DNA from: Pseudogymnoascus verrucosus
Lineage: Eukaryota
Direction: 5' to 3' (one strand)
Assembly: GCA_001662655.1 (NCBI GenBank)
Contig: KV460209.1
Length of the DNA stretch: 64,000 bases
In this document: one piece after another, positions 1 to 64,000 of the stretch
Position numbering within the stretch: position 1 is the stretch's first letter
Layout of the letters: the number at the start of each line of letters is the position of its first letter
Translations under genes and position numbers: made by a program
The notes under the pieces: model-generated
Told to the model about the DNA's origin: nothing
The model's input: only the letters and a program-made list of their open reading frames with translations
Databases searched by the model: none

Positions 1-2
1 AG

Positions 3-2666
3 GTGGTTCCCAAGGCTCTCGATGTCTACTCCGACATGCTTCGCCGCAAGGTGGCACCCACCACCGCCACCTACAACACTCTCATCAACCTTCTCGCCTC
101 CAGATCTCTCGAGGTCAACGAGTCCAAGAAGATGTTGGAGGAGAAGCGGGCCCGTTTCGGCGGTATGGAGCAGCCCGACAAGTTCATGCTCGCGTCCAGC
201 GAGATGGAGTTCGACATCTTGTCCGAAGACGACAGGCTCGACTTTGCCGTCAAGATGTTCGATATCTCCATGAGGACCAACAAGGACCGCACTTACCCAG
301 CAGAGACATACTTCAAGCTCATTTCAGCTTGCGCTGAGGCTGTTCGCGTCAACGATATGGCGCGCTTCTACGAGGACATGGAGTCGAAGAAGGTTATCCC
401 TCTGGCTGCCACATTCCCATCGATGATCAAGGGATACGCAGCTTCCCGCGATCTCACCAGCGCTGTTGAGTGCTACAACGAATACAAGGACATTGCTGTT
501 GCAGACAACTACGGACTGGTGGAACTTACTGACCGCCAGGATGCATTTGTCTACGCTGCTGTTGTGAAGGCGTACGTCGATTCCGACAAACTTCCCGGAG
601 CGATCCGCTTTTACGAGAAGATTGTTGAGTCATCGAGCGCAAAGAACTCTGCAGTGAAGGACATAATCGTGTCACACGGACTTGTTCAGGGGCTGCTTGA
701 CCGCGGTGTTCACGCCGAAGCTCTTAAGTGGGCTCAGGGCTTGAGCTTCGCACCCAAGGCCTCCGCCATGGGCAAGATTGCTGCTTCTGCAGCCGATGCT
801 GGTAACACCCCAGTTGCTCTTTCAGCATTCGAGAACGTCCCTCTAGACAGCCAAAATGTTGCGGCTCCAGCCATGGCGCTGCTCGCTCTTAGCGTCCGCT
901 CTGGAAACGTCGCCGAGGCCTCCAAGTACTGGCAGATTCTGTCTGCCCCTGGAATGGCCATTTCGCCTTCATTCATTGAGCCGACGGCCATGTATGCCAT
1001 CAGCATGATCGGATCTGGACAGGCTGCTATCGGACTCTCCCAGGCGGAGCAGATGTTCCAGCGCATCAGGGAATCTGCCTCTTCGCAGTCGTCGATTGCT
1101 GATGAGGTGGAGGAGGGCATGCTGCTTGTGGAGCAGTTCATGGGAAAGCGCGGCATTGTTGACCCCCGTACTATCGAGTCGCCTGTCGTCTACCAACAGC
1201 AGTTCCCAACACACTTCCAGGCGCCGGTTACTAGGCCATCATTCGAGGACTCATTCGATCCTTATGCTGCCTCTACCGACTTCAAGGGCTCGTCTCTCAT
1301 CGCTGATGAGCTTGAGAGGGGACTTACCTCCCGCGCGAAGGTTTCTCGTCTCAATGAGGCCCTGAACAGATTCCGCAACATCAGACGCGCTGGTCGCCAC
1401 CCACGCTACATCACATACGCCAAGCTAATTTCCGCTGCTGCGAGAGAGGAGCGCACCAACCTAGTCCACGATATTCTCGGCATGGCTAGGTCCGATGTTC
1501 CACTCCTGACCCAGTACCCTGTCGTCAGATACGGATGGGTGTCGATTCTGGATGCCATGGTCGGAGCCTGCCTCACGCTCGGCAACCGCACCTTGGCTGC
1601 CCAGTTCCACCAGGAGCTCCTCGACATGGGCGCTGCGCCGACCGCGAACACCTTCGGTCTGTACATCACCACTCTCAAGGAGTCGACCAAGACCTTCGAC
1701 GAGGCTTCCGAAGCCGTGAAGATCTTTCACCGCGCCAAGTCCGAGGGCGTCGAGCCTTCTTCCTTCCTCTACAATGCTCTCATCGGCAAGCTCGGAAAGG
1801 CCCGCCGCATCGATGACTGCCTCTTCTTCTTCGCGGAGATGCGCTCCCTCGGCATCCGCCCCACCAGCGTCACCTACGGCACGATCGTCAACGCGCTCTG
1901 CCGCGTCAGCGACGAGAAGTTCGCCGAAGAGCTGTTCGAGGAGATGGAGTCGATGCCTAACTACAAGGCTCGCCCTGCCCCTTACAACAGCCTCATGCAG
2001 TTCTTCCTCACCACCAAGCGCGACAAGACCAAGGTGCTCATGTACTACGAGCGCATGAAGAGCAAGGGCATCCAGCCTACGAATCACACATACAAGCTCC
2101 TCGTCGACACCCACGCCACGCTCGAGCCAATCAACATGGCTGCCGCTGAGGCCGTCCTAGACGTCATCCGCAGCACCGGACAGAAGCCCGAAGCGGTGCA
2201 CTACGCGTCCCTCATCCACGCCAAGGGATGCGTACAAAACGACATCGCCGGCGCCCTCGCAGTCTTCAACTCCGTCTCAGCAGACCGCTCCATCCGCCCG
2301 CAAGCATGCGTGTACCAAGCCCTCTTCGAGGCTCTGGTCGCAAACCACCGCGTCGCTGAAACCGAGCCGTTCTTGCAAGCTATGACTGCGCAGAGGGTGG
2401 AGATGACGCCGTATATCGCGAATACGCTCATCCATGGGTGGGCGAACCAGGGGGATTTCAAGAAGGCGAAGGAGGTCTTTGATGTTATCGGCAGGGAGAA
2501 GAGGGAGCCGAGCACGTATGAGGCTATGGCCCGCGCGTTTTTGGCGGCGGAGGATAGGCCTGCGGCGATGAGGGTCGTGCAGGAGATGTTGAGTAGGGGG
2601 TACCCGAACGCTGTGTCGGGGAAGATCCTTGAGCTTGTGGGTGGGGGGCATGGAGAGGTGGTCTAG
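3..2666 (+). CDS. Pentatricopeptide-repeat (PPR) protein, mitochondrial RNA/translation factor (CYA5/Pet309-like group); 5' end lies outside the window
   Basis: 887-aa open frame with many 35-aa PPR-like repeats (e.g. SFLYNALIGKLGKARRIDDCLFFFAEMRSLGIRPT, SVTYGTIVNALCRV); frame is open at the window edge. Confidence 0.85.
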   Translation: MVPKALDVYSDMLRRKVAPTTATYNTLINLLASRSLEVNESKKMLEEKRARFGGMEQPDKFMLASSEMEFDILSEDDRLDFAVKMFDISMRTNKDRTYPAETYFKLISACAEAVRVNDMARFYEDMESKKVIPLAATFPSMIKGYAASRDLTSAVECYNEYKDIAVADNYGLVELTDRQDAFVYAAVVKAYVDSDKLPGAIRFYEKIVESSSAKNSAVKDIIVSHGLVQGLLDRGVHAEALKWAQGLSFAPKASAMGKIAASAADAGNTPVALSAFENVPLDSQNVAAPAMALLALSVRSGNVAEASKYWQILSAPGMAISPSFIEPTAMYAISMIGSGQAAIGLSQAEQMFQRIRESASSQSSIADEVEEGMLLVEQFMGKRGIVDPRTIESPVVYQQQFPTHFQAPVTRPSFEDSFDPYAASTDFKGSSLIADELERGLTSRAKVSRLNEALNRFRNIRRAGRHPRYITYAKLISAAAREERTNLVHDILGMARSDVPLLTQYPVVRYGWVSILDAMVGACLTLGNRTLAAQFHQELLDMGAAPTANTFGLYITTLKESTKTFDEASEAVKIFHRAKSEGVEPSSFLYNALIGKLGKARRIDDCLFFFAEMRSLGIRPTSVTYGTIVNALCRVSDEKFAEELFEEMESMPNYKARPAPYNSLMQFFLTTKRDKTKVLMYYERMKSKGIQPTNHTYKLLVDTHATLEPINMAAAEAVLDVIRSTGQKPEAVHYASLIHAKGCVQNDIAGALAVFNSVSADRSIRPQACVYQALFEALVANHRVAETEPFLQAMTAQRVEMTPYIANTLIHGWANQGDFKKAKEVFDVIGREKREPSTYEAMARAFLAAEDRPAAMRVVQEMLSRGYPNAVSGKILELVGGGHGEVV

Positions 2667-3428
2667 GGAGACCGCTGTTGCTGCCGTTCGTGCTGCATGT
2701 GTGTCCCGAGGGTGGTGCGGCCATCTGAGGGGGACACGTATCGATATTTACCGCTTTTCCTTTGTTTTCTGATACCCAGTGCGAGACAGTAATATAAAAT
2801 TTTCGGGAGGAAAGGGGTGGGCGGGTGCAAAACTGGGTGTTTTATCTTTGCTTTTTGTTTGGGTTGGGCATATCTGGAACCGGGCATTTTTGTGGCGGAA
2901 GAAAGGACGGGGGGGCTCTGGTTCGGGTTGGCTAGCCCTTCGGTTGAATCGATTTATCTTGTCGTTTCCTTGGCGTTTTGATATCATCGGTGGTGGTTGG
3001 GCGGCCTTTGCTCTGTTGCGACTTGTATCAACATTGAGCTTTTGGCGTTTGTTTCACACGGAAGGGGTTTGGGTGGCGGGGCATAAGGGAGACAAACCCA
3101 AATATTCGTGTGATTTAGACATTTCTCCACTCTTCGATCTAGACGGCGGGCTCTTTTTGCGTGCGATTGTGCATGAGAGGGCGTGGGGTCTGGACTGACC
3201 TGTAGTATAGCTAGAGATAGCATATAAAGATAATCTGCCAACTTGTTGTTTTTGATTGTGATTTGTGCTGTGTAGTGTTAATCGAGTATCATCTGTGCTC
3301 CACCATAACCTTTCGGGACAGTCTTATAGCTTTCATATATGCAATAAATCGGCGTGTGCCGCCATATATACATTTCTATATCCCCCCCGCCTCCCATCTT
3401 CTCTATTCAGTACATATATACCCGTCAT

Positions 3429-4622
3429 CTACTTCTCCTCCACAGCCTCCAAAATAATATTATCAATCAACCTCACCGCCGGCCCCCCACTCAACCCCCT
3501 ATCCTCCCCCTCCCCCGCCTCCTCAACCTCCAACATCTTAAACGCACCACTCAGCACCGCGCCCCTCCCCTCCTCCACCGTCTCCAACTCCTCCAACGTC
3601 TCCGGGTCAGCGAGGGATAGGTAGCCTATCTCGAATCTCACTCGCTGGCTTGGCGGTTTGGCTTCTTCGGCTTCTTGTATGGACTGGACGTATGATTCTG
3701 CTGGGCCCATTATGTCGCCCCGGCTTCGAGCGCCGGATTTATAGCGGGCTTCGGCGATTTTTAAGGCGCTGCTTAGGACTGTTGCGCGTGCACGGCGACG
3801 GGTACCGAGATAGACGTTGCGGCTGCTCATTGCTAACCCATCACTCTCCCTCACAGTGGGACCGACGCGCACCTCGGTATCCATACAGAAATCCTTGACC
3901 ATCTTCCTGATCACGACAGTCTGCTGAACGTCTTTCTGGCCGAAATACACCTTTTCTGGTGTGACGATGTTGAACAACTTCATGCACACCGTCGCTACGC
4001 CGCGGAAGAAGGTTGGGCGCTGCACGCCCTCAAGTTTCTCGCCCGCGGGTGTGATGGTCACGAAGCTCCCCTTCGCATCTACCTCCTGTCCCGGGAAACC
4101 GGAGGGGTACATCGTCCTATCCGTCGGCGCAAACACCGCCGCCACACTCCCCAGATTCCCCCCATCTTCCGCTAACTCCCTATCCAAGTCGCGGAGTAAG
4201 GCACAATCGGAATCCCAGGTCTTCGGATAACTAGCCAGATCCTCATTTACGCCGAATTGCGCGGGGTTGACATAAATCGAGACCACCACCGCGGAGGTCT
4301 CAGAGGCGGCTTGTCGGATCAAAGAGAGGTGGCCTGAGTGCAGGGCGCCCATGGTGGGGACGAGACCGATTGTGCGGTGGAGGTCGCGTTGGGTGCGCCG
4401 CCAGTGCCGGAGGGAGGGGAGGGTGCGGAAGATGGGGATGGAGGTTTTGGGGATTGTGGATGAGGAGGAGGTGGGGGAGGAGGAGGTGGACTTGCAGGCT
4501 TGCGAGGGGGAAGTGGTGGTGAGGTTGCGGGACGACATTGTGGTAAGGAGGAATGAGGTTGTTGCTGTTCGTGGTGGTGGGAGTGGGCGAAGGCGGGGGA
4601 GGAATCGAGGGATTGTGGACAT
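3429..4622 (-). CDS. PAN6: Pantoate-beta-alanine ligase (pantothenate synthetase)
   Basis: Motifs VPTMGALHSGH, SIYVNPAQF, RPTFFRGVATV, YFGQKDVQQ, DGLAMSSRN, VRLIDN; Arg/Ser/Thr-rich N-terminus resembles a mitochondrial presequence. Confidence 0.95.
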   Translation of the reverse strand: MSTIPRFLPRLRPLPPPRTATTSFLLTTMSSRNLTTTSPSQACKSTSSSPTSSSSTIPKTSIPIFRTLPSLRHWRRTQRDLHRTIGLVPTMGALHSGHLSLIRQAASETSAVVVSIYVNPAQFGVNEDLASYPKTWDSDCALLRDLDRELAEDGGNLGSVAAVFAPTDRTMYPSGFPGQEVDAKGSFVTITPAGEKLEGVQRPTFFRGVATVCMKLFNIVTPEKVYFGQKDVQQTVVIRKMVKDFCMDTEVRVGPTVRESDGLAMSSRNVYLGTRRRARATVLSSALKIAEARYKSGARSRGDIMGPAESYVQSIQEAEEAKPPSQRVRFEIGYLSLADPETLEELETVEEGRGAVLSGAFKMLEVEEAGEGEDRGLSGGPAVRLIDNIILEAVEEK

Positions 4623-5055
4623 TGCGCGGCTCTATAGGCCGAGTGGTTATTGTGTTGGTTCTGTGGATGATGGTAGTGGAGAAGGACGTGCAGCTTTTGG
4701 GAGGGCCATGGTTATTTATGCTGTTGCCTGCGGGGAAGACATGGTTGCTGTTTGCTGTGCTGTGGTGTGCGGCGTATATTGAAGCATTGAGAGAGGACCA
4801 TCGGCACCGTGGGTATCCGATGGGCAGAATTAAAGGTTTGGAGACTGTGGCCGCGTGGGGGCTAGAAGGGGTTTAGCGCTCCCGCATCCCGCATTTTTGT
4901 ACTGTGGGTGGTCTGTGCGGAGAATTCCTCGATAACGAAACTTTTTAGGAAGATAGGAAACCCGTCAAGCTAGTTCTGAGGAACAATCTCTCTCCAGTAT
5001 CCTCTCCAGACGCAGAAACTAGGAAGGGATTCTTTTGATCCCGGGAGAAGCAAAG

Positions 5056-7557
5056 ATGGCTGATGATGGGATGCTCATGAATTTTGAGATTGGCGATGCG
5101 CCGCTGGTTGCGAAGCCCGTGTTTAAGGGTGGGAGGTGGAAGGATCGGTTGACGGCGAGGAAGGTTGCGAATCACAAGGAGTCACGCATGAATGGCGAGG
5201 GAGGGGGAGGAAACGAATCGAAACGCTCGGCGCCTGCGCATAGGGATACGGCGAATAGAGAGATTATACAGAATCCGCGCTTCAGCGAGGCGCAGGAGGA
5301 ATACATTGGCCCCAACAGCGAGGCGAGAGGACCGAAGAGACAGAGGGTGCAGGTGGACTATTATGGTGATGCGGGACGGCAGACGGCGAGGCTGACGACG
5401 GGGAAGCTGCCGCCGGGGAGTATTAATATTGGGGGGGGTAAGAAGACGACGTTTGGGGATGGGCCCGGGTCGGGGCCGAAGAAGACGTTTACGGATGGGA
5501 AGCCGGCGCAGATTATTTCGTCGCTTTTCACTTTCAATCCTTCGGCGAAGACTAAGTTCGAGGAGGAGGAGCCGAAGGAGGAGGTCGAGCCTGCGAAGCC
5601 GTCTAATGCTCCGCTTTCGGATGAGGCGTCCTCGTTTGCGTCGCTGGGGATGTCGAGGCGACTTGCTGGGCATCTGGCGACGAAGCTGGATATGAAGGCG
5701 CCGACGGCTATTCAGAAGGCTGCTGTTCCGCAGCTTATTGCGGAGGATAGCGATGCGTTTATACAAGCCCAGACGGGTTCGGGAAAGACGTTGGCGTATT
5801 TGTTGCCGATTGTGGAGAGGATCATGGCTATTAGCGCTGCTGCTGAGTCGGAGGGGGTGCATGATAAGGAGAAGCAGATTCACCGCAATTCAGGACTCTT
5901 TGCCATTGTGCTGGCGCCGACAAGAGAATTGTGCAAGCAGATTGCTTCGGTCCTTGATAAGCTGCTTCGTTGTGCGCCGTGGCTGGTTGGAACTACGGTT
6001 ATTGGAGGGGAGAGCAAGCAGTCGGAGAAGGCGCGGTTGAGGAAAGGTGTTAATATTCTTATTGCCACGCCTGGTCGGTTGGCCGATCATCTGGATAACA
6101 CGGAGGTTCTGGACGTGAGCACAGTAAGGTGGCTTGTTCTTGATGAAGGTGATCGACTGATGGAACTCGGCTTCGAGGAGGAAATCAAGGGCATTGTCGA
6201 TAAGATTGCTTCAAGGGCACTGATCAACGACAGGACAGGACGAGTGGGCAAGGGACAACTTCCCAGCCGTCGTGTCACAGTCTTGTGTTCGGCTACCATG
6301 AAGATGACAGTGCAGAAGCTGGGAGAAATCTCTCTCAAAGACGCCATGCACATCCAGGCCGACCCCTCCGACGAAGAATTGGAAAAGAACAAGACGGACG
6401 GCACGGACCCCAAAGAGGACGGATTCTCCGCCCCTGCCCAACTTAAGCAGGAGTACGGAATCGTACCAGCCAAACTCCGCCTCGTCACACTCACCGCAGT
6501 CCTGAAGCGCGCCTTCGCCCGTCGCGGCTCAGTCATGAAGGCCATCGTCTTCATCTCCTGCGCCGACAGCGTCGACTTCCACTTCTCCCTCTTCTCGCGC
6601 CCCGAACTCACTCCCCCCCCCGTCTCCGGCGCCAACACCGCCGACGAGGCCAAGCCCGCCGTCGCCGTCATCCCCAAGAACGAACTCACCAAAGACACCA
6701 TCGCCACCGGCGCCGCGTTCTCCAACGCCACCAACGCCGTGACGCTCCACAAGCTCCACGGCTCCCTCGCACAGAACATCCGTACCGCGACTCTAAAGCA
6801 CTTCTCCGAGTCCAAAGACCCCTGCGTCCTCGTCTGCACGGACGTCGCATCGCGCGGTCTCGATCTCCCAAACGTCGACTTCGTTGTCGAATACGACCCT
6901 CCTTTCTCCTCTGATGACCACGTCCACAGAATCGGTCGTACCGCGCGTGCCGGTAAATCCGGTCGTTCGCTGATCTTCCTGCTTCCCGGCCCTGAAGAAG
7001 CTTATGTCCCCATATTATCCAAGCTGAGCCCTAACTTGTCCGCTAATACGGGCGAGGAGCTCATCCGTAGGGGCTTTGGAGGAACGGGACATGAGTGGGA
7101 GGAACGCGCGACGGCGTGGCAGCTTGAGGTGGAGAATTGGATTTTGGGTTCGGCGAAGTACCTCGAGATGGCGAGGAGAGGGTACCAATCGCACATCCGC
7201 GCGTACGCCACTCACGTTGCTGCTGAGCGTGCGATTTTCGACATGAAGGAGCTGCATCTTGGACATTTAGCCAAGGCGTTTGGTCTGCGTGATAAGCCGG
7301 GTAGTATCAAGGTTCCTGGACTGCGACCGAAGGCGATGACGCATGCGGATCGTAGTGTTGCGATGAGGAAGGCGAAGAGGGGAGATAATACGGATAGGGA
7401 TGGGAATGAGAAGGCGCCAGAGGGCGAGCATGCGAGGAAGAAGAAGAAGGAGGATAGGGAGAGGCCGAGGGATGTCAATGAGGATGATGCGGCGAAGAGG
7501 ATGAAGAGGAAGATGATGGAGCATATGGGGGCTGCGTCGGAGTTCAATATCGGGTAG
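5056..7557 (+). CDS. DBP7: DEAD-box RNA helicase Dbp7 (60S biogenesis)
   Basis: ATG at 5056 (MADDGMLMNF); AQTGSGKT, PTREL, TPGRL, DEGD (Dbp7-type variant), SAT, HRIGRTAR; C-terminal SEFNIG. Confidence 0.92.
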   Translation: MADDGMLMNFEIGDAPLVAKPVFKGGRWKDRLTARKVANHKESRMNGEGGGGNESKRSAPAHRDTANREIIQNPRFSEAQEEYIGPNSEARGPKRQRVQVDYYGDAGRQTARLTTGKLPPGSINIGGGKKTTFGDGPGSGPKKTFTDGKPAQIISSLFTFNPSAKTKFEEEEPKEEVEPAKPSNAPLSDEASSFASLGMSRRLAGHLATKLDMKAPTAIQKAAVPQLIAEDSDAFIQAQTGSGKTLAYLLPIVERIMAISAAAESEGVHDKEKQIHRNSGLFAIVLAPTRELCKQIASVLDKLLRCAPWLVGTTVIGGESKQSEKARLRKGVNILIATPGRLADHLDNTEVLDVSTVRWLVLDEGDRLMELGFEEEIKGIVDKIASRALINDRTGRVGKGQLPSRRVTVLCSATMKMTVQKLGEISLKDAMHIQADPSDEELEKNKTDGTDPKEDGFSAPAQLKQEYGIVPAKLRLVTLTAVLKRAFARRGSVMKAIVFISCADSVDFHFSLFSRPELTPPPVSGANTADEAKPAVAVIPKNELTKDTIATGAAFSNATNAVTLHKLHGSLAQNIRTATLKHFSESKDPCVLVCTDVASRGLDLPNVDFVVEYDPPFSSDDHVHRIGRTARAGKSGRSLIFLLPGPEEAYVPILSKLSPNLSANTGEELIRRGFGGTGHEWEERATAWQLEVENWILGSAKYLEMARRGYQSHIRAYATHVAAERAIFDMKELHLGHLAKAFGLRDKPGSIKVPGLRPKAMTHADRSVAMRKAKRGDNTDRDGNEKAPEGEHARKKKKEDRERPRDVNEDDAAKRMKRKMMEHMGAASEFNIG

Positions 7558-7624
7558 ATGGAGGTAGATATGTTATATAGCACAGCGCAGCGTCGTTAGG
7601 AATCATAATTGTATATACACGGAT

Positions 7625-9131
7625 CTAGTATATTTCCCATAAACTCACTTTCCCGTCTTTGCTCCCTGCTGCCACCCAGTGCGTTTGGGTGGCTTGTTGT
7701 ATCCTCTTCTCTTTTGCCGATATGGCCAACCCAACGCGTCTTGGAGGTGCAACCACCGCAGTCTCACCTCCTTGTGACGATTCTGCCTCTGGTTTTTCCT
7801 CTTCTGGCTTGTCCTCATCAGCTCCTTCTTTATCCTCTTGTACATTTATAACTTCAGCGAAAGCCACAGCAAAACACCCATCCTTATGCCACTTCAGCAC
7901 CGCCAGTTCCTTCATACTCGCCACGCTATAAACCCGCACCTTGGTATCCCACCCCGCCGTAGCGAATATCCGTCCGTCGCTCCTAATCCGCAAGCTCTGT
8001 TGCCCAGAGTGCTTCGTCTGCACGACTTTCAACGGCTTTGTAACGACTTCAGGCTTAACGGGCGGCTTAGGTGGTATTGCCGAGGGGGTGGTCGGGGACT
8101 GTGCTGCAAACATCCCGGAGAGGAGCGAGGGATTCTTAACTGGAACTTTCTGATGCGTTGGTCCTGATTGTGGCTGGACTGGTTGGGGTAACGGAGGAGA
8201 TAGCGAGGAAAGGGGGTGCTTGGCAATTATCCCATCGGCGCCGCTGGTGATAAAGGATGCCATATCCAGGGTAACTCCGAGGGAGAGAATAGGCTGGGAA
8301 TGAGGCTGGGCGAGGTAGAGTCTACACCAGCCAAGGACAGGGTTGTCCTGCACAACCATTGCATGCCCACTTTCATAGCCCACGATGAGAGTGAGGCGTG
8401 AGGATACGTAGAGGATGGAGACGGACATTACCATGCCGGTGTTGGTGGACTTATCTCCAGGGACCGTAAGTAGGCGCTTCTGGGAGGGGAGATGGAAGAT
8501 GTCGACCTGAGGAATGTTAGCTGTGATGAATGAAAGGTTGTGGTGGATACTAACGGCTTCGGAGCTCAGGGTGTTCGGGACGGCGATGAGAAGTTCATCC
8601 TGACCGGGTGACGGGATAGTCTCAGTTGATATGGGGCCAGGAAGTTGCTTTGCAATGCAGTGGCCGAACGAGCAGAAGTTCAGCGAGTTGACGTCCAGTA
8701 CGTAGAGGAGCCATGGTTGCTTCCTGGGCGTCGTTGGGTCCTCGACAGGGAGGGTAGTACTCAGGGAGGCCTCATCCTCTTCCGAGAACTTCCAAACAAT
8801 GAGCTTATTGTCCTTGCCGTGACTTCAAAACTATTAGTAACCTTGCATAACACGAGGAATAAGATATAATAGAAGAGTTGGTGATATTTGAAAATTAAGC
8901 TCACGTGATTAGTCTGTCTGATCCCCATTCAGCAACACCGAGGATGGCGGCCTCGTGTGCCCTCCACACGGCCGTGGGTCTTCGTGAGGCTAGACCCCAG
9001 AGCACGATCCATCCCTCCGCATCGCCAGTAACGAGGCGAGAGTTCCCTCTTATGAACTGCGTTGAATGGATCTGCGCCGCATGGCCGCGGAATATATATG
9101 TTGCTTCCGGAGGCGGCTGTGGGAGCGACAT
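7625..9131 (-). CDS. ASA1: WD40 protein, ASTRA-associated protein 1; 3 exons (9131-8905, 8822-8555, 8506-7625)
   Basis: N-terminal [10 protein letters not shown]...[10 protein letters not shown]; introns 8904-8823 (GTGAGC..CTAAT..AAG) and 8554-8507 (GTTAGT..CTAAC..CAG) rebuild [14 protein letters not shown]-terminal FATAGWD and [15 protein letters not shown]. Confidence 0.85.
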
Positions 9132-9801
9132 ATGTTGAATTTGTAGAGTCTAACTTGGACCGTTTGAGGGTTGATGAGCGGCCCGCCTTCGTCTATTTCA
9201 TGCTACCAAGAGCCACGGCGGATGGCGGCAGACCTGCGCGGCAACCATGTCGGAAATGCACAACCACAATACCGACGGCTTCCAACTTGCGTGTACCATA
9301 TTCTAAGTAGCTCATACACTAGGTCACATGGACCAGGCACCAATTGCGCCTCTATCAACCCGTCTATCTTATCGAACAACTCCGCGCGAACCGTACTCGA
9401 ACCCCTTCACGAAATATATTCCTATACAGAGTGTCACCGAGCGACCCCAGCATCGCATCCACCAGACCACCCTGTCCCCGACATCCCCTGCTATCTCACA
9501 TGCAAATGTTTGTGCGACGATAAGGCGCAACGCGACGTAGTTCGCAGATAACAACACTTTTTGGCCGCATATGACTTCGGGGATCGCAAACTCGCTGCCA
9601 ATCGACCAGCACTTCCGGCTTGCGCGCCGCTGGGCACAATTATCCCGTTCCTTCAATTGGCTTCAACAATTTCTGCGATAAACCCGAAGAACCCGCACCG
9701 CCTCTTGAGGTGCGGCACTGTCGAGCCGGCGCCCACCTGGCAGCCCCCAATCCCGTTATACTCGAGGAGAAGCAGGGCCAGCCCATACTGCGCCTGCGCA
9801 T

Positions 9802-11925
9802 ATGCCCATGACGGCTCTCGACTCTCCCGGCTCTGCCGTGGTGGCTGGCGAAAGCTCAGTTGCCAGCGCGAGTAAACCGCGGAGAGTGAGGACCGGGTGT
9901 TTGACATGCAGAGAACGGCATCTGAAGTGCGACGAAGGGTTGCCGCATTGCCTGAACTGCAAGAAGTCTGGGAAAACATGCAGGCGTGGGATGAAACTCA
10001 ACTTCCACTGGATGGACGTCAGAGACCCAGCAATTCTCCCTCCGACGGCGGATTGGTCTGGTGCGTAATCCCCCAGGGGATTCTGAGCCAATGCTGACAT
10101 TTTCTAGTTCAATTCCAAGACGAATCTCGACTCATTGCATCCGAATACAAAGGCGGCCTGGGCCAATACAGGGCAATAGAAACAGTCGCAGTCACCCCTT
10201 CTCACGATCCTGTTCCTGAGTTTAATATTCCCATCGATCCGAATATCACTATGCATAGCAACCAAAACTCGATGTTACAACCAGGGGCCCCAGGATTATA
10301 TCCAGAGAGCAAGGGGGTATATCCAGAGAGCAGGGGGATTGGCAAACATGGCTACCAGACGCAGGAAGATAACCGTCACCTTCACCCCCATACGGGCAAT
10401 GAGGTTTCATATATGCCTTCAATGGCCCCAGCTTCATATGGGAATCCGGAGGCCATACTCGCACCTCCTGATGTTGCTAGGGGATACCTCAGCGATCCGC
10501 AGGAGGTTCTCCTCATGCAGGTATTTGTGGAAGAAGTTGGGTTATGGATGGACAGTATGGACAAGATGAAGCACTTTTCTCGACTATTGCCTTTCCATGC
10601 TCTACAAGAACCCATGCTGCTTAATGCCTTCCTTGCTTGCGGGGCGCGGCATCTCTCACTTGTCAATCCCCTGTATCATGAAGATAAGGCACTTACCTAT
10701 TACGACACAGCAACCACACTACTATTACGAGCATTACAAAACCCAGATCGAGATACGGTCGTCTGTGCTACTTCGGCAGTTATTCTCAACGTCTATGAAA
10801 TAATGTCTGAGCGTGCAGCTCAACGCATGAATCACATTGCGGGTGCTAGAGCTCTAATCAAGGAATGCGGCTGGAATGCTCGATCAACTGGTATTGGTGC
10901 GGCTTGCTTTTGGGTCAATATCGGCATGGAGCTGTTGTCATGCCTACACTTCAACTGGCAAGTGGCATGGGAACCCGACCTATGGGGCGTGGATATGGAC
11001 TTTTCACAAGGGCGAGAAGGTGGGAGTGAAGAACTCTGGACACACCGGATGGTGTATATCACGGGAAAGATTTCAAATTTCAGGGCCGCAACCCCAAAAT
11101 TTCCAGAGGCAACCGCGCATGAAGAACAATTGAGGCAGCAAAGGCGGTATGCTGAGTGGCAAGACCTGAAGAACCTCTGTGACAGCTGGAATCAAAGTGT
11201 TCCAAGAACTATGCACCCTGTGGGATTTCTTTTTCCCCATCAAACCTCATCCAAGTCACTGTTCCCGGAAGTCTGGTAAGCTATGCTGACCTCCATTATC
11301 TCATGATGATTGCATACTGATACCCCACAGGCTGCTCAAACGGTCCGCAATCACCGGCCGACTGTTCTATCACACTGCAATGTGTGTCGTAGCACAGAAC
11401 AATCCTATGTTTCCGATGCCCAATCCCGAAATGGCGAGTCTCCTTCACGACCATGCGCACCAAATATGCGGTATTGTCGCCCACGTCAAGGACAGGGGAG
11501 TTGCCTCGATAGCATTGCGGTCACTGGCCCTGGCAGGTGAAACTCTCGTACAGCGCGACGAGCAGGAAGAGGTAATACGCATATTTGAGAAGGTGCAGAA
11601 GGAGACCGGATGGAATGTCACATACGTGATGAAAGAACTGCGCGACAAATGGGGTTGGATCTCGGAAGAGCAGATGCTACGGGACCAAATGACTTTTAAC
11701 CAATTTGCTGGGGCGAATGCAAACATGTCGACAGCAGGGCAAGGCCTACAGGGTGGGCAGCAGCAGCAACCTCAACAACCACCAAAGATGATCGGTGGGA
11801 TACTGAACCCATTGCTCGCCAGGGCAGACTTTTCACTGCCGAATCATCCGTATCAGGCGTATTATCAGCCGCCGAGAGTTCATGATTTGCAGGGACAGGG
11901 TCAATATGGCCAGAATTACTTTTGA
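9802..11925 (+). CDS. Zn(II)2Cys6 transcription factor with fungal TF domain; 3 exons (9802-10060, 10108-11275, 11331-11925)
   Basis: RVRTGCLTCRERHLKCDEGLPHCLNCKKSGKTC binuclear cluster; introns 10061-10107 and 11276-11330 keep the frame (DWSVQFQDESRLIASEY; EVWLLKRS). Confidence 0.9.
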
Positions 11926-12470
11926 GGCAAGCAGGTTGGGGGTGCTGGTGACTGTATCATGGATAAGTAATGTTCGAAAAACTGTGTCAGGTCGCGAAAG
12001 TGGTGTTATGATTCAACGAAGTTGTATTTAGTATAGCATCTTGTGTAAATAGGTTGGCAGGCGTCTGGGATGGTCGGCAATGAGCGGGCGTCCACATTTG
12101 GGGGGAAATATTTGTTAACTCTGAAGGCTCGGGATTATAGAGAGATGGTGGGCAATGGTTGGGGATTGGAGTATTATTATATTAGGGGGAACATAAACAT
12201 ATGTAGGTGAGGAACATATACGAGGTATTCACTTCACAACTTAATATATTTGACGGGGGGCACCTTCCGCAAACAATCACAACGAAACCTACCCACCAAC
12301 CCATATTTCAGAATTTACGTGCCAAACGACCTCGAGATACCTCCTCAGGTGATAATTATCGCCGACATTCGTTCCATGTTGCTCTACTTATACTACACCT
12401 TCCTTTTTGCCTCCTTTTTCGCATCAACCATACTTTGGTGCCACATTTCCACCGTCCGCCCCAGGACAAT

Positions 12471-13747
12471 ATGCGACCTCCCGGAGGCCCACAGGAAGAA
12501 TCGCAGGTACTGGCTCCAGTGAAGGGGCCTTATCCAGTGGCGCCAGTTACGGATTTTGCAAAGGAGGCTCCTGAATCATTCTCTCAGTCTTACGCGGGCC
12601 TGGATATCATTTCCTTCGATAACTTCGTGCCTCCGCGCCTCAAACACTTTGGCAGCATCGATGGCAAACTACGCCATAAGCCAGAGGGTGCTGGAGAGGG
12701 CCTGAGGATTTTCACCGACTTACCTATGCCAATACGAGAAGAGCCTATTGCGATTGAGACACCTTCAAAACGCCGTGCTAAGACCCTGAGAATAATTGAC
12801 ATTTGGGGCAAATCCCCTGAACCCCGAAACTCAAAACCCACGACACAAGATACCAACAAAGGAAACACAAGCAAATCCGGTTCCAAGGATCTCCGACTGA
12901 CTACCAGCTCCACGAATAGAGAAATGGGGCATGTGCAAGGAGAGTCTTCCTTTGAAAGTGGCAGCAGGCCTGATCTTACACGTTCTATGCTTTATAACTG
13001 GCACTTACTCCGGATGGACAATATACGAATACTGGATCCGCTCTGGGAAGGCTTTCGGGGTTCTGCTCATGATTACGAACTCCTCAAACTCCTGGCACAG
13101 ACCCATGAACATCAACGGTGGTGGCTGATTGTTGTTGACGGCTTCGCCTGCCCCCAGTGTGTTGATGAGCTCCGTCTCCAATGGATGCATCCAAGAGTAT
13201 GCAGATCTACCACACGAACCATTGATGATTAAAAGCTGACGTTCATTAATAGTCCCTAGGAAAGGCTATAAAGAGCTTGAAGTCTAGGTGTACGAGGCAT
13301 TCCCATTGTGATGGTGGCAGTTGCAAAGTCATATGCACTCACACACACCGTGATTGCAACAAGGTAACCAACAAAGCCGTTCCAGACAAAAACACTCTAA
13401 CACGATGAAAGGTCACCCAGTTCTTCTCCAAGCTAGGCCGAGAAAACTCAAATCGCATGCGCAACATCGTCTTGGAAACCCGAGACGACCTGCTCCCTGA
13501 TGCCGACGTCCTTGTTTCCGTTGCCCACAATGTCGGCCGCTACTTTCCTGACGTCCAGAATCTCGAGATCAATTTCCACTTTGGTAACAGGCACCTTGAC
13601 AGAGACGTATGGACTCGTATCCTATGCGCCTGCCAACGCCTGGAACTCTATCTGCCAAAAGGCCAGCACTTGCGCATCAGAGGGATTGAGAAGCATACGG
13701 AGATGCAGAATGACTGGACCAGGAAGGGTAGGAAGTGGCACGAATAA
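12471..13747 (+). CDS. Hypothetical protein, 3 exons (12471-13196, 13253-13363, 13412-13747), with a Cys/His-rich middle exon
   Basis: Two canonical introns (GTATGC..CTGAC..TAG; GTAACC..CTAAC..AAG) join ORFs 12207-13232 and 13457-13747 in frame. No family recognised; start codon uncertain. Confidence 0.6.
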
Positions 13748-14104
13748 GAAAATAGGAACTGGGGCATCAAATGGGAGTGACAAAGTTCAGAAATACATTA
13801 CTTGATATCCTACAAATCGAGAATATTCAGCATTATCATTTTGGTAGAAATGCATGGTGATGATTAATAATAACCTTGTTTGGGCATATAAGCATGACAG
13901 ACGCATTAGTAAATGTTCCTCGGCAGGACACGGGGATTGTGATTGGTGACGGATGATCGCAAATCGCTGACAGCCTCGCCTAGTCACGTCATACATTGTG
14001 TAAGGCTGTGGAATATGCGGGACACGGGATTGTCCTTATTAACCCCACCTTCGCTCCGCATTCACGTTCATAACAACGTTCTACAAGACATCACCTAGCC
14101 TTCC

Positions 14105-15423
14105 ATGCTACTTTCTAGAGGGAAGCTACTTGTAACTCCCAATATTACAACTACATCCAGATTGTTCAGTACTTCATCACCAAGCTTCACCATGGTACGT
14201 CATATTGCCCGCGGAGTTCCGAGTATTGTTTGGATGGCTGGAACTGAAAAACATGCAGGCAACAAAAATCTCCAATTGGGTTGACCCAAAGGATAAATCG
14301 GGAGAGTTCAAGCGTGGAGCGTCGGTTTTTCGCAATCATATCTCCAGAGAAGCAGGCGCCGAGTTTCCTGCCGAGAAGGGGCGCTACCACCTCTATGTGT
14401 CCTATGCTTGCCCTTGGGGTATGCACTCGCTCTTTGTCTTATGAATGAATCCGTTACTAACAAATGCCAGCGCATCGCACGCTGATCGTAAGGAAGTTGA
14501 AGGGCCTGGAGGACATCGTCCCATTTACCGCCGTACACTGGCACATGGGCGAAAACGGTAAGCCCTCGGGATGAGTTTCATAGAACCCCACACTGACATT
14601 ATCAGGTTGGCGATTTGCAACCGCTAAGGATAAGGATGCTCCTGGCGAGAACGTGGGGTCAGACCCCGTAGCAGGCCATGAGAAGTACACCCACCTCCGC
14701 CAGATCTACTTCCAGGTGGACCCCAACTATACCGGACGATTCACTGTGCCCACGCTCTACGACACTGTCCAGCACAAGATTGTGAGCAACGAGTCTGCGG
14801 ATATCATTCGCATGTTCTACAGCGAGTTCGATGATATTCTTCCCCAGAAGTATAAGGATGTAGTCCTTTTCCCTGAGAATCTCCAGGCCAAGATTGAAGA
14901 GGCGAATGGCTGGATATACGATCTCATCAATAACGGGGTTTACAAGTCTGGCTTTGCCACAACACAGGAGGCGTACGAGAAGAATGTCGTCGCTCTGTTT
15001 GAGGCGCTGAATCGGGTGGAAAAGCACCTCGAGAGCAGCCCAGGACCATACTACTGGGGCGATAAGGTCACCGAGGGCGATGTGAGACTGTACACCACCA
15101 TTGTGAGATTCGATTCAGTGTATGTCCAGCACTTCAAGACGAATCTTCGGGACATTAGAAGTGGGTACCCAGCCATCCACAAGTGGCTGAGGAACCTGTA
15201 CTGGAATGTGCCTGCTTTCGGAGAGACTACGCAGTTCGAGCATGTAAGTTAATACTTTGTTCTATGGACATACTGGCATAATACTGATACAATACAGATC
15301 AAGAGGCATTACACGAAGAGCCACCCGCAAATTAACCCATTCGGAATTACGCCTGTGGGACCAATCCCAAATATTCTGAAGGTGGATGAGGAGGTTACTG
15401 CGGTAAAGTCTGCTTCTAAATAA
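14105..15423 (+). CDS. ECM4: Omega/Xi-class glutathione S-transferase (glutathionyl-hydroquinone reductase, Ecm4 family); introns 14195-14258, 14419-14470, 14558-14605, 15244-15297
   Basis: GEFKR, RYHLYVSYACPWAHRTL active-site motif (spliced), FTVPTLYD, IVSNES, INNGVYKSGFA, IKRHYTKSHPQINPFGITPVGP. Two in-frame ATGs (14105, 14192). Confidence 0.9.
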
Positions 15424-15722
15424 TGGAGCAGGCTGTAAATAGTCAGAGAGTAATAATTTATTATTTAACTTATTCTAAATATGCTATGTGATGATATGAT
15501 TAATTTTTGTAGAAACGAATAAATTATACTATGAATTAAAAGTGTTATTCAATAAAACTAAAGAATTCAAATGGAAGGGAGTACTACAAGTATCACAGTC
15601 AGGGTGTCGAGGCATCATAATTAGAGAGGCTTCATTTATTCATAATCCATACAATTCCTGTTTGGAGGCTCATAACCTCCACTCCGTATCATACACCTTT
15701 GCCAGGACCAAGCACCCAAAAT

Positions 15723-16384
15723 CTACAATGTATGCTTGATCTTGATGTCTTGAAACCTCCTCAACCATGGTGTATCCGCATATTTCCTCTCGATCTGAAA
15801 CCATCTCGCAATGTATTCAGGGTCGTTCAACCTCCACTGATCATCGTGTTCTTCATCCCTGCTTGCTTCCCAGAAGCGCAGGAAGACTTGCTTCTCGTAT
15901 TTTTGTGGCACAATGTCTTCGAGTGCCATCACGTTGCCCTCTTCGTCGAATGGGAGGGTGAAGCTATGGATGTCAGAGTTTGTTCTGTGTTTGGTTCCAG
16001 TGGCCCCGTTGCTATATTGTTTTGGAAGGGAACCTGGGAAGAAAATAGGTTACTCACAGAATCATACCCAGGACGCCATCAAAGTTTGGCCTGATGTATT
16101 GGTGTATAGGAAGTTCAATATCCTTGGGCAACGGCTTCAACTTAATTCCACGTGGTATTGGCAGCCATTGTTCGCGGATGACACCTCCGATCTTGATAAT
16201 TTTTGCCATGCAGTAGTTGAGGATTTCATTCTGCTGCTGGGCATCAAGTGTGAGATTGATGATCTTGAGCTGTAAATGTAAATAATGGCCAAACAAATGT
16301 TTGGGAGCTGTAAATGCTTACTTCATAGTGATCCTCTTGTGCAATATTGATTGACTTGTGTTGCTGTATCTTTAAAGAAGGCAT
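15723..16384 (-). CDS. Small hypothetical protein, probably 3 exons (16384-16322, 16269-16058, 16011-15723)
   Basis: ATG CCT TCT..GAA|GTAAGC donor with a CAG acceptor into LKIINLTLDAQ; a second donor CT|GTGAGT and TAG acceptor join the 15723-15932 ORF in frame. No family recognised; the second intron lacks a clear branch site. Confidence 0.45.
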
Positions 16385-16513
16385 GTTGACACCCAATTAG
16401 ATACTGGGCCTTTGATTGGGAAGAGGCCATTGACAGTTCCTGGGTGAGTCTTTGATGGTGATAGGGTCTTTGATCTTGACCGATTCTCTGGTGCTGGCTG
16501 GAACTTTGGCCTT

Positions 16514-16608
16514 GCCAGAGTATTTGGAAGTACTGACAAGTTTCCAACGGCAATCTCAACAGCCAGGTATTTGGAAGTATTGACAGGTTGTCAACGGCAA
16601 TCACAACA
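16514..16608. repeat. Imperfect ~48-bp tandem duplication
   Basis: GCCAG(A)GTATTTGGAAGTAYTGACARGTT..CAACGGCAATCWCAACA occurs at 16514 and 16562. Confidence 0.8.
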
Positions 16609-16675
16609 AAACAATAGGAGGTGAAACCACGTGAGCTTACTCCCAACCAAGTAACGTAACTTCATCTTATTATTT

Positions 16676-18422
16676 TCAAAGCATATACACAAACTTTCTA
16701 CTTACGTCTCTCCTGGCATTTTCGCCAACGAGAGTGTCCTCCTCCTCCTCCTTGTCCACTTCTACATATTCCCCTCCATTTTGCTTCTCATTGTTTCTAT
16801 TCTTCCTCGAAAGATAGAATCGCAGTATAACTGCCAAAGCGGCAACCACTACCATTGCTCCTGCGCAACCAGCCATCCCACGTGTATAATACGGCGCATC
16901 AACATCAGGATACAATCTTGTCCCGACTAATGGTCCACACTGGCCCACAAGCTGCAACATAGCAAATCCAGCACCCTGTTTACTTTCCGACTCCTGATTA
17001 TTGATCGTCCAAGTTATAACAATCGTAATCACGCTGAAAAATCCAATCGCAGCTGGATATATAGCAGCATAGCGCCACCAAACCCCCAACCCAAATCTCT
17101 CCGCAAGAGCGAGCACGAGATACCCTGAACAGGAGAAGAGCGCATGGAAGATAATGAAGGTCGAACGTGACTGCACACGATCGGAGAGGTATGCTGTTAA
17201 AATCACGATGAAAAATGACATGAGATATGGAGGGGCCGAGAGCGCTTGCGACACAACGGAGGAGTGGCCCATAGATCGGATAATGATAGGTAAAAATACA
17301 GGCATCGATGAGAACGCCATGTTGGTGAAGAAGAACATGAAAGCAGTCAGATAGGCTTTGGGATCCAATATTGTCTCGAGGACCTCTCGCCATTTGAGTC
17401 CGCCCTTGGTCGCAGCACCTCCTTGGCGACGACGTAGGCGTAATCGGGCAACCTTTCTTTCCCTCGCAGTCAGGTACTTTGCTTTTGCCGGTCCGTCTGG
17501 GATAACATGCCAGGCGATGACAGACACGATGACACTTGGAAATCCTTCAACGAGGAATAACAGGCGCCATGGCGCAATAGGACCGTTTTCTCCGAGCTTA
17601 AGAATCGCCCATGCGAGGGCGCTGGCGAATGAGGTTGCCAGAGGGGCGGCGCTTATAAAAAGTCCGGTGCGCAAGGCCAGCTCTTCTTTCCTGTAAAAGA
17701 AGGACAAAAAGTATGGGATTCCAGTAAAGCCAGCTTCGCCAATCCCAAGGAGTAGTCGTAGTATTATGGATGTGACGAATGAAGTTGACAGAGCTTGAAG
17801 AGATGCGATAATTCCCCACGACATGACGATTACAGAGACGTATATGTGTGCAGGTATGATTTTCCAAAGCAAAGACATCCACTCGAACATGATATATGTG
17901 ATGTAAAACGACGTGAGGATCCATTCGTATTGATCCGAATGAAGATTCAAATCAACATCCATTCCTGCGATTCGAGCATTGCCAATATCTTTGGGTGTGT
18001 CAGCAGCTGTCGATACAATTGGGCACAGTATACGCACTTGATCTATCCAAAAAACTCAACATGTACAATAGTGCTACAAATAATACAAGCCTCTTGTCAA
18101 ACTTTCTGACCACTGCGCGCTCCTCGTCTGGTGTATACAATTGAAACGATTGTGTTGTCGAGGCGCTGCCTCGGCGGGGAAATGTATTGCTGCCATCGTC
18201 GCCAGTCCGAAGAGGTGCCTCAAAATCTGCCTCTTTATCTTGAGATTGGAGTTCTATGCTCTCGTGGCCATTGTAATCGTCGTCGAAGTCTGAATCCCCA
18301 GAGTCGGGTTCGGGTGTCAATCGATTCGCACGGGAACTGGAGCTGGAATCTGAGGGCACAATGTCACTTCGAGCCCCTGACTTATCGCCGACATGCGACG
18401 CCTGAGGGAGACTTGAGGCCAT
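16676..18422 (-). CDS. MFS transporter, anion:cation symporter (allantoate/nicotinate permease, Dal5/Tna1-like); intron 18037-17989
   Basis: ERAVVRKFDKRL...SFLDRS|NIGNARIAG after splicing, RLLLGIGEAG, PWRLLFLVEGFPS, and about 12 hydrophobic segments. Confidence 0.9.
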
Positions 18423-18776
18423 TCTGAGCCATCAAGATTGTTGAACTTCAAACAGCAGGAAAAATATATTCAATTCATAGTTTGTTCATTCCGTAGCCTC
18501 ACCACCATCGTGGCCCTGAACTGGGATGCGGTTGGTTCTAGCTATGACGGGTGCGGTGGAGACCCTTAAGGGTTGGCGTGGGGTACTTTTGCAAGGGTAT
18601 CACGATCCACAACGTAAGTGAGGCATGGGTTGGACCGCGAATAGATTTCACATAAGCTTCACATCCATATCAAATGAACTTTCAACTTCCAACTTTCAAC
18701 AGGAATACAGAACATTTTCACAGATCAAATTTATGGCAGAATGAATATATTTGATGAGCTATTTGAACTATCTAAA

Positions 18777-18913
18777 TTATGTAGGTCACTTGGGCGTAAA
18801 GGGCTTTTGGGTTTTTGGCAATGTTGGACCCTGTACCTGCACCGTGCGACAGTATGAATTTTGGCGTGAATGACAACTCCGACCGGGGCAGAACAAAGTT
18901 GTCATCCGTTGCC
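18777..18913 (-). ncRNA. Putative H/ACA-like two-hairpin small RNA, unit 3 (most diverged)
   Basis: Hairpin GGAUGACAACUUUG/CGGAGUUGUCAUUC, A-rich hinge (AAAAUUCA, not a canonical H box), second hairpin with internal loop, then CU-ACA-UAA. Similarity to the other units ends just after ACA. Confidence 0.5.
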
Positions 18914-18962
18914 TGTATGGCCGAAGAGGAAAGAAGGAAAGAACGATCCGGAAGAGGGGTGT

Positions 18963-18998
18963 TGGAAGTGGCATTTGAACTTTCAAAAGCCACCTCCA
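18963..18998 (-). other. Spacer stem-loop capped by AAGU tetraloop (candidate RNase III site)
   Basis: UGGAGGUGGC-U-UUUGA-AAGU-UCAAA-U-GCCACUUCCA; the G-U pair forms only on the minus strand. Confidence 0.55.
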
Positions 18999-18999
18999 T

Positions 19000-19142
19000 T
19001 CATGTAGGCCACCTGGGCATAAAGGGCTCTTGCGTATTTGGCAATGTCAGGCCCTTTACCCTGCACCGTGCGACAGTATGTGTTTTGGCGTGGATGCCAA
19101 CTCAACTGCAGATGGAAGCTGCAAGAGTTGGCACCCGTGGCC
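19000..19142 (-). ncRNA. Putative H/ACA-like two-hairpin small RNA, unit 2
   Basis: Hairpin GGGUGCCAACUC/GAGUUGGCAUCC, H-box-like AAAACA, hairpin GUCGC..UAAAGGGC/GCCCUUUA..GUGGC, then CU-ACA-UGA. Confidence 0.6.
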
Positions 19143-19211
19143 GTGAAGTGAAGTGAAGAAGAAGGAAGAAACGAGAAGGAAGAGAGGAAGAAAGATCAGG
19201 AAGGGGGGTGT

Positions 19212-19246
19212 TGGAAGTGGCATTTGAACTTTCAAAGCCACCTCCA
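19212..19246 (-). other. Spacer stem-loop capped by AAGU tetraloop (candidate RNase III site)
   Basis: UGGAGGUGGCUUUGA-AAGU-UCAAA-U-GCCACUUCCA; nearly identical to 18963-18998. Confidence 0.55.
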
Positions 19247-19247
19247 C

Positions 19248-19389
19248 TCATGTAGATCACTTGGGCGTGAAAGGCTCTTGCGTTTTTGGCAATTTCAGGC
19301 CCTTCACCTGCACCATGCGACAGTATTTATATTGGCGTGGATGCCAACTCAACTGCAGATGGAAGCTGCAGGAGTGGGCATCTGTGGCC
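19248..19389 (-). ncRNA. Putative H/ACA-like two-hairpin small RNA, unit 1
   Basis: Hairpin GAUGCC.ACUC..UGCAG/CUGCA..GAGU.GGCAUC, H-box-like AUAUAA, hairpin GUGAAGGGC/GCCUUUCAC, then CU-ACA-UGA. Confidence 0.6.
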
Positions 19390-19404
19390 TGAACGGTGAT
19401 ATGT

Positions 19405-19470
19405 GAAGAAAAAAGAAAGAAGAAGGAAGAAGGAAAAGGTCTCGGGGGTGGAGTTGGGGGGGGATTTATA
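19405..19470 (-). promoter_or_regulatory. TATA box plus pyrimidine (CT) tract upstream of the RNA array
   Basis: Minus-strand TATAAA at 19470-19465 followed by CCTTTTCCTTCTTCCTTCTTCTTTCTTTTTTCTTC, a typical fungal Pol II core-promoter arrangement; no credible CDS downstream. Confidence 0.5.
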
Positions 19471-19841
19471 TTCCTGGGTCTGCGACGCCAGATCACTCAA
19501 GCGCGCTATCACCAAATAAGCGCGACTCTCACGAGAGGACGCCATTGGCTAGATCAAGCTAGATCAAGGAGAAGCGAATCAAAGTTAACGCTTGTAGGCG
19601 GTGCAAACACGGCAAACGTTGGTCCAGTTCTGTAACTGGCCTGGAGGGGTGCAAACAGTGCAAATATCTGTCTAGTGCCGCACAGTCCTAAACCAGACGT
19701 GGAAGGTACGTTGTGTGGCCATATACATTGGAAGGATGATACTACAACTGTTGCTCTCTTTCTTCGTTGCCATAGGTCACCATAGACGTCCCCTGCTTGT
19801 GAGCTGCCTTTGTTGGAGCTATGTTTATTGCAGTCTATATA

Positions 19842-21842
19842 CTATATACCCCATATCTGATTCCATCGTCTACTATCACCATCCAACGGCCCATCCAACC
19901 TTCCAAACCTTGGAGGCGTTCTAGAGGTAGATTCTGGCAAGCAGACCCATTCTCGGACACAGCCAGGGATCTCCTCTCGAACGTGGCTAATGCACAAGAG
20001 GGCCTGCTCAGGACCTAATCCTCGAATAGCTACGTTGCCTGCCCGTGAGGCGTCGGATTCAATAACATCACGCGAGCCACCCTTCCACTGGAACGTTTTG
20101 GTTTCTCCATGGGCAAGGAATAACATGCATTTATCTCTCACGACTTCATCCATACCACCAAATGATTCATCCAAGATCACAAGATCTGGCTTCTTGACTA
20201 TGGCTCGTAGGAATAATGCAACACGCTGAGACGAGAACGGTAGATCGTTGAAGAGGCATTCACTAGCCCATGCGGTTGAATCAAGAGCTGGCTTTGAGGC
20301 ATCACTGGCAGCAGCACCTGGCCGCAACTCATGCTCAAACCATTTGAGGCAGGCTTCGACAGCCGCAACAGCGCCTTTATCCAACGTCGGGATTGCCATG
20401 AACGTCTCCGACCAAGCGTTCTCCAGTGTCTGCCTAAGTGTCAGAGTACGTGGGATATGGTGGTGTATCTCGGGTGAAGAGTGACCGATCCGTGCCTGAA
20501 TGTCAAAGATGGATATTCCAAGTTTGCCAGGCTCAGGGAGACGTGACCGCCCAAACAACTTCACAGGCTGCGAGTATGTCTGAGGGTGGTCGGAGCAAAT
20601 CAGAGAAAGAATAGTGGTCTTTCCACTCCCGTTCGCACCGATGATACCCCATCGCTGACCCCGCCTGACTTTCCAATAGAGACCTTTCTGGGGCTTGCCA
20701 TCCACGTCTTGTGTCCAGTTACCGAGGACAATTTTCGGCCCGTATGCCACGCGAACACCGTCCATGTCAACCAGAATTTCTCCTGTTTCCGCTTCCTTCG
20801 ATTCTTCCATGTCGTCTCCCCGAGTAGATGAAGGAGTTCCAGTTTCCTCTGGGGTGTCTGGCTCCACAATTCCTCGATCGGTGAGAGTCCGACCAATTTC
20901 ATGGAGGGACTGAATTGGGATGTTGACGGCGCTACCACTGTTTGCTTTCAGTTCGCTCAGGACCTCCTCCTTCGGTCCTTTGAAAGCTACTTCGCATTCC
21001 GGGCGTAGATACATAAGATGCGTAATCCAGTCCGGAATTGGATCTTGAGGTCTCAACGAAAGAATAAGCCTGGGATCATTGGCCTTCGCAAGTCCATGTA
21101 GCAATGGGCTCAAAGTCATCAGGGTTGGTGGATCAAGTCCCATGAGCGGCTCATCCAACAACAGAACTTCTGGTTTTCCAAGCAATGCCCTGGCAATCTT
21201 TGCTCTCCTAGTCTGTCCATTAGACAGGTTTGACACTGGCATATCGATAAGGTCTCCGAGTCTCAAATCCTCAATGACTCTTTTCAAAGATGCCTCGTTA
21301 ATGGACTTGCTTTTCTCTTCTTCTGAAGGATTCAGCTCCGTCCTGCCCTGGAGATAATTCAGGACGGTCCAGTCCGTGGCCTCCCGGTGAGCCTCATATC
21401 TCGCGCTCAGGTATGCCCCTCTGGTTCCCTGCCCCGACAAAACTCCTTGCTCGCCACCAAAGCCGACATATTGTATCGCTCTACTGGGTATGCGTAATTC
21501 ATGGTTCTTCTGATTTATCTCCTCGGAGTTAAGGTACGGATATGACCGAGCGGTAGGTGGAAGAGACAAATATAGTCCTCTCAAAATCTGTAGAAATGTG
21601 GTTTTTCCAGAAGATGATGGCCCCAATATGGCCCAGTAATGAGGATCTTCTGGGAATGAGGGTAATTCAAAATTTAAGTCCTTGAACAGTGCTGGATTGG
21701 CTTGTTTTGCAGCCAGGGAGGACGGATGATGACGGTAGAACGTGCCATTTTTAATTTGTATTATAGCCGGTTTAGAAGTCGCCAAGCTGTAGCTTCGTGA
21801 AGAGATCCTATGAAAAGGACCTTTTATCTTAATTAACCTCAT
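19842..21842 (-). CDS. Soluble dual-domain ABC ATPase without transmembrane domains (ModF / yeast YDR061W-like), probably mitochondrial
   Basis: GPSSSGKT, LSNGQ, LLLDEP; second domain GANGSGKT, VILDESF; Arg/Ser-rich N-terminus. Confidence 0.85.
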   Translation of the reverse strand: MRLIKIKGPFHRISSRSYSLATSKPAIIQIKNGTFYRHHPSSLAAKQANPALFKDLNFELPSFPEDPHYWAILGPSSSGKTTFLQILRGLYLSLPPTARSYPYLNSEEINQKNHELRIPSRAIQYVGFGGEQGVLSGQGTRGAYLSARYEAHREATDWTVLNYLQGRTELNPSEEEKSKSINEASLKRVIEDLRLGDLIDMPVSNLSNGQTRRAKIARALLGKPEVLLLDEPLMGLDPPTLMTLSPLLHGLAKANDPRLILSLRPQDPIPDWITHLMYLRPECEVAFKGPKEEVLSELKANSGSAVNIPIQSLHEIGRTLTDRGIVEPDTPEETGTPSSTRGDDMEESKEAETGEILVDMDGVRVAYGPKIVLGNWTQDVDGKPQKGLYWKVRRGQRWGIIGANGSGKTTILSLICSDHPQTYSQPVKLFGRSRLPEPGKLGISIFDIQARIGHSSPEIHHHIPRTLTLRQTLENAWSETFMAIPTLDKGAVAAVEACLKWFEHELRPGAAASDASKPALDSTAWASECLFNDLPFSSQRVALFLRAIVKKPDLVILDESFGGMDEVVRDKCMLFLAHGETKTFQWKGGSRDVIESDASRAGNVAIRGLGPEQALLCISHVREEIPGCVREWVCLPESTSRTPPRFGRLDGPLDGDSRRWNQIWGI

Positions 21843-22097
21843 GGCTCATAATTGTGAAAGCTCAATATCATCAGCGTATGACTCCGCATTGGGGGGAGCT
21901 CCGGGCCAGGGTCCACATATCGCTTAGCGCGTCTATGCGTTGCGTCGTCGTTCGCGCTTACACGTCCGCCTCGCAGCCTGGAGCTCCCATCAACCGACGC
22001 AACATCAAAACAGCTATCAATCCACGACACTATTTCTCTAATCCTAAACAACTCATAAGAACACGCCATCCGAAGTAATCTCATCACATCCGCAGCC

Positions 22098-22660
22098 ATG
22101 GTAAATACCCCCTCTCGACTCTCAATCCTACACTCCAAACTCTCTCACGTCACCAAGGGAGACCTCACCAAGACCTCACAACTAACTCTCATCAGTCCAT
22201 GCGCATCGCCCCCGCCTCCGGCCACTCCTCCCTCCACTCCCACCTCGGTGCCAAATCCGCCGGCGCCCCCTCCGCCCCAGGTCTCCACGACACCCTCCGC
22301 GTAGGCCTCGGCCCAACCACCCACGGCTCCTCCGAAACCCTCCAACTCGACTCCGCCCACCCTCTCGAATCGCGTCTCGCACAATGGACCGCAACGCAGG
22401 ACAGCCTGAAGCTTGAGGGTCTGCGGAGGACATTCGGCATGGCGGAGCCGATTCGTCGGGGCATGGAGCTCAAGATCACGAGAGATGGAGAGTGGCGCCC
22501 GTTGGTGCTGGGAGGTGGACAGCCGAGTGTTCATGAGGATATTTTGGCGGGCAGGGATACGGGGTGTACCTGGGAGGATGTTTTCCAGGGGACGGAGATG
22601 AGGGGGGTGCAGGGCTTCCATGAGGAGTTGGAGACGAAGGTTAGGATGGGACAGCAGTAG
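22098..22660 (+). CDS. UMP1: Proteasome maturation factor Ump1; ATG-only first exon, intron 22101-22195
   Basis: HPLESRL..W, LRRTFGMAEPIRRGMELKI, HEDILAGRD..TWEDVF; ATG|GTAAAT..CTAAC..CAG|TCC. Confidence 0.9.
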
Positions 22661-23251
22661 ATGGGTGGTGAAGTGGAGGTTGTACGAATAGCCTGGCGGA
22701 TAGATGGAGCTACATGGTATTTGCAGGAAGCATTGGCGATGGTTTTCTAGGACGGGATAGGAATGCAAGGAGTCACAAATACATTTCTAGTCACAAGAAG
22801 GAAGAGCGGATCACAATCAGGGACGAAGACCTGAGAAAATGACCCGCTTGTCTATCATATGGAACACGATCCATTGAATAATTCATTCGCTGTGCCTTTG
22901 TAACACCCCATGGACCTCTCTGCCCTCCCATACCTGTACAATTTCAGAACCAAATGAAAAACAGTTCCCCTGCCAGTGCTAAACGAAGTGACGGCGCCCT
23001 ATGATGCTGAAGAAAACAATCCTGCGGTGTCATATGTGTCCGCTAATCGGGAACCCGAACGCCTGTACAGCCCATCCATGTATCATCCCCAGCCCCGTGG
23101 TATAAAGAATCTGCCATTGCCTCCTCACATCCGCGTGGGGGCCAAAGCAGAACTAGGGAGAATGGAGAGGCAAAATCCTCCGTCGTATGGTGTCGTTATA
23201 TCGCATTAAATGCTCGCATGTCGGATTAAATTCCTGGTTCGTCGTAACGTC

Positions 23252-24186
23252 TCATAGAATGACACAGCGTCCACACCCAGGCGTTGGTTCCGGCCGTTCG
23301 TGCTGTCTGGCTTCGGCCCTCTTCCGCTCTGTCTCCTCCTCATCCACTATGTCCTGAGGACGTACCGTCATATGTACAACATTCGTCGCAGTCTCGTTGA
23401 ATCTGCACTCTATTGATGGGGTTAGTCTAAAATCCCGTCACCCGGTTGGGCTGGGATTGCTTCCATACCTTTCAGCGCCACATTGTCATTCAACAACCGT
23501 CCAAAATAAATCAAACGGATACTGCTCGGGCTCGTAGGCTTAGCATCCCATTCTTCCCTCCACTCCTTCAGGATCAGCTCTTTCAGCATAATTACGCTGA
23601 TGCTGTATGGGTCCTTCTTGCCGGTCTCCGTAACACCCGGGATGGTCATTTGCCGCTTCAGTAGATACCGCTCGTCTACTCTGTATCCATGTCGTGCCCC
23701 AGACGTAAGGAGAAGCATGATATTGCAGACCGGATTCGCCACATCCGTTGAAGGCGATACGGTGCTGGCCAGCGGTTGTCCCTCATCCGCCGCCGTCTCG
23801 CCCGTGTTTGAACCCAGAGACAATGGCGCCGAACTGCTGATGACCTCCTTGCTCTTCTCCTCGCCGTCAATGGCAGTAGAGTCCTCTGACGACTGCATCG
23901 CTTCCTGGGCCTCGCTCAAGGTGGTTGTTGGTGCTGGTTCTTGTGGCGCTACAGCGACTGGCGGCTGCGCTGGGGTCTCCTCCATCTCCCTGTTTACCAT
24001 GCTGGACATCGGAGGTATCGGTCCAAATGGCGTGGGGATGTTCTTCGTGATGTCTGTTGTGACACTGCTCGTGCTTCTGGTCAGGTCGTCCAGCTCGATA
24101 GTGGCATTTGGACGTTGCCCCAGTGGTCGGGGATCGGACCCAGTGTTGTCGGGGCCTGAGACTTGGCGAGGGTGAAGCGACTCCAT
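23252..24186 (-). CDS. Membrane-anchored ubiquitin-fold protein (UBL3/MUB family) with C-terminal CAAX; intron 23468-23410
   Basis: LKELILKEWREEW..PTSPSSIRLIYFGRLL; spliced last exon NVVHMTVRPQD...GCGRCVIL-stop. Confidence 0.85.
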
Positions 24187-25057
24187 TGGTGGGTGGCCCA
24201 CGTAGAGCGCTCTAATCGATTACTCCGTATGTGAGTGTAGGGGTTTGTACCAGAGCTACGATGAAGTATACACTTTAGTGTCCTGCGATATCGAATGAAG
24301 AGCTTCGTATCGTAAGAATATCTATAATATATGGTAAGGCGCGTACATGTACTTTACAGTAGCACAGCAATCTGGAGCGGGGATGTGTGTGTCAGTGAGG
24401 TAGATGGAAGTAGTGAAGAGTACAAGAGTTCCAGTACACTGACACGCCTGAAACCTTGTACCTCTGTTGGCAATGACGGAGCGAGATAAACATGGCCAAA
24501 CGTCACAAATAGAGACACATACCCTCTGTGTACTCATACAAACAATCAAATCTACGCATACAGTCTATGGTTTCAAATCTGCAGCAATCAAAGCTATACG
24601 TCCCTAATGAATCCAGTTGCATCCTATCTTGCTCACCGCGATAAGCCTCTGCCTTGCTTTCACATGGGGCTGCATATATACTCTCAGATCACAGGTTTAT
24701 TGCGTGCCAACTTGTTTTCCAAGACACTCCCTGATTGGCTTTCAGAGTTATCTTGGTAAGTATAATGTGGTTTGGCTGGCTGGCTGGCGATTTCGGCATT
24801 TGGGTTCTTGCCACCGGCCAACTCGGAAGCGTATGGATTACTACACAAGCTTTCTGGCTTACGGGATATTTTCAGGGTCTTCGAATGAGATATGCAAGAC
24901 ATGGTCGCGTGTTGAAAAAAACTGCAATCTTCTGATCTGAGTCTATCTACTTGACTAATAACGTAGCATTTTCATTTCCTCGTGTATGTTCACGTAAACC
25001 TCGACCACCCACGACAATCTTCTTCAGCGTCGATCCATGGGAGGCATTCATGCCACC

Positions 25058-28000
25058 CTAGTTGCCCATCTTCATCATGATATAAGGAACTTCAACATCC
25101 TCCCCGCTCTCATCATCAGCGCAGATCTCAAAGATGACGTTCTTCTGGTGCTCAGGAACCGCCTTCTTCGATATCTGGGCCACAAGGTCACTGAGCTTCA
25201 GCTCATAGCGGTCCTTCAGCTTCGCAGGTGGGAAGAAGCTAGCGTACAGCAAGCTAACCCCGGAGCTCAGCATTGTGATATCAAGACCCTTCGCCTTAAA
25301 CATATCAATGAGCTCCCTGAGAGTGATATTGTCAACCTCAAACCTGTCCCACAGCTTGTCGACAGTGACGTCTCCGTTAGGCCCCTTGTAAGAACCCTTC
25401 GGGCTCGCAATTGGCTCGCTGAAACCGAAAAACGGCAATGCGAGGTTCACAAAGCCGTTCTTATACTGCTCAATGTCGTCCTTGCCGTCGAGGACCTTGT
25501 AGAGTTCAAGAATGACCAAGCCTGTTACCAGCGCAGTAGTTGTTGCAATGGCCGGAATAATCTTGCCAGCAATGAACTTTGTCTTGTGGCGGTCTGCAGG
25601 AGCGATCTTGTAGTTGTCAGCACGTAGGTTACTCGCAGCCGTGATGAAATCAATGTGGTAATTGGTGTCGTCGTCCTTCTCAAATTCAACAGGATACAAC
25701 TTAAATCCTGCCAAACTGCTTGGTGGTGGCAGGGTCTTCATGATCTCCTGCAATTCGCTACTATCATCAAATGATGAGTTTGCGGCCGGCGCATTTGGGT
25801 CCTATAAGGGTCAGTACTGAGATTTAGAGTAGCTTCAGAGGTTATGGCTACTTACGGGTTCGCTGTCGTCTGCCTGGATCTTGACGGCAGGGTTTGGTGA
25901 GAAGTCTGGGATAATCATGTTATCCAAGACCTTTTGGATAACCTGACCATCCGCATCTTTAGTGTTGATTCCGTAATTGAATGCGTGCAAATTAGCTCCA
26001 GCAATTACGAATCGGAGGTGCTCTTCGTTGTTTGGGTCGAATTTCAAAGGAGTTGGAGCACGCTTTGGTCCAGACCAAAATGGCACTCCACTGGATGAGT
26101 TTGAGTCCTTCGGGAAATTGTACAGAAGCTGCTGGATAGCGTTGTTGTACTGGTTTTCAAATTGAAGGCGCGCCCAGATGACGCAGTCCTCGAAGCTGAG
26201 GGGCTTATCAGTAACCAAGTAATCTCTAATGGTCTCCAAGGTTGCCTTCTCGTTGCCACCTTGCTTAAGAGTTGTATCGATATAGTTTGGCTGGCTGAGG
26301 TAGAGGTTGACCGTTTCGGCTGGCTTGACAAAGTACGATTCGAATAACTCGCGGCCCCACGCAATCGTGTGTTCGATTTTGTTTGGGAAGCTCTTGAGAG
26401 TGCACATCGGGAACGACTGCTCGGGCGGATCTTGCGAGCTCGAATAAGATTCCGACAAATGTGGCAGAATAACTTGTGTGTTCCCCTTAGTGCCCAGGGT
26501 ACCGCTCTCAAGCAGAGGCTTTCGGAAGAAGACGCAACGTCTATCGACGTATGTACGACCATCTACGTTGTCGAGAGCATTTGTGACGCCGTCGAGAGAT
26601 TCCCAGAACTCCTCGTTGAAGATGTGCTCGGTATCTTGGCCCACTCTGTCTCGCATGGTGACAATGTGGCCCTCTAGTGCTGGGTTCATGGCGACAACCG
26701 CTGCGGCAGCACTGTCGCTCTTCATCTTGCCAACATCCTTTGGTCGGAACAGGAACTGTCGGTTAAGATTGCTCTTCTCAATAGAATCCATGTCCGTCAC
26801 GCTTATTTTGCCCTTTGGCCCAGTTGCCAATCCAATCATTGCCCAGTTCTTGAGCATCTCGCATCCAATTGCACCAGCACCAACCAGGAACTCGTTGGTG
26901 TTTGCCAACTTCTCTTGGAAGTCCTTTCCGAACACAGCAATCTGGCCATCGTACCGGGAGTTTGTCGGTTTGCACAGCTCTTCCGAACGCTTGAAATTAG
27001 TGGGTAAAGACTCGAGGGAGTCGAAATAGAGCCACTGAACGATCGGGTGGAATTTGCCGGAGACGGCCTTTAGAACTTCCTGGGCCGCAAGGCCACCAAA
27101 GAAAGCAGCCATGGGGTTAAGGTCACCTTGAGCCTGGTAAGATAATTCCCTGATAAGCTTTTCATCGATTTCCACCGACAATTTCTCCCTTTCCACAAAC
27201 AACTTTGCGGAGCCAACTACAACTGCTGCGTCATCATCATTGTGTGGCCTTGGGAAGTGCCCATGGCCCTCAGCAAATGCGTGAAGAGCCTGGAATCCGA
27301 CGTGAAGCTGCTCAGGTCGGTCCATCTTTGCGTAGTCGGAAATGAGAAACTCTGGGGTTTTCAGGCATTCCGAAAATGGCTTGAAGTCGATAAACTTGGG
27401 CATTTTGACCTGCGTGTATATCCCCCCTGCCTTGTATTGACCTATACCAGAAACGTCGCCGATCGAGAAGGTGTAAGGCCCCTTAACCGTGATTTTACGG
27501 GGGTCTGAATTGTTGAGCGCTTCCATTCCTTGCAATTCCGTGAAGGTAACGTAATCGCCATCTTCTAGGCCATGCCTAGTCTCGTCGAGGGCAGAAACGA
27601 GGCCCTCTTCGTTGATACTAGCGACAATTCCGGACACTGGGGTTTCGCCACTTGTGTCGAGGACTGTGAATTGCTTGCCGAAATCGCAAAAGATAGATCC
27701 GAATAGGCCAAAGGTATCGGCAACGACGAGATAAATGCCCTTTTGGTGGCAGTAGTCACCAATAACTATTTGATCCTTGATCGGGGTGTCCGTGAGAACA
27801 ATCACTTGGAATTGGTCAAGTACGGCGAGATTTCCTGTCAAACTGGGCTCGTCAAGTACCGACACTGGAGTGTATGCGTTGAGCTCTGCCACGCGAGGGG
27901 CAGTAACGAGACCCCTCTCTTTGCCTACATCTTCGGCGTGAATGAAGAATTGCGAGGACAAGTCGGATATGGCTGCTGGTGTGCGGTCGTAGAGTGTAAG

Positions 28001-28195
28001 GCTCTTGACACCAGCAAGAGCAATGTTCTTGGCAACTTCGACTCCCAGACCCTTCAATCCCACGATGAGGACGTTCGACGCAGACATACGCTTCATAGCT
28101 TCATGTCCGAGGACATACAGCTGCCGGCTGTAGAGCGACTCGTCGATATCATTGTTGGCGGCTGAGGGGCCATCGACCTGCATTTTGGTCGCCAT
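25058..28195 (-). CDS. UBA1: Ubiquitin-activating enzyme E1; intron 25855-25802 (upstream AUG-less exon described in findings)
   Basis: [33 protein letters not shown], catalytic [28 protein letters not shown]. Confidence 0.97.
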
Positions 28196-29194
28196 ATCTG
28201 TTCCTGATTTTAGGCTGCTCTACAAATAACGATTAGTGACTGAATCTCATCTAGAAGCAAGTCGTCATGGACAACGAAAGCTGTCTTTCGCCACCAGCAT
28301 AGGTAGAGCTCGGCCATTTGCTTACCGTCAGGGTTCGTTTGACAAGTCGGGGTTCAGCCTCAGAGGAAGCCTTGCGTTTGCCCTGCTGGGTCACACCTTC
28401 GGTGTCTGTGATGGATGGAATTTTGAAGGTCTAGCCAGTGGCCGAGACAGCTGGGGATATGGTTTCGATCCGGATGTAATGAACACTTTGCCCAAGGTAA
28501 GTTTCGTAATACCCCACCTCCGTCTCAGAGTGACGTCTCGGAATGTATGACGACGGGGTACAATGTTCAAATCGGACGACAGATATTATATGGGAAAAGG
28601 AATCAAAGGCGGCAGTTGTGGCTCGCAAGAAGGAAGAAGTTTGAATATCCTAGAAGTTGTACTTCAAAAGGTGTGTGGTGATGTAAGTTGCGGTACAGCT
28701 GGGAGGTACTCTTTGTCTTGACTCAGGTAGGTGTGCAGGGAAGGTGCTGGAGCTGTGCTTACATAGAGGGATGGATGGATGTCCCCGCCTTTGCTGCCTT
28801 ACGGGACAAGAGGGGTTGCCTTATGCGCGTCAACCTGGTGATTATCGATAAGCGACGATAAGGAATCCCGCACCGCGTTCGGATGACGCGACGAACATTA
28901 TATGAGAGAGAGCACAACCTGTGACCAACTGACTTTTCCTGGGATCAATGGCAATGTGTTTATGAGGATATCAACGTAGTTCAAATCTGGAGGTTCTGAC
29001 CTTCTGTGCCCTTAATATTACGACAACTAGCCCGGCAGAAGATGTGGTGTTGACCAATGTGTCGGTTCGAATTGCTGGGATCCACCATCTTGCTATTTCA
29101 CGCCATCTTTGGGAGGAAAGGACAGACTTATAACTCTAAGTCGTAAGCCAATTCAAATCATTAACGTGTGCATTTTTAACGGCTCTTATAGACC

Positions 29195-31414
29195 ATGTTA
29201 CACGAGATCATCCTCTCCCTCAGCGGCCATCCCTCTCCCCTCCTTACAGCCGGCAGTTCAAATGGGTCCTCCGACCTCCTCTCACCCCCCGAGAAGGCCC
29301 TCCTAGCCTCCATTGCACATCTTAGTAACTTGCATTGCAAGTTGCTTTCCCATACGGATAGCATATCTTCCAGAAGCCAATCCAGCATCTGCCAAGCCGT
29401 CGCAACGTCAATCCGATCCACACACCTCGTTATGTTCCAGCAGAAGGTTTTGGATGTGGAAAGCAGTATCCTTCAGAAGGACTCTGGAATTGTCGGCGCT
29501 TACAATGTAGTCCCACTCACTGCTATTACTGGGCAGTTTTTAGAATGGACCAGACGCATGGAATGGTTCTGGGAGATTACAGAATTTATGGAAACGGATG
29601 GTTGCACAGGGTCTGGCATTATTAACAGGCTATGTGTTGAGATGCAGACGGGGTACTCAGACATTGAGCAGGTTGCGTCAAGTCTTGTGCAGGTTGCTGA
29701 GAGCGCTTGGCTCAAGCAAGCATCTTGCTGGATTTTACATGGGCGCCTCCCTGCCTTCGGCGAACACGATTTTTTTGTCTTTGAAGGAGAAAACGGTGAG
29801 TACGAGATAAAGCAGGAATTACGTCCAGACTTCATAAGTAGGTCAACAGCAAGTTCGATTCTGTTCGTTGGGAAATCACTCACGCAGATTCGAACCAAAA
29901 ACGCCAAGTCTGCAACCAGCATCGCGGCTCTCCTTCCAAAGCACTTGCAACTACTATCATCAATCCCATATCCCATCTCGACATCCAATCTCTCGACTTG
30001 CATCACGTCAATTCGAAAGAGCCTTTCACAATCTGCTCTCCAGGAGTTACTACCTCTCTCAAAAATCATACAAATTCTAGCGTTATTCCATGATTTCTTC
30101 TTGCTCAGCCGCGGAGAGTTCGCGGTTGCGATAATAAATGAAGCGGATGAGAAGATAAGGTCCCGATGGCGCCGATCAGATAACCTAGCCTTTGAGAAAC
30201 GAAGTGGACTAAGCGACGTTGTTGTTAAGGAAGGTGAGGTGGCAGCAGTGCTGGCACGTACGTGGGCAGCAATATCAGCTCTACATGGTCTGAATGACGA
30301 GGATGAGGATCAATTAGAACTTGCCAGGAGTTTGATGGATCTTCGAATCGTGAAGCCCAAAAAAGAAGATGCGAGCTTGTCCAAAGCAAACCCGACGCCA
30401 TTCAGCACCTTGCTTTTATCAGTCCCAACTAGTTTATCGTTGAAGATACCATCACCACTGGACCTATTTTTAACTTCGAAAGAAGTAGATATATACGCAG
30501 ACATCCATACTTACCTTCTTTGCATCCGTCGGGCGCATATACGACTCTCCGACTTGTGGAAAATCACATCTCTTCGGAGAGACCACCCTCCACCACCTCC
30601 ACCGCCACTCGGAAGCACACCCCATGGCCGAGCAGCAACAATAAAGTTGCGTCAACGTGGGAAATCACGGAGTAGGCAAATGCGTAGGGTGTGGGCAACA
30701 AGTAGCGCCGGATTATATCTCCTTGGCGAATTAGAGGCATACTTCCACGGCGAGGTCGTGAAGGGGACTTGGGAGAGCTTACAGGAGTGGCTAAATGGCC
30801 CTATGCCTGCTTCAGCATCGACATCAGGCGCGGTTCCAGGTGCGGATGAAGATTCCGATGAGGATATTTGGGCAGCTGCTGGAAAAGAGCTACCAGACAC
30901 CAAACCCAACGACCATTCTCACGACCCCCAAACTATCTCAGTTGCCCATCAACGCTACCTTTTGTCTCTCAAACACCAACTTCTACTCACCTCGCCATCC
31001 TTCACCGATCCCTTATTCCAACTTCTGCAACAGATAGACCACCTTGTTGCACTGGTACATCGGATTAACTCGGTTTGGTCATCGCTCGATCTCGAAACAG
31101 ATGAAGGTGTCATCGACGCATTCTCTGACTTCCACAAGGAGGAGACAGACGTTCAAGGCCAACTTGTATTGGCGGCGCAGAACGTAAAGGAAGCCATCAA
31201 TGTGCTGATCCTGAGCTTGAGAGATATAGATCTTGACGTTGAAGGGCGAGAGAAGAGGCTTGAGCAGCTTGAGGCGGAGATTGTGGATGTGGACCTGAGT
31301 GGGGAGGATATTTATAAACCTAGGAAGGTTGGGAGGGTCGATAGACTACTGATGAAACTAGATTTTGGAGGATGGCTTGCTCCATTAGATACCGACGAAG
31401 GAGACTTCGAGTAA
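29195..31414 (+). CDS. Gamma-tubulin complex component, Spc97/Spc98 family (GCP4-like)
   Basis: MLHEIILSLSGHPS start, WILHGRL, ILFVGKS, FFLLSRGEF, RLLMKLDF; probable 5'UTR intron 29143-29191 just before ACC-ATG. Confidence 0.85.
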   Translation: MLHEIILSLSGHPSPLLTAGSSNGSSDLLSPPEKALLASIAHLSNLHCKLLSHTDSISSRSQSSICQAVATSIRSTHLVMFQQKVLDVESSILQKDSGIVGAYNVVPLTAITGQFLEWTRRMEWFWEITEFMETDGCTGSGIINRLCVEMQTGYSDIEQVASSLVQVAESAWLKQASCWILHGRLPAFGEHDFFVFEGENGEYEIKQELRPDFISRSTASSILFVGKSLTQIRTKNAKSATSIAALLPKHLQLLSSIPYPISTSNLSTCITSIRKSLSQSALQELLPLSKIIQILALFHDFFLLSRGEFAVAIINEADEKIRSRWRRSDNLAFEKRSGLSDVVVKEGEVAAVLARTWAAISALHGLNDEDEDQLELARSLMDLRIVKPKKEDASLSKANPTPFSTLLLSVPTSLSLKIPSPLDLFLTSKEVDIYADIHTYLLCIRRAHIRLSDLWKITSLRRDHPPPPPPPLGSTPHGRAATIKLRQRGKSRSRQMRRVWATSSAGLYLLGELEAYFHGEVVKGTWESLQEWLNGPMPASASTSGAVPGADEDSDEDIWAAAGKELPDTKPNDHSHDPQTISVAHQRYLLSLKHQLLLTSPSFTDPLFQLLQQIDHLVALVHRINSVWSSLDLETDEGVIDAFSDFHKEETDVQGQLVLAAQNVKEAINVLILSLRDIDLDVEGREKRLEQLEAEIVDVDLSGEDIYKPRKVGRVDRLLMKLDFGGWLAPLDTDEGDFE

Positions 31415-31581
31415 ATGCTATGTCTGGAACAAGTGTGGGGATATATTGCTGTGGGGCTACAGGGCTGTGTATGACTTTAATGAACCAAATATACATATTT
31501 ATATACATATTGTGGGTTCTCCTGATGCTTAACATTTTATTTTGCTACCAGATGCTTTGTATCTTATATGCCAATGATGCT

Positions 31582-33018
31582 TTAAAGTATCGACTTCCTC
31601 AGAAGCGGTCCAACCTGCTTCCGGCTCATCCCCAAATTATTTTGAACCCAGCAACGCCTCCACTGGGTCTTGCTATCTATACTATCCAACCTGCCAGATT
31701 CCCAGCCCTGTAATCCAAGTTCCTCGCTCGCCATCTTTTCAAAGGTCTTCGCCGCCTTCACACCAGCTTCATCTAGGCCCAACAGCAGTATCTCGCGGCT
31801 ATACTGGCCGTTATGCGTGAACGACGTCATCACAGCGCAAACAGATAGTTTCCGCGCTTCAGCAAAGGCGTGAACTTCTTTCCAGAAGGACTCCTCATTC
31901 TTGACCTTATCAAGAAGGAAGCGCACATCTTTTATAGCACTTGACATTCCCAGGTTGACGCCTTGGCCTTCGGTCCACTGCTTGTAGTCCTTCCGGAGGA
32001 TATCATTCAGACTTAGGTCATCGATGGCTTCCTTTGCGTCGTTGATCTCGGTGTAATAGAAATCTCTACCATATCTGTCTGGCGATGAACTTCGAGGGAT
32101 TTTCTCCAAGGTTTCGGCAGCAGTTATATCATGCTTGGTAACCTTGTTCTTATTCTTCAGATTTGCCGTGTCGATTAACACGGGGGCTAGATCATATTTG
32201 TCTGGCGATGAACTTCGAAGGATTTTCTCCAAGGCTTCGGCAGCAGTTATATCATGCTTGGTAACCTTGTTCTTATTCTTCAGATTTGCCGTGTCGATTA
32301 ACACGGGGGCTAGAGCTATTCTTGCCCACGCACTGTCGTAGTTAGCGGCTTCGTCACCATGTGACAGCTTATCCCAAGCTTCTTTGCAGTGGTTCACAAT
32401 GAGACTTGCACAGCTGCCAGCCTTTTCGACTATCCTTGGCTCAGAGCCACAGTCTTTGGGAACCTTGTTTTCCTCGTCATGGTGGTCGATGCAGCCAACA
32501 ACCCGATCACCGTACACCTGTCCAAGCTCGCCTTGGAGTGAGTTGTGATCTACAAGAAGCCATCTGGTCTTCTCCGGGGAAAGCAACGCTGTCCGTTTGG
32601 AGGGGTGAGGTAGATCAGTGAGCGTGATTAGCTCGCTAGTTTTGATTCCCGCATGTGACAGGATCGGGCCCAGCTCTGTCCGTAGAGAAACATCAGCAGC
32701 GGGAATGTTGGCTATAGGGACATGTACATTCGGCGGTATTGATGTATATGTTCTAATGTAGGCGTAGGCAATAGCACTGCATATGGAATCAAGATCTGTC
32801 TCTCGTCAGACCAACTCGTATAGCACGTGAAAGCACAAGGATGACAAGATAATGCAAGCGCAGATCATATGCAGTGGAAAATTGGGAGCAATAAGGTCTT
32901 TACCAGCGGATTCGTTTCCAACAACAAACGTGATGGGCTGCGCATGTTGAGCACCAGTATTCAAAGTAGCCTTGGCCGTAGCAAGGAACGAATTCAAGGA
33001 CACCCTAGGTAACGCCAT
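31582..33018 (-). CDS. PPX1: Exopolyphosphatase, DHH/DHHA2 (Prune family); intron 32903-32796
   Basis: GNESA|DLDS, LVDHN, CIDHH, GSCASL, IDTAN, LRKDYK, SRKQVGP. Confidence 0.92.
32070..32314. repeat. 123-bp in-frame tandem duplication inside PPX1
   Basis: 32070-32191 and 32193-32314 differ at 3 positions. Confidence 0.95.
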
Positions 33019-33590
33019 GGCTGGATTGTTGCGTTGTAACGGGATCTATGGGGCGGACTTTCATGCCCTCCAACTAATATACAGGGTTGGACCTGATGCC
33101 GAGGTCCTAAATGGTATGGTTTGAAATATAGTGAGTTCATTGGGGAGCAAATCCGCGTCTGGGGTACCGATCCCTTCCCGTTTCGGCTAGCAACGAACTC
33201 TAATTCGACCCCGACATGCACATGAATCTAGACTCCGATTATGCCCGAAAGTAATCCTGCTATCATATGGGAATTTGAAAGAGGGGTTTGTGGGATATAT
33301 TGGGCTCTAGTCGCTCGTAAACAAACTCTCATGAGTTACTCCGTCAACTGATTCAATAAAATCATTCTTATTTTTTGGGAATACAATAATTACAAGAAAA
33401 TATACACATTTGTTTGCTATCCCAGGGCATGAGTCTGGTTTCTCATGACTCTCCTCCCACTTATAAGCCAGTATAAAGAAGGCACATAAGCCGTTCACCT
33501 CACACAAAGCAACTACGAATCAAATCTGATAGCATAGCTACTTATCATATCTACGCCTACTACGCATAGTCCACCAACCCGCCATTCAAC

Positions 33591-33953
33591 ATGTCCTCTC
33601 AAGCCTCCACTGACACGGACGACACGTGCTGCCACATCTGCGAGAGAATGAATTTCAGAGATCCAGCCTGGAAGCAGTATGTCCCATCAAGCCACTGTGT
33701 GCTCTGCGATCGCCCCTTCTGCAATGTTCACCAGGAACAAACCGAGGACGACGGCGACGTCTGTGAAGCGAACCACGGAACGTACTATAAGGTCCACCAC
33801 CACATGCTTCCTGGAAAGGTGTTCACGAGCAAGCAGGAGCGACAAGAAGAGCTGGGAGAGGAGGTCATCGCACGCCAACAGAGAGAGAGAAAGGAAAGCA
33901 TCGGCTGGACACCCCAGGACAACGAGGATGATAGCAGGCGCGTTTCCCTTTGA
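33591..33953 (+). CDS. Small Cys/His-rich hypothetical protein (putative zinc finger)
   Basis: 120-aa single-exon ORF with a strong start context (TTCAAC ATG) and upstream TATAAA; CCHIC..CVLCDRPFCNVH..CEANH. Confidence 0.65.
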   Translation: MSSQASTDTDDTCCHICERMNFRDPAWKQYVPSSHCVLCDRPFCNVHQEQTEDDGDVCEANHGTYYKVHHHMLPGKVFTSKQERQEELGEEVIARQQRERKESIGWTPQDNEDDSRRVSL

Positions 33954-34147
33954 TTCTGCAGCGAGCACGCGATGGATGAAGCTGGTCAATTAGGTAGCGA
34001 ACCGTGTGCCTGACTTTATAGCTCTATGCATTATCTTTGACATGAGTCTATATTCCCGTGCAATATTGTGCCATCCTCCAAGCCTATATCATGCAATTCG
34101 TCACACCCCACAACCAAAGACGAAGCGTCTATTACGCTCATATCGAT

Positions 34148-36402
34148 TCAGCAACGCTCAAATACGCGGTAAAGCCCCTTAAGATTTGCGACTTCCAGCA
34201 CCGCCCCCTTCATCAGCGCCTTGGTAGCAATCAATCTCCCAGAGAACGCTGGGAACAGCTTCTCCTCCACAGCTTTTCTGACCACATTCCTCCGCTGCTT
34301 GATTTCCTCATCAATGTCCTCTTCACTCCCTTCTCCTTGGCTTGGAGGGAGCTGTTCTGGAACATAGAAATCTGCTAGCTCACGCAGAAACGTGTCAAAA
34401 CACATTTTCTCGTCCGTCCAGTTAACATGTGGCCCTAAACGCATCAAGAAGCGTGGCAGTTTCGCAAGACTGGGGGTATATCCTTTCATCAGTAACGGTA
34501 TGCTGATCAGATCTCCTTCTGGAGAAATCTCGATCGTGAAGTACTCGAGCAGCATTTCTCTCCTCTCAATAAGCTGTGCGCTAACAACCTCTACTACCTC
34601 TTCGATATCGAATTCGTCTTCCTCGCAGGCAGGTTGCATCCTCTCTTTCTCATGGGCCGCCGCAATCCTGAGCAGGTCTTGGATTTTCGGCGGAGCTTCA
34701 AACCGAATGGCACCGAAGTTCCCGAAATCTGTCAACCCAAGTTGATAGAAGTATTCGGACGACACCATGCCATAGTCAACCAGGAATAATTTAACTCCAG
34801 ACTGCATAGCTGCCAAGCGCCGCCTCTCATCGACGATGCCGACGAAAGTATGGCTGGCAAACATCTCTGTTAAGTTATTGTGCATTTCATCCCGAACAGT
34901 TGCCCGTAGTTCCTTGATGGTGACCAAGCGGCAGGTTACCGGTTCACGGTCAGAGTGTTCATACTCCATCTCGTTGCTAGATAACTGCGCCCCTTGGGGA
35001 AGGTTTGCTGCCTCTGCCCCTCCAGAACCTGGTGTGAGCATGGTTGTGATCTTTCTGAGCTTCGCATCAGTCCGCACAAGATTATTCTCGTAGAGTTTCT
35101 GTGTTGATTTTGGAACCGGCGTGCTTGGGTTCTCTCCGCCCGCAGTCCCGCTGGGTGCTCGCGCTCCAGGCAGAAGGCTCTGTGTCATGAATGTCCGGCT
35201 TGTATCGATATTCGCCAACTTGACGCGGATATCGATGCATATCTGCTCAATAATCTCATCCTCGTTGAGGAAGTTAACTTCCCTTTTGGTGGGATGCACA
35301 TTGACATCCACACGTTGAGGATCGATTTCCAGGCTCAGGTATGTAAACGGGTGGCCTCCTTTGGGTAAAAATGTCGAGTATGTTTGCTCGATAGCCTTCC
35401 GGATATTTGAAGACTCGACGCAACGGTGGTTAATGAAAAGAAGAAGGGTAGTCTTCTTGACGTGATAATTGGCATTTGTAGTCCATCCATTTGCCACAAA
35501 TCCAAAACGGCTCTCCGCAGAGCTGAACTCGACCAACTCGTTCGCAACAGCACTGCCGTGTATTTGGCGTATGCGCTCTGTCGTGGATGCGTTTTGTGAA
35601 ACGGACAAGGAGGTACTTGATTCACCATGTTTCTTGCAGCTGAATGAAACACCAGAACAATGGACGGCATATCTACCTACCATATCCAGAATTTTATTGT
35701 ACTCCTCAGAAGCAGACCGGAAGGCCCTCCGCCGCGTCGGAATATTGTAGAACAGGTCTTCCACAGTAATCTGCGTACCTTGTCGACCAGCCACAGGCTT
35801 TGGTTCCGCCGACTGCCCAGGCTTGGGAGGAGATAGCTTGCAGCTTGCGTAGCTTGCTCGATACGCACAGTTTGAATCCTTCGTCCTCGTAGTGACGGTT
35901 AGATGGGCAATGTAACTAATACTGGCAAGAGCTTCGCCTCTGAAGCCATAGGTGCCAATTGAAGTCAGGTCCTCGAAGGATTTCAGTTTCGAGGTTGTAA
36001 ACCTTTCGCACAGGATAGACAAATCTTCTTTCTGATACAAATTAGTTTTCTTGTCATAACAGGCTTTCTACAGCTGCATACATCTATGCCATGGCCATTG
36101 TCTGTGATCTGCAGGAGCTTCAGACCGCCATCTTTGACAATGACATCGAGCGCCGTTGACCCAGCATCGACCGAGTTCTCTATCAACTCCTTCAAAGCAT
36201 GGACCGGAGCTACGATAATTTCACCAGCTGCGATTTTATTCACCACATCGGGATTGAGTGCCTTCAGCAAGTTAGATTTGAACGCCACAGTAGGATTGGC
36301 GGGGCCTACCTTGATCCTTCGAGGAGGCGAGGCATCCAACGGAACATCATCCGCTTTCCTCTTGGAACCTGTGGGTGGAGTCTCCACAGAGTCGATTTCC
36401 AT
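34148..36402 (-). CDS. MLH1: DNA mismatch repair protein Mlh1; introns 36309-36262 and 36081-36032
   Basis: IAAGEII, KELIENSVDA, DNGHGI, GFRGEAL, DVNVHPTK, C-terminal FERC. Confidence 0.97.
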
Positions 36403-36980
36403 CTTTATCGTGATATTTCAACCCTCTAAGCTGAGATTTGGCCCTGAAATCACGCGCAGAAGGAAATGGGGTCTCCCAGGGACCTCAGGCCATTCCTCCC
36501 ATACAATAATTCGACGCGTCGGCCTGGATTGAGGGGTTATTTTATCAAAGGTATAATATACCCATGCGCATCCCACTGCTTTTTTATCGCAAACCCAAAT
36601 ATACCTATTTTTTTTCTCACGCGTCTCGAATGTACCGCGTGGAAATGCTGCGAACGGGTTGTCATCGTCATACAGTACCCTCCGGCCGCTAGCGCTGCAA
36701 GGGGGGCGGCGATCAGTGACATATCACAGCCTCGCGTTATCTGGGGATTTCCTTCGAGCTATCCATACTACTATTGTATAGTTATATGTATGATTTGGCG
36801 TCACCCAAACGTCTCTATTACGGTCTCTTCCTGTCGGATACTATTACAATCATTTGAGCGTCGGGGGTTCTGCTTACAAGGTTACGTTGGGACAACAGGG
36901 AGCTCCGCACGCCCTTCGACGGTGCCGCATGCGGTTGGGAGCAACAACTTACCCAGCAGCGCTCGAGACGACATGGGATA

Positions 36981-39299
36981 ATGGCCCCCTCAACACGAAT
37001 ATTCCCGGGCGATGAAGAACTAGGGAAACGAGACGATGACCACAAAGTACGGTCGAAGCCTATCGCTGGGTGGCATTACCGACGATGGCTGCTCCGGAGG
37101 AACATGAAGCGAATTGGCCTCACTCTGGTGGCTCTTATCGCATTATACTATTTCGTCAAAAACATACCAACAGATCTGAAGCAGCCTTCAATAAGGCCGT
37201 CCTACGGCCACTCCCCGTCGGGGGGTGGTGGGATGTCCGGATTGCAACCACCTTCACCCGAAAAGACACAAGCAGCACCAACGGGCGATGAACTTGACGG
37301 AGAGAAGCATTGGTATAATGGACCCATTAAATTCTACGAACTGGCAACCTCGTTGTATTTGATAAATAGTAACGGGAGAACCGACTTCAACAAGAACGTT
37401 GTCTTTGCCGCTGCCAATCTGAAGAGCGCCGCGACCTTGCTGCCTCTTGCATGTGAGATGGCAAGATGGAAAAGAAATGAAGTTCACTTTGCCCTGATGG
37501 GCCGAGAGGATATCCCGATGAAGACCCTGGAAAAAATCAATGGAATTACCGCAGATTGCAACATTCGGATGCATGGTATGAAGTTGAATATCCGTTTTAT
37601 GACTGGTGGCTAATACCTGTTCTGTTCTAGATGCGCGACCTGATTATCGCCCAGAAAGTACCGACTTTAGAATGGAAGTTAGCAGTGGAGCTGCATTGGG
37701 CCATATCAACAACTATATGCACCCGCAAGCCGTCATTGTGGACGGTTCTGGCACTGAAGAGGAGTATTTTCTCAGAGGGGTAAGAGATCGATCTATAGAA
37801 CTCGGAAAAACCCTCATTGAGCTTCCATATAATGCCGAGCAAAGCTTGATATGGCTTACGAGGCTGGATAGCTGGTCTTTGAATGGTACGTCACCCAAGA
37901 ATAGCTTATACGAATATCCTGTTAACAACATTTAGCATATAACAAAATCAGTATCGATATACTGATTCACGCCCAGCCTGCAGCATCCGGATCATTAATA
38001 AGGCTCTTAACGTCATTGAAGAAGGCGGATTATTTCGGGTCCGCCCCTCCCCGCCTGACGATCGAGTTGCCCAATGATGTTGATGAATTTGCAACCCGAT
38101 TCCTGGCGCACTCGTTCAGCTGGCCACCATCAGAGCTTCCCGTGCAGGGGAGCGCCCAACAACTTACACTACGTCGGCGTATACCGCACGAGAGACTGAC
38201 TGCCGAGGAAAGCTCTATCCGCTTCCTGGAGTCTTTCTGGCCGGCGAATCGATTCACGTCGCACGTCCTGGTCCTCTCTCCCCAGGTTGAATTGTCGCCA
38301 CTCTATTATCACTATCTCAAGTATGCGCTTTTAGAATATAAATACTCCTCAGCAGCCGCCTCCTCAATGATGTCCCACGAAGACCTCTTGGGTATCTCCC
38401 TGGATCTCCCCTCGACCTACCTCAATGATACTACGCCCTTCACAGCGCCACCGAACCCCGCATCAGCGAAGGCCCCAGAAGCTAACGGCCCATCCTTTCT
38501 CTGGGGCTCTCCAAACAGCAATGCAGCTCTCTACTTCGGCGACAAATGGACTGAGCTCCACACCCTCGTCTCACACTCGCTCAGCTCCGCCTCTTCCGCA
38601 CCCAAGAAACGCATCAGCACCTCCTACCCATCTTGGCTCGAGTACATCCTCACTCTATCTAACTCCCGCGGCTACTCGATGCTGTACCCCCAGCTGACAG
38701 CTGGCGACGCCCTCGCCACTGTGCACAATGAACTCTACCAGCCACCTGAAGAATTCGACAAGCCAAAGTCGGAAACCGACACGACGGCAGAGGATGGCAA
38801 CTTCACAGCCGACCCGGCACAGCATCTAAGCTTGCAGCACAAGGAGTTTCCACTGGCACATTCGAACCTAGTTAATATGCTCCCTGACAACCAGGTGCTA
38901 GCGCCGCTACACACCATCCCGTTGTTGACCTGGGATGGGAGGGTAGTGGATAGGTTTGATCTCGGTGATGAGGCGGAGGAATTCAGTGCGAAATTCCGGC
39001 GCGAGGTGGGTGGTTGCAAAAAGCCTGTCCCAGCTAAGACAAGGCTCGTGAATGTGGGCGTGGAGAACCTATTCTGTGATGGAGGCGAGGAAGATGAGGT
39101 GCCTGATAAGGCAGCCGACAAAGCGACTGATGAAGCCGATAATAAGGCATCTAAAGAGGCACTTGATGACGAGGATGTAGAGCCCACTGAGACGGAAGAG
39201 AGTCATAGCACAACGCCTGCTCACTCCCACTCCACCGAAACGGCTGCCGAGGGGCATATGAATGCAAACCAGGAAGAGGGGATAATCGTCGGGACATGA
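36981..39299 (+). CDS. Type II membrane glycosyltransferase-like protein; introns 37576-37630 and 37886-37935
   Basis: N-terminal signal anchor (IGLTLVALIALYYFV); spliced HDARPDY; GT-A-like region (SLIRLLTSLKKADY, ESFWP, VELSPLYYHYL). Confidence 0.65.
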
Positions 39300-39655
39300 T
39301 GAATATAACGAACTGTACTGTATGTATTATCTGAGTCTGTACTTTTTTGGTTAGCATGTACTGGAGACACCGCTTGCCCCTGGTAGGAAGGCACTGCATG
39401 TATTTTTTTCCCGACAGACTATGAGCATAGAGCTCATAGTCGAGTCTAGGCTAGTTATGCCAAAGCACTGTTTTTTTCGAAATGCAATATCACATAGAAG
39501 CATCAAGTAGTGAAAATATTAGTCATCTATTTTTTTTATAAAGCAGATGACACGGCCCCTCCCATTCGACGGTCAACCAATGTCTAGGGCTAGCTTATAG
39601 TACAGTGTATCATATTGTGTTCCAGCGCCCTCCCAAACCCTTGTCAACGCCCCGT

Positions 39656-42543
39656 TCAGCTCGTCGTATCATCCCACTCTGGGTTCTATTTGCATATTAG
39701 TTAAAAGGCCTTTGTAAATAGCTAGAGATTGCTTACCTTTCTTAAAATAACCAGGCCCTCCAGCGTGCTCGACAAGCTGATGTACTGCTCGTCCTCCAAC
39801 TCAGCCCTCTCACCATACGCCAATAGCACTGGCGTGCTCTGTGTCTGCCAACCAGTGATGGTCTTCGGTCGTCCGGCCTGGCCAACAACATCGACAGCCT
39901 GGCCGACGCGTACGTTGACGGTCAAAGGCTTCAGGTTCTCGTCGAGAGTAACGAGGAAGCGTGGGTGCATTGACGTGACCAGGAAGTACAGGAGGTAATG
40001 CGAGTCCTTGGTGATGAACAACTTGGAATCGATCATGGCGACCAGAACCGCCAGCAAGCCGGCAGTGGAGACGCTCGACAGAACTTGCCTATCAGTGTGG
40101 AAGGGGTTGACCGAAAGGGTGCCCTTGCCCATGTGCAACAGGCCCTGAGCAATGCGAACCATGAAGAGTGATTCGGCGTCACGGTGGTAGTAGCTGGCGA
40201 GTTGGCGCAGGAGCTGAGCCAATCTTGCGTTGTTGGTACCCGCGCCAACAAGACCCATGGAGAAGATAGCATTAATGGCGACATCATTATCATTGTCGTG
40301 GCTGTATCTGGAAAGGGTGTCGTAGATCTTCATCTGTGGGTTGCTGGGGCTGATCAGACCCATGGCCAGAGGAACAGCCTTGCGGATGTTGGGCTCTCCG
40401 TAATGCATCAAGTGTCCAAACTGGCGGAGGACCATCTCCTGACCGACTTCTTCTCCCATCGCAACTAAGGCAAGGCCGATAACGGCATATGCTTGCAACA
40501 GCTCGTCGCCCTTCTTGTCGTCGCTATCCTCGATGTGGTCGTTACAGATGTGGAGCAGCTCCTGGAGCTTCAGCACGGTGCCTGTTCCCGCCCAGGCGCA
40601 GATCTCGGCCAGAACCGATGTTGGCTTGGACATTGGGTGGTCGATGGCCTTCAGCGTCTCCAGAATAACGTCAACCTCCTCCTGGCGGTTGAAGAAAAGC
40701 AGGCCAAGTCCAAGAGCCATGAACCTGGTCCACTTATCCTTCAGCTGGTGCTTGCGGTCATCATCGAGGAAAGTTTGAACAATAGCCTCGCTGACATCGC
40801 TATTCGAAGAGCCAACGAAGATAAGACCAAGCGACAACGCAGCCATGGCTGAAGTCTGCATGTCCAAAGAAGTATCTCCGACAAGCGGCAACAGCAGAGC
40901 CAGGAGCTCATCCTTGTTCGACCCAGCATATGCCAAGCCCAATCCCATAATAGCAGAGACTCTGATTAGAGGCTCCTTGTGGTTAAGCTTATCCGAGTCG
41001 CCAAGCAGAGCCAATGCGGGATCGGAATCCAGACGCACGCCACTGTTGACAATACCAGTGGCCAACAATGCACCTGCTTGGATCTCGGCCTCCTCGGCGT
41101 ATGTGTAGCGATCAATCTTGTCCAAACCAGCCTCGACATCCCACAAGAGGAGGGTACCCATGGAGGCAACCGTTGAAAGCTGGCCCTCCTTCTTCGTCTT
41201 CCATACCCAGCTGGATTGCTGCTCTTCCACCAACATCATCTTATCGTTTCCGAATCCTGCGTTGACGAAGGCATTGACAAAGCTGGCCGCCAAGTTGTGT
41301 GCCGCGGAGGTGGTGTTTGTAGTACCAGCAACCCGGGTGCTCTCGAGATGGCTCTTGTAGATATCCTCTGTGGACTTTGGGTCCAGAATGTTTAACTCCT
41401 TACCCAAAGCCTTGAAGTGCTCTGGCAGCTTGATGTTGTTGAGACAGTCAGCAATCTCTTGCTCCTCCTCGGTTTCCGTTGGCACATCCAGCCAGATTTG
41501 TTGTCTCGCGATCAGGAACGCCATCTGCTTCTTGAGCGCCACATCGTCGGTCGAATCGAAATCCGAGCGAATCAACTCGATGTCGTTTAACCTAATAGCC
41601 AAGACGATCGCCTTTGTGAGTTGGTTGTATTTCTTGTAGATATCGTGTGCAGTGCGGAGGAATTGCTGGTCTTCCGGGTAGGTCAATAGGTTGACCATGC
41701 TGACCATATACAAACAGACGCGTGGGTAGGTGTTCTCATCCAGGTACTTCGGAAGGTCCTCTATTATCTCAAGCTCGCTCATCAAATCCACAGCGTCGGC
41801 CTCGGCGTTGCTCTTGAGGAATAATGGGACCAGAACCAGGGCCAAGTCGATCAGGTCCTGGCTAGGCTCATCGTTTGTTAATCTCTTCGGGTACACCTCA
41901 CCGATCTCCAACGCCAGATGCCTAGTATATTCGTGGCCCCAGGACTCGATATCTGCCGTCGGTGCTAGCAATCTGTACTTGAGTGTGTCCTGTCTGTCCT
42001 CGTCCGAAAACGTCATTCCGATAACAGAGATCACGTCCGCCAGAGAGGTCTTGTTATCGCCCTCATCCCACTGCTCGTACAGCTTGATCATCGGCTCGTA
42101 GTGCGGCCTGAGGAATTTGAGGGGTTTCGGTACCGCGGTCATCGAAGATGTCGAGGTTTTGATGGAGTCTTTGATCGCTTCCAGTGACGGCTTATACAGA
42201 TCTGTGTCTGGCTCCTACAACGCCGTCAGTACGAGAACCATTATCATTGAGGCCCAGGAATATAATTTACCGTCAGGCGCTCCACGAGCATGTCTAGTTC
42301 GCCCTTCAGCTGCTGGTCCTCCTCGTTGAGATCCTCCCCTGTGGCAAACAGTCAGTATGTTGTAAACACTGGAGTGGTGGCAGGCAGCCTCGTCATACCT
42401 CCAACAACAGCCTCCTCCTTCCCATTAGCAAGCGGCTTGCCATCCTTATCCTTCTTCACCTCCTTCGGCTTGCCAGCATCGCCATCGACAGCCTTTCCCT
42501 TTCCCTTGTCGACCGAGTTGGGCGCCTCTGCGTCTTTCGCCAT
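39656..42543 (-). CDS. RPN1: 26S proteasome regulatory subunit Rpn1; introns 42398-42339, 42270-42215, 39736-39686
   Basis: SMTAVPKPLKFLRPHY, PC repeats, VRVGQAVDVVGQAGRPKTITG; short last exon NPEWDDTTS-stop. Confidence 0.96.
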
Positions 42544-42949
42544 CGTGGAAGCTCACAGAAATGGTAACCGTTCGATGTAGCGGACAGCGACGCAACTGAG
42601 GCGGAGATGAATCGAGTGGGGTTGTAATAAATAGACTTCGCTCTCTTAATATTTCGCAGAGCGTTTCCGAGGCAGGTAGATGTCAGAACGCGGAGGACTG
42701 AGGTGCGGATGGAGTTTATATGGGGTTTGGGGTTTCTAAGCTTCCGCGTGTAAATACACGCCTAGAGCTTCGCTCGCATCGTTCGTGAGAGGACCACACA
42801 TCCATTAAGTAAGCGGGCCCGTGCGCTAACCTGACAGGGGTGGCCTATCATGACCGCCCACGGCAGAAAAAGTCCACGACGACGATAATTGATCGTGTGT
42901 GAGAAGCCTCGAACCTGGCTCCGAAGACCTTCAAATAACAACCGCAAAT

Positions 42950-44348
42950 ATGAAGTTGGACACGAAATATATGCGCTATATCACCCAGGAGGACTGGAAA
43001 GTCCTCACTGCCGTAAGTCACACACCCACTTCCTCATCACCATGACCTGCCCCGCCACTGAACCCCTCCAACTAACATACTCCAGGTGGAAATGCTCTCA
43101 AAAAATCACGAAGTCGTTCCCACGAAATTAATTGGGCAACAATCTCACCTCGGCGGTAGCACCGCGCGCTCCATCTCCGCCCTAGCAAAAATCGGCTTGA
43201 TCGCCCGCCTGCGCAACGCAAAATACGACGGCTACCGCCTCACCTACGGCGGTCTCGACTACCTCGCACTCCACACGCACAACAACAAGAGCGCCGTCTA
43301 CAGCGTCGGCAACCAAATCGGCGTAGGCAAAGAATCCGACATCTTCGTCGTCGCCTCGCCGACCGGCCGTCAACTAGTCCTCAAGATCCACCGTCTCGGC
43401 CGTATCTCCTTCCGCACAGTCAAGGCAAACCGCGACTACCTGCGCAACAAGCAAGGCGGGTCGTGGATGTACATGTCCCGCCTCGCCGCGTTGAAAGAAT
43501 ACGCCTTCCTCGTCGCCCTCCGCGAGCACAACTTCCCCGTCCCCGAGCCCATCGCACAGTCCCGCCACACCCTCGTCATGTCCCTCATCGACGCCTTCCC
43601 CATGCGCCAAATCGCATCAGTCCCCGACCCAGCATCCCTATACGCCGAGCTAATCGCCATGATCCTGCGTCTGGCGCAGTACGGGCTCATCCACGGTGAT
43701 TTCAACGAGTTCAACATCCTCGTCGAGGAGAAGCCCGACCCAGCTGCCAAGGGCGGCGTCGCGCTCACTCCTATCCTTATCGATTTCCCGCAGATGGTGT
43801 CGGTGGATCACGCGAATGCGGAGTACTACTTTGACCGCGACGTGAACTGCATCAAGCGCTTCTTCAAGAGGAGGTTTCAGTTTACGCCTACGGAGGCTGG
43901 GCCGCACTTTGCGGATGCGAGGAAGCTGATTGGGAAGGATGGCGCGGTGAGGTTGGATGTGAATGTCGAAGCGAGTGGGTTCTCGAGGAAGCAGGCGAAG
44001 GAGTTGGAGGCATATATGAAGTCGGTGGGTGTAGATGGGGATGGGGATCCAAACGCTACTAGGGCCGATCTTGAGGAGGACGCTAATGGCGATGGCGATG
44101 ATGACGAGGAGGAGTCTGATTTTGTTGAGGAGGAGGAACCGGAAGCTAAGCCTGTGGCTAAAAAGGTATGGGCAGACGATGTCGAGTTTACGACAGACCG
44201 TCTGGGAAATACGGTGGAAGTTGTGAAAGAACCAGAAGCCGTGCCCGCGGAGAAAAAAGAATTGACAGACGATGTCGAGCATACGACAGACCCCTTGGGA
44301 AATACGGTGGAGGTTTTGAAGACTCTGAGCGTCGATGATAAAACATGA
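42950..44348 (+). CDS. RIO2: Atypical Ser/Thr kinase Rio2; intron 43013-43085
   Basis: MKLD..DWKVLTA|VEMLSKNHEVVP winged-helix start, YDGYRLTYGGLDYLAL, IGVGKESDI, IHGDFNEFN, IDFPQM. Confidence 0.95.
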
Positions 44349-45034
44349 GGAGTTTACTATTATCATGGTTGGAATACTTTTTAAAGGGCCGCGAGCACTT
44401 CACATGGTTCATCCACATTCAGGATCCAGGACGCTATCACGCACAGCTCTCCGTGTCAAGAAGGGTTGTAAGTAACTTGGTCACAATTGCGAGTCAAAAG
44501 GCAGCAAATGCAAGATTGATAAGCAAGTTTTTATAGCTAATTAGCTAGAGGATCAGCGAGTACATCATCGTGGGTGGGAAGACCACAACCACGGGAAAAA
44601 ATAAAGCGCCGAAGGAAACTACAAGCAAGGATGCACCTTTGATACTTCGTGACCACCTGCAATCGCCTGTTCGATCCTTCTACTAATGAATGATTGCGTG
44701 CAAATCGCTTTTGATGAAATGCCATACCCTTCTTGAAGTATGTCCTCCTGCAGTAGACCCGATGCCACATGGCCGCCTATGATACACAGCTGAACTCCCA
44801 AGCTTTTGATGGACATTACGTATGTATTGAGGTAGGTATGATCCGTAAGGCTATGCGCCTAGATGAATATTCGAGGGGTATAATGCCGTGAGTATGAGTA
44901 TGAAGGTCGTTGGATGCGTAAAACTGAACGTGGGCTCTTGAACTCCACGAAATATATGCTGTTCTTGATAACATAAGACTGTTCCTTCTCTTTAGTTTGC
45001 AGCCGCAAGTGGTAGTTATCATGCCAAAGTCGCA

Positions 45035-47034
45035 TCAAACCCGAACTGGAGATAAACAATTAATAGTAGCGCCCTCATCAGCTGAGTCGTCGTCAGACAC
45101 CGTTGGAGTGGAACGTTCTTCCTGTCTGATTCAAATACTTAGTCATGTAACGTAGCAATATGATGGGCCGAAGCTATACATACTGCTCGGAGCCCTCCTG
45201 TTTGCTTGGTGTAAGGATAGTCTGGGTAACACGGGTGTCAAGGTCCTTGAATGCAGAGCCAGGAGCGGAAGCTCCATCAGACGACCTGCAGGTTCGTTAA
45301 TATCACTGCTTCTTTAAGAGAGAGCCACACTGACCCAGTATTATCCGAAGAAGATCCATTTCTCTTCCATGACCCAACATTCTTCAATTGGGGGAGGTGG
45401 CCAGATATTTGAGCCATGCGCGTAACCCCGGCGGATGCTATTAGAGGGGAGAGGTTGGCAGCATCCGCGGGGCTGCCATAAGCACTCACATTGTACTCAG
45501 TGGTGCGAAACTGGCGTCTCTCAGTCGTGACTTTCTTGAGGTCTTTCTGCGCTGGCGTATCGGCATAGCGGACCTGCATAAGAAGACCCTCCAGGCCTAC
45601 AGGAGTTCCGTGGAACGTTCTGATAATCTCCTCGCAAATTTCACGGCTCTCGAAACTAAATAACCATGAGCAACTGGTTCCCAATTTAGGTATATGGAGG
45701 ATCCTCACCGTGCAAATCCAACACCACGACTGTTGCCCTGAGAATCGTGCAAAATTCTGCTCGAGACCACATTGTAATCCATGAAGGTAGCAGCAAGCTC
45801 CGTCTCATTCATGTCCTTTGGCAAGTTCGAAACGTACAGGTTGGTGGAGCTGTGGTCGCCCTTTGCTTTCAAACGTGAATTGAACGACTCCTATGAAGGA
45901 TTAGCTGGGGTATAATGTTTTCAAAACAGTATGCATTACCCTGGCAAAACCGACTTCATATCCCTTAGCGAAGAATCCACGGATGCACTTCTCAGAGTCA
46001 CGGACATCAAAGTATTTGGCAAAACCGAAGCTGTGAGACTTAGTAAATATGCATGTTATTCCCATGGGAGCGTCGACTTACCCTTTGCAAGTTCCAGTGC
46101 CGGTATCAATGATAGCCTTGGAAGTTTCCACACGACCGAAAAGGTTGGCATATGCGGCCAAGGTCTCATCATCAGTACCTGGATGAAGTCCACGAATGTA
46201 AACATTGCGATTGCCGTAGATCGGGCTGGACAAGCTTTGATCCAGAGTTCTCATGCTCTCTTGAGGAGTGAACACGGCCGGGACAGCATCTGGAATTATC
46301 TGGTTGATTGTGGCGGCGTTATAGTTGGCTGGAATAGACTTGTATGGCAGAGGCTTTCCCACCTGTGACATGTTCACGTTGTATGGTAACTGCGGTGACG
46401 GGGTTGAGTAGATCGGAGATCTATCCACAGTGGCAATAACAGTGCCGTGGTCACCGTGACCCAGAGAGCCATAGAATGGAGTTCCTGGGGCAGATTCATT
46501 GGTCGAGTAGGATCCTCGGCGATTATCAAGGCCTGGAACGTCCTTGTGCATGGCTCCCTGACGATCTGATAGATGACCTTGACGCGCCTGTGGATAAGGC
46601 ATCATGGCATAGCCAGGCATGTAGCTAGGATAACCGGCTTGGGTGCCATAAGGAAGGCCTGGAGCATATGTGGCATAACCGCCGTCTTGGAGCTGAGCAG
46701 TTGCAACCGACTGGGTAGGGTAGATATTGGCAGAAGGCATGCAAAAGAGCTGGCCCTCCTGCGTGAGGAAGTACTGTGGAGTATTGACACCCTGAATGGT
46801 GTTTGATGCAGCTGGGATAGTTCCATTTGGAACACCGATGTGAGCCTGAGCAAATGAACCAATCATGGACTGGAGGCCAATATCGTTCTGAGAAGCTCCA
46901 GCAGCCAGGTAGGCCCCAGGATGGGTTTGAGAAGCACGGGAGGCTTGAGCCTGCGAAGCTTGCTGAGCGTACATGACTGGACCACGATTGTTGTAAGAAC
47001 TGTCGGTCGCTGGTTGAAGCTGTTGGACCGGCAT
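45035..47034 (-). CDS. Two-RRM RNA-binding protein of the Spo5/Msa1/Rim4 (RBMS-like) group; introns 46081-46031, 45939-45891, 45708-45656, 45334-45286, 45183-45126; 5'UTR intron 47330-47041
   Basis: RNVYIRGL, spliced CKG|FGFAKY (RNP1), [30 protein letters not shown]-rich low-complexity N-terminus. Confidence 0.85.
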
Positions 47035-50000
47035 GATTGTCTAGAGTAGAAAATATTAGTTTGTCGACACGTATGAAGTTAAGGGTAAAGGCAATTGATC
47101 AAGATGGCTTTTTGGCCAGTTGAGGTGTATCATGAGAGGAAAGAAGTCCTCAAGAGTCATCGACAATGTGGGTGTTGGACCCAGGGATGGTGGGTTGAAG
47201 AGTTGTTTACTTACAAGTAGAACACTACTTAGAACAAAGTTAAGACTTTGTTCGCACGTTCCAAAGATGATCTGTTCACGAGGATTAATTAACCTGTGCA
47301 ATATTTGCGTTGATGGGAGTGATTGCATACCTTACAATGCCAACAATGGAGCTGTATCCACAGCCACAAGGTGATGGAGGTGGAAGCAGCAATTCAGAAT
47401 CTGATGATTACAAGAATTGTGGAAGATTGTCGGTGAGTAGCGAACGAAAAGGAGGTGAAGGATAGTGAGCTATCAGCCAGGAAATGTGTCGAATAACTTG
47501 TTGATGGATCTTTGTGTGATGATGGAGGATGAAGAGTGAATTCGGGGGGGGGAAGAAGGACTTATATGTTGGCGTCCGACTAGAGTTGTTGAATGGAAGG
47601 AAGGAACGTTCGAGAGAAGGTTCCGCGCAATAACACGATCTGCGGACGGAAGGTGAAACCCAGTCACAGGCGAAGAGAAAAAGGCAGGTGCGGTCTCGGC
47701 AAGCTGAAGCAGACGGAGATGTGGGATATATATCAATAGACGCAGGCTCAGAGAAGAAAGAACTCTTGTGTTATAGGATACGGTTGGGAGCGAAGCTTCT
47801 CAGACACGACGACAACACAACGTATATATAGTAATATAGTCAGTGTTATCTGGCTTTTTGAGGCGTAGTTGAGATATTGTCGTCTGATTTTGGTACAGAA
47901 TGGCAGTGGGTTTGTAAAGATACAGAGACTGCTGAACGATAACATGGGGTAGGAGCAGCGGACGATACAGAATAAACGGTGAAGAGGAGGAAGGAGCGAG
48001 GGAAGTGAAATAGAGGGGCAAGCCAGCCTCTTTAAGTCTAATGAAGCAGATGAGCAGCGCAGAGGTATAGATTGCGTTTCCCCGTCGTACCTTCCCTAGC
48101 TAGAACGCAACACTGATCGTATGGAACCATGCTGGGAGTACATGTCAATACTTACAGGCATCCCCGAGTTGGCATTCATGAGTGGCAAATGGGAAACCAA
48201 GACTCAAGACCCAAGACCCAAGTGGCAGAAAGCAGACGGCGAGAGCAAGGGAAGGAAGGCACGGCACGACACGACGGCATACTAGGACGGACAACACAGG
48301 ACGGACACGGTGCCTCCACCCCACATGTGTGATCTCGGCACAGCTGACTGTTGACACTGGGGAATGCCGGACGGCGTCGATCTGTGCGTTAGGTGAGGGG
48401 GGCGGAGGGAGGGGGAAAGATCAGAGAAAGGGATCGGAGGGGGGCCAGAGTGCGGACCGTGTGGCATAGAAGCTGCGATGGGGAGGGGGGAGCTATGTTG
48501 ATTCTTGAGCTTAGTCCAGTTGGATTGGATGCAATCATCACCAGTGAACAACCAGACAAGCCATAACACACTAAGATTGACCAAGAATGCTATCCAGGGT
48601 TGAGTACATACTTTGTGCACATACAGCACGGAACGTGGGCAGTATTCTCCCCGCGACGGCCCGCTAGATTTCATGATCGATCGGGACGTTGCACATCTTC
48701 TGCCTTCTCCTCCCCATGCATCCCGGAACCCTGAGAGAAATGTGTGCCAAACGGACCGAACGAAGCTGTTGGCCCTCACAACTCTGCATACAAACAGGAG
48801 AATAATGCATGTTCAGACATACCTGTGTATGGACACAGCGCGATCACAGTGTTCACATCGCACCCTCCCCCCCAGCCACTTCGGTCATATGAGACGGATG
48901 ATCTGCGAGTAGCCGTGGACGATCAAAGACTGCCGCCCGAACCGCTGACAAACGCAAACGCGTCGAACGCGGCACGATGGGGCCAATTTGATGGCCAGGT
49001 TACATTGAGATAGCGTGAATCGGGGCTGAAATGTTGGTTTCTCGTGCCCAACTCCACGGTCAAAGCGCCTTCTATCTCGTATCTCCTACGCGCCGGATCA
49101 TCACATAAGACTGTGATCACACAACGCAGGCTCCAGGGTTACCCTTGAGAATTACCGACAGTCTGGAAATGACCAGGACCAAAACTGTCACATCTGCTAG
49201 GATTAGCAATGTTGGTTCTCGAAGTAACATTACTGAGGACGACAGCAAATTGTCAGGGTGATCGGCTCTTCCGTGGCGTGGCTGCCAATGCCGTCGAAGG
49301 GGTGGTCTGTATTGCCTCACGTCAAAACAGAAATCGACTCCAAAAAACTGCCATTACACCAAGTATCCCTCTTGGCTCCGAACTCATGGCTGTTGTGTCA
49401 CCCCAAGGACCACTTCCCATGTTGGACAATCCAAACCTCCAAGCCTCTTACTTTATGACTTCGCATCACCACGCAGCCACTAAGCCGTACGCTCAAGGCC
49501 ACGAATCTCGTGTTGGAATTGAAAAAAAAATCCCAGTACCGTGGGTCACATTAATGAGACCTCCTTACAAGGCCATCAAAAAAGCCCTGCGCTGCAGCCA
49601 TCCTGTCCCTTTGGCAAAGCGCATTGGTTGTGGTTGGAGACTGGAGTACGACCTCGTACGTTACCGAGCGCTTAATGCGCCAATGGGGGGGTGAAGCGAC
49701 GTGCCAGGGGCTGGCTGGGGGATGTGATTCGGTAAATTGGTCTTCCTATTCGATCGTTCGATTTGACATATCCTCTCCTTTTTTTGTCTACTCATCTTCA
49801 ACATCCTCAGTACCTCTCCAAAAAAAAATTGAAGTCACTCGCGGGTTTTAACAGTACCTGAAAAATCGACAGTTCGGCAAGAAATGCCGCCGTCGAAGAG
49901 GCGCTTCCCAATCCAGGATCACGAGTTATCAAAAACAAACACACAGACTTACCACCCACCCATGCCACAACAACAAATGTTGATTCACAACCCTCAAAAA

Positions 50001-51546
50001 CAAACATCGCCACCACCACCACCGGTCATCGACACCACCATAAACCGCTCCTCCCTCACCCTCTCGGCCCCCAATCGACCAAACCACGGCTCCCCCCTCC
50101 CATCTCCGCGCGAGCCGTCCGTCCCTAGCATCTCTCACTGTTGGACGCTGCCTGCCTGCCCCCACCCGCTCCCATCTCGATCTCCCGATGAACCTCCCTC
50201 GCTTTAGAACCCCCCCGATCCCGTTTAAATCTCATCCCGTTTCTATACCCCCCCACCCCCCACCCCCCCCCCCACCACCGCGGCGTCAAGCAAACTGTAA
50301 ATCCCTACATTATCACATACAGCAAGATCCTGTCAGACAGAGGTCTCCGCGGCAGTCACACAACCTCCCTTCTCGAAAACACACGGAACTCCACCGACGC
50401 ACTCTACGCAACGCCTTCTCTCCTCTCCCCCCCCCCACCCCCCGACCCTAGGCTAGCGCCACAGATCTCCACGAGATGAGATGTGATAGAACACGCCGCT
50501 ACGACGTTTGAGTCAACTCTTCTAACCACTTCCAGACTTCCGTCCTTTTCCCCCCGCCCGGCCCCTCCCATACATCGCCAAGAAGTTGCTGAGTGAGCGA
50601 GAAACAGCCCTGCGGCGATCCCGCTCCAGAACGCACGCATGTCACCAACGTAGGTCCCTGCATGCACTGTGCAGTCACCGTGTGGCGAATGACTTGGCTG
50701 AAATGAAAACGAAAGGGGTGTGAACGGGTGGTGTGTGGCTTGATATACGTTTGACTTGCCTATTATCTACCTAGAGTGTGTGAACAACATACATCCCTAC
50801 CCAAAACGATGCACGCCTGCTTGTCCCCTTTCTCGCCCCCAAATACACCCTCCCCTCTGTCTTAGAGATCACAATCACAGGCAGTCCTCACCCCCCGGCC
50901 GGCCCAAACCCGGAATATCTCACACCCTCCAGACCACCTCGCGTCTCCCACCAGACCACCCCCCTTCAGCGCAAAAGCTAGACCTCGATTTTTCGATCTA
51001 AAAAACAACGACGGCAACTCGCCCAAAGCCACAGTAGCCCGCCCACAGCACCACAGACGTAAGGAATAGTAGTGAAATAGATGCAACTTCATAGATCTAC
51101 AACAACAACCAAACAAACAAGCTAGAACAGAAGAAAAATATCCCTATATCCCGCGCTGCTCCGAAAAAAGGAAAGAGAGAGAGAGAAGGAAAATATGCAT
51201 GCGACATGTTCTCCGTGAAGTTATGTGTGCGTGTATGTTGTGGGTCCCCCATGTTCGCGTCCGTCGTTGGCCGTTGTCGTGTTGGTTCATGGTGTTTATT
51301 GGGGGCGGTTTGTTGTACTGAGTGTGATTGATGAGTGATGGGTGATTAGTTTTTTTTGTGTTCATGTGTGCCTCCGTATCTTTCGTTCCGTTCCATTTCG
51401 TCTGTAAGTCTAAGGTCTAAATGTGCGCCGAGTATTGAATCACTGGTGTCTGTCTGGTTGTCTGGCTGGCTTGCTGGCTGGCAGGGCCACGCCGCGGACT
51501 CTCTTGTCGCGAAATGAGGCGAGTCCAGGTGCTTGTAGCGAAGATT

Positions 51547-53865
51547 CTATGACCAGACGTCCTCCTGTGTTGATATTAGCTTTCTGTTCGCCAACTTGGT
51601 AGATAAGGTAGTCCGGCGGCCACGTCCGATCGGACCGGGCAGGCCGCATTTAACGCGACCCTCCCATCCCGCCTTGCATGGCCCGCCCACCCGACCCATA
51701 AAACCAAGATTAAAAAATTGAGGACAAAGACGCATAAAAAAACATACCTGGTACTGATTTGCGCTCCTCATCGACTTCACGACATCCTCAGCCTTCTGCT
51801 CGGTGATGCCGCGGTTCTCGGCGATGATGGTGGCCAAGGCGGCATTGACCTCGCGCGCCATGTGCGAGGCGTCGCCGCAGACGTAGAAGTAGGCTTTCTT
51901 CTCAAGGAGCTCGTTGACGAGCTTGGCGTTCTCCTGGAGGCGGTGCTGGACATAGACCTTTTTGGGGCCGTCACGGGAGAAGGCGGTGATGAGCTCGAAA
52001 TTGTCGCCGAGGGCTTTCTTGTACTCCTGCGGTGTGTAAGTGGGGGTTCAAAGGGAGGCGGGCTATGGGATAGGACTTACTGCCCACTCTTGCTCGTAGA
52101 GGTAGTCCTGCTTCTTGGATCTGCATCCGAAGAAGAGGATCGTCTTTCCGACGGGGGTTCCGGCGGCAGCTTGCGCAGCACGCTCCTGGACGAAGGCGCG
52201 GAAGGGTGCGACTCCGGTTCCAGGACCGATCATAATGATTGGCTTGGTCGGGTCAGATGGGAGCTTGAAGTTGGAGTGGCGCACGTGCACGGGGACGTGG
52301 ATGCCATCGTATTTGTTCCTTGGGCCAGTGATTTCGTAGGTAAGTCCGTGGGGATCCGGGTTGGGGTCGCCGTGCTGCTTCTGCTTGAGTGCCAGGAGGT
52401 AGTTGGTAGTTACACCCTTGAGGGCATCAGGACGCGATGGCAGCTGGATGGACTCGACAACGGCGGTGATGGAGATCTTAGTCTTCTGGACGAGCGAAGA
52501 GGATGAAATAGAGTAGTAGCGGGGCTGGATCTTGTGGATACCTTCAATGAGGGCAGAGAATGGGATATTGGACCAGATGGCACCAGGAGCGACGGAATCA
52601 AGGACTTGGGCGATGTTGAGGAATTGCGACGAGACCTTGCTGGAGAAGTATTCCTTGTCCGAACCGAGCTTGCTCATCTCAGCCTTAGCCTTCTCATCTG
52701 GTGCGAACGCAGCCAGAGTTGCGAGGTATTGACGGGAGACAGGGGCGCAGATTTCCATGTGATAACGGGCAACAGCTTCGTAGGTGGTCGGGGTTGGGAA
52801 GGGAACCTTGGCAGTTGGATCGAGGGGCTTGACAGCAATAACAGTATCGCGCTTCTCGTAGAGACCAGTAACCTTGAGGAACCTGTCGACTTCCCTGCCG
52901 GCGTTGGTGGGCCAGACGGCAATATGGTCACCGGTCTGGTAAGAGAGGTTGGAGCCGCTGATATCGATTTCCATGTGCAAGCAGTTTCGGTCCTTAACAG
53001 TGAAGATTTCCTTTGATTCGACGATTGGTGCAATGTATGGGTTGTGTGCGTTGTACGGGCCCCTGGAAGCTCCCTCTAGGTGCATCTTGTTCGGCTCGCC
53101 CAGGTAAACTTCAGGGGCATCTTTGGCAAGGCCTTCGCGCTCAGTTGTGCTGAAGACTGGCTCGTAGACAGCCTCGCGCTCCTCAAGACCAAGCTTCTCG
53201 GCCAGAGCAGTCCACATTGGGTCCTTCCAAGCCAGGAAATCTTCCTCCATAGTGCCAGCTCCGTCGTCACCCTCGCCAGCGGTACCAATGCGTTCTGCTC
53301 CGAATTTTGTGAGGGCCTTGTCCACATTGCGGACCATAGAGTTGTAGTGTTCGTAGGTGTTGTTTCCGAGGCCAAATGCGACGTATTTGAGGTTTCCGAG
53401 TGCGGGTTCCGCTCCCTCGGAGAAAGCGGTATCTTCGCCCGTGATGAACTCGTAGAAGTCGACAGCGTTATCTGTGGGCTCACCCTCGCCGTAAGTGGCA
53501 AGAACGAACATCACGATCTTGTCGCTGGGAATGGTATCAATGTTTTCGTAGTCGTATTCCTCAATATCGGCAACCATGGTCTCGAGACCGAACCTGCTCT
53601 TGCCCTCCTTGGCGAGTCTGGCGGCATAGTCCTCAGCGGTACCGGTCTGCGATCCGTAGAAAACGACGCAGTTCTTGTTGCTCTCGTCCATCTTCTTAAC
53701 AATGTCGCGCGTCTTGCCGAACTTTGCGCCGCCAGTGGCGTTGGCGAGCATATTGTCATAGGGATCCTTTGCCACGGCCCAGTAGGTGCCCTTGGTGAAG
53801 TAGGCAATGGTGGCCGCAAGCAGCGACAGGAGGACAACTAAGTCCAGAGTGTCGAGGTTCGCCAT
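51547..53865 (-). CDS. NCP1: NADPH-cytochrome P450 reductase; introns 52080-52027 and 51747-51565
   Basis: N-terminal anchor, YGSQTGTAEDYA, ATYGEGEPTDNA, PRYYSISS, IGPGTGVAPF, FFGCR, YVCGD, terminal EDVWS on an 18-nt exon. Confidence 0.96.
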
Positions 53866-54625
53866 GATAGCGGTTTGCACGAGGATTGGGGGATGTGAAC
53901 AGACGACCGTGACAGTAACCTTTGACGTGCTGCGGGCGTGGAGGGGAAGTGGGCAAAAAAAGACGGGGAAGCTCCGAGATATATTTGGGGGTTCAGTTCA
54001 GTTCAGTAGTTTCCGCCGGTCGGTCTTCGATTCTCGTCTCCGTGGTTGTTAGTGGCCCGGGGTGGTTCCAGGGTACATACAGTACGGAAGCTCAACGGAA
54101 TGTTAATGCCGACTATCAGGACACGACTGAGCGCGAGTCAGTGGGGAAGTATTGCGAGTGCGGAAGCAAGGCCGGCTAGCAAAGTTACATATCCGGGCTT
54201 CCTTACTTTAAACCGAGATTGATAGTTTGAGGGGGAAACTCTAGAAATATAATATGTAGAATAATTAGAGTAGAGTAGAATAGAGTACGGGATGTCTCCG
54301 TAGACGATTAATAATGAGACAGTTGACGGCTCAGTCAGCTGCGGCTGTTCAGCTTTCCCTTGCCCTTTCTCATCTCATCTCACACACATAAAAATACTAA
54401 TAGAATCCTAGCCGCACATTCTCACACATCCACCGACTATTTCTGGTTATGCTGTACGTGAGACCGGTTTCAATTCTACTGTACTGACGACTGTCACTGG
54501 CCTGTTGTACGGCAGAGAAGAGGACAGATTACTCATTCCGTGCAGACGCGGAGACCGCGCAGGCACTATTTACCTACAATAGGTATGAGTGGTTATCCTC
54601 GAGCTTCCATGGGAATCTTATAGGG

Positions 54626-54653
54626 GGCTGGCTGGCTGGCTGGCTGGCTGGCT
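54626..54653. repeat. (GGCT)7 microsatellite
   Basis: Seven consecutive GGCT units. Confidence 0.9.
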
Positions 54654-55786
54654 GGGCATTTTCGGTAGAAATATAATAAATTCACGGCATGTGAAATTAT
54701 TAGCATGTAACTGTGTAGTGTAACAACTGGAGCACAGCCGGTCTTTCGACCCGAGTACGAGCATAACAAAAGACGTCAGCACACACAGAATTGAGTCCAC
54801 GGTACTTCAATAAGGCATTTAAAGGAATACTCCTCCTATCCTCTACAACGGACTCCGTACTACCAACCCAAACCCACTGAGCACGCACACAAACTCCGCG
54901 GCCCGAAGAGAAATGAGACCCATACTCCATACTCCATACCATCCATACTACCTACTATGGATGGTAGTGCGCTCTATACATACATCTTTAATGTTGTTAG
55001 ACTATATAATACAAGGTCTATCAGCACATCAGCACACCTGGTTATCAGATCCTCATATATTGTGCTCCCCCTCCCACCTGTTCATAGTCAATTAATCGAG
55101 GGAGCAACACTACTGCACATAATTAAACCCTAATTTCAACGTGGCATGTAGAAGAAACTAACTCTACGAAGTACTTCCCCTAACATCACTAACATCACAG
55201 AGACCATGGGGTCACGTGCTCTCCCGCTCGTTCCCCCGGGTTTATCCACTCCCGCCTGTCCCCAGACACCAACCGCATCAATTCTGCCCCAGGCGCGTCT
55301 CCAGTAGGGCCCAATTGGGGCGAGTCGAAACCCAACCCCCAGTAAAAATGTTGTCGGGCAACCGTAGTAGCAGTATAGCCGCTATCGCCGGGCGGATGTC
55401 CTATCTCAGAGATCAATATAACCTCAACTCCTATAAAAAATTGCTCTATCCCTATCCAAAATTACAAAGTGATGCGTGTCGTCGCATTGCTTAGGCACTA
55501 ATAATGACCTCGGTAGACATGCAAGAATGAGGTCAGATCTGACCAACAAGGGACAATATGTGTGAGTGCTATATCCCCTCCAATCTGTTTACTCTAAATT
55601 CCAAGCCCCGCCACACCAGTCCGTCCCGGGTCACGAGAAGCCGCTGGCCCTTTGCCCAATCCAGTCGCGGAAGTGATGCGCTGCCACACGAGATACGCGT
55701 AGGCGGCTTTTTGTCCGGCGTTTAGCTGAGGGCCAATGTTGAAGGAGTTGCACGGGCGATCTGCTGTTTGTTCGCTGTAGAAAGCA

Positions 55787-58700
55787 TTGCTAACTCGAAT
55801 TTGTACCGAAGCTCCACTATTACAACCTTCGCCTGATCGCAACCCCCAGGAGACCCCGAAGACAGCTCACAGACATGCGCCGAATGCAGATGCTGAGAAC
55901 TGGAACGGCAAAGGCATACCGACGCTGAGGGCTGGGGGGCGACCGGACGGCACGAACACGCCTTACTCTCCAAGCAGGGAGCCGTCACCACACAAGTTGC
56001 CACCACTGTCGGGCACGGGGAACCCGCCTACATCCGACCCATATACCCTCGGAAACCTCTCCCCTCGATACATACCCTCTCGGAGTCGAGCTGGAAGCGC
56101 TAGCGTGGAGAACTCAGGGGAGCTTAAACTCATGCCGTACGGGCATCACCGGCAGACGTCGATCGTCCATGGGATTCAACATTCCGGGAACGGCAGCCTT
56201 GGGCCCCTGAGTCCCCAGATTATCGCGGCTGCGGGGTCTGCCGCCGGGGATGCGCCAACGATGGGACGAGCGGATAACGATGTGCCGCCTGCATTTTCGA
56301 TTGCTAGTCCGTCCTCGAACTTATCGTTCAGCGCGAGTGCTGCCAGCTCGACCACAAATTTAGTGCCGGAGCGTGTGTCGCCGGGCGAGAACAGTGTTAA
56401 TACGCACACGCAGAAGAGGATCGAACGCATGCATAGCGGAGCTGGAAGGCGCGAACATGGGCACCACCCTTCCCACTCGAGGCATCATTATAAAGAGGAG
56501 AGCAAACCGGTCGGCGAATACGCTTTACATGTGCTTTTCACTTCGTTCATTGCGCAGGCCGACGAGAAGATTGGCCAATGTATAACAACCCCCCTCGAGC
56601 CGGAGCCTCAAATCGAGCGCATATGCGGCCAGTCTGCGGACCCGAACTTCGACCAGCTTATATCTGCGCTGGGGCATATTGCTGCGCAGAAGCCTAAGCC
56701 GCTAATAGACACCCTTATGTTATGGCGCAAGAAGAAGAGTGATGCTGCCAGTGCTGCTCGTAATGAGCTCCAACAATACCGCAATGTCACAGGAGCGGTT
56801 GGCGGCGGGATAGCAAGGCGCAACACAGAACCAGGAAACCCAGGACCGCCTGCGGATGCAACAGCACAGCCTAACCTCTCCCTTGCCACCATGCAAAACA
56901 GCGTGGCCCAAGCAGAGCGCCGGTCAACTGTGTCTATATATATATTATGCAGGGTTCTCACAGAAGTTATTGGCCAAAGCACGCTAGCACGCATCACCCC
57001 AGAGATGGAAGAAAAGCTAGAAGGCATTATCTTCAGCCAGCTAAAGATCGCCGATACGGAATCTCTGGCATCATCACCATTGAAACTTGCAAACTGGCAT
57101 CTATTTAGTCAGCTTTTAGGTGTCATGAGCAACATCAATTTCCAGAGCGTTACGGGACGATTTATTGCGGATCTAGAGAAGTCGCAGCTCGATTTAGAGG
57201 GGCGAAATCAAGGCAACCGCGAAATAGAAGGCAGGATGGAGCTTGTTCTAGGCGGGATGAAACATTTGCGCATCAAGACCTACCCAGAAGCCTCCTGGGA
57301 GCAATCATGCGACTTCATGGTATCATTGGGTCGCGCTTTTGCCAAGTCCCATGGCCAGCGAGTCAAATATGCATACTGCCAGATTTTGGATGTCATGTTA
57401 CTTCCTATAGCTGCTGTTGCCGCAGGGACTGAGCTCAATGTCCCAAAGTGGTCAGAGGTCTTGGTCACTATTGGCCAAAGACTCGCATCTATGATGGCCA
57501 AACCTCGCCATTGGCCTATAGCTTTCCCTCTCACAGCTACGCTTCTATGTGCCTCGCCTCCAGAGACATTTAACACGCAATGGCTTCAGCTTATACTACC
57601 CTTGCAGTCGAAGCTCAAGGATCGCTTGACAAGAGCAAGTTGTCTCCAGGTTATATCAAGGCTCCTATGGACATATGTAAATAGGTGTACCGACCCGCCA
57701 AATGCCACTTATAGAAAGCTTGAAGAAGTTGTCAGGATGGTGCTACCACCCGGGAAGAAGACACACACCATGGACCCGTCCATAGTGGACCCCCTGATCG
57801 AGATTATAAGAATCATTGGCTTCAAACACCAGGAATTCTGCTTCCGTACAATCATCTTTCCTCTTATCAACTCGGACCGTTTTGCTCCAGGGAAAGACGT
57901 CCATTCAGTCAGAGTGGACCAGCTGGAGCCAGAGAAGATGGTTATTGGGATTCGAGCATTCCTCGCTATTATGGCCGACCTGGAGAAGGGAGAGTCGGGC
58001 AGACCTCCGTTCCCGCAGTCTTACCAGTCCAACCTTCACAGCGAGAGACTCCCAACATCTCCAATCCTAGCAAGCCCAAAGCGCATCCCATCGCAACCTC
58101 TGGCAAAAGAACGAGCTGAGCGTCTTTCTCGACCAGTAGCAACATCATGCCTCAACGATGTGGCTAAAGACTACTATAAGCGCTTCTGTGAAATCCTTGG
58201 AAAGATTACTATCATCTGTGACGAGACCTTTGGTGGCCAGGCTGTTCTGGATGAGAAGTTTAATTCTCCTACGCCGAAAACTCCTATTGTTGACTCCTTC
58301 AACTTCTCTCGCAGAGACGATATCCTATCGCCGGTAGAGCAGAGACATGGGTACTATGAACTATTACATGTGGCAGTGCAAGCTTTGCCCCGGTGCTTGT
58401 CAGCCGACATACCCTTCAATTCATTGATTAACCTCCTATGCACTGGTACTGCTCATGTGCAGCAACGAATTGCAGATTCGTCTGCGCAATCAATTAAGTC
58501 CATCGCTCGCCAGTCGCATGCCCAACAAGTCACAATCGGGTTTGCCCGCTTCATATTTTCATTCGACGACAAATACTCCACCATGTCAGATGGTGGCATG
58601 CTTGGCCCCACCCACGTAGAGAATACACTGAAGCTCTACGTCGAATTACTACAAATATGGATAGAAGAGATCAAGCTACGATCCAAAGAAGCTGCAGGAA

Positions 58701-61700
58701 CCGGCTCAGACGAAACCGGATCCGAAAAGCGTGGCGCACCCCTTGATGTCTCTGGTATTTGGGCGCACGTCGAGGAAGTCGAATCACACGGACTGTTCTT
58801 TTTATGTTCACAGTCGAAAAGAGTACGCAGCTTCGCTGTAACAGTTCTCCGGCTAATCACGGAGTACGACGCAGCGCTTGGACAGGATAATGTCCGACTA
58901 ATTCAGATCCTGGAAGGCGATTCCGCGCGCGTCATGAGCTTCAATGACGAGCATTTGACTGTTGCCGAACGGAGTAGACTCCAAAGAGGTTTGAAAAGGA
59001 GTAACTCCCAGAGCGCTCTTGTCGAATTATGCAGCAGTGACGTTTCTTACGATACCACACTATGGTTCAAGATTTTCCCGAACTTGATGAAGATCAGCTA
59101 TGGACGCTGCCCTGTCGTTGTGACTCTGGGTCGCGAGCTGATTTGCGATCGCATTCTGCAAATGTATAAGGGTATTACGGCGCTGTCGGAAGCCCGAACA
59201 CCCCAGCATCAGTATGATGGCAGCGGATCTAGGATAGGCTTCCGCCCGTCTACTACACCGCCAGAAGTCATGGTAGAGCAGTGGAAGCTATACCTCATAG
59301 TTGCTTGCACCACCCTTACCGAGATGGGTGGTCCGCAGCTGCAACCGGCTACTCAGATGCAGCAGCATTTGCGCAACGGGTCCAAGACGGCGCTGGTCCA
59401 GCCTAAGATCAACTCTGCTCGGACTTTGTTTAAGTACATTCTACCGCTTCTATCAGTCGGACATCCTTCTGTACGGGAGGCTGTTGTTGTTGCGCTCGGT
59501 TCTATCAATATCAACATTTACAAGACGTTATTGGAGGAGTTTCAAGACGCTGTCAGCAGATGCAATGATGATGCCAGAGCTCGCATACACCAGAGGACAG
59601 GCAGCAGTTCTCGACGGAGCAGACGAACTGACACTCTTCGGACGGAGGTCACTCAAGTATACCGCCTAACCGCACACTTCCTCAGAGAGGAATCGGTATA
59701 CTCAGATGATTGGATCCTGAACAACCTCGTTGTATATGCCAAGGACCTCAAGTTATTCTTGATGGACGGCGAGGTACAGATGGATTGGGAATTCCAGAAA
59801 CTACGACGCCACTACTGCGGTCTGATGGAAGAGCTCTTCGAAGGCATTAATCGGACAAAAGATCCATCACGCTGGATGACGTTTGAGATGCGCAAATCTT
59901 CATTCGCGCTGATGGAGGATTGGTGCGGCTACTCGCCGAACCAGGTGCAGATCCAGCACAGGGAGGAGATCATGAAGCAAAGCATGATCGATCGGCAGAC
60001 GATTGGCGAGCGCCCGACCATAAATGCAGCTATGGAGAAGGAGAAGAATAGTCTTAGGACTGCAGCTCTTAGTGCCATGGCTGCCCTGTGTGGTGGACCG
60101 ATTAGTGTCACTACGGAAAGCAAAGCTAACTTGCAATTCGATCTCCGGAGAATGCTACTCTGGATCGACGCCATCTTTAGCACCGAGAGTGATCGCATGC
60201 ATGTCATTGGCAGACGTGCTCTAAAAAATCTTATTACGCATAACAAAGAGTATCCATACCTCTTGGAACACTCTATCTCGCGCTGCTACACTGCTGAAGT
60301 GCCAAAGGCGCTACATAGCTACTTTGAAGTAGTCACACAAGTATTGCTGGAACACCCAGACTACCCTGTACCGTTTTGGCGGACCCTGGGCATCGGATTG
60401 TACACGCTGGGCAGCGACCAGAGCGAGATCCGCTCGAAATCCACCACGGTCCTCCGCGCCCTCGAGGAGCGCCAGAACCGAAACTCCAAGATCCAAGATT
60501 TCGACATCAGTATCTCCGATAAGACGAAGGCGGTCTACAAGCGTGCCCAGTTCGAGATCTCAATGCGCCTGGCAAAGCACCACTCTGACTCTGCGTTCCT
60601 GATATTCTCGGAATTTACTGTCTATTTCAAGAGTCTCAAGCCTATGGCTCAACAGAACATGGTCGCTACGATATTACCTTGGATTCAGACTATCAAGCTA
60701 CAAGTCGACCCCAATGGCGGCCCTACTGCTCAATCATACGTGCTACTAGCAAACTTATTCGAGATCACGATCAAATCAAGCAGCGCACTACATAACGAGG
60801 TGCAAGCTCTCTGGCAAGCCCTAGCGACCGGCCCGCACGCTGGCAATGTACAGATCATTCTCGACTTCAACATCTCCCTCTGCCTAGACCGACGCGAGCA
60901 AAACTTCGTCGAGTACGCCAAGCAGATCGTCGTATTCTTATCCAGCACTCTGGCGGGCGTGAAGGTTGTGGAGTTCCTCTTAATGCAGATTACGCCGAAA
61001 GCCATGATTCCTAACGAGAAACGGGAATCCCCCCCGACACCACCGGATACGAGCGCTATGCCGTATGTTGCTGAGCTCTCCGAGGCTCTTCCTGTGGGGG
61101 CGAAACAGGCTGGATTTTCGCTTGGACAGCTGTCGCTCATATTGCTGGTTGATCTTATGGTGGCGCCTGTTCATCTTTTAGCGGAGAGTGTGCCGCTCTT
61201 GTTGCAGGTTGTTACTGTGCTGTGGGATCATTATACGCCCCTCGTTCAAGACCAGGCGCGGGAGATGCTTATTCATCTTATCCACGAGCTAGTAATATCG
61301 CGTATTGACGATGAGACGACCGTCCCGTCTAAGAGAGAGATTGAGGACCTCATTGAGGCAATTAGGCGCCACGATTCCAAGATTGTTTGGGCGTACGGGG
61401 ATTCCAATGGGAAGGTCGATGACCGAGACAACAAGGTGCCTACCGCCATGGAAAATCTCGCCACGCAAGTCGTCAATACATTCGAAGTGACATACCCCGG
61501 CATCAAGGAGCAATGGGGCAAACTATCATTAACCTGGGCGACGTCCTGCCCAGTTCGCCATCTCGCATGTCGTTCTTTCCAGATCTTCCGCTGTATCCTG
61601 ACATCGTTGGACCAGACTATGCTAGCTGACATGCTTGCACGGTTATCAAATACGATTGCTGATGAGGATGCTGAGATTCAAACATTCTCGATGGAGATTT

Positions 61701-63520
61701 TGACGACGCTGAAGACTTTGATTAGCAAGTTAGAGCCTAAGGATTTGATTACATTCCCGCAGCTATTTTGGACGGCGTGTGCGTGCTTGGATACTATTAA
61801 TGAGTTGGAGTTTATGGAGTCGTTGGGGATGTTGGATGAGCTACTTTTGAAGCTGGACTTGTCAGATGCCATGGTGGTGATGATGTTGTCCGAAGGCCAG
61901 CCGCCAAAATGGGACGGCAATTTTGAGGGTCTCCAGCCTCTTGTCTACAAGGGTCTTCGCTCGTCCTCGTGTCTGGATCAGACATTGGTGACTCTGAACA
62001 AGCTCGTCCAAATTCCAAGTGGGGATCTCGTTGGGAACGACAATAGACTTCTCTTTGCTATCTTAGCAAATTTCCCAAGCTTCCTACATTCAATGGATCA
62101 GGGCGTCATCGACCCCGCTATTGCGGCAAACGCGAGGATTTTAGCAGAGGTGGCGGATTCTCAAGCATGCGGCACGATTTCCGTGGCTCTGGGCAACTTC
62201 GCAGCATCTAGGTATCGAACAAGCAAGGATTTCCTGTCTCAGCTTATTGCTGCTCTTCGGGATAATTTCTTCCCGAGGTGGAGCTTCCAGGCGCTTAAGT
62301 TTCTGATGGGCTTCTTGACGAATAGCTTGCCTTGGTTCAAGGTTAATACGATGCGCATACTTTGCGTATTTATTCCAGAGATTGATATGCGCCTGCCAGA
62401 GATTGCCTCGCATGGTCCAGATATGATATCGCCATTACTGAGACTGCTCCAGACCGAGTTCTGCACACAAGCACTGGAAGTCCTCGATTGCATCATGACA
62501 ATGACAGGTACGCCAATGGACGACCACCATCTCCGAATGAGTATGGCCGGCGGAAGATCCTCAAAAGCAATCCGCAAAGAATACGAGCGAACCCAGAGTC
62601 TCTTCGGCATCCCCGAAGACTCCGGCTGGTCCATCCCCATGCCGGCCAAGCACGCCGAAACCACGCGCTCCAACGTCCACGCCGCCTTCTACATGTGCCA
62701 GAACGCCGAGAGTGCCGACCTCGAAGCCGCACCCAACGCAGACGTGGAATTCCACGTCGATGATTTCCAATACGGCTATTTCCCGCCCCAAGATCGCGCT
62801 GATACCATGATGTCCGATGAGGTCCGCACGGATGGCAATATCGGTGACCTTGTCAATAAACTCGATAGTCTGGATGATTTCTTCGAAGATACACTCCAGA
62901 GCCCCTCTAGCGACGGCCGTTCCTCGCGCACCGTCACTGAGTTTGGCGGGGAGTTCGAGTCGGGCGCTGAGTTATACGATGAGCAGACCCTGCCGATCCT
63001 AACCCAGTCACTCGGTCGCACATCGAGCACAACATCTTTCCAAAACGGATTCGCGGATATGCGCCCAGGACTAATGAGTCGCCAACCGAGTTTCAACTCC
63101 ATGAACCCCGGCGCATTCAGCAAGCAACCCACCTCCTCAAATCGTCGAAGCATGCACTCCCGCTCTGTGACCTCGCCCTCCGCGCCGTCCTCGCACCAGC
63201 CCGACTTCATGTCCGACGACGAGTACGCGGCTGAAGTGTTCTCGGACGGGGAAGAAGGGCGCGCGACGCCGGGGGAGGGGGGGTTCTTTCTGGAGAATAT
63301 GATTAGACCCCTCGCGCAGCAGACGAGGAGTGGGATGAGGAGGTTGACGGGGGGGAGGACGAGGGAGAGCGAGAGGTTGAGGGAGCAGGTTAGGATGGAG
63401 GCCAGGGGGATAACGGTCCCGAAGAGTCCGATGGTGCCGAAGGTGCCGAGGGAGTATTTGAGTCAGGCGAGGCAGGGGGGCCCGCAGGGGAAGGGGGCGG
63501 GGGGGGTGGAGGAGATTTAG
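55787..63520 (+). CDS. TAO3: Cell morphogenesis scaffold Tao3/Pag1/Mor2 (Furry family, RAM/MOR network); true start probably on a short upstream exon
   Basis: About 2570-aa frame with KPLIDTLMLWRK, AERRSTVSIYILCRVL, WATSCPVRHLACRSFQIFR, LFGIPEDSGWS. The ORF begins at TTG inside a branch/acceptor (GCTAAC..AAG at 55811); ATG-T|GTGAGT at 55558 or ATG 55736 could supply the start. Confidence 0.92.
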   Translation: MLTRICTEAPLLQPSPDRNPQETPKTAHRHAPNADAENWNGKGIPTLRAGGRPDGTNTPYSPSREPSPHKLPPLSGTGNPPTSDPYTLGNLSPRYIPSRSRAGSASVENSGELKLMPYGHHRQTSIVHGIQHSGNGSLGPLSPQIIAAAGSAAGDAPTMGRADNDVPPAFSIASPSSNLSFSASAASSTTNLVPERVSPGENSVNTHTQKRIERMHSGAGRREHGHHPSHSRHHYKEESKPVGEYALHVLFTSFIAQADEKIGQCITTPLEPEPQIERICGQSADPNFDQLISALGHIAAQKPKPLIDTLMLWRKKKSDAASAARNELQQYRNVTGAVGGGIARRNTEPGNPGPPADATAQPNLSLATMQNSVAQAERRSTVSIYILCRVLTEVIGQSTLARITPEMEEKLEGIIFSQLKIADTESLASSPLKLANWHLFSQLLGVMSNINFQSVTGRFIADLEKSQLDLEGRNQGNREIEGRMELVLGGMKHLRIKTYPEASWEQSCDFMVSLGRAFAKSHGQRVKYAYCQILDVMLLPIAAVAAGTELNVPKWSEVLVTIGQRLASMMAKPRHWPIAFPLTATLLCASPPETFNTQWLQLILPLQSKLKDRLTRASCLQVISRLLWTYVNRCTDPPNATYRKLEEVVRMVLPPGKKTHTMDPSIVDPLIEIIRIIGFKHQEFCFRTIIFPLINSDRFAPGKDVHSVRVDQLEPEKMVIGIRAFLAIMADLEKGESGRPPFPQSYQSNLHSERLPTSPILASPKRIPSQPLAKERAERLSRPVATSCLNDVAKDYYKRFCEILGKITIICDETFGGQAVLDEKFNSPTPKTPIVDSFNFSRRDDILSPVEQRHGYYELLHVAVQALPRCLSADIPFNSLINLLCTGTAHVQQRIADSSAQSIKSIARQSHAQQVTIGFARFIFSFDDKYSTMSDGGMLGPTHVENTLKLYVELLQIWIEEIKLRSKEAAGTGSDETGSEKRGAPLDVSGIWAHVEEVESHGLFFLCSQSKRVRSFAVTVLRLITEYDAALGQDNVRLIQILEGDSARVMSFNDEHLTVAERSRLQRGLKRSNSQSALVELCSSDVSYDTTLWFKIFPNLMKISYGRCPVVVTLGRELICDRILQMYKGITALSEARTPQHQYDGSGSRIGFRPSTTPPEVMVEQWKLYLIVACTTLTEMGGPQLQPATQMQQHLRNGSKTALVQPKINSARTLFKYILPLLSVGHPSVREAVVVALGSININIYKTLLEEFQDAVSRCNDDARARIHQRTGSSSRRSRRTDTLRTEVTQVYRLTAHFLREESVYSDDWILNNLVVYAKDLKLFLMDGEVQMDWEFQKLRRHYCGLMEELFEGINRTKDPSRWMTFEMRKSSFALMEDWCGYSPNQVQIQHREEIMKQSMIDRQTIGERPTINAAMEKEKNSLRTAALSAMAALCGGPISVTTESKANLQFDLRRMLLWIDAIFSTESDRMHVIGRRALKNLITHNKEYPYLLEHSISRCYTAEVPKALHSYFEVVTQVLLEHPDYPVPFWRTLGIGLYTLGSDQSEIRSKSTTVLRALEERQNRNSKIQDFDISISDKTKAVYKRAQFEISMRLAKHHSDSAFLIFSEFTVYFKSLKPMAQQNMVATILPWIQTIKLQVDPNGGPTAQSYVLLANLFEITIKSSSALHNEVQALWQALATGPHAGNVQIILDFNISLCLDRREQNFVEYAKQIVVFLSSTLAGVKVVEFLLMQITPKAMIPNEKRESPPTPPDTSAMPYVAELSEALPVGAKQAGFSLGQLSLILLVDLMVAPVHLLAESVPLLLQVVTVLWDHYTPLVQDQAREMLIHLIHELVISRIDDETTVPSKREIEDLIEAIRRHDSKIVWAYGDSNGKVDDRDNKVPTAMENLATQVVNTFEVTYPGIKEQWGKLSLTWATSCPVRHLACRSFQIFRCILTSLDQTMLADMLARLSNTIADEDAEIQTFSMEILTTLKTLISKLEPKDLITFPQLFWTACACLDTINELEFMESLGMLDELLLKLDLSDAMVVMMLSEGQPPKWDGNFEGLQPLVYKGLRSSSCLDQTLVTLNKLVQIPSGDLVGNDNRLLFAILANFPSFLHSMDQGVIDPAIAANARILAEVADSQACGTISVALGNFAASRYRTSKDFLSQLIAALRDNFFPRWSFQALKFLMGFLTNSLPWFKVNTMRILCVFIPEIDMRLPEIASHGPDMISPLLRLLQTEFCTQALEVLDCIMTMTGTPMDDHHLRMSMAGGRSSKAIRKEYERTQSLFGIPEDSGWSIPMPAKHAETTRSNVHAAFYMCQNAESADLEAAPNADVEFHVDDFQYGYFPPQDRADTMMSDEVRTDGNIGDLVNKLDSLDDFFEDTLQSPSSDGRSSRTVTEFGGEFESGAELYDEQTLPILTQSLGRTSSTTSFQNGFADMRPGLMSRQPSFNSMNPGAFSKQPTSSNRRSMHSRSVTSPSAPSSHQPDFMSDDEYAAEVFSDGEEGRATPGEGGFFLENMIRPLAQQTRSGMRRLTGGRTRESERLREQVRMEARGITVPKSPMVPKVPREYLSQARQGGPQGKGAGGVEEI

Positions 63521-64000
63521 AGGGGGGTTTAATTCGGGATTTAGGTGATGGGGTGCAATGTTTGGATAGGGATACCATTTTGATATAAGAGTTTTTTTTG
63601 GTGTGGTTTGATGGGTTGGATGGGCGTTTTTGGATGTTTGATGGTCTACGAACCAGTGGGGGATGTTTTGGTTTGAAGATTTATCTGGTAACAATAGATA
63701 TTCTGATATATATACCTGATCATCGTCGTGCTCTCCACTTTCTACTCCATGGTGTGTAATTTCCCTGCTGAGGCAATGCTTGCTTTCCTCCCCTACTGCT
63801 AGCCTCTGCTGTGAATATAATCTCGCCATCGGTGGAGCGCGCGTTATAGGCCATCGGAGCCACAAGGTCAAGCATAAGTAGGCTTTGCAGAAAGCTTCAT
63901 ATGCAGATCATTGATTTCTATCCAGATCACGCTACGATGCATCCTGGTGGCTAGGAGAGAGCTGGAGGGCGCCGGGGTGGGTTCTAGAGGCCATTTGAGG

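Follow-up and report, generated by a model that had tools for sequence, protein, structure and literature searches.

A three-copy element between an ABC and an MFS gene

Fungal genome annotations seldom include snoRNAs, and among these the H/ACA RNAs are the hardest to find. The question raised by the region between an ORF with ABC_tran domains and an MFS transporter gene is whether the three diverged copies of a two-hairpin element lying there on the minus strand are small-RNA genes and, if so, whether they belong to the H/ACA class. An earlier, sequence-only reading had placed the copies in this intergenic region, downstream of a TATAAA box and a CT tract, and had interpreted them as H/ACA-like. 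Both promoter-like elements are present (19470-19465 and about 19440-19405), and the copies were recovered by a repeat search and by a covariance model alike. The features of this part of the window (the whole 64-kb stretch of DNA that was analysed) are the following:

19842 to 21842, minus strand: upstream neighbour, an ORF with ABC_tran domains, whose stop codon lies 372 nt upstream of the TATA box
19465 to 19470, minus strand: TATAAA box, read in the sequence, lying 76 nt ahead of hairpin 1 of unit A
19405 to 19440, minus strand: CT-rich tract, read in the sequence, between TATAAA and unit A
19248 to 19389, minus strand: unit A (covariance model 172.9 bits, folds, alignment); hairpin 1 at 19389-19334, hinge at 19333-19322, hairpin 2 at 19321-19256, ACA at 19253-19251, predicted 3' end at 19248
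19000 to 19142, minus strand: unit B (covariance model 172.8 bits, folds, alignment); hairpin 1 at 19142-19087, hinge at 19086-19075, hairpin 2 at 19074-19008, ACA at 19005-19003, predicted 3' end at 19000
18777 to 18913, minus strand: unit C (covariance model 150.7 bits, folds, alignment); hairpin 1 at 18913-18863, hinge at 18862-18851, hairpin 2 at 18850-18785, ACA at 18782-18780, predicted 3' end at 18777
16676 to 18422, minus strand: downstream neighbour, an MFS transporter (MFS_1) in two ORF pieces, 18422-18000 and 18037-16676, the second of which carries MFS_1

The repeat search defined a three-copy family at 18779-18879, 19003-19103 and 19250-19350, and the covariance model built from the copies gave exactly three matches in the window at E<=10, all on the minus strand (19392-19245, 19145-18997 and 18916-18774). 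A 15-nt core, GTCGCAYGGTGCAGG, occurs three times at up to two mismatches, against 0.34 occurrences expected, a number that none of 100 shuffles reached. Measured from the first stem to 3 nt past the ACA, units A, B and C are 142, 143 and 137 nt long. Unit C is the most diverged, with a different hairpin 1 apex and a broken apical stem in hairpin 2.

Several other identities were considered and dropped. Neither period of the array (247 and 224 nt) is divisible by three, which argues against a coding repeat, and the 113-aa plus-strand ORF at 18815-19156 was regarded as mechanical. No boxes of a C/D snoRNA, a tRNA-like or a Pol III element were seen on reading the sequence, and a TPP riboswitch or other known RNA was set aside for want of an Rfam match.

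Base pairing is conserved on the minus strand only

Each unit folds on the minus strand into a hairpin, an A-rich hinge, a second hairpin and a CUACAUNN tail, with fold z-scores of -3.9, -3.9 and -2.3 for the three units on this strand and of -1.9, -3.3 and +0.8 on the plus strand. The minus-strand RNAalifold consensus comprises 39 pairs with a covariation term of -1.42; 23 of these pairs are invariant, eight stay paired as G-U after a change in one partner, three stay paired after changes in both partners, and in the remaining five one cell is broken or gapped. For the plus strand 49 pairs were predicted, 16 of them with a broken cell, and the covariation term was +3.57. The compensatory changes claimed for both hairpins were found, C-G to A-U at columns 15/49 of hairpin 1 and A-U to G-C at columns 89/125 of hairpin 2, in each case among the three copies. 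The basal stem strand GUCGC had likewise been read as having three partners, and G-U pairs account for its pairing with GUGAU, GUGGC or GUGAC. Transition-type stem changes on the minus strand kept pairing eight times as G-U and broke it once as A-C, in agreement with the claim that several G-U pairs work on this strand only (binomial p=0.02); this statistic and the constraint statistics given below are weak, since the comparative set consists of three close relatives and three paralogues, and the tandem copies may have been homogenised by gene conversion.

The conservation of pairs is thus strand-specific, being confined to the minus strand, and the units are supported as strand-specific, structured, paralogous RNA-like elements with an H/ACA-like layout. 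Such a pattern, with minus-strand pairs kept as G-U eight times and lost as A-C once, and with a broken cell in 16 of the 49 plus-strand pairs, is not predicted by a DNA palindrome. It bears directly on the possibility that the array is a tandem repeat of DNA only, palindromic within its units and without RNA function, such as a minisatellite or a foldback or MITE-like remnant. A repeat search over 18300-19900 hints in the same direction, as none of the three inverted pairs that it found flanks the array as terminal repeats; one of them is formed by both arms of hairpin 1 of unit B.

Constraint and copy number in close relatives

The comparative set was made up of three close relatives (about 95% alike; sequencing runs X3, X4 and X6) in addition to the three paralogues. 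In X3 the units carry eight differences over 394 nt, against 20 over 368 nt in the spacers and flank (Fisher p=0.019), so that the units diverge less than their surroundings, contrary to what a functionless repeat would lead one to expect. Some of the differences in the relatives keep or restore pairing (19272, G-U to G-C; 18902, A-U to G-U; 18810, which restores the apical stem) and others are unfavourable (18837, in the 5' loop strand, in X4; 19074, which breaks the basal pair of unit B, in X6). In a diverged single-unit contig of X6, the only sequence between the flanks that aligned, at 80% identity or more, was 62 nt of hairpin 2, with one difference. Conservation there covers the 3' hairpin in full, apical loop included, and is not confined to the loop strands.

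The number of copies varies among these genomes, with three here and two and one in X6 contigs, and this is what a DNA repeat might show, as are the decay of unit C and the failure to find any homologue in the metagenome and genome collections searched. On the other hand, many dispersed copies of MITE or SINE type, which the sequence-only reading had named as evidence against an RNA gene, were not encountered: only the three tandem copies occur in the 64-kb window, and 39-mers common to units A and B have a depth of 99.4 in X3 (38.1 and 49.7 on neighbouring contigs) and of 39.4 in X4 (21.7 and 19.8), that is, about twice single copy in both relatives, which fits two A/B copies and not a dispersed family. 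Taken with the strand-specific pairing, these observations leave a DNA repeat without RNA function rather improbable. Transitions and transversions between the copies number 30:20, 36:33 and 33:31, with no clear signal of repeat-induced point mutation.

Beyond the relatives' runs, no orthologues were found in metagenome contigs or in prokaryote genome contigs. Seventeen metagenome loci with an 18-nt core pattern bore by eye no resemblance to the units beyond the pattern itself and were taken as chance, and one prokaryote contig locus with a two-part pattern (labelled Pseudomonas; 8.3 bits, E 0.12), GC-rich (0.72) and probably protein-coding, was read in the same way.

H/ACA-like features of the units

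The order hairpin, hinge, hairpin and tail holds for all three units on the minus strand, and their length lies within the roughly 120-300 nt of H/ACA RNAs. CUACAU is invariant among them, with the ACA 2 nt past the basal stem of hairpin 2 and 13 nt past its upper stem in every unit, in keeping with the predicted CU-ACA-NNN end near an internal loop that had been described. As had also been described, two of the three hinges contain ANANNA, namely AUAUAA from 19332 in unit A and AAAACA from 19086 in unit B, and the hinge of unit C lacks it, i.e. this unit has no H box.

The pockets fit the class less well. In the folds, hairpin 1 forms an all but uninterrupted stem (17-20 bp) and, as already noted in the sequence-only reading, has no proper pocket. 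In hairpin 2 the 13 nt between upper stem and ACA in all three units fit the pocket rule, by which the top of the internal loop lies 14-16 nt before the ACA or H box, but the conserved strands that had been assigned to this loop are base-paired to one another in all minimum-energy folds, and the hairpin becomes an irregular helix with hardly a break and a closed pocket. Forcing this pocket open costs 12.1, 8.2 and 9.3 kcal/mol in the three units, a cost to be read with the caution that minimum-energy programs often close the pockets of real H/ACA RNAs.

An Rfam search, proposed in the earlier reading, returned no family match: with Rfam 15 there were no matches at the gathering score in the whole 64-kb window, and even at E<=10 over 18400-19900 only a chance mir-3192 match, located in a spacer, was obtained.

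The closest cloned counterparts considered are the H/ACA snoRNAs of N. crassa, Nc ACA1-20. They share with the units the two hairpins, the A-rich hinge and an ACA with 3 nt after it (with tails such as CUACAUNN), as well as the intergenic site, a putative Pol II promoter and the frequent lack of a target; 16 of the 20 genes are intergenic and six are classed as orphans (PMC2780460). The unit tail YCUACAUNN resembles those of cloned ACA7, ACA9 and ACA13 (PMC2780460). The units differ from the N. crassa RNAs in being shorter (137-143 against 159-309 nt), in occurring as three tandem copies, and in having a 5' hairpin without a pocket and a self-complementary 3' pocket; most snoRNA genes there are singletons, isoforms are rare and gene clusters consist of C/D snoRNAs only (PMC2780460). 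The supplements of that paper lack the core motif, and neither a relative of the units nor any of their motifs was seen by eye among the 20 N. crassa H/ACA sequences (PMC2780460). A search of literature text by sequence for the 15-nt core on either strand gave no match, and fungal snoRNA sets beyond N. crassa may hold a matching family.

Search for a modification target

A canonical bipartite guide scan (at least three pairs per side, score threshold 8) was run with hairpin 2 against rDNA from eukaryotic contaminant contigs, which derive from organisms other than this fungus. Over 25 rDNA-bearing loci the best scores were 8.0-8.5 and no canonical hairpin 2 target emerged. At three test loci the real guide scored 8.0, and 127 of 200 shuffled guides did no worse; at 16 further loci with 3' parts of the LSU the best canonical score was 6.5. 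The earlier statement that no target could be assigned stands for the rDNA loci scanned. The LSU segment to which partial complementarity had been reported at the same time was found in seven LSU loci, but its canonical score stays below 8 and, by our own reading, only the 3' pocket strand pairs with it. A relaxed scan, with shifted pocket borders and one mismatch allowed, gave many weak matches and had no control; its best recurrent match, in the 5' part of 5.8S in three fungal-like loci, needs an opened basal stem and two extra unpaired bases and was set aside as non-canonical.

With no recognisable rRNA target and with loop strands that pair with each other, the element is best treated as an orphan H/ACA-type RNA. 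H/ACA RNAs of the snR30/U17 type are a possible parallel, in that function would reside in the conserved internal-loop strands of this last hairpin and no pseudouridylation target would be involved; the loop motifs m1 and m2 of snR30 do not occur in the units.

Membership of the H/ACA class is thus supported in part. The layout, the ACA geometry of three units and the ANANNA of two favour the H/ACA-like reading, and it is weakened by the pocketless hairpin 1, the closed pocket of hairpin 2 and the lack of an Rfam match or canonical rRNA target. The same weak points, together with the missing H box of one unit, the 8-12 kcal/mol needed to open hairpin 2 and the conservation of the entire 3' hairpin with its apical loop (62 nt with one difference in X6), would also be explained if the minus-strand RNA were structured but not part of an H/ACA RNP, for instance a lineage-specific hairpin RNA or a precursor of small RNAs made by Dicer or RNase III, with the ACA and the hinge incidental. 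We regard this as unlikely, if less so than a DNA repeat, because an incidental ACA would hardly be invariant and in the same position in all three units, and because two hairpins, length and tail match cloned fungal H/ACA RNAs. Orphans are common in this class, six being recorded in N. crassa (PMC2780460).

Spacer hairpins and a possible common transcript

Two further structures lie between the units:

19212 to 19246, minus strand: spacer hairpin A-B, an AAGU tetraloop on a 15-bp stem interrupted by one bulge
18963 to 18998, minus strand: spacer hairpin B-C, an AAGU tetraloop on a 15-bp stem that includes a 1x1 internal loop

Both internal spacers thus contain a 15-bp stem capped by AAGU, as in an RNase III stem-loop, for which an NGNN or AAGU tetraloop on a stem of about 14-16 bp is the rule (PMC4334505, PMC1868780). 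The first starts some 2 nt beyond the predicted 3' end of unit A and has a folding energy of -21.3 kcal/mol (z -4.34, with none of 200 shuffles as good), and the second reaches -22.2 kcal/mol (z -4.41); downstream of unit C there is no stable hairpin (-2.2 kcal/mol, z 0.08). In the relatives X3 and X4 a difference at 18980 turns the loop of spacer B-C into AACU, and another at 18972 breaks a pair of its stem. The spacer hairpins do not figure in the sequence-only reading.

The polycistronic snoRNA clusters of yeast hold mainly C/D snoRNAs of different families, whereas the units are paralogues of one H/ACA-like RNA, and the AACU loop of two relatives is a second point of difference. What the array appears to have in common with the Rnt1p-processed snR190-U14 and snR72-78 clusters is several units on one strand behind a single promoter, and spacers occupied by tetraloop stem-loops (PMC4334505, PMC1868780). 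Rnt1p is described as recognising NGNN or AAGU tetraloops and cutting 14 and 16 nt from the loop (PMC4334505, PMC1868780), distances that the stems found here are long enough to allow. Tandemly repeated clusters of plants and trypanosomatids, though from other kingdoms, are polycistronic and can include H/ACA snoRNAs, and plant snoRNAs have many gene variants, as cited in the N. crassa paper (PMC2780460).

A polycistronic organisation is suggested here by the single TATA box and the RNase III-type spacer hairpins. In promoters of filamentous fungi, a CT tract between the TATA box and the gene is the usual place of transcription start, and expression here would most probably run through one RNA polymerase II transcript beginning within or just after the CT tract downstream of TATAAA. 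CT tracts similar to that of unit A also stand ahead of units B and C (57-59% identity between copies); each unit having its own tract, separate starts are possible. A common transcript would be cut by an Rnt1-type RNase III at the two AAGU-capped hairpins, after which exonucleases would trim each piece as far as the hairpins shielded by protein. The product expected from each unit is a minus-strand small RNA of about 137-143 nt with a 5' hairpin, an H-box hinge, a 3' hairpin whose loop lies 13 nt before the ACA, and an end 3 nt after the ACA. The 3' hairpin would be its conserved working part, and the orphan RNA may guide pseudouridylation of another substrate or act without modifying anything. 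We infer that the units are transcribed, processed, bound by H/ACA proteins and functional.

It may be asked whether the repeats are instead cis elements of a neighbouring mRNA, either structured elements in a long MFS 5' leader or snoRNA-like or regulatory sequences in the 3' UTR of an ABC transcript that reads through. Both neighbours lie on the strand of the array, and about 355 nt separate its end from the first ATG of the MFS ORF, but TATAAA and its CT tract stand directly upstream of unit A, and we know of no mRNA leader with such an architecture and ACA tails. For organism K, one run (X15), taken to be RNA as no more than a guess, yielded a single 359-nt contig, which covers 19483-19590 and none of the units; its end just before the TATA box is a weak hint that the ABC transcript ends there and does not read through. 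Two N. crassa H/ACA snoRNAs do lie in 3' UTRs of protein genes (PMC2780460), and on balance the cis-element interpretation seems quite improbable to us. Neither strand of the conserved stretch at 19476-19600, upstream of the array, folds significantly (z -0.31 and -0.32).

Origin and meaning of the array

The reading that we prefer, and to which we give about an even chance, is that an orphan snoRNA gene of H/ACA type, restricted to this lineage, was recently triplicated to give the array and is probably expressed from one Pol II precursor. Its most likely history is that of a single ancestral gene duplicated twice in this lineage. That it is an unannotated three-copy array of small-RNA genes, a fairly ordinary kind of gene, is plausible. 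We hold as unlikely, but worth stating, a more specific version in which the RNA has the shape of an H/ACA RNA, is restricted to this lineage and does not act as a guide, the 3' hairpin being conserved as a whole, the pocket being a closed self-complementary helix, the genes being amplified in tandem (one to three copies) and the RNAs being released from one precursor at the AAGU-capped RNase III hairpins. If that version is true, filamentous fungi would have either a new H/ACA RNP without guide function or a small-RNA precursor put to two uses, and this would be the first polycistronic H/ACA array reported in them. Trypanosomatid H/ACA-like RNAs, by comparison, are single hairpins with an AGA box.

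Should the units be expressed, they would add an orphan H/ACA-type family that lies outside every curated model, and the preferred reading, if true, would mean that a snoRNA gene of a filamentous ascomycete has been amplified in tandem very recently. Through the AAGU-capped spacer hairpins, processing signals of the yeast RNase III type would become known from filamentous ascomycetes as well. The understanding of H/ACA RNAs themselves would be unaltered, the value of the locus lying in annotation and in the study of the birth and decay of snoRNA genes. The MFS transporter downstream of the array has its nearest protein clusters in Ascomycota.

Three tandem units on the minus strand

Three tandem units (A, B and C), lying on the minus strand with an ABC_tran ORF on one side and an MFS_1 ORF on the other, were confirmed where the sequence-only reading had placed an array of H/ACA-like RNAs. 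A repeat search recovered them as one 3-copy family, with a mean column identity of 77% over the aligned full repeat units, and a 15-nt core, a conserved short stretch of the units, was counted 3 times where chance would give 0.34. A covariance model of the three copies, as that reading had proposed, matched the three units and nothing else in the 64-kb window at E<=10.

Features of the array and its neighbours (window coordinates)
19842-21842, ABC_tran ORF (Pfam domain), upstream neighbour of the array
19470-19465, minus strand, TATAAA, read in sequence
~19440-19405, minus strand, CT tract, read in sequence
19392-19245, minus strand, covariance-model match (E<=10, 64-kb window), unit A
19145-18997, minus strand, covariance-model match (same search), unit B
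18916-18774, minus strand, covariance-model match (same search), unit C
16676-18037 (a further piece extends to 18422), MFS_1 ORF (Pfam domain), downstream neighbour of the array

In the protein atlas, the clusters nearest to the MFS piece belong to Ascomycota. This position between two ORFs could suit a cis element belonging to a neighbouring mRNA, a reading that we consider quite improbable; against it stand the TATA box and CT tract, from which the units would probably be transcribed as one Pol II precursor. Units B and C are each preceded by a shorter CT tract.

Counted from the first stem through ACA+3, units A, B and C are 142, 143 and 137 nt long. Hairpin 1 is a long, nearly perfect stem with GGC/GCC closing and, as had been remarked before, has no proper pocket. 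It is followed by an A-rich hinge of 12 nt, which contains ANANNA in units A and B and lacks it in unit C, in agreement with the earlier count of two in three. Hairpin 2 has a 5-bp basal stem (GUCGC with GUGAU, GUGGC or GUGAC), conserved loop strands AYGGUGCAGG and GCCCAR, and a 9-bp upper stem topped by a small apical stem-loop; the distance from the upper stem to the start of ACA is 13 nt in 3/3 units, and each unit ends in CU-ACA-NNN.

Conservation of pairing among paralogues and relatives

Fold z-scores were -3.91, -3.88 and -2.34 on the minus strand for units A, B and C, and -1.88, -3.27 and +0.77 on the plus strand. The minus-strand consensus contains 39 pairs (covariation term -1.42), including 23 invariant pairs, 8 with one-sided changes kept as G-U, 3 kept with both sides changed and 5 with one broken or gapped cell, whereas on the plus strand 16/49 predicted pairs have a broken cell (covariation term +3.57). 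Among transition-type changes in the minus-strand stems, 8 preserve pairing and 1 gives A-C (p=0.02 under neutrality). As evidence this is real but thin, because three paralogues are its whole base. Pairwise identity between paralogues is 82-85% for hairpin 2 throughout, 93% (A with B) and 63-67% (either with C) for hairpin 1, and 57-59% for the CT tracts. Unit-to-unit transitions and transversions (30:20, 36:33 and 33:31) give no marked transition excess.

Contigs from four coded runs of relatives were compared. In X3 and X4, which are ~95% alike over the covered part and whose contigs break within the repeats, 39-mers common to units A and B have a depth ~2x that of neighbouring contigs, which argues against a dispersed multi-copy element. 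X3 differs at 8/394 nt in the units versus 20/368 nt in the spacers and downstream flank (Fisher p=0.019). In the relatives, a G-U pair becomes G-C at 19272, A-U becomes G-U at 18902, and the unit B 3' loop strand becomes like those of A and C at 19013. At 18810 and 18806 unit C of the relatives reads like units A and B, the former change restoring the apical stem, and unit C of the window is therefore a degenerate form. Against the model, 19074 in X6 breaks a unit B basal pair, 18837 in X4 alters the unit C 5' loop strand, and in X3 and X4 the B-C spacer hairpin carries an AACU loop and one broken pair. A tandem repeat at the DNA level, without RNA function, could accommodate the variation in copy number described below and the decay of unit C; with the strand-specific pairing and the lower divergence of the units against it, we regard it as unlikely.

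X6 holds two forms: a two-unit contig that skips 19143-19444, and a more diverged single-unit contig in which, between the flanks, only 62 nt of hairpin 2 aligned at a threshold of 80 letters in 100 (19262-19323, 1 difference). Close relatives thus differ in copy number (1, 2 or 3), and the conserved core is the 3' hairpin. In the X6 contigs the copy-number variation lies at 19143-19444 and 18683-19261, and this run may represent two organisms or two alleles.

Relation to H/ACA RNAs

The H/ACA reading is favoured by the two-hairpin layout, by the length and by an ACA that is invariant and suitably spaced; the tail, too, resembles those of the cloned N. crassa RNAs ACA7, ACA9 and ACA13, which end in CUACAUNN (PMC2780460 supplement). 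Against it, unit C lacks an H box and hairpin 1 a pocket, and Rfam 15, a comparison that had been proposed, gave no match in the window at gathering score, nor in 18400-19900 at E<=10. Also against it, the loop strands of hairpin 2 are paired together in every fold, with opening costs of 12.1, 8.2 and 9.3 kcal/mol. Taken as tests, the H box over the units (2/3) and the open pocket of hairpin 2 decide neither way.

Possible rRNA targets were sought in stand-in rRNA, namely eukaryotic rDNA contaminating prokaryote assemblies and found with three standard rDNA primers, rather than this organism's own; pieces L036, L059, L064, L069, L022, L105, L111 and L146 are fungal-like by primer-adjacent sequence. 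The canonical bipartite scan required an unpaired U and one further base, uninterrupted pairing that starts at the pocket top (G-U counting as half a pair), 3 or more pairs per side and a score threshold of 8. The best score over 25 loci was 8.0-8.5; on three test loci a score of 8.0 was obtained with the real guide, and one of >=8 with 127/200 shuffled guides, and 16 loci with LSU 3' parts gave at best 6.5. The LSU segment with partial complementarity in the sequence-only reading is present in 7 LSU loci, but it falls below the threshold and, on our own reading, pairs with the 3' loop strand alone. Since scores are no better than those of shuffled guides and this segment is below threshold, no rRNA target is supported in the stand-in rDNA that the scan covered. 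Short contigs with eukaryotic rDNA, some fungal-like, occur in many assemblies catalogued under bacterial or archaeal genomes and MAGs (loci L018-L157); these contigs are evidently contaminants or mis-binned.

Because neither a curated family nor an rRNA target was found, and the H box and the open pocket decide neither way, we describe the units as looking or working like H/ACA RNAs, not as proven members. A structured RNA of another kind would fit the missing family and hairpin 1 pocket, less so the ACA spacing and tail, and seems to us rather unlikely. The most likely explanation, held at roughly even confidence, is that a gene for an orphan RNA of H/ACA architecture was recently triplicated; the 3' hairpin would be the functional part of this RNA. 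In N. crassa, 16/20 H/ACA genes are intergenic and six are classed as orphans, while snoRNA clusters hold C/D snoRNAs only and most snoRNA genes are singletons, a pattern tied by the authors of that study to repeat-induced point mutation (PMC2780460).

By eye, no relative of the units occurs among the 20 N. crassa H/ACA sequences (ACA1-20), and the core was not found in the literature searched; a matching family could be contained in the supplementary files to 'The fungal snoRNAome' and to the A. fumigatus paper, which lie outside that search. A metagenome scan for an 18-nt core returned 17 loci, none of which looks unit-like beyond the pattern itself, and these were taken for chance matches by eye. 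A single prokaryote-contig locus with the two-part pattern, labelled Pseudomonas, was likewise read as chance, being GC-rich and probably coding. The significance is modest, because snoRNA-like genes without annotation are common in fungal genomes and the array is known from sequence alone; the units are at best another case of an already known kind of gene.

Spacer hairpins

A 15-bp AAGU-capped hairpin directly follows unit A (-21.3 kcal/mol, z -4.3) and unit B (-22.2 kcal/mol, z -4.4), and none follows unit C (downstream fold -2.2 kcal/mol, z 0.08). According to PMC4334505 and PMC1868780, yeast Rnt1p recognises NGNN- or AAGU-capped stems and cleaves 14 and 16 nt from the loop, a distance that would reach the base of the spacer stems, a few nt past ACA+3; a quarter of all tetraloops would match NGNN or AAGU by chance, and the yeast rule may not be that of this fungus. 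By this analogy the hairpins fit a single precursor from which the units would be released, probably by cuts at such RNase III-type sites. Downstream of unit C, short AACTTTC/GAAAGTT heptamer repeats (18675-18702) echo the spacer-hairpin loop region and may be a decayed remnant of a third hairpin; in one X6 contig a further AACTTTC is inserted behind 18676.

Neighbouring sequence

Just upstream of the TATA box, 19483-19590 (on towards ~19620) is conserved in a 359-nt contig of organism K, a further relative, which differs at 6 of 108 nt; the contig stops at 19483, and its source run is only guessed to be RNA. The stretch has a CCAAT motif and no significant fold (z about -0.3) and, lying downstream of the ABC ORF stop codon, may be the end of the ABC gene 3' UTR. 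Between the ABC ORF and the array, a 29-nt element (GGTGCAAACA...GCAAA...) occurs as two direct copies (19600-19628 and 19648-19676), 76% alike and 48 nt apart, which could be transcription-factor binding sites; the start of the first recurs in the loose end of the organism K contig. Opposite units C and B, a 113-aa ORF with a TTG start (18815-19156, plus strand) is most likely mechanical, because the repeat periods, 224 and 247 nt, do not divide by three. ORF 23422-24201 (minus strand) encodes a ubiquitin-like Rad60-SLD_2 domain (E 1e-08), and no Pfam match was obtained for two nearby ORFs, 22145-22768 and 18000-18422.

Follow-up and report, generated by a model that had tools for sequence, protein, structure and literature searches.

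A 1.4-kb gap between two open reading frames, one encoding an ABC-ATPase (19842-21845) and the other an MFS transporter (16676-18055, extending to 18431), holds the array described here; the flanks were assigned from ORFs and Pfam domains, and coordinates refer to the whole 64-kb stretch of DNA that was analysed, which we call the window. Within 12000-28219, the domains found by Pfam in the ORFs are GST C-terminal, MFS, ABC-ATPase (two nucleotide-binding domains), ubiquitin-like (Rad60-SLD_2) and UBA1. The UBA1 fragment in the window (794 aa) is 96-97% identical to proteins of Pseudogymnoascus strains; with the proteins of other Leotiomycetes its identity is about 83%. These identities place the window in or near Pseudogymnoascus and the host among the filamentous ascomycetes, in agreement with an earlier, sequence-only reading of this DNA, which had taken it to be from a filamentous fungus. 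On the minus strand of the gap we observe one TATA box and, behind it, a tandem of three H/ACA-like units that measure about 140 nt each, and the order along that strand is CCAAT, TATAAAT, leader, unit 1, stem 1, spacer 1, unit 2, stem 2, spacer 2, unit 3 and finally A/T-rich sequence.

The units, all on the minus strand, were delimited by their folds and by a consensus structure, with alignment as additional evidence for the third. Unit 1 (19248..19389) comprises a hairpin, a hinge with ATATAA, a second hairpin and an ACA (19253-19251) followed by TGA; unit 2 (19000..19142) has the hinge AAAACA and an ACA at 19005-19003, likewise followed by TGA; and unit 3 (18777..18914; ACA at 18782-18780) is the most diverged copy, with 75-78% identity to units 1 and 2. 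All three are predicted to adopt the same hairpin-hinge-hairpin-tail fold (z = -3.67, -3.82 and -1.74 for units 1, 2 and 3), unit 1 folding at -53 kcal/mol, and RNAalifold finds 39 consensus pairs for the three copies, with compensatory changes in 3. A 17-nt core that is invariant among the units has exactly 3 matches in the 64-kb window, against a mean of 0.21 expected by chance.

Box H/ACA snoRNAs carry in their hinge an H box with the consensus ANANNA, and their ACA is placed three nucleotides before the 3' end, while the top of the pocket lies 14-16 nt upstream of the ACA. The hinges of units 1 (ATATAA) and 2 (AAAACA) fit ANANNA, and the motif is absent from unit 3. An ACA is present in 3/3 units, whose 3' ends are predicted ones, and the 13 nt between it and the predicted upper stem of the 3' hairpin appear close to the distance that the pocket rule gives. 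All three units retain the two pocket strands, AYGGUGCAGG and GCCCAR, with variation only at one Y and one R. Judged by architecture alone, the units are probably H/ACA-like snoRNAs. In unit 3 the apex of the 5' hairpin is rebuilt and the apical pair of the 3' hairpin is broken, with both guide strands and the ACA retained; this unit may be a decaying paralogue.

Rfam gave no match to the units at E <= 1 in 15000-23000 and none at gathering score across the whole window. The sole Rfam match at E <= 10 in 18760-19400, mir-3192 on stem 1, was discarded as a chance hit, since its score of 16.8 bits falls short of the gathering score of 80. The guide GGUGCAGG and the other guide and loop motifs (four in all) have no match in the Neurospora crassa supplements of PMC2780460, where line wrapping could hide one, and inspection by eye of the 20 N. 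crassa H/ACA sequences from the same source gave no convincing homologue of the units. A metagenome scan with a 20-nt invariant core of the unit returned 2 loci, and over the 1,501 nt inspected at each of them both are unrelated-looking coding DNA that shares only the pattern. According to the accessible part of 'The fungal snoRNAome', a fungal snoRNA family is as a rule represented by exactly one sequence in each organism, and a three-copy tandem array is therefore unusual.

Directly behind units 1 and 2, on the same strand, stand two hairpins capped by AAGU: stem 1, of 35 nt, at 19212..19246 and stem 2, of 36 nt, at 18963..18998, each of which emerges from the individual folds, the scan of the window, the alignment and the fold of the putative precursor. 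Stem 1 has a 5' arm of 15 nt, its loop (AAGT in the DNA) at 19231-19228 and a 3' arm of 16 nt with one bulged U, and in stem 2 an extra U in the 5' arm makes of this bulge a U.U mismatch. Both stems contain 15 base pairs, one of them G.U, and in both copies the AAGU loop is closed by A-U, so that the nearly identical 15-bp AAGU stems reported after units 1 and 2 by the sequence-only reading are indeed present. The same reading had the stems start 1-2 nt after the ACA-NNN end of the unit, and the interval from ACA+3 to the first stem base turns out to be exactly one nucleotide in both copies.

The minimum free energies of the two stems are -21.3 and -22.8 kcal/mol (stems 1 and 2; z = -3.96 and -4.20), values equalled by 0/200 and 2/200 shuffled sequences, respectively. 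When the putative precursor of 741 nt is folded as a whole, both stems stay local, with a pair probability of about 0.95. A 40-nt sliding fold of the whole window finds 5 loci per strand at or below -21 kcal/mol, and the two stems make up 2/5 of those on the minus strand. In the same scan the stems fold at -21.3 and -22.2 kcal/mol on the sense strand versus -17.3 and -17.9 kcal/mol on the antisense strand, a bias caused by the G.U pair. A stronger fold on the minus strand is what an RNA element would be expected to show if this is the strand that is transcribed.

Stems 1 and 2 are identical in 35/36 columns, the single difference being an indel at the bulge that is neutral for the structure, whereas the bodies of units 1 and 2 match in 124/143 columns and the pyrimidine spacers in 43/69. 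If the stems varied at the rate of the unit bodies, one difference or none in 36 columns would have a binomial probability of 0.038. The alignment therefore confirms that the stem is better conserved than the units and that it is followed on its 3' side by a variable pyrimidine tract, both of which had been claimed before. The two stems are copies from one duplication and constitute one evolutionary observation; because they share this origin, they provide neither independent replication nor covariation.

After unit 3 the alignment reveals a decayed copy of the stem (18745..18776, minus strand), in which the 5' arm is short by about 11 nt and the 3' arm is mutated, and which has no stable fold (-3.8 kcal/mol, z = -0.64). 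The remnants that had been noted after the last unit, TAGATAGTTCAAAT at 18774-18761 and TGAAAGTTCA at 18684-18675, are both recovered, and neither folds (z = -0.64 and -0.24). The second of these belongs to a 14-nt tandem on the minus strand (18675..18700; z = -0.24, no fold) made up of two copies of the apex motif TTGAAAGTT without a complementary arm, one of which, at 18699-18691, is a further copy beyond the remnants named earlier. These tandem copies (18677-18699) lie about 80-100 nt past unit 3, and the pair could be what is left of a fourth hairpin, or else a DNA motif ahead of the MFS gene.

Upstream of the cluster, and again on the minus strand, a CCAAT motif (19544..19548) can be read, which presumably belongs to the promoter, and TATAAAT (19464..19470), about 75 nt upstream of unit 1, is the sole TATA-like element of the array. 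It is followed by a C/T-rich leader (19390..19463), delimited by alignment. Segment alignment places pyrimidine spacer 1 (69 nt) at 19143..19211 and pyrimidine spacer 2 (48 nt) at 18915..18962, both on the minus strand, and the leader aligns with spacer 1 in 56/88 columns. In a three-way alignment TATAAAT stands opposite GTTCAAAT, with which the 3' arm of the stems begins; a TATA box is thus found at unit 1 only, and units 2 and 3 have GTTCAAAT instead. The gaps between the units measure about 85-105 nt. The 5' splice motif GTRNGT has 0 matches in 19470-18700, where a lone CTRAC falls inside unit 2, and we rejected the idea that introns host the units on the grounds that the array contains no 5' splice consensus. 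Taken together, the single TATA box, the gaps of 85-105 nt and the absence of GTRNGT favour one unspliced polycistronic precursor. Such an H/ACA array would be atypical for the group, because in N. crassa, as described in the part of PMC2780460 available to us, 16/20 H/ACA snoRNA genes are intergenic and mostly independent, and the snoRNA clusters are hosted in introns.

We lean towards reading the stems as RNase III excision signals that separate the units of a polycistronic precursor, although with no great confidence. In Saccharomyces cerevisiae, Rnt1p recognises the tetraloop classes NGNN and AAGU/AHNN (PMC4334505) and makes its cuts at distances of 14 and 16 nt from the loop (PMC1868780), according to the portions of these papers at hand; the AAGU loop of both copies belongs to a class recognised by Rnt1p, as those portions define it. 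Counted from the loop by the 14/16-nt rule in the accessible text of PMC1868780, the predicted Rnt1-type cuts fall at 19246|19245 and 19212|19211 in stem 1, and at 18997|18996 and 18963|18962 in stem 2. They come to lie at the base of the stem because the arms, with 15 or 16 nt on the 5' side and 16 nt on the 3' side, reach the cut distances of 14 nt and 16 nt, respectively. Cuts at the stem base would excise each hairpin almost exactly, leaving the upstream unit to end at ACA+5 or ACA+6 and the downstream fragment to begin with the pyrimidine spacer.

The length of the helix is the main argument that the loop may guide the cut. In Schizosaccharomyces pombe, Pac1 is described as requiring 20 nt or more of helix, and the natural stems predicted for it measure 23-32 nt (PMC8421224, partial text); with 15 bp, the stems would make a poor generic dsRNA substrate of the Pac1 type, which we disfavour accordingly. 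A ruler anchored at the loop would fit a 15-bp stem better than a generic dsRNA enzyme. The identity of the loop adds little to this argument, because AAGU is seen in one evolutionary event, in two duplicated copies, and because the recognised classes take in much of tetraloop space. Indeed, NGNN and AAGU/AHNN together cover a large share of all possible tetraloops. A dependence of processing on the AAGU loop is less likely than RNase III excision itself, and we regard it as doubtful. As regards the enzyme, an intact Rnt1 is reported, in the section of PMC10275271 available, for Aspergillus fumigatus, a filamentous ascomycete. A search seeded with E. coli rnc and aimed at longer proteins gave no identifiable fungal Rnt1 among the 120 matches listed, which are mostly long bacterial RNase III and RNase III-Era fusions. 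Even within budding yeasts, Rnt1p-like substrate rules, dependence on the loop included, are not universal, as the Candida clade illustrates (PMC3579876, partial text).

From the structure, position, conservation, strand bias and length of the stems, all of which are observed, we infer a transcript, an enzyme, its cuts and the trimming of the products, as follows. One RNA polymerase II promoter (CCAAT and TATAAAT) would drive a precursor of about 650-700 nt with three paralogous H/ACA-like snoRNAs, and the nascent RNA right after units 1 and 2 would fold into the AAGU-capped stem of 15 bp. A nuclear RNase III of class 2, an orthologue of Rnt1 or Pac1, would then cut both strands at the base of the stem and so excise the hairpin. 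The upstream unit would be left with its ACA plus about 5-6 nt, which 3'-exonucleases would trim to the snoRNP boundary, and the downstream fragment would receive a 5'-monophosphate end from which a 5'-3' exonuclease could degrade the unstructured pyrimidine spacer up to the next snoRNP. For the last unit no separator would be required, and its stem has decayed. The core of this proposal, processing at the stems by RNase III, had been put forward by the sequence-only reading; it is in accord with the data at every point where the sequence can be checked (loop, arm length, placement, conservation, stability on the sense strand and decay after the last unit), and as a whole it is partly supported; the RNase III signal is a prediction from one locus.

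Other explanations can be offered for the same features. Each unit may be its own transcription unit, starting from the C/T-rich tract ahead of it, with the stem serving as the 3'-end or termination signal of the unit upstream; even so, the stem could act through RNase III cleavage followed by torpedo termination, similar to what the accessible text describes for Pac1 at the snRNA genes and some snoRNA genes of S. pombe. There, stable hairpins lie directly downstream of the snRNA, U3 and snU32 genes, where Pac1 promotes termination (PMC8421224, in part), and the mostly independent H/ACA snoRNA genes of N. crassa (PMC2780460, in part) also suit this arrangement. In the array itself, a C/T tract precedes every unit and resembles the one behind the TATA box. 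In filamentous fungi, C/T tracts can act as core promoters, and the tract ahead of each unit could be such a promoter. Moreover, the 3' arm of the stems has its aligned counterpart in the TATA region of unit 1. The repeat monomer thus once carried promoter sequence, and the stems could therefore be 3'-end or termination signals of the individual units. Against independent transcription, GTTCAAAT takes the place of any TATA-like element at units 2 and 3, the roughly 85-105 nt between units leave little space to terminate and re-initiate, and if each unit needed a terminator, the decayed stem behind unit 3 would be difficult to account for. We consider independent units unlikely.

Still less likely, in our estimate, is a stem without any function in RNA, either a by-product of duplication kept alike by gene conversion or an A/T-rich palindromic apex that serves as a protein-binding motif in the DNA. 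Both stems are duplicates, as such an origin would have it, and TTGAAAGTT occurs 4 times in the window, always inside 18677-19235 and in 2 copies without a stem, which hints at a possible role of the motif at the level of DNA, unless the stemless copies are just further remnants. The apex also contains GAAnnTTC, which we take to be two-thirds of a heat-shock-element-like repeat; the complete three-unit heat-shock element has 0 matches in the window, however, and we dropped the idea. Nor would a stem without RNA function be expected to form an island of identity amid more diverged flanks, to have its sole indel in a structure-neutral place, to contain a G.U pair that favours the transcribed strand, or to start one nucleotide past ACA+3 in both copies. 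Finally, an agent other than RNase III might cut or bind the stem (a Dicer-like or other endonuclease, or a protein that blocks exonucleases), or the stem might be kept as a third hairpin of the mature RNA. An ACA triplet does stand directly 3' of the stem as well (CCA-ACA-CCC), but this ACA abuts the helix with no spacing and aligns to ATA in the remnant behind unit 3, and the stems have no internal loop able to serve as a guide pocket. A helix of 15 bp is short for Dicer products, and a stable hairpin one nucleotide beyond the mature 3' end would presumably hinder 3' trimming unless it were removed. Although U14 is reported to be released in both yeasts by redundant, unidentified endonucleases (PMC12508059, in the part available), we judge this last group of explanations to be very improbable.

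Turning back to RNase III excision, the closest known system is that of the Rnt1p signals of S. cerevisiae, with its polycistronic snoRNA precursors and the AAGU/A1-loop hairpin of snR48. As in the sections of PMC4334505 and PMC1868780 at our disposal, a short stem carries a tetraloop of a recognised class (NGNN or AAGU) with cuts expected at 14/16 nt, and its location in the spacer of a snoRNA precursor would leave exonucleases to finish the ends (PMC12508059, partial text). The differences are that Rnt1p comes from a budding yeast and the host here is a Leotiomycete, and that the stem sits right against the upstream unit's 3' end and does not exceed the ruler distance in length. Polycistronic snoRNA clusters in yeast are mostly of the C/D kind, and they join different snoRNAs, whereas the array holds three copies of one H/ACA-like RNA.

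Outside budding yeast, the nearest parallel is provided by the Pac1 hairpins of S. pombe, downstream of the snRNA, U3 and snU32 genes and in the mamRNA-snoU14 precursor. They too lie directly downstream of a mature small-RNA unit, where they serve 3'-end formation, termination or release (accessible parts of PMC8421224 and PMC12508059). In contrast to substrates of at least 20 nt, with predicted stems of 23-32 nt and tolerated apical variation, as the former describes them, the stems here are of 15 bp and keep their loop exactly. The UHG-like clusters of N. crassa, as set out in the part of PMC2780460 available, resemble the array in yielding several snoRNAs from one promoter in a filamentous ascomycete; those snoRNAs, however, are of the C/D type, one per intron and released by splicing, while the H/ACA-like units here are flanked by no 5' splice consensus. 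Our literature search found no report of RNase III tetraloop signals or snoRNA processing of this sort in filamentous fungi or Pseudogymnoascus. The kind of signal is already known, and the stems are a predicted example of it in a filamentous fungus.

The factors that mature non-intronic snoRNAs of shared precursors outside budding yeast "remain largely unknown", in the words of the accessible text of PMC12508059 (2025). It is conceivable, though we would not expect it, that an RNase III specificity in the form of a helical ruler anchored at the loop, in which a loop of the AAGU/A1 type is read and the cut made at a distance of 14/16 nt, is not confined to budding yeasts and occurs in a Leotiomycete, with a substrate that has evolved to the exact length of the ruler. 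If this is true, removing one 35-nt hairpin generates the 3' end of an H/ACA snoRNA together with the 5' entry site of its downstream neighbour, and a specificity of the Rnt1p type would be older than the divergence of Saccharomycotina and Pezizomycotina. With three units and two near-identical stems of about 35 nt, whose length equals the Rnt1p ruler and lies below the Pac1 minimum, the locus is a compact test case that would allow loop-guided and generic dsRNA recognition to be told apart in filamentous ascomycetes, as well as the existence of polycistronic H/ACA arrays in this group to be tested. Should it work as proposed, the module of stem and spacer could release several small RNAs per transcript in filamentous fungi.

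Several minor features surround the array or recur elsewhere in the window. Upstream of CCAAT, at 19547-19566 on the minus strand, TTGATCTAGC occurs twice as a perfect tandem 10-mer, and a 29-nt repeat at 19600-19676 on the same strand has two copies containing TGTTTGCACC (family D6, 76% identity); the tandem 10-mer and the 29-nt repeats are candidate promoter elements of the array or, alternatively, candidate 3' signals of the ABC gene. In the fold scan, a (GGCT)n-type microsatellite run at 54619-54658 shows up as an apparent hairpin, and a hairpin of about 15 pairs with an AGGG cap, a tetraloop of the AGNN type, lies on the plus strand at 2647-2686 (-19.8 kcal/mol) and may be due to chance.
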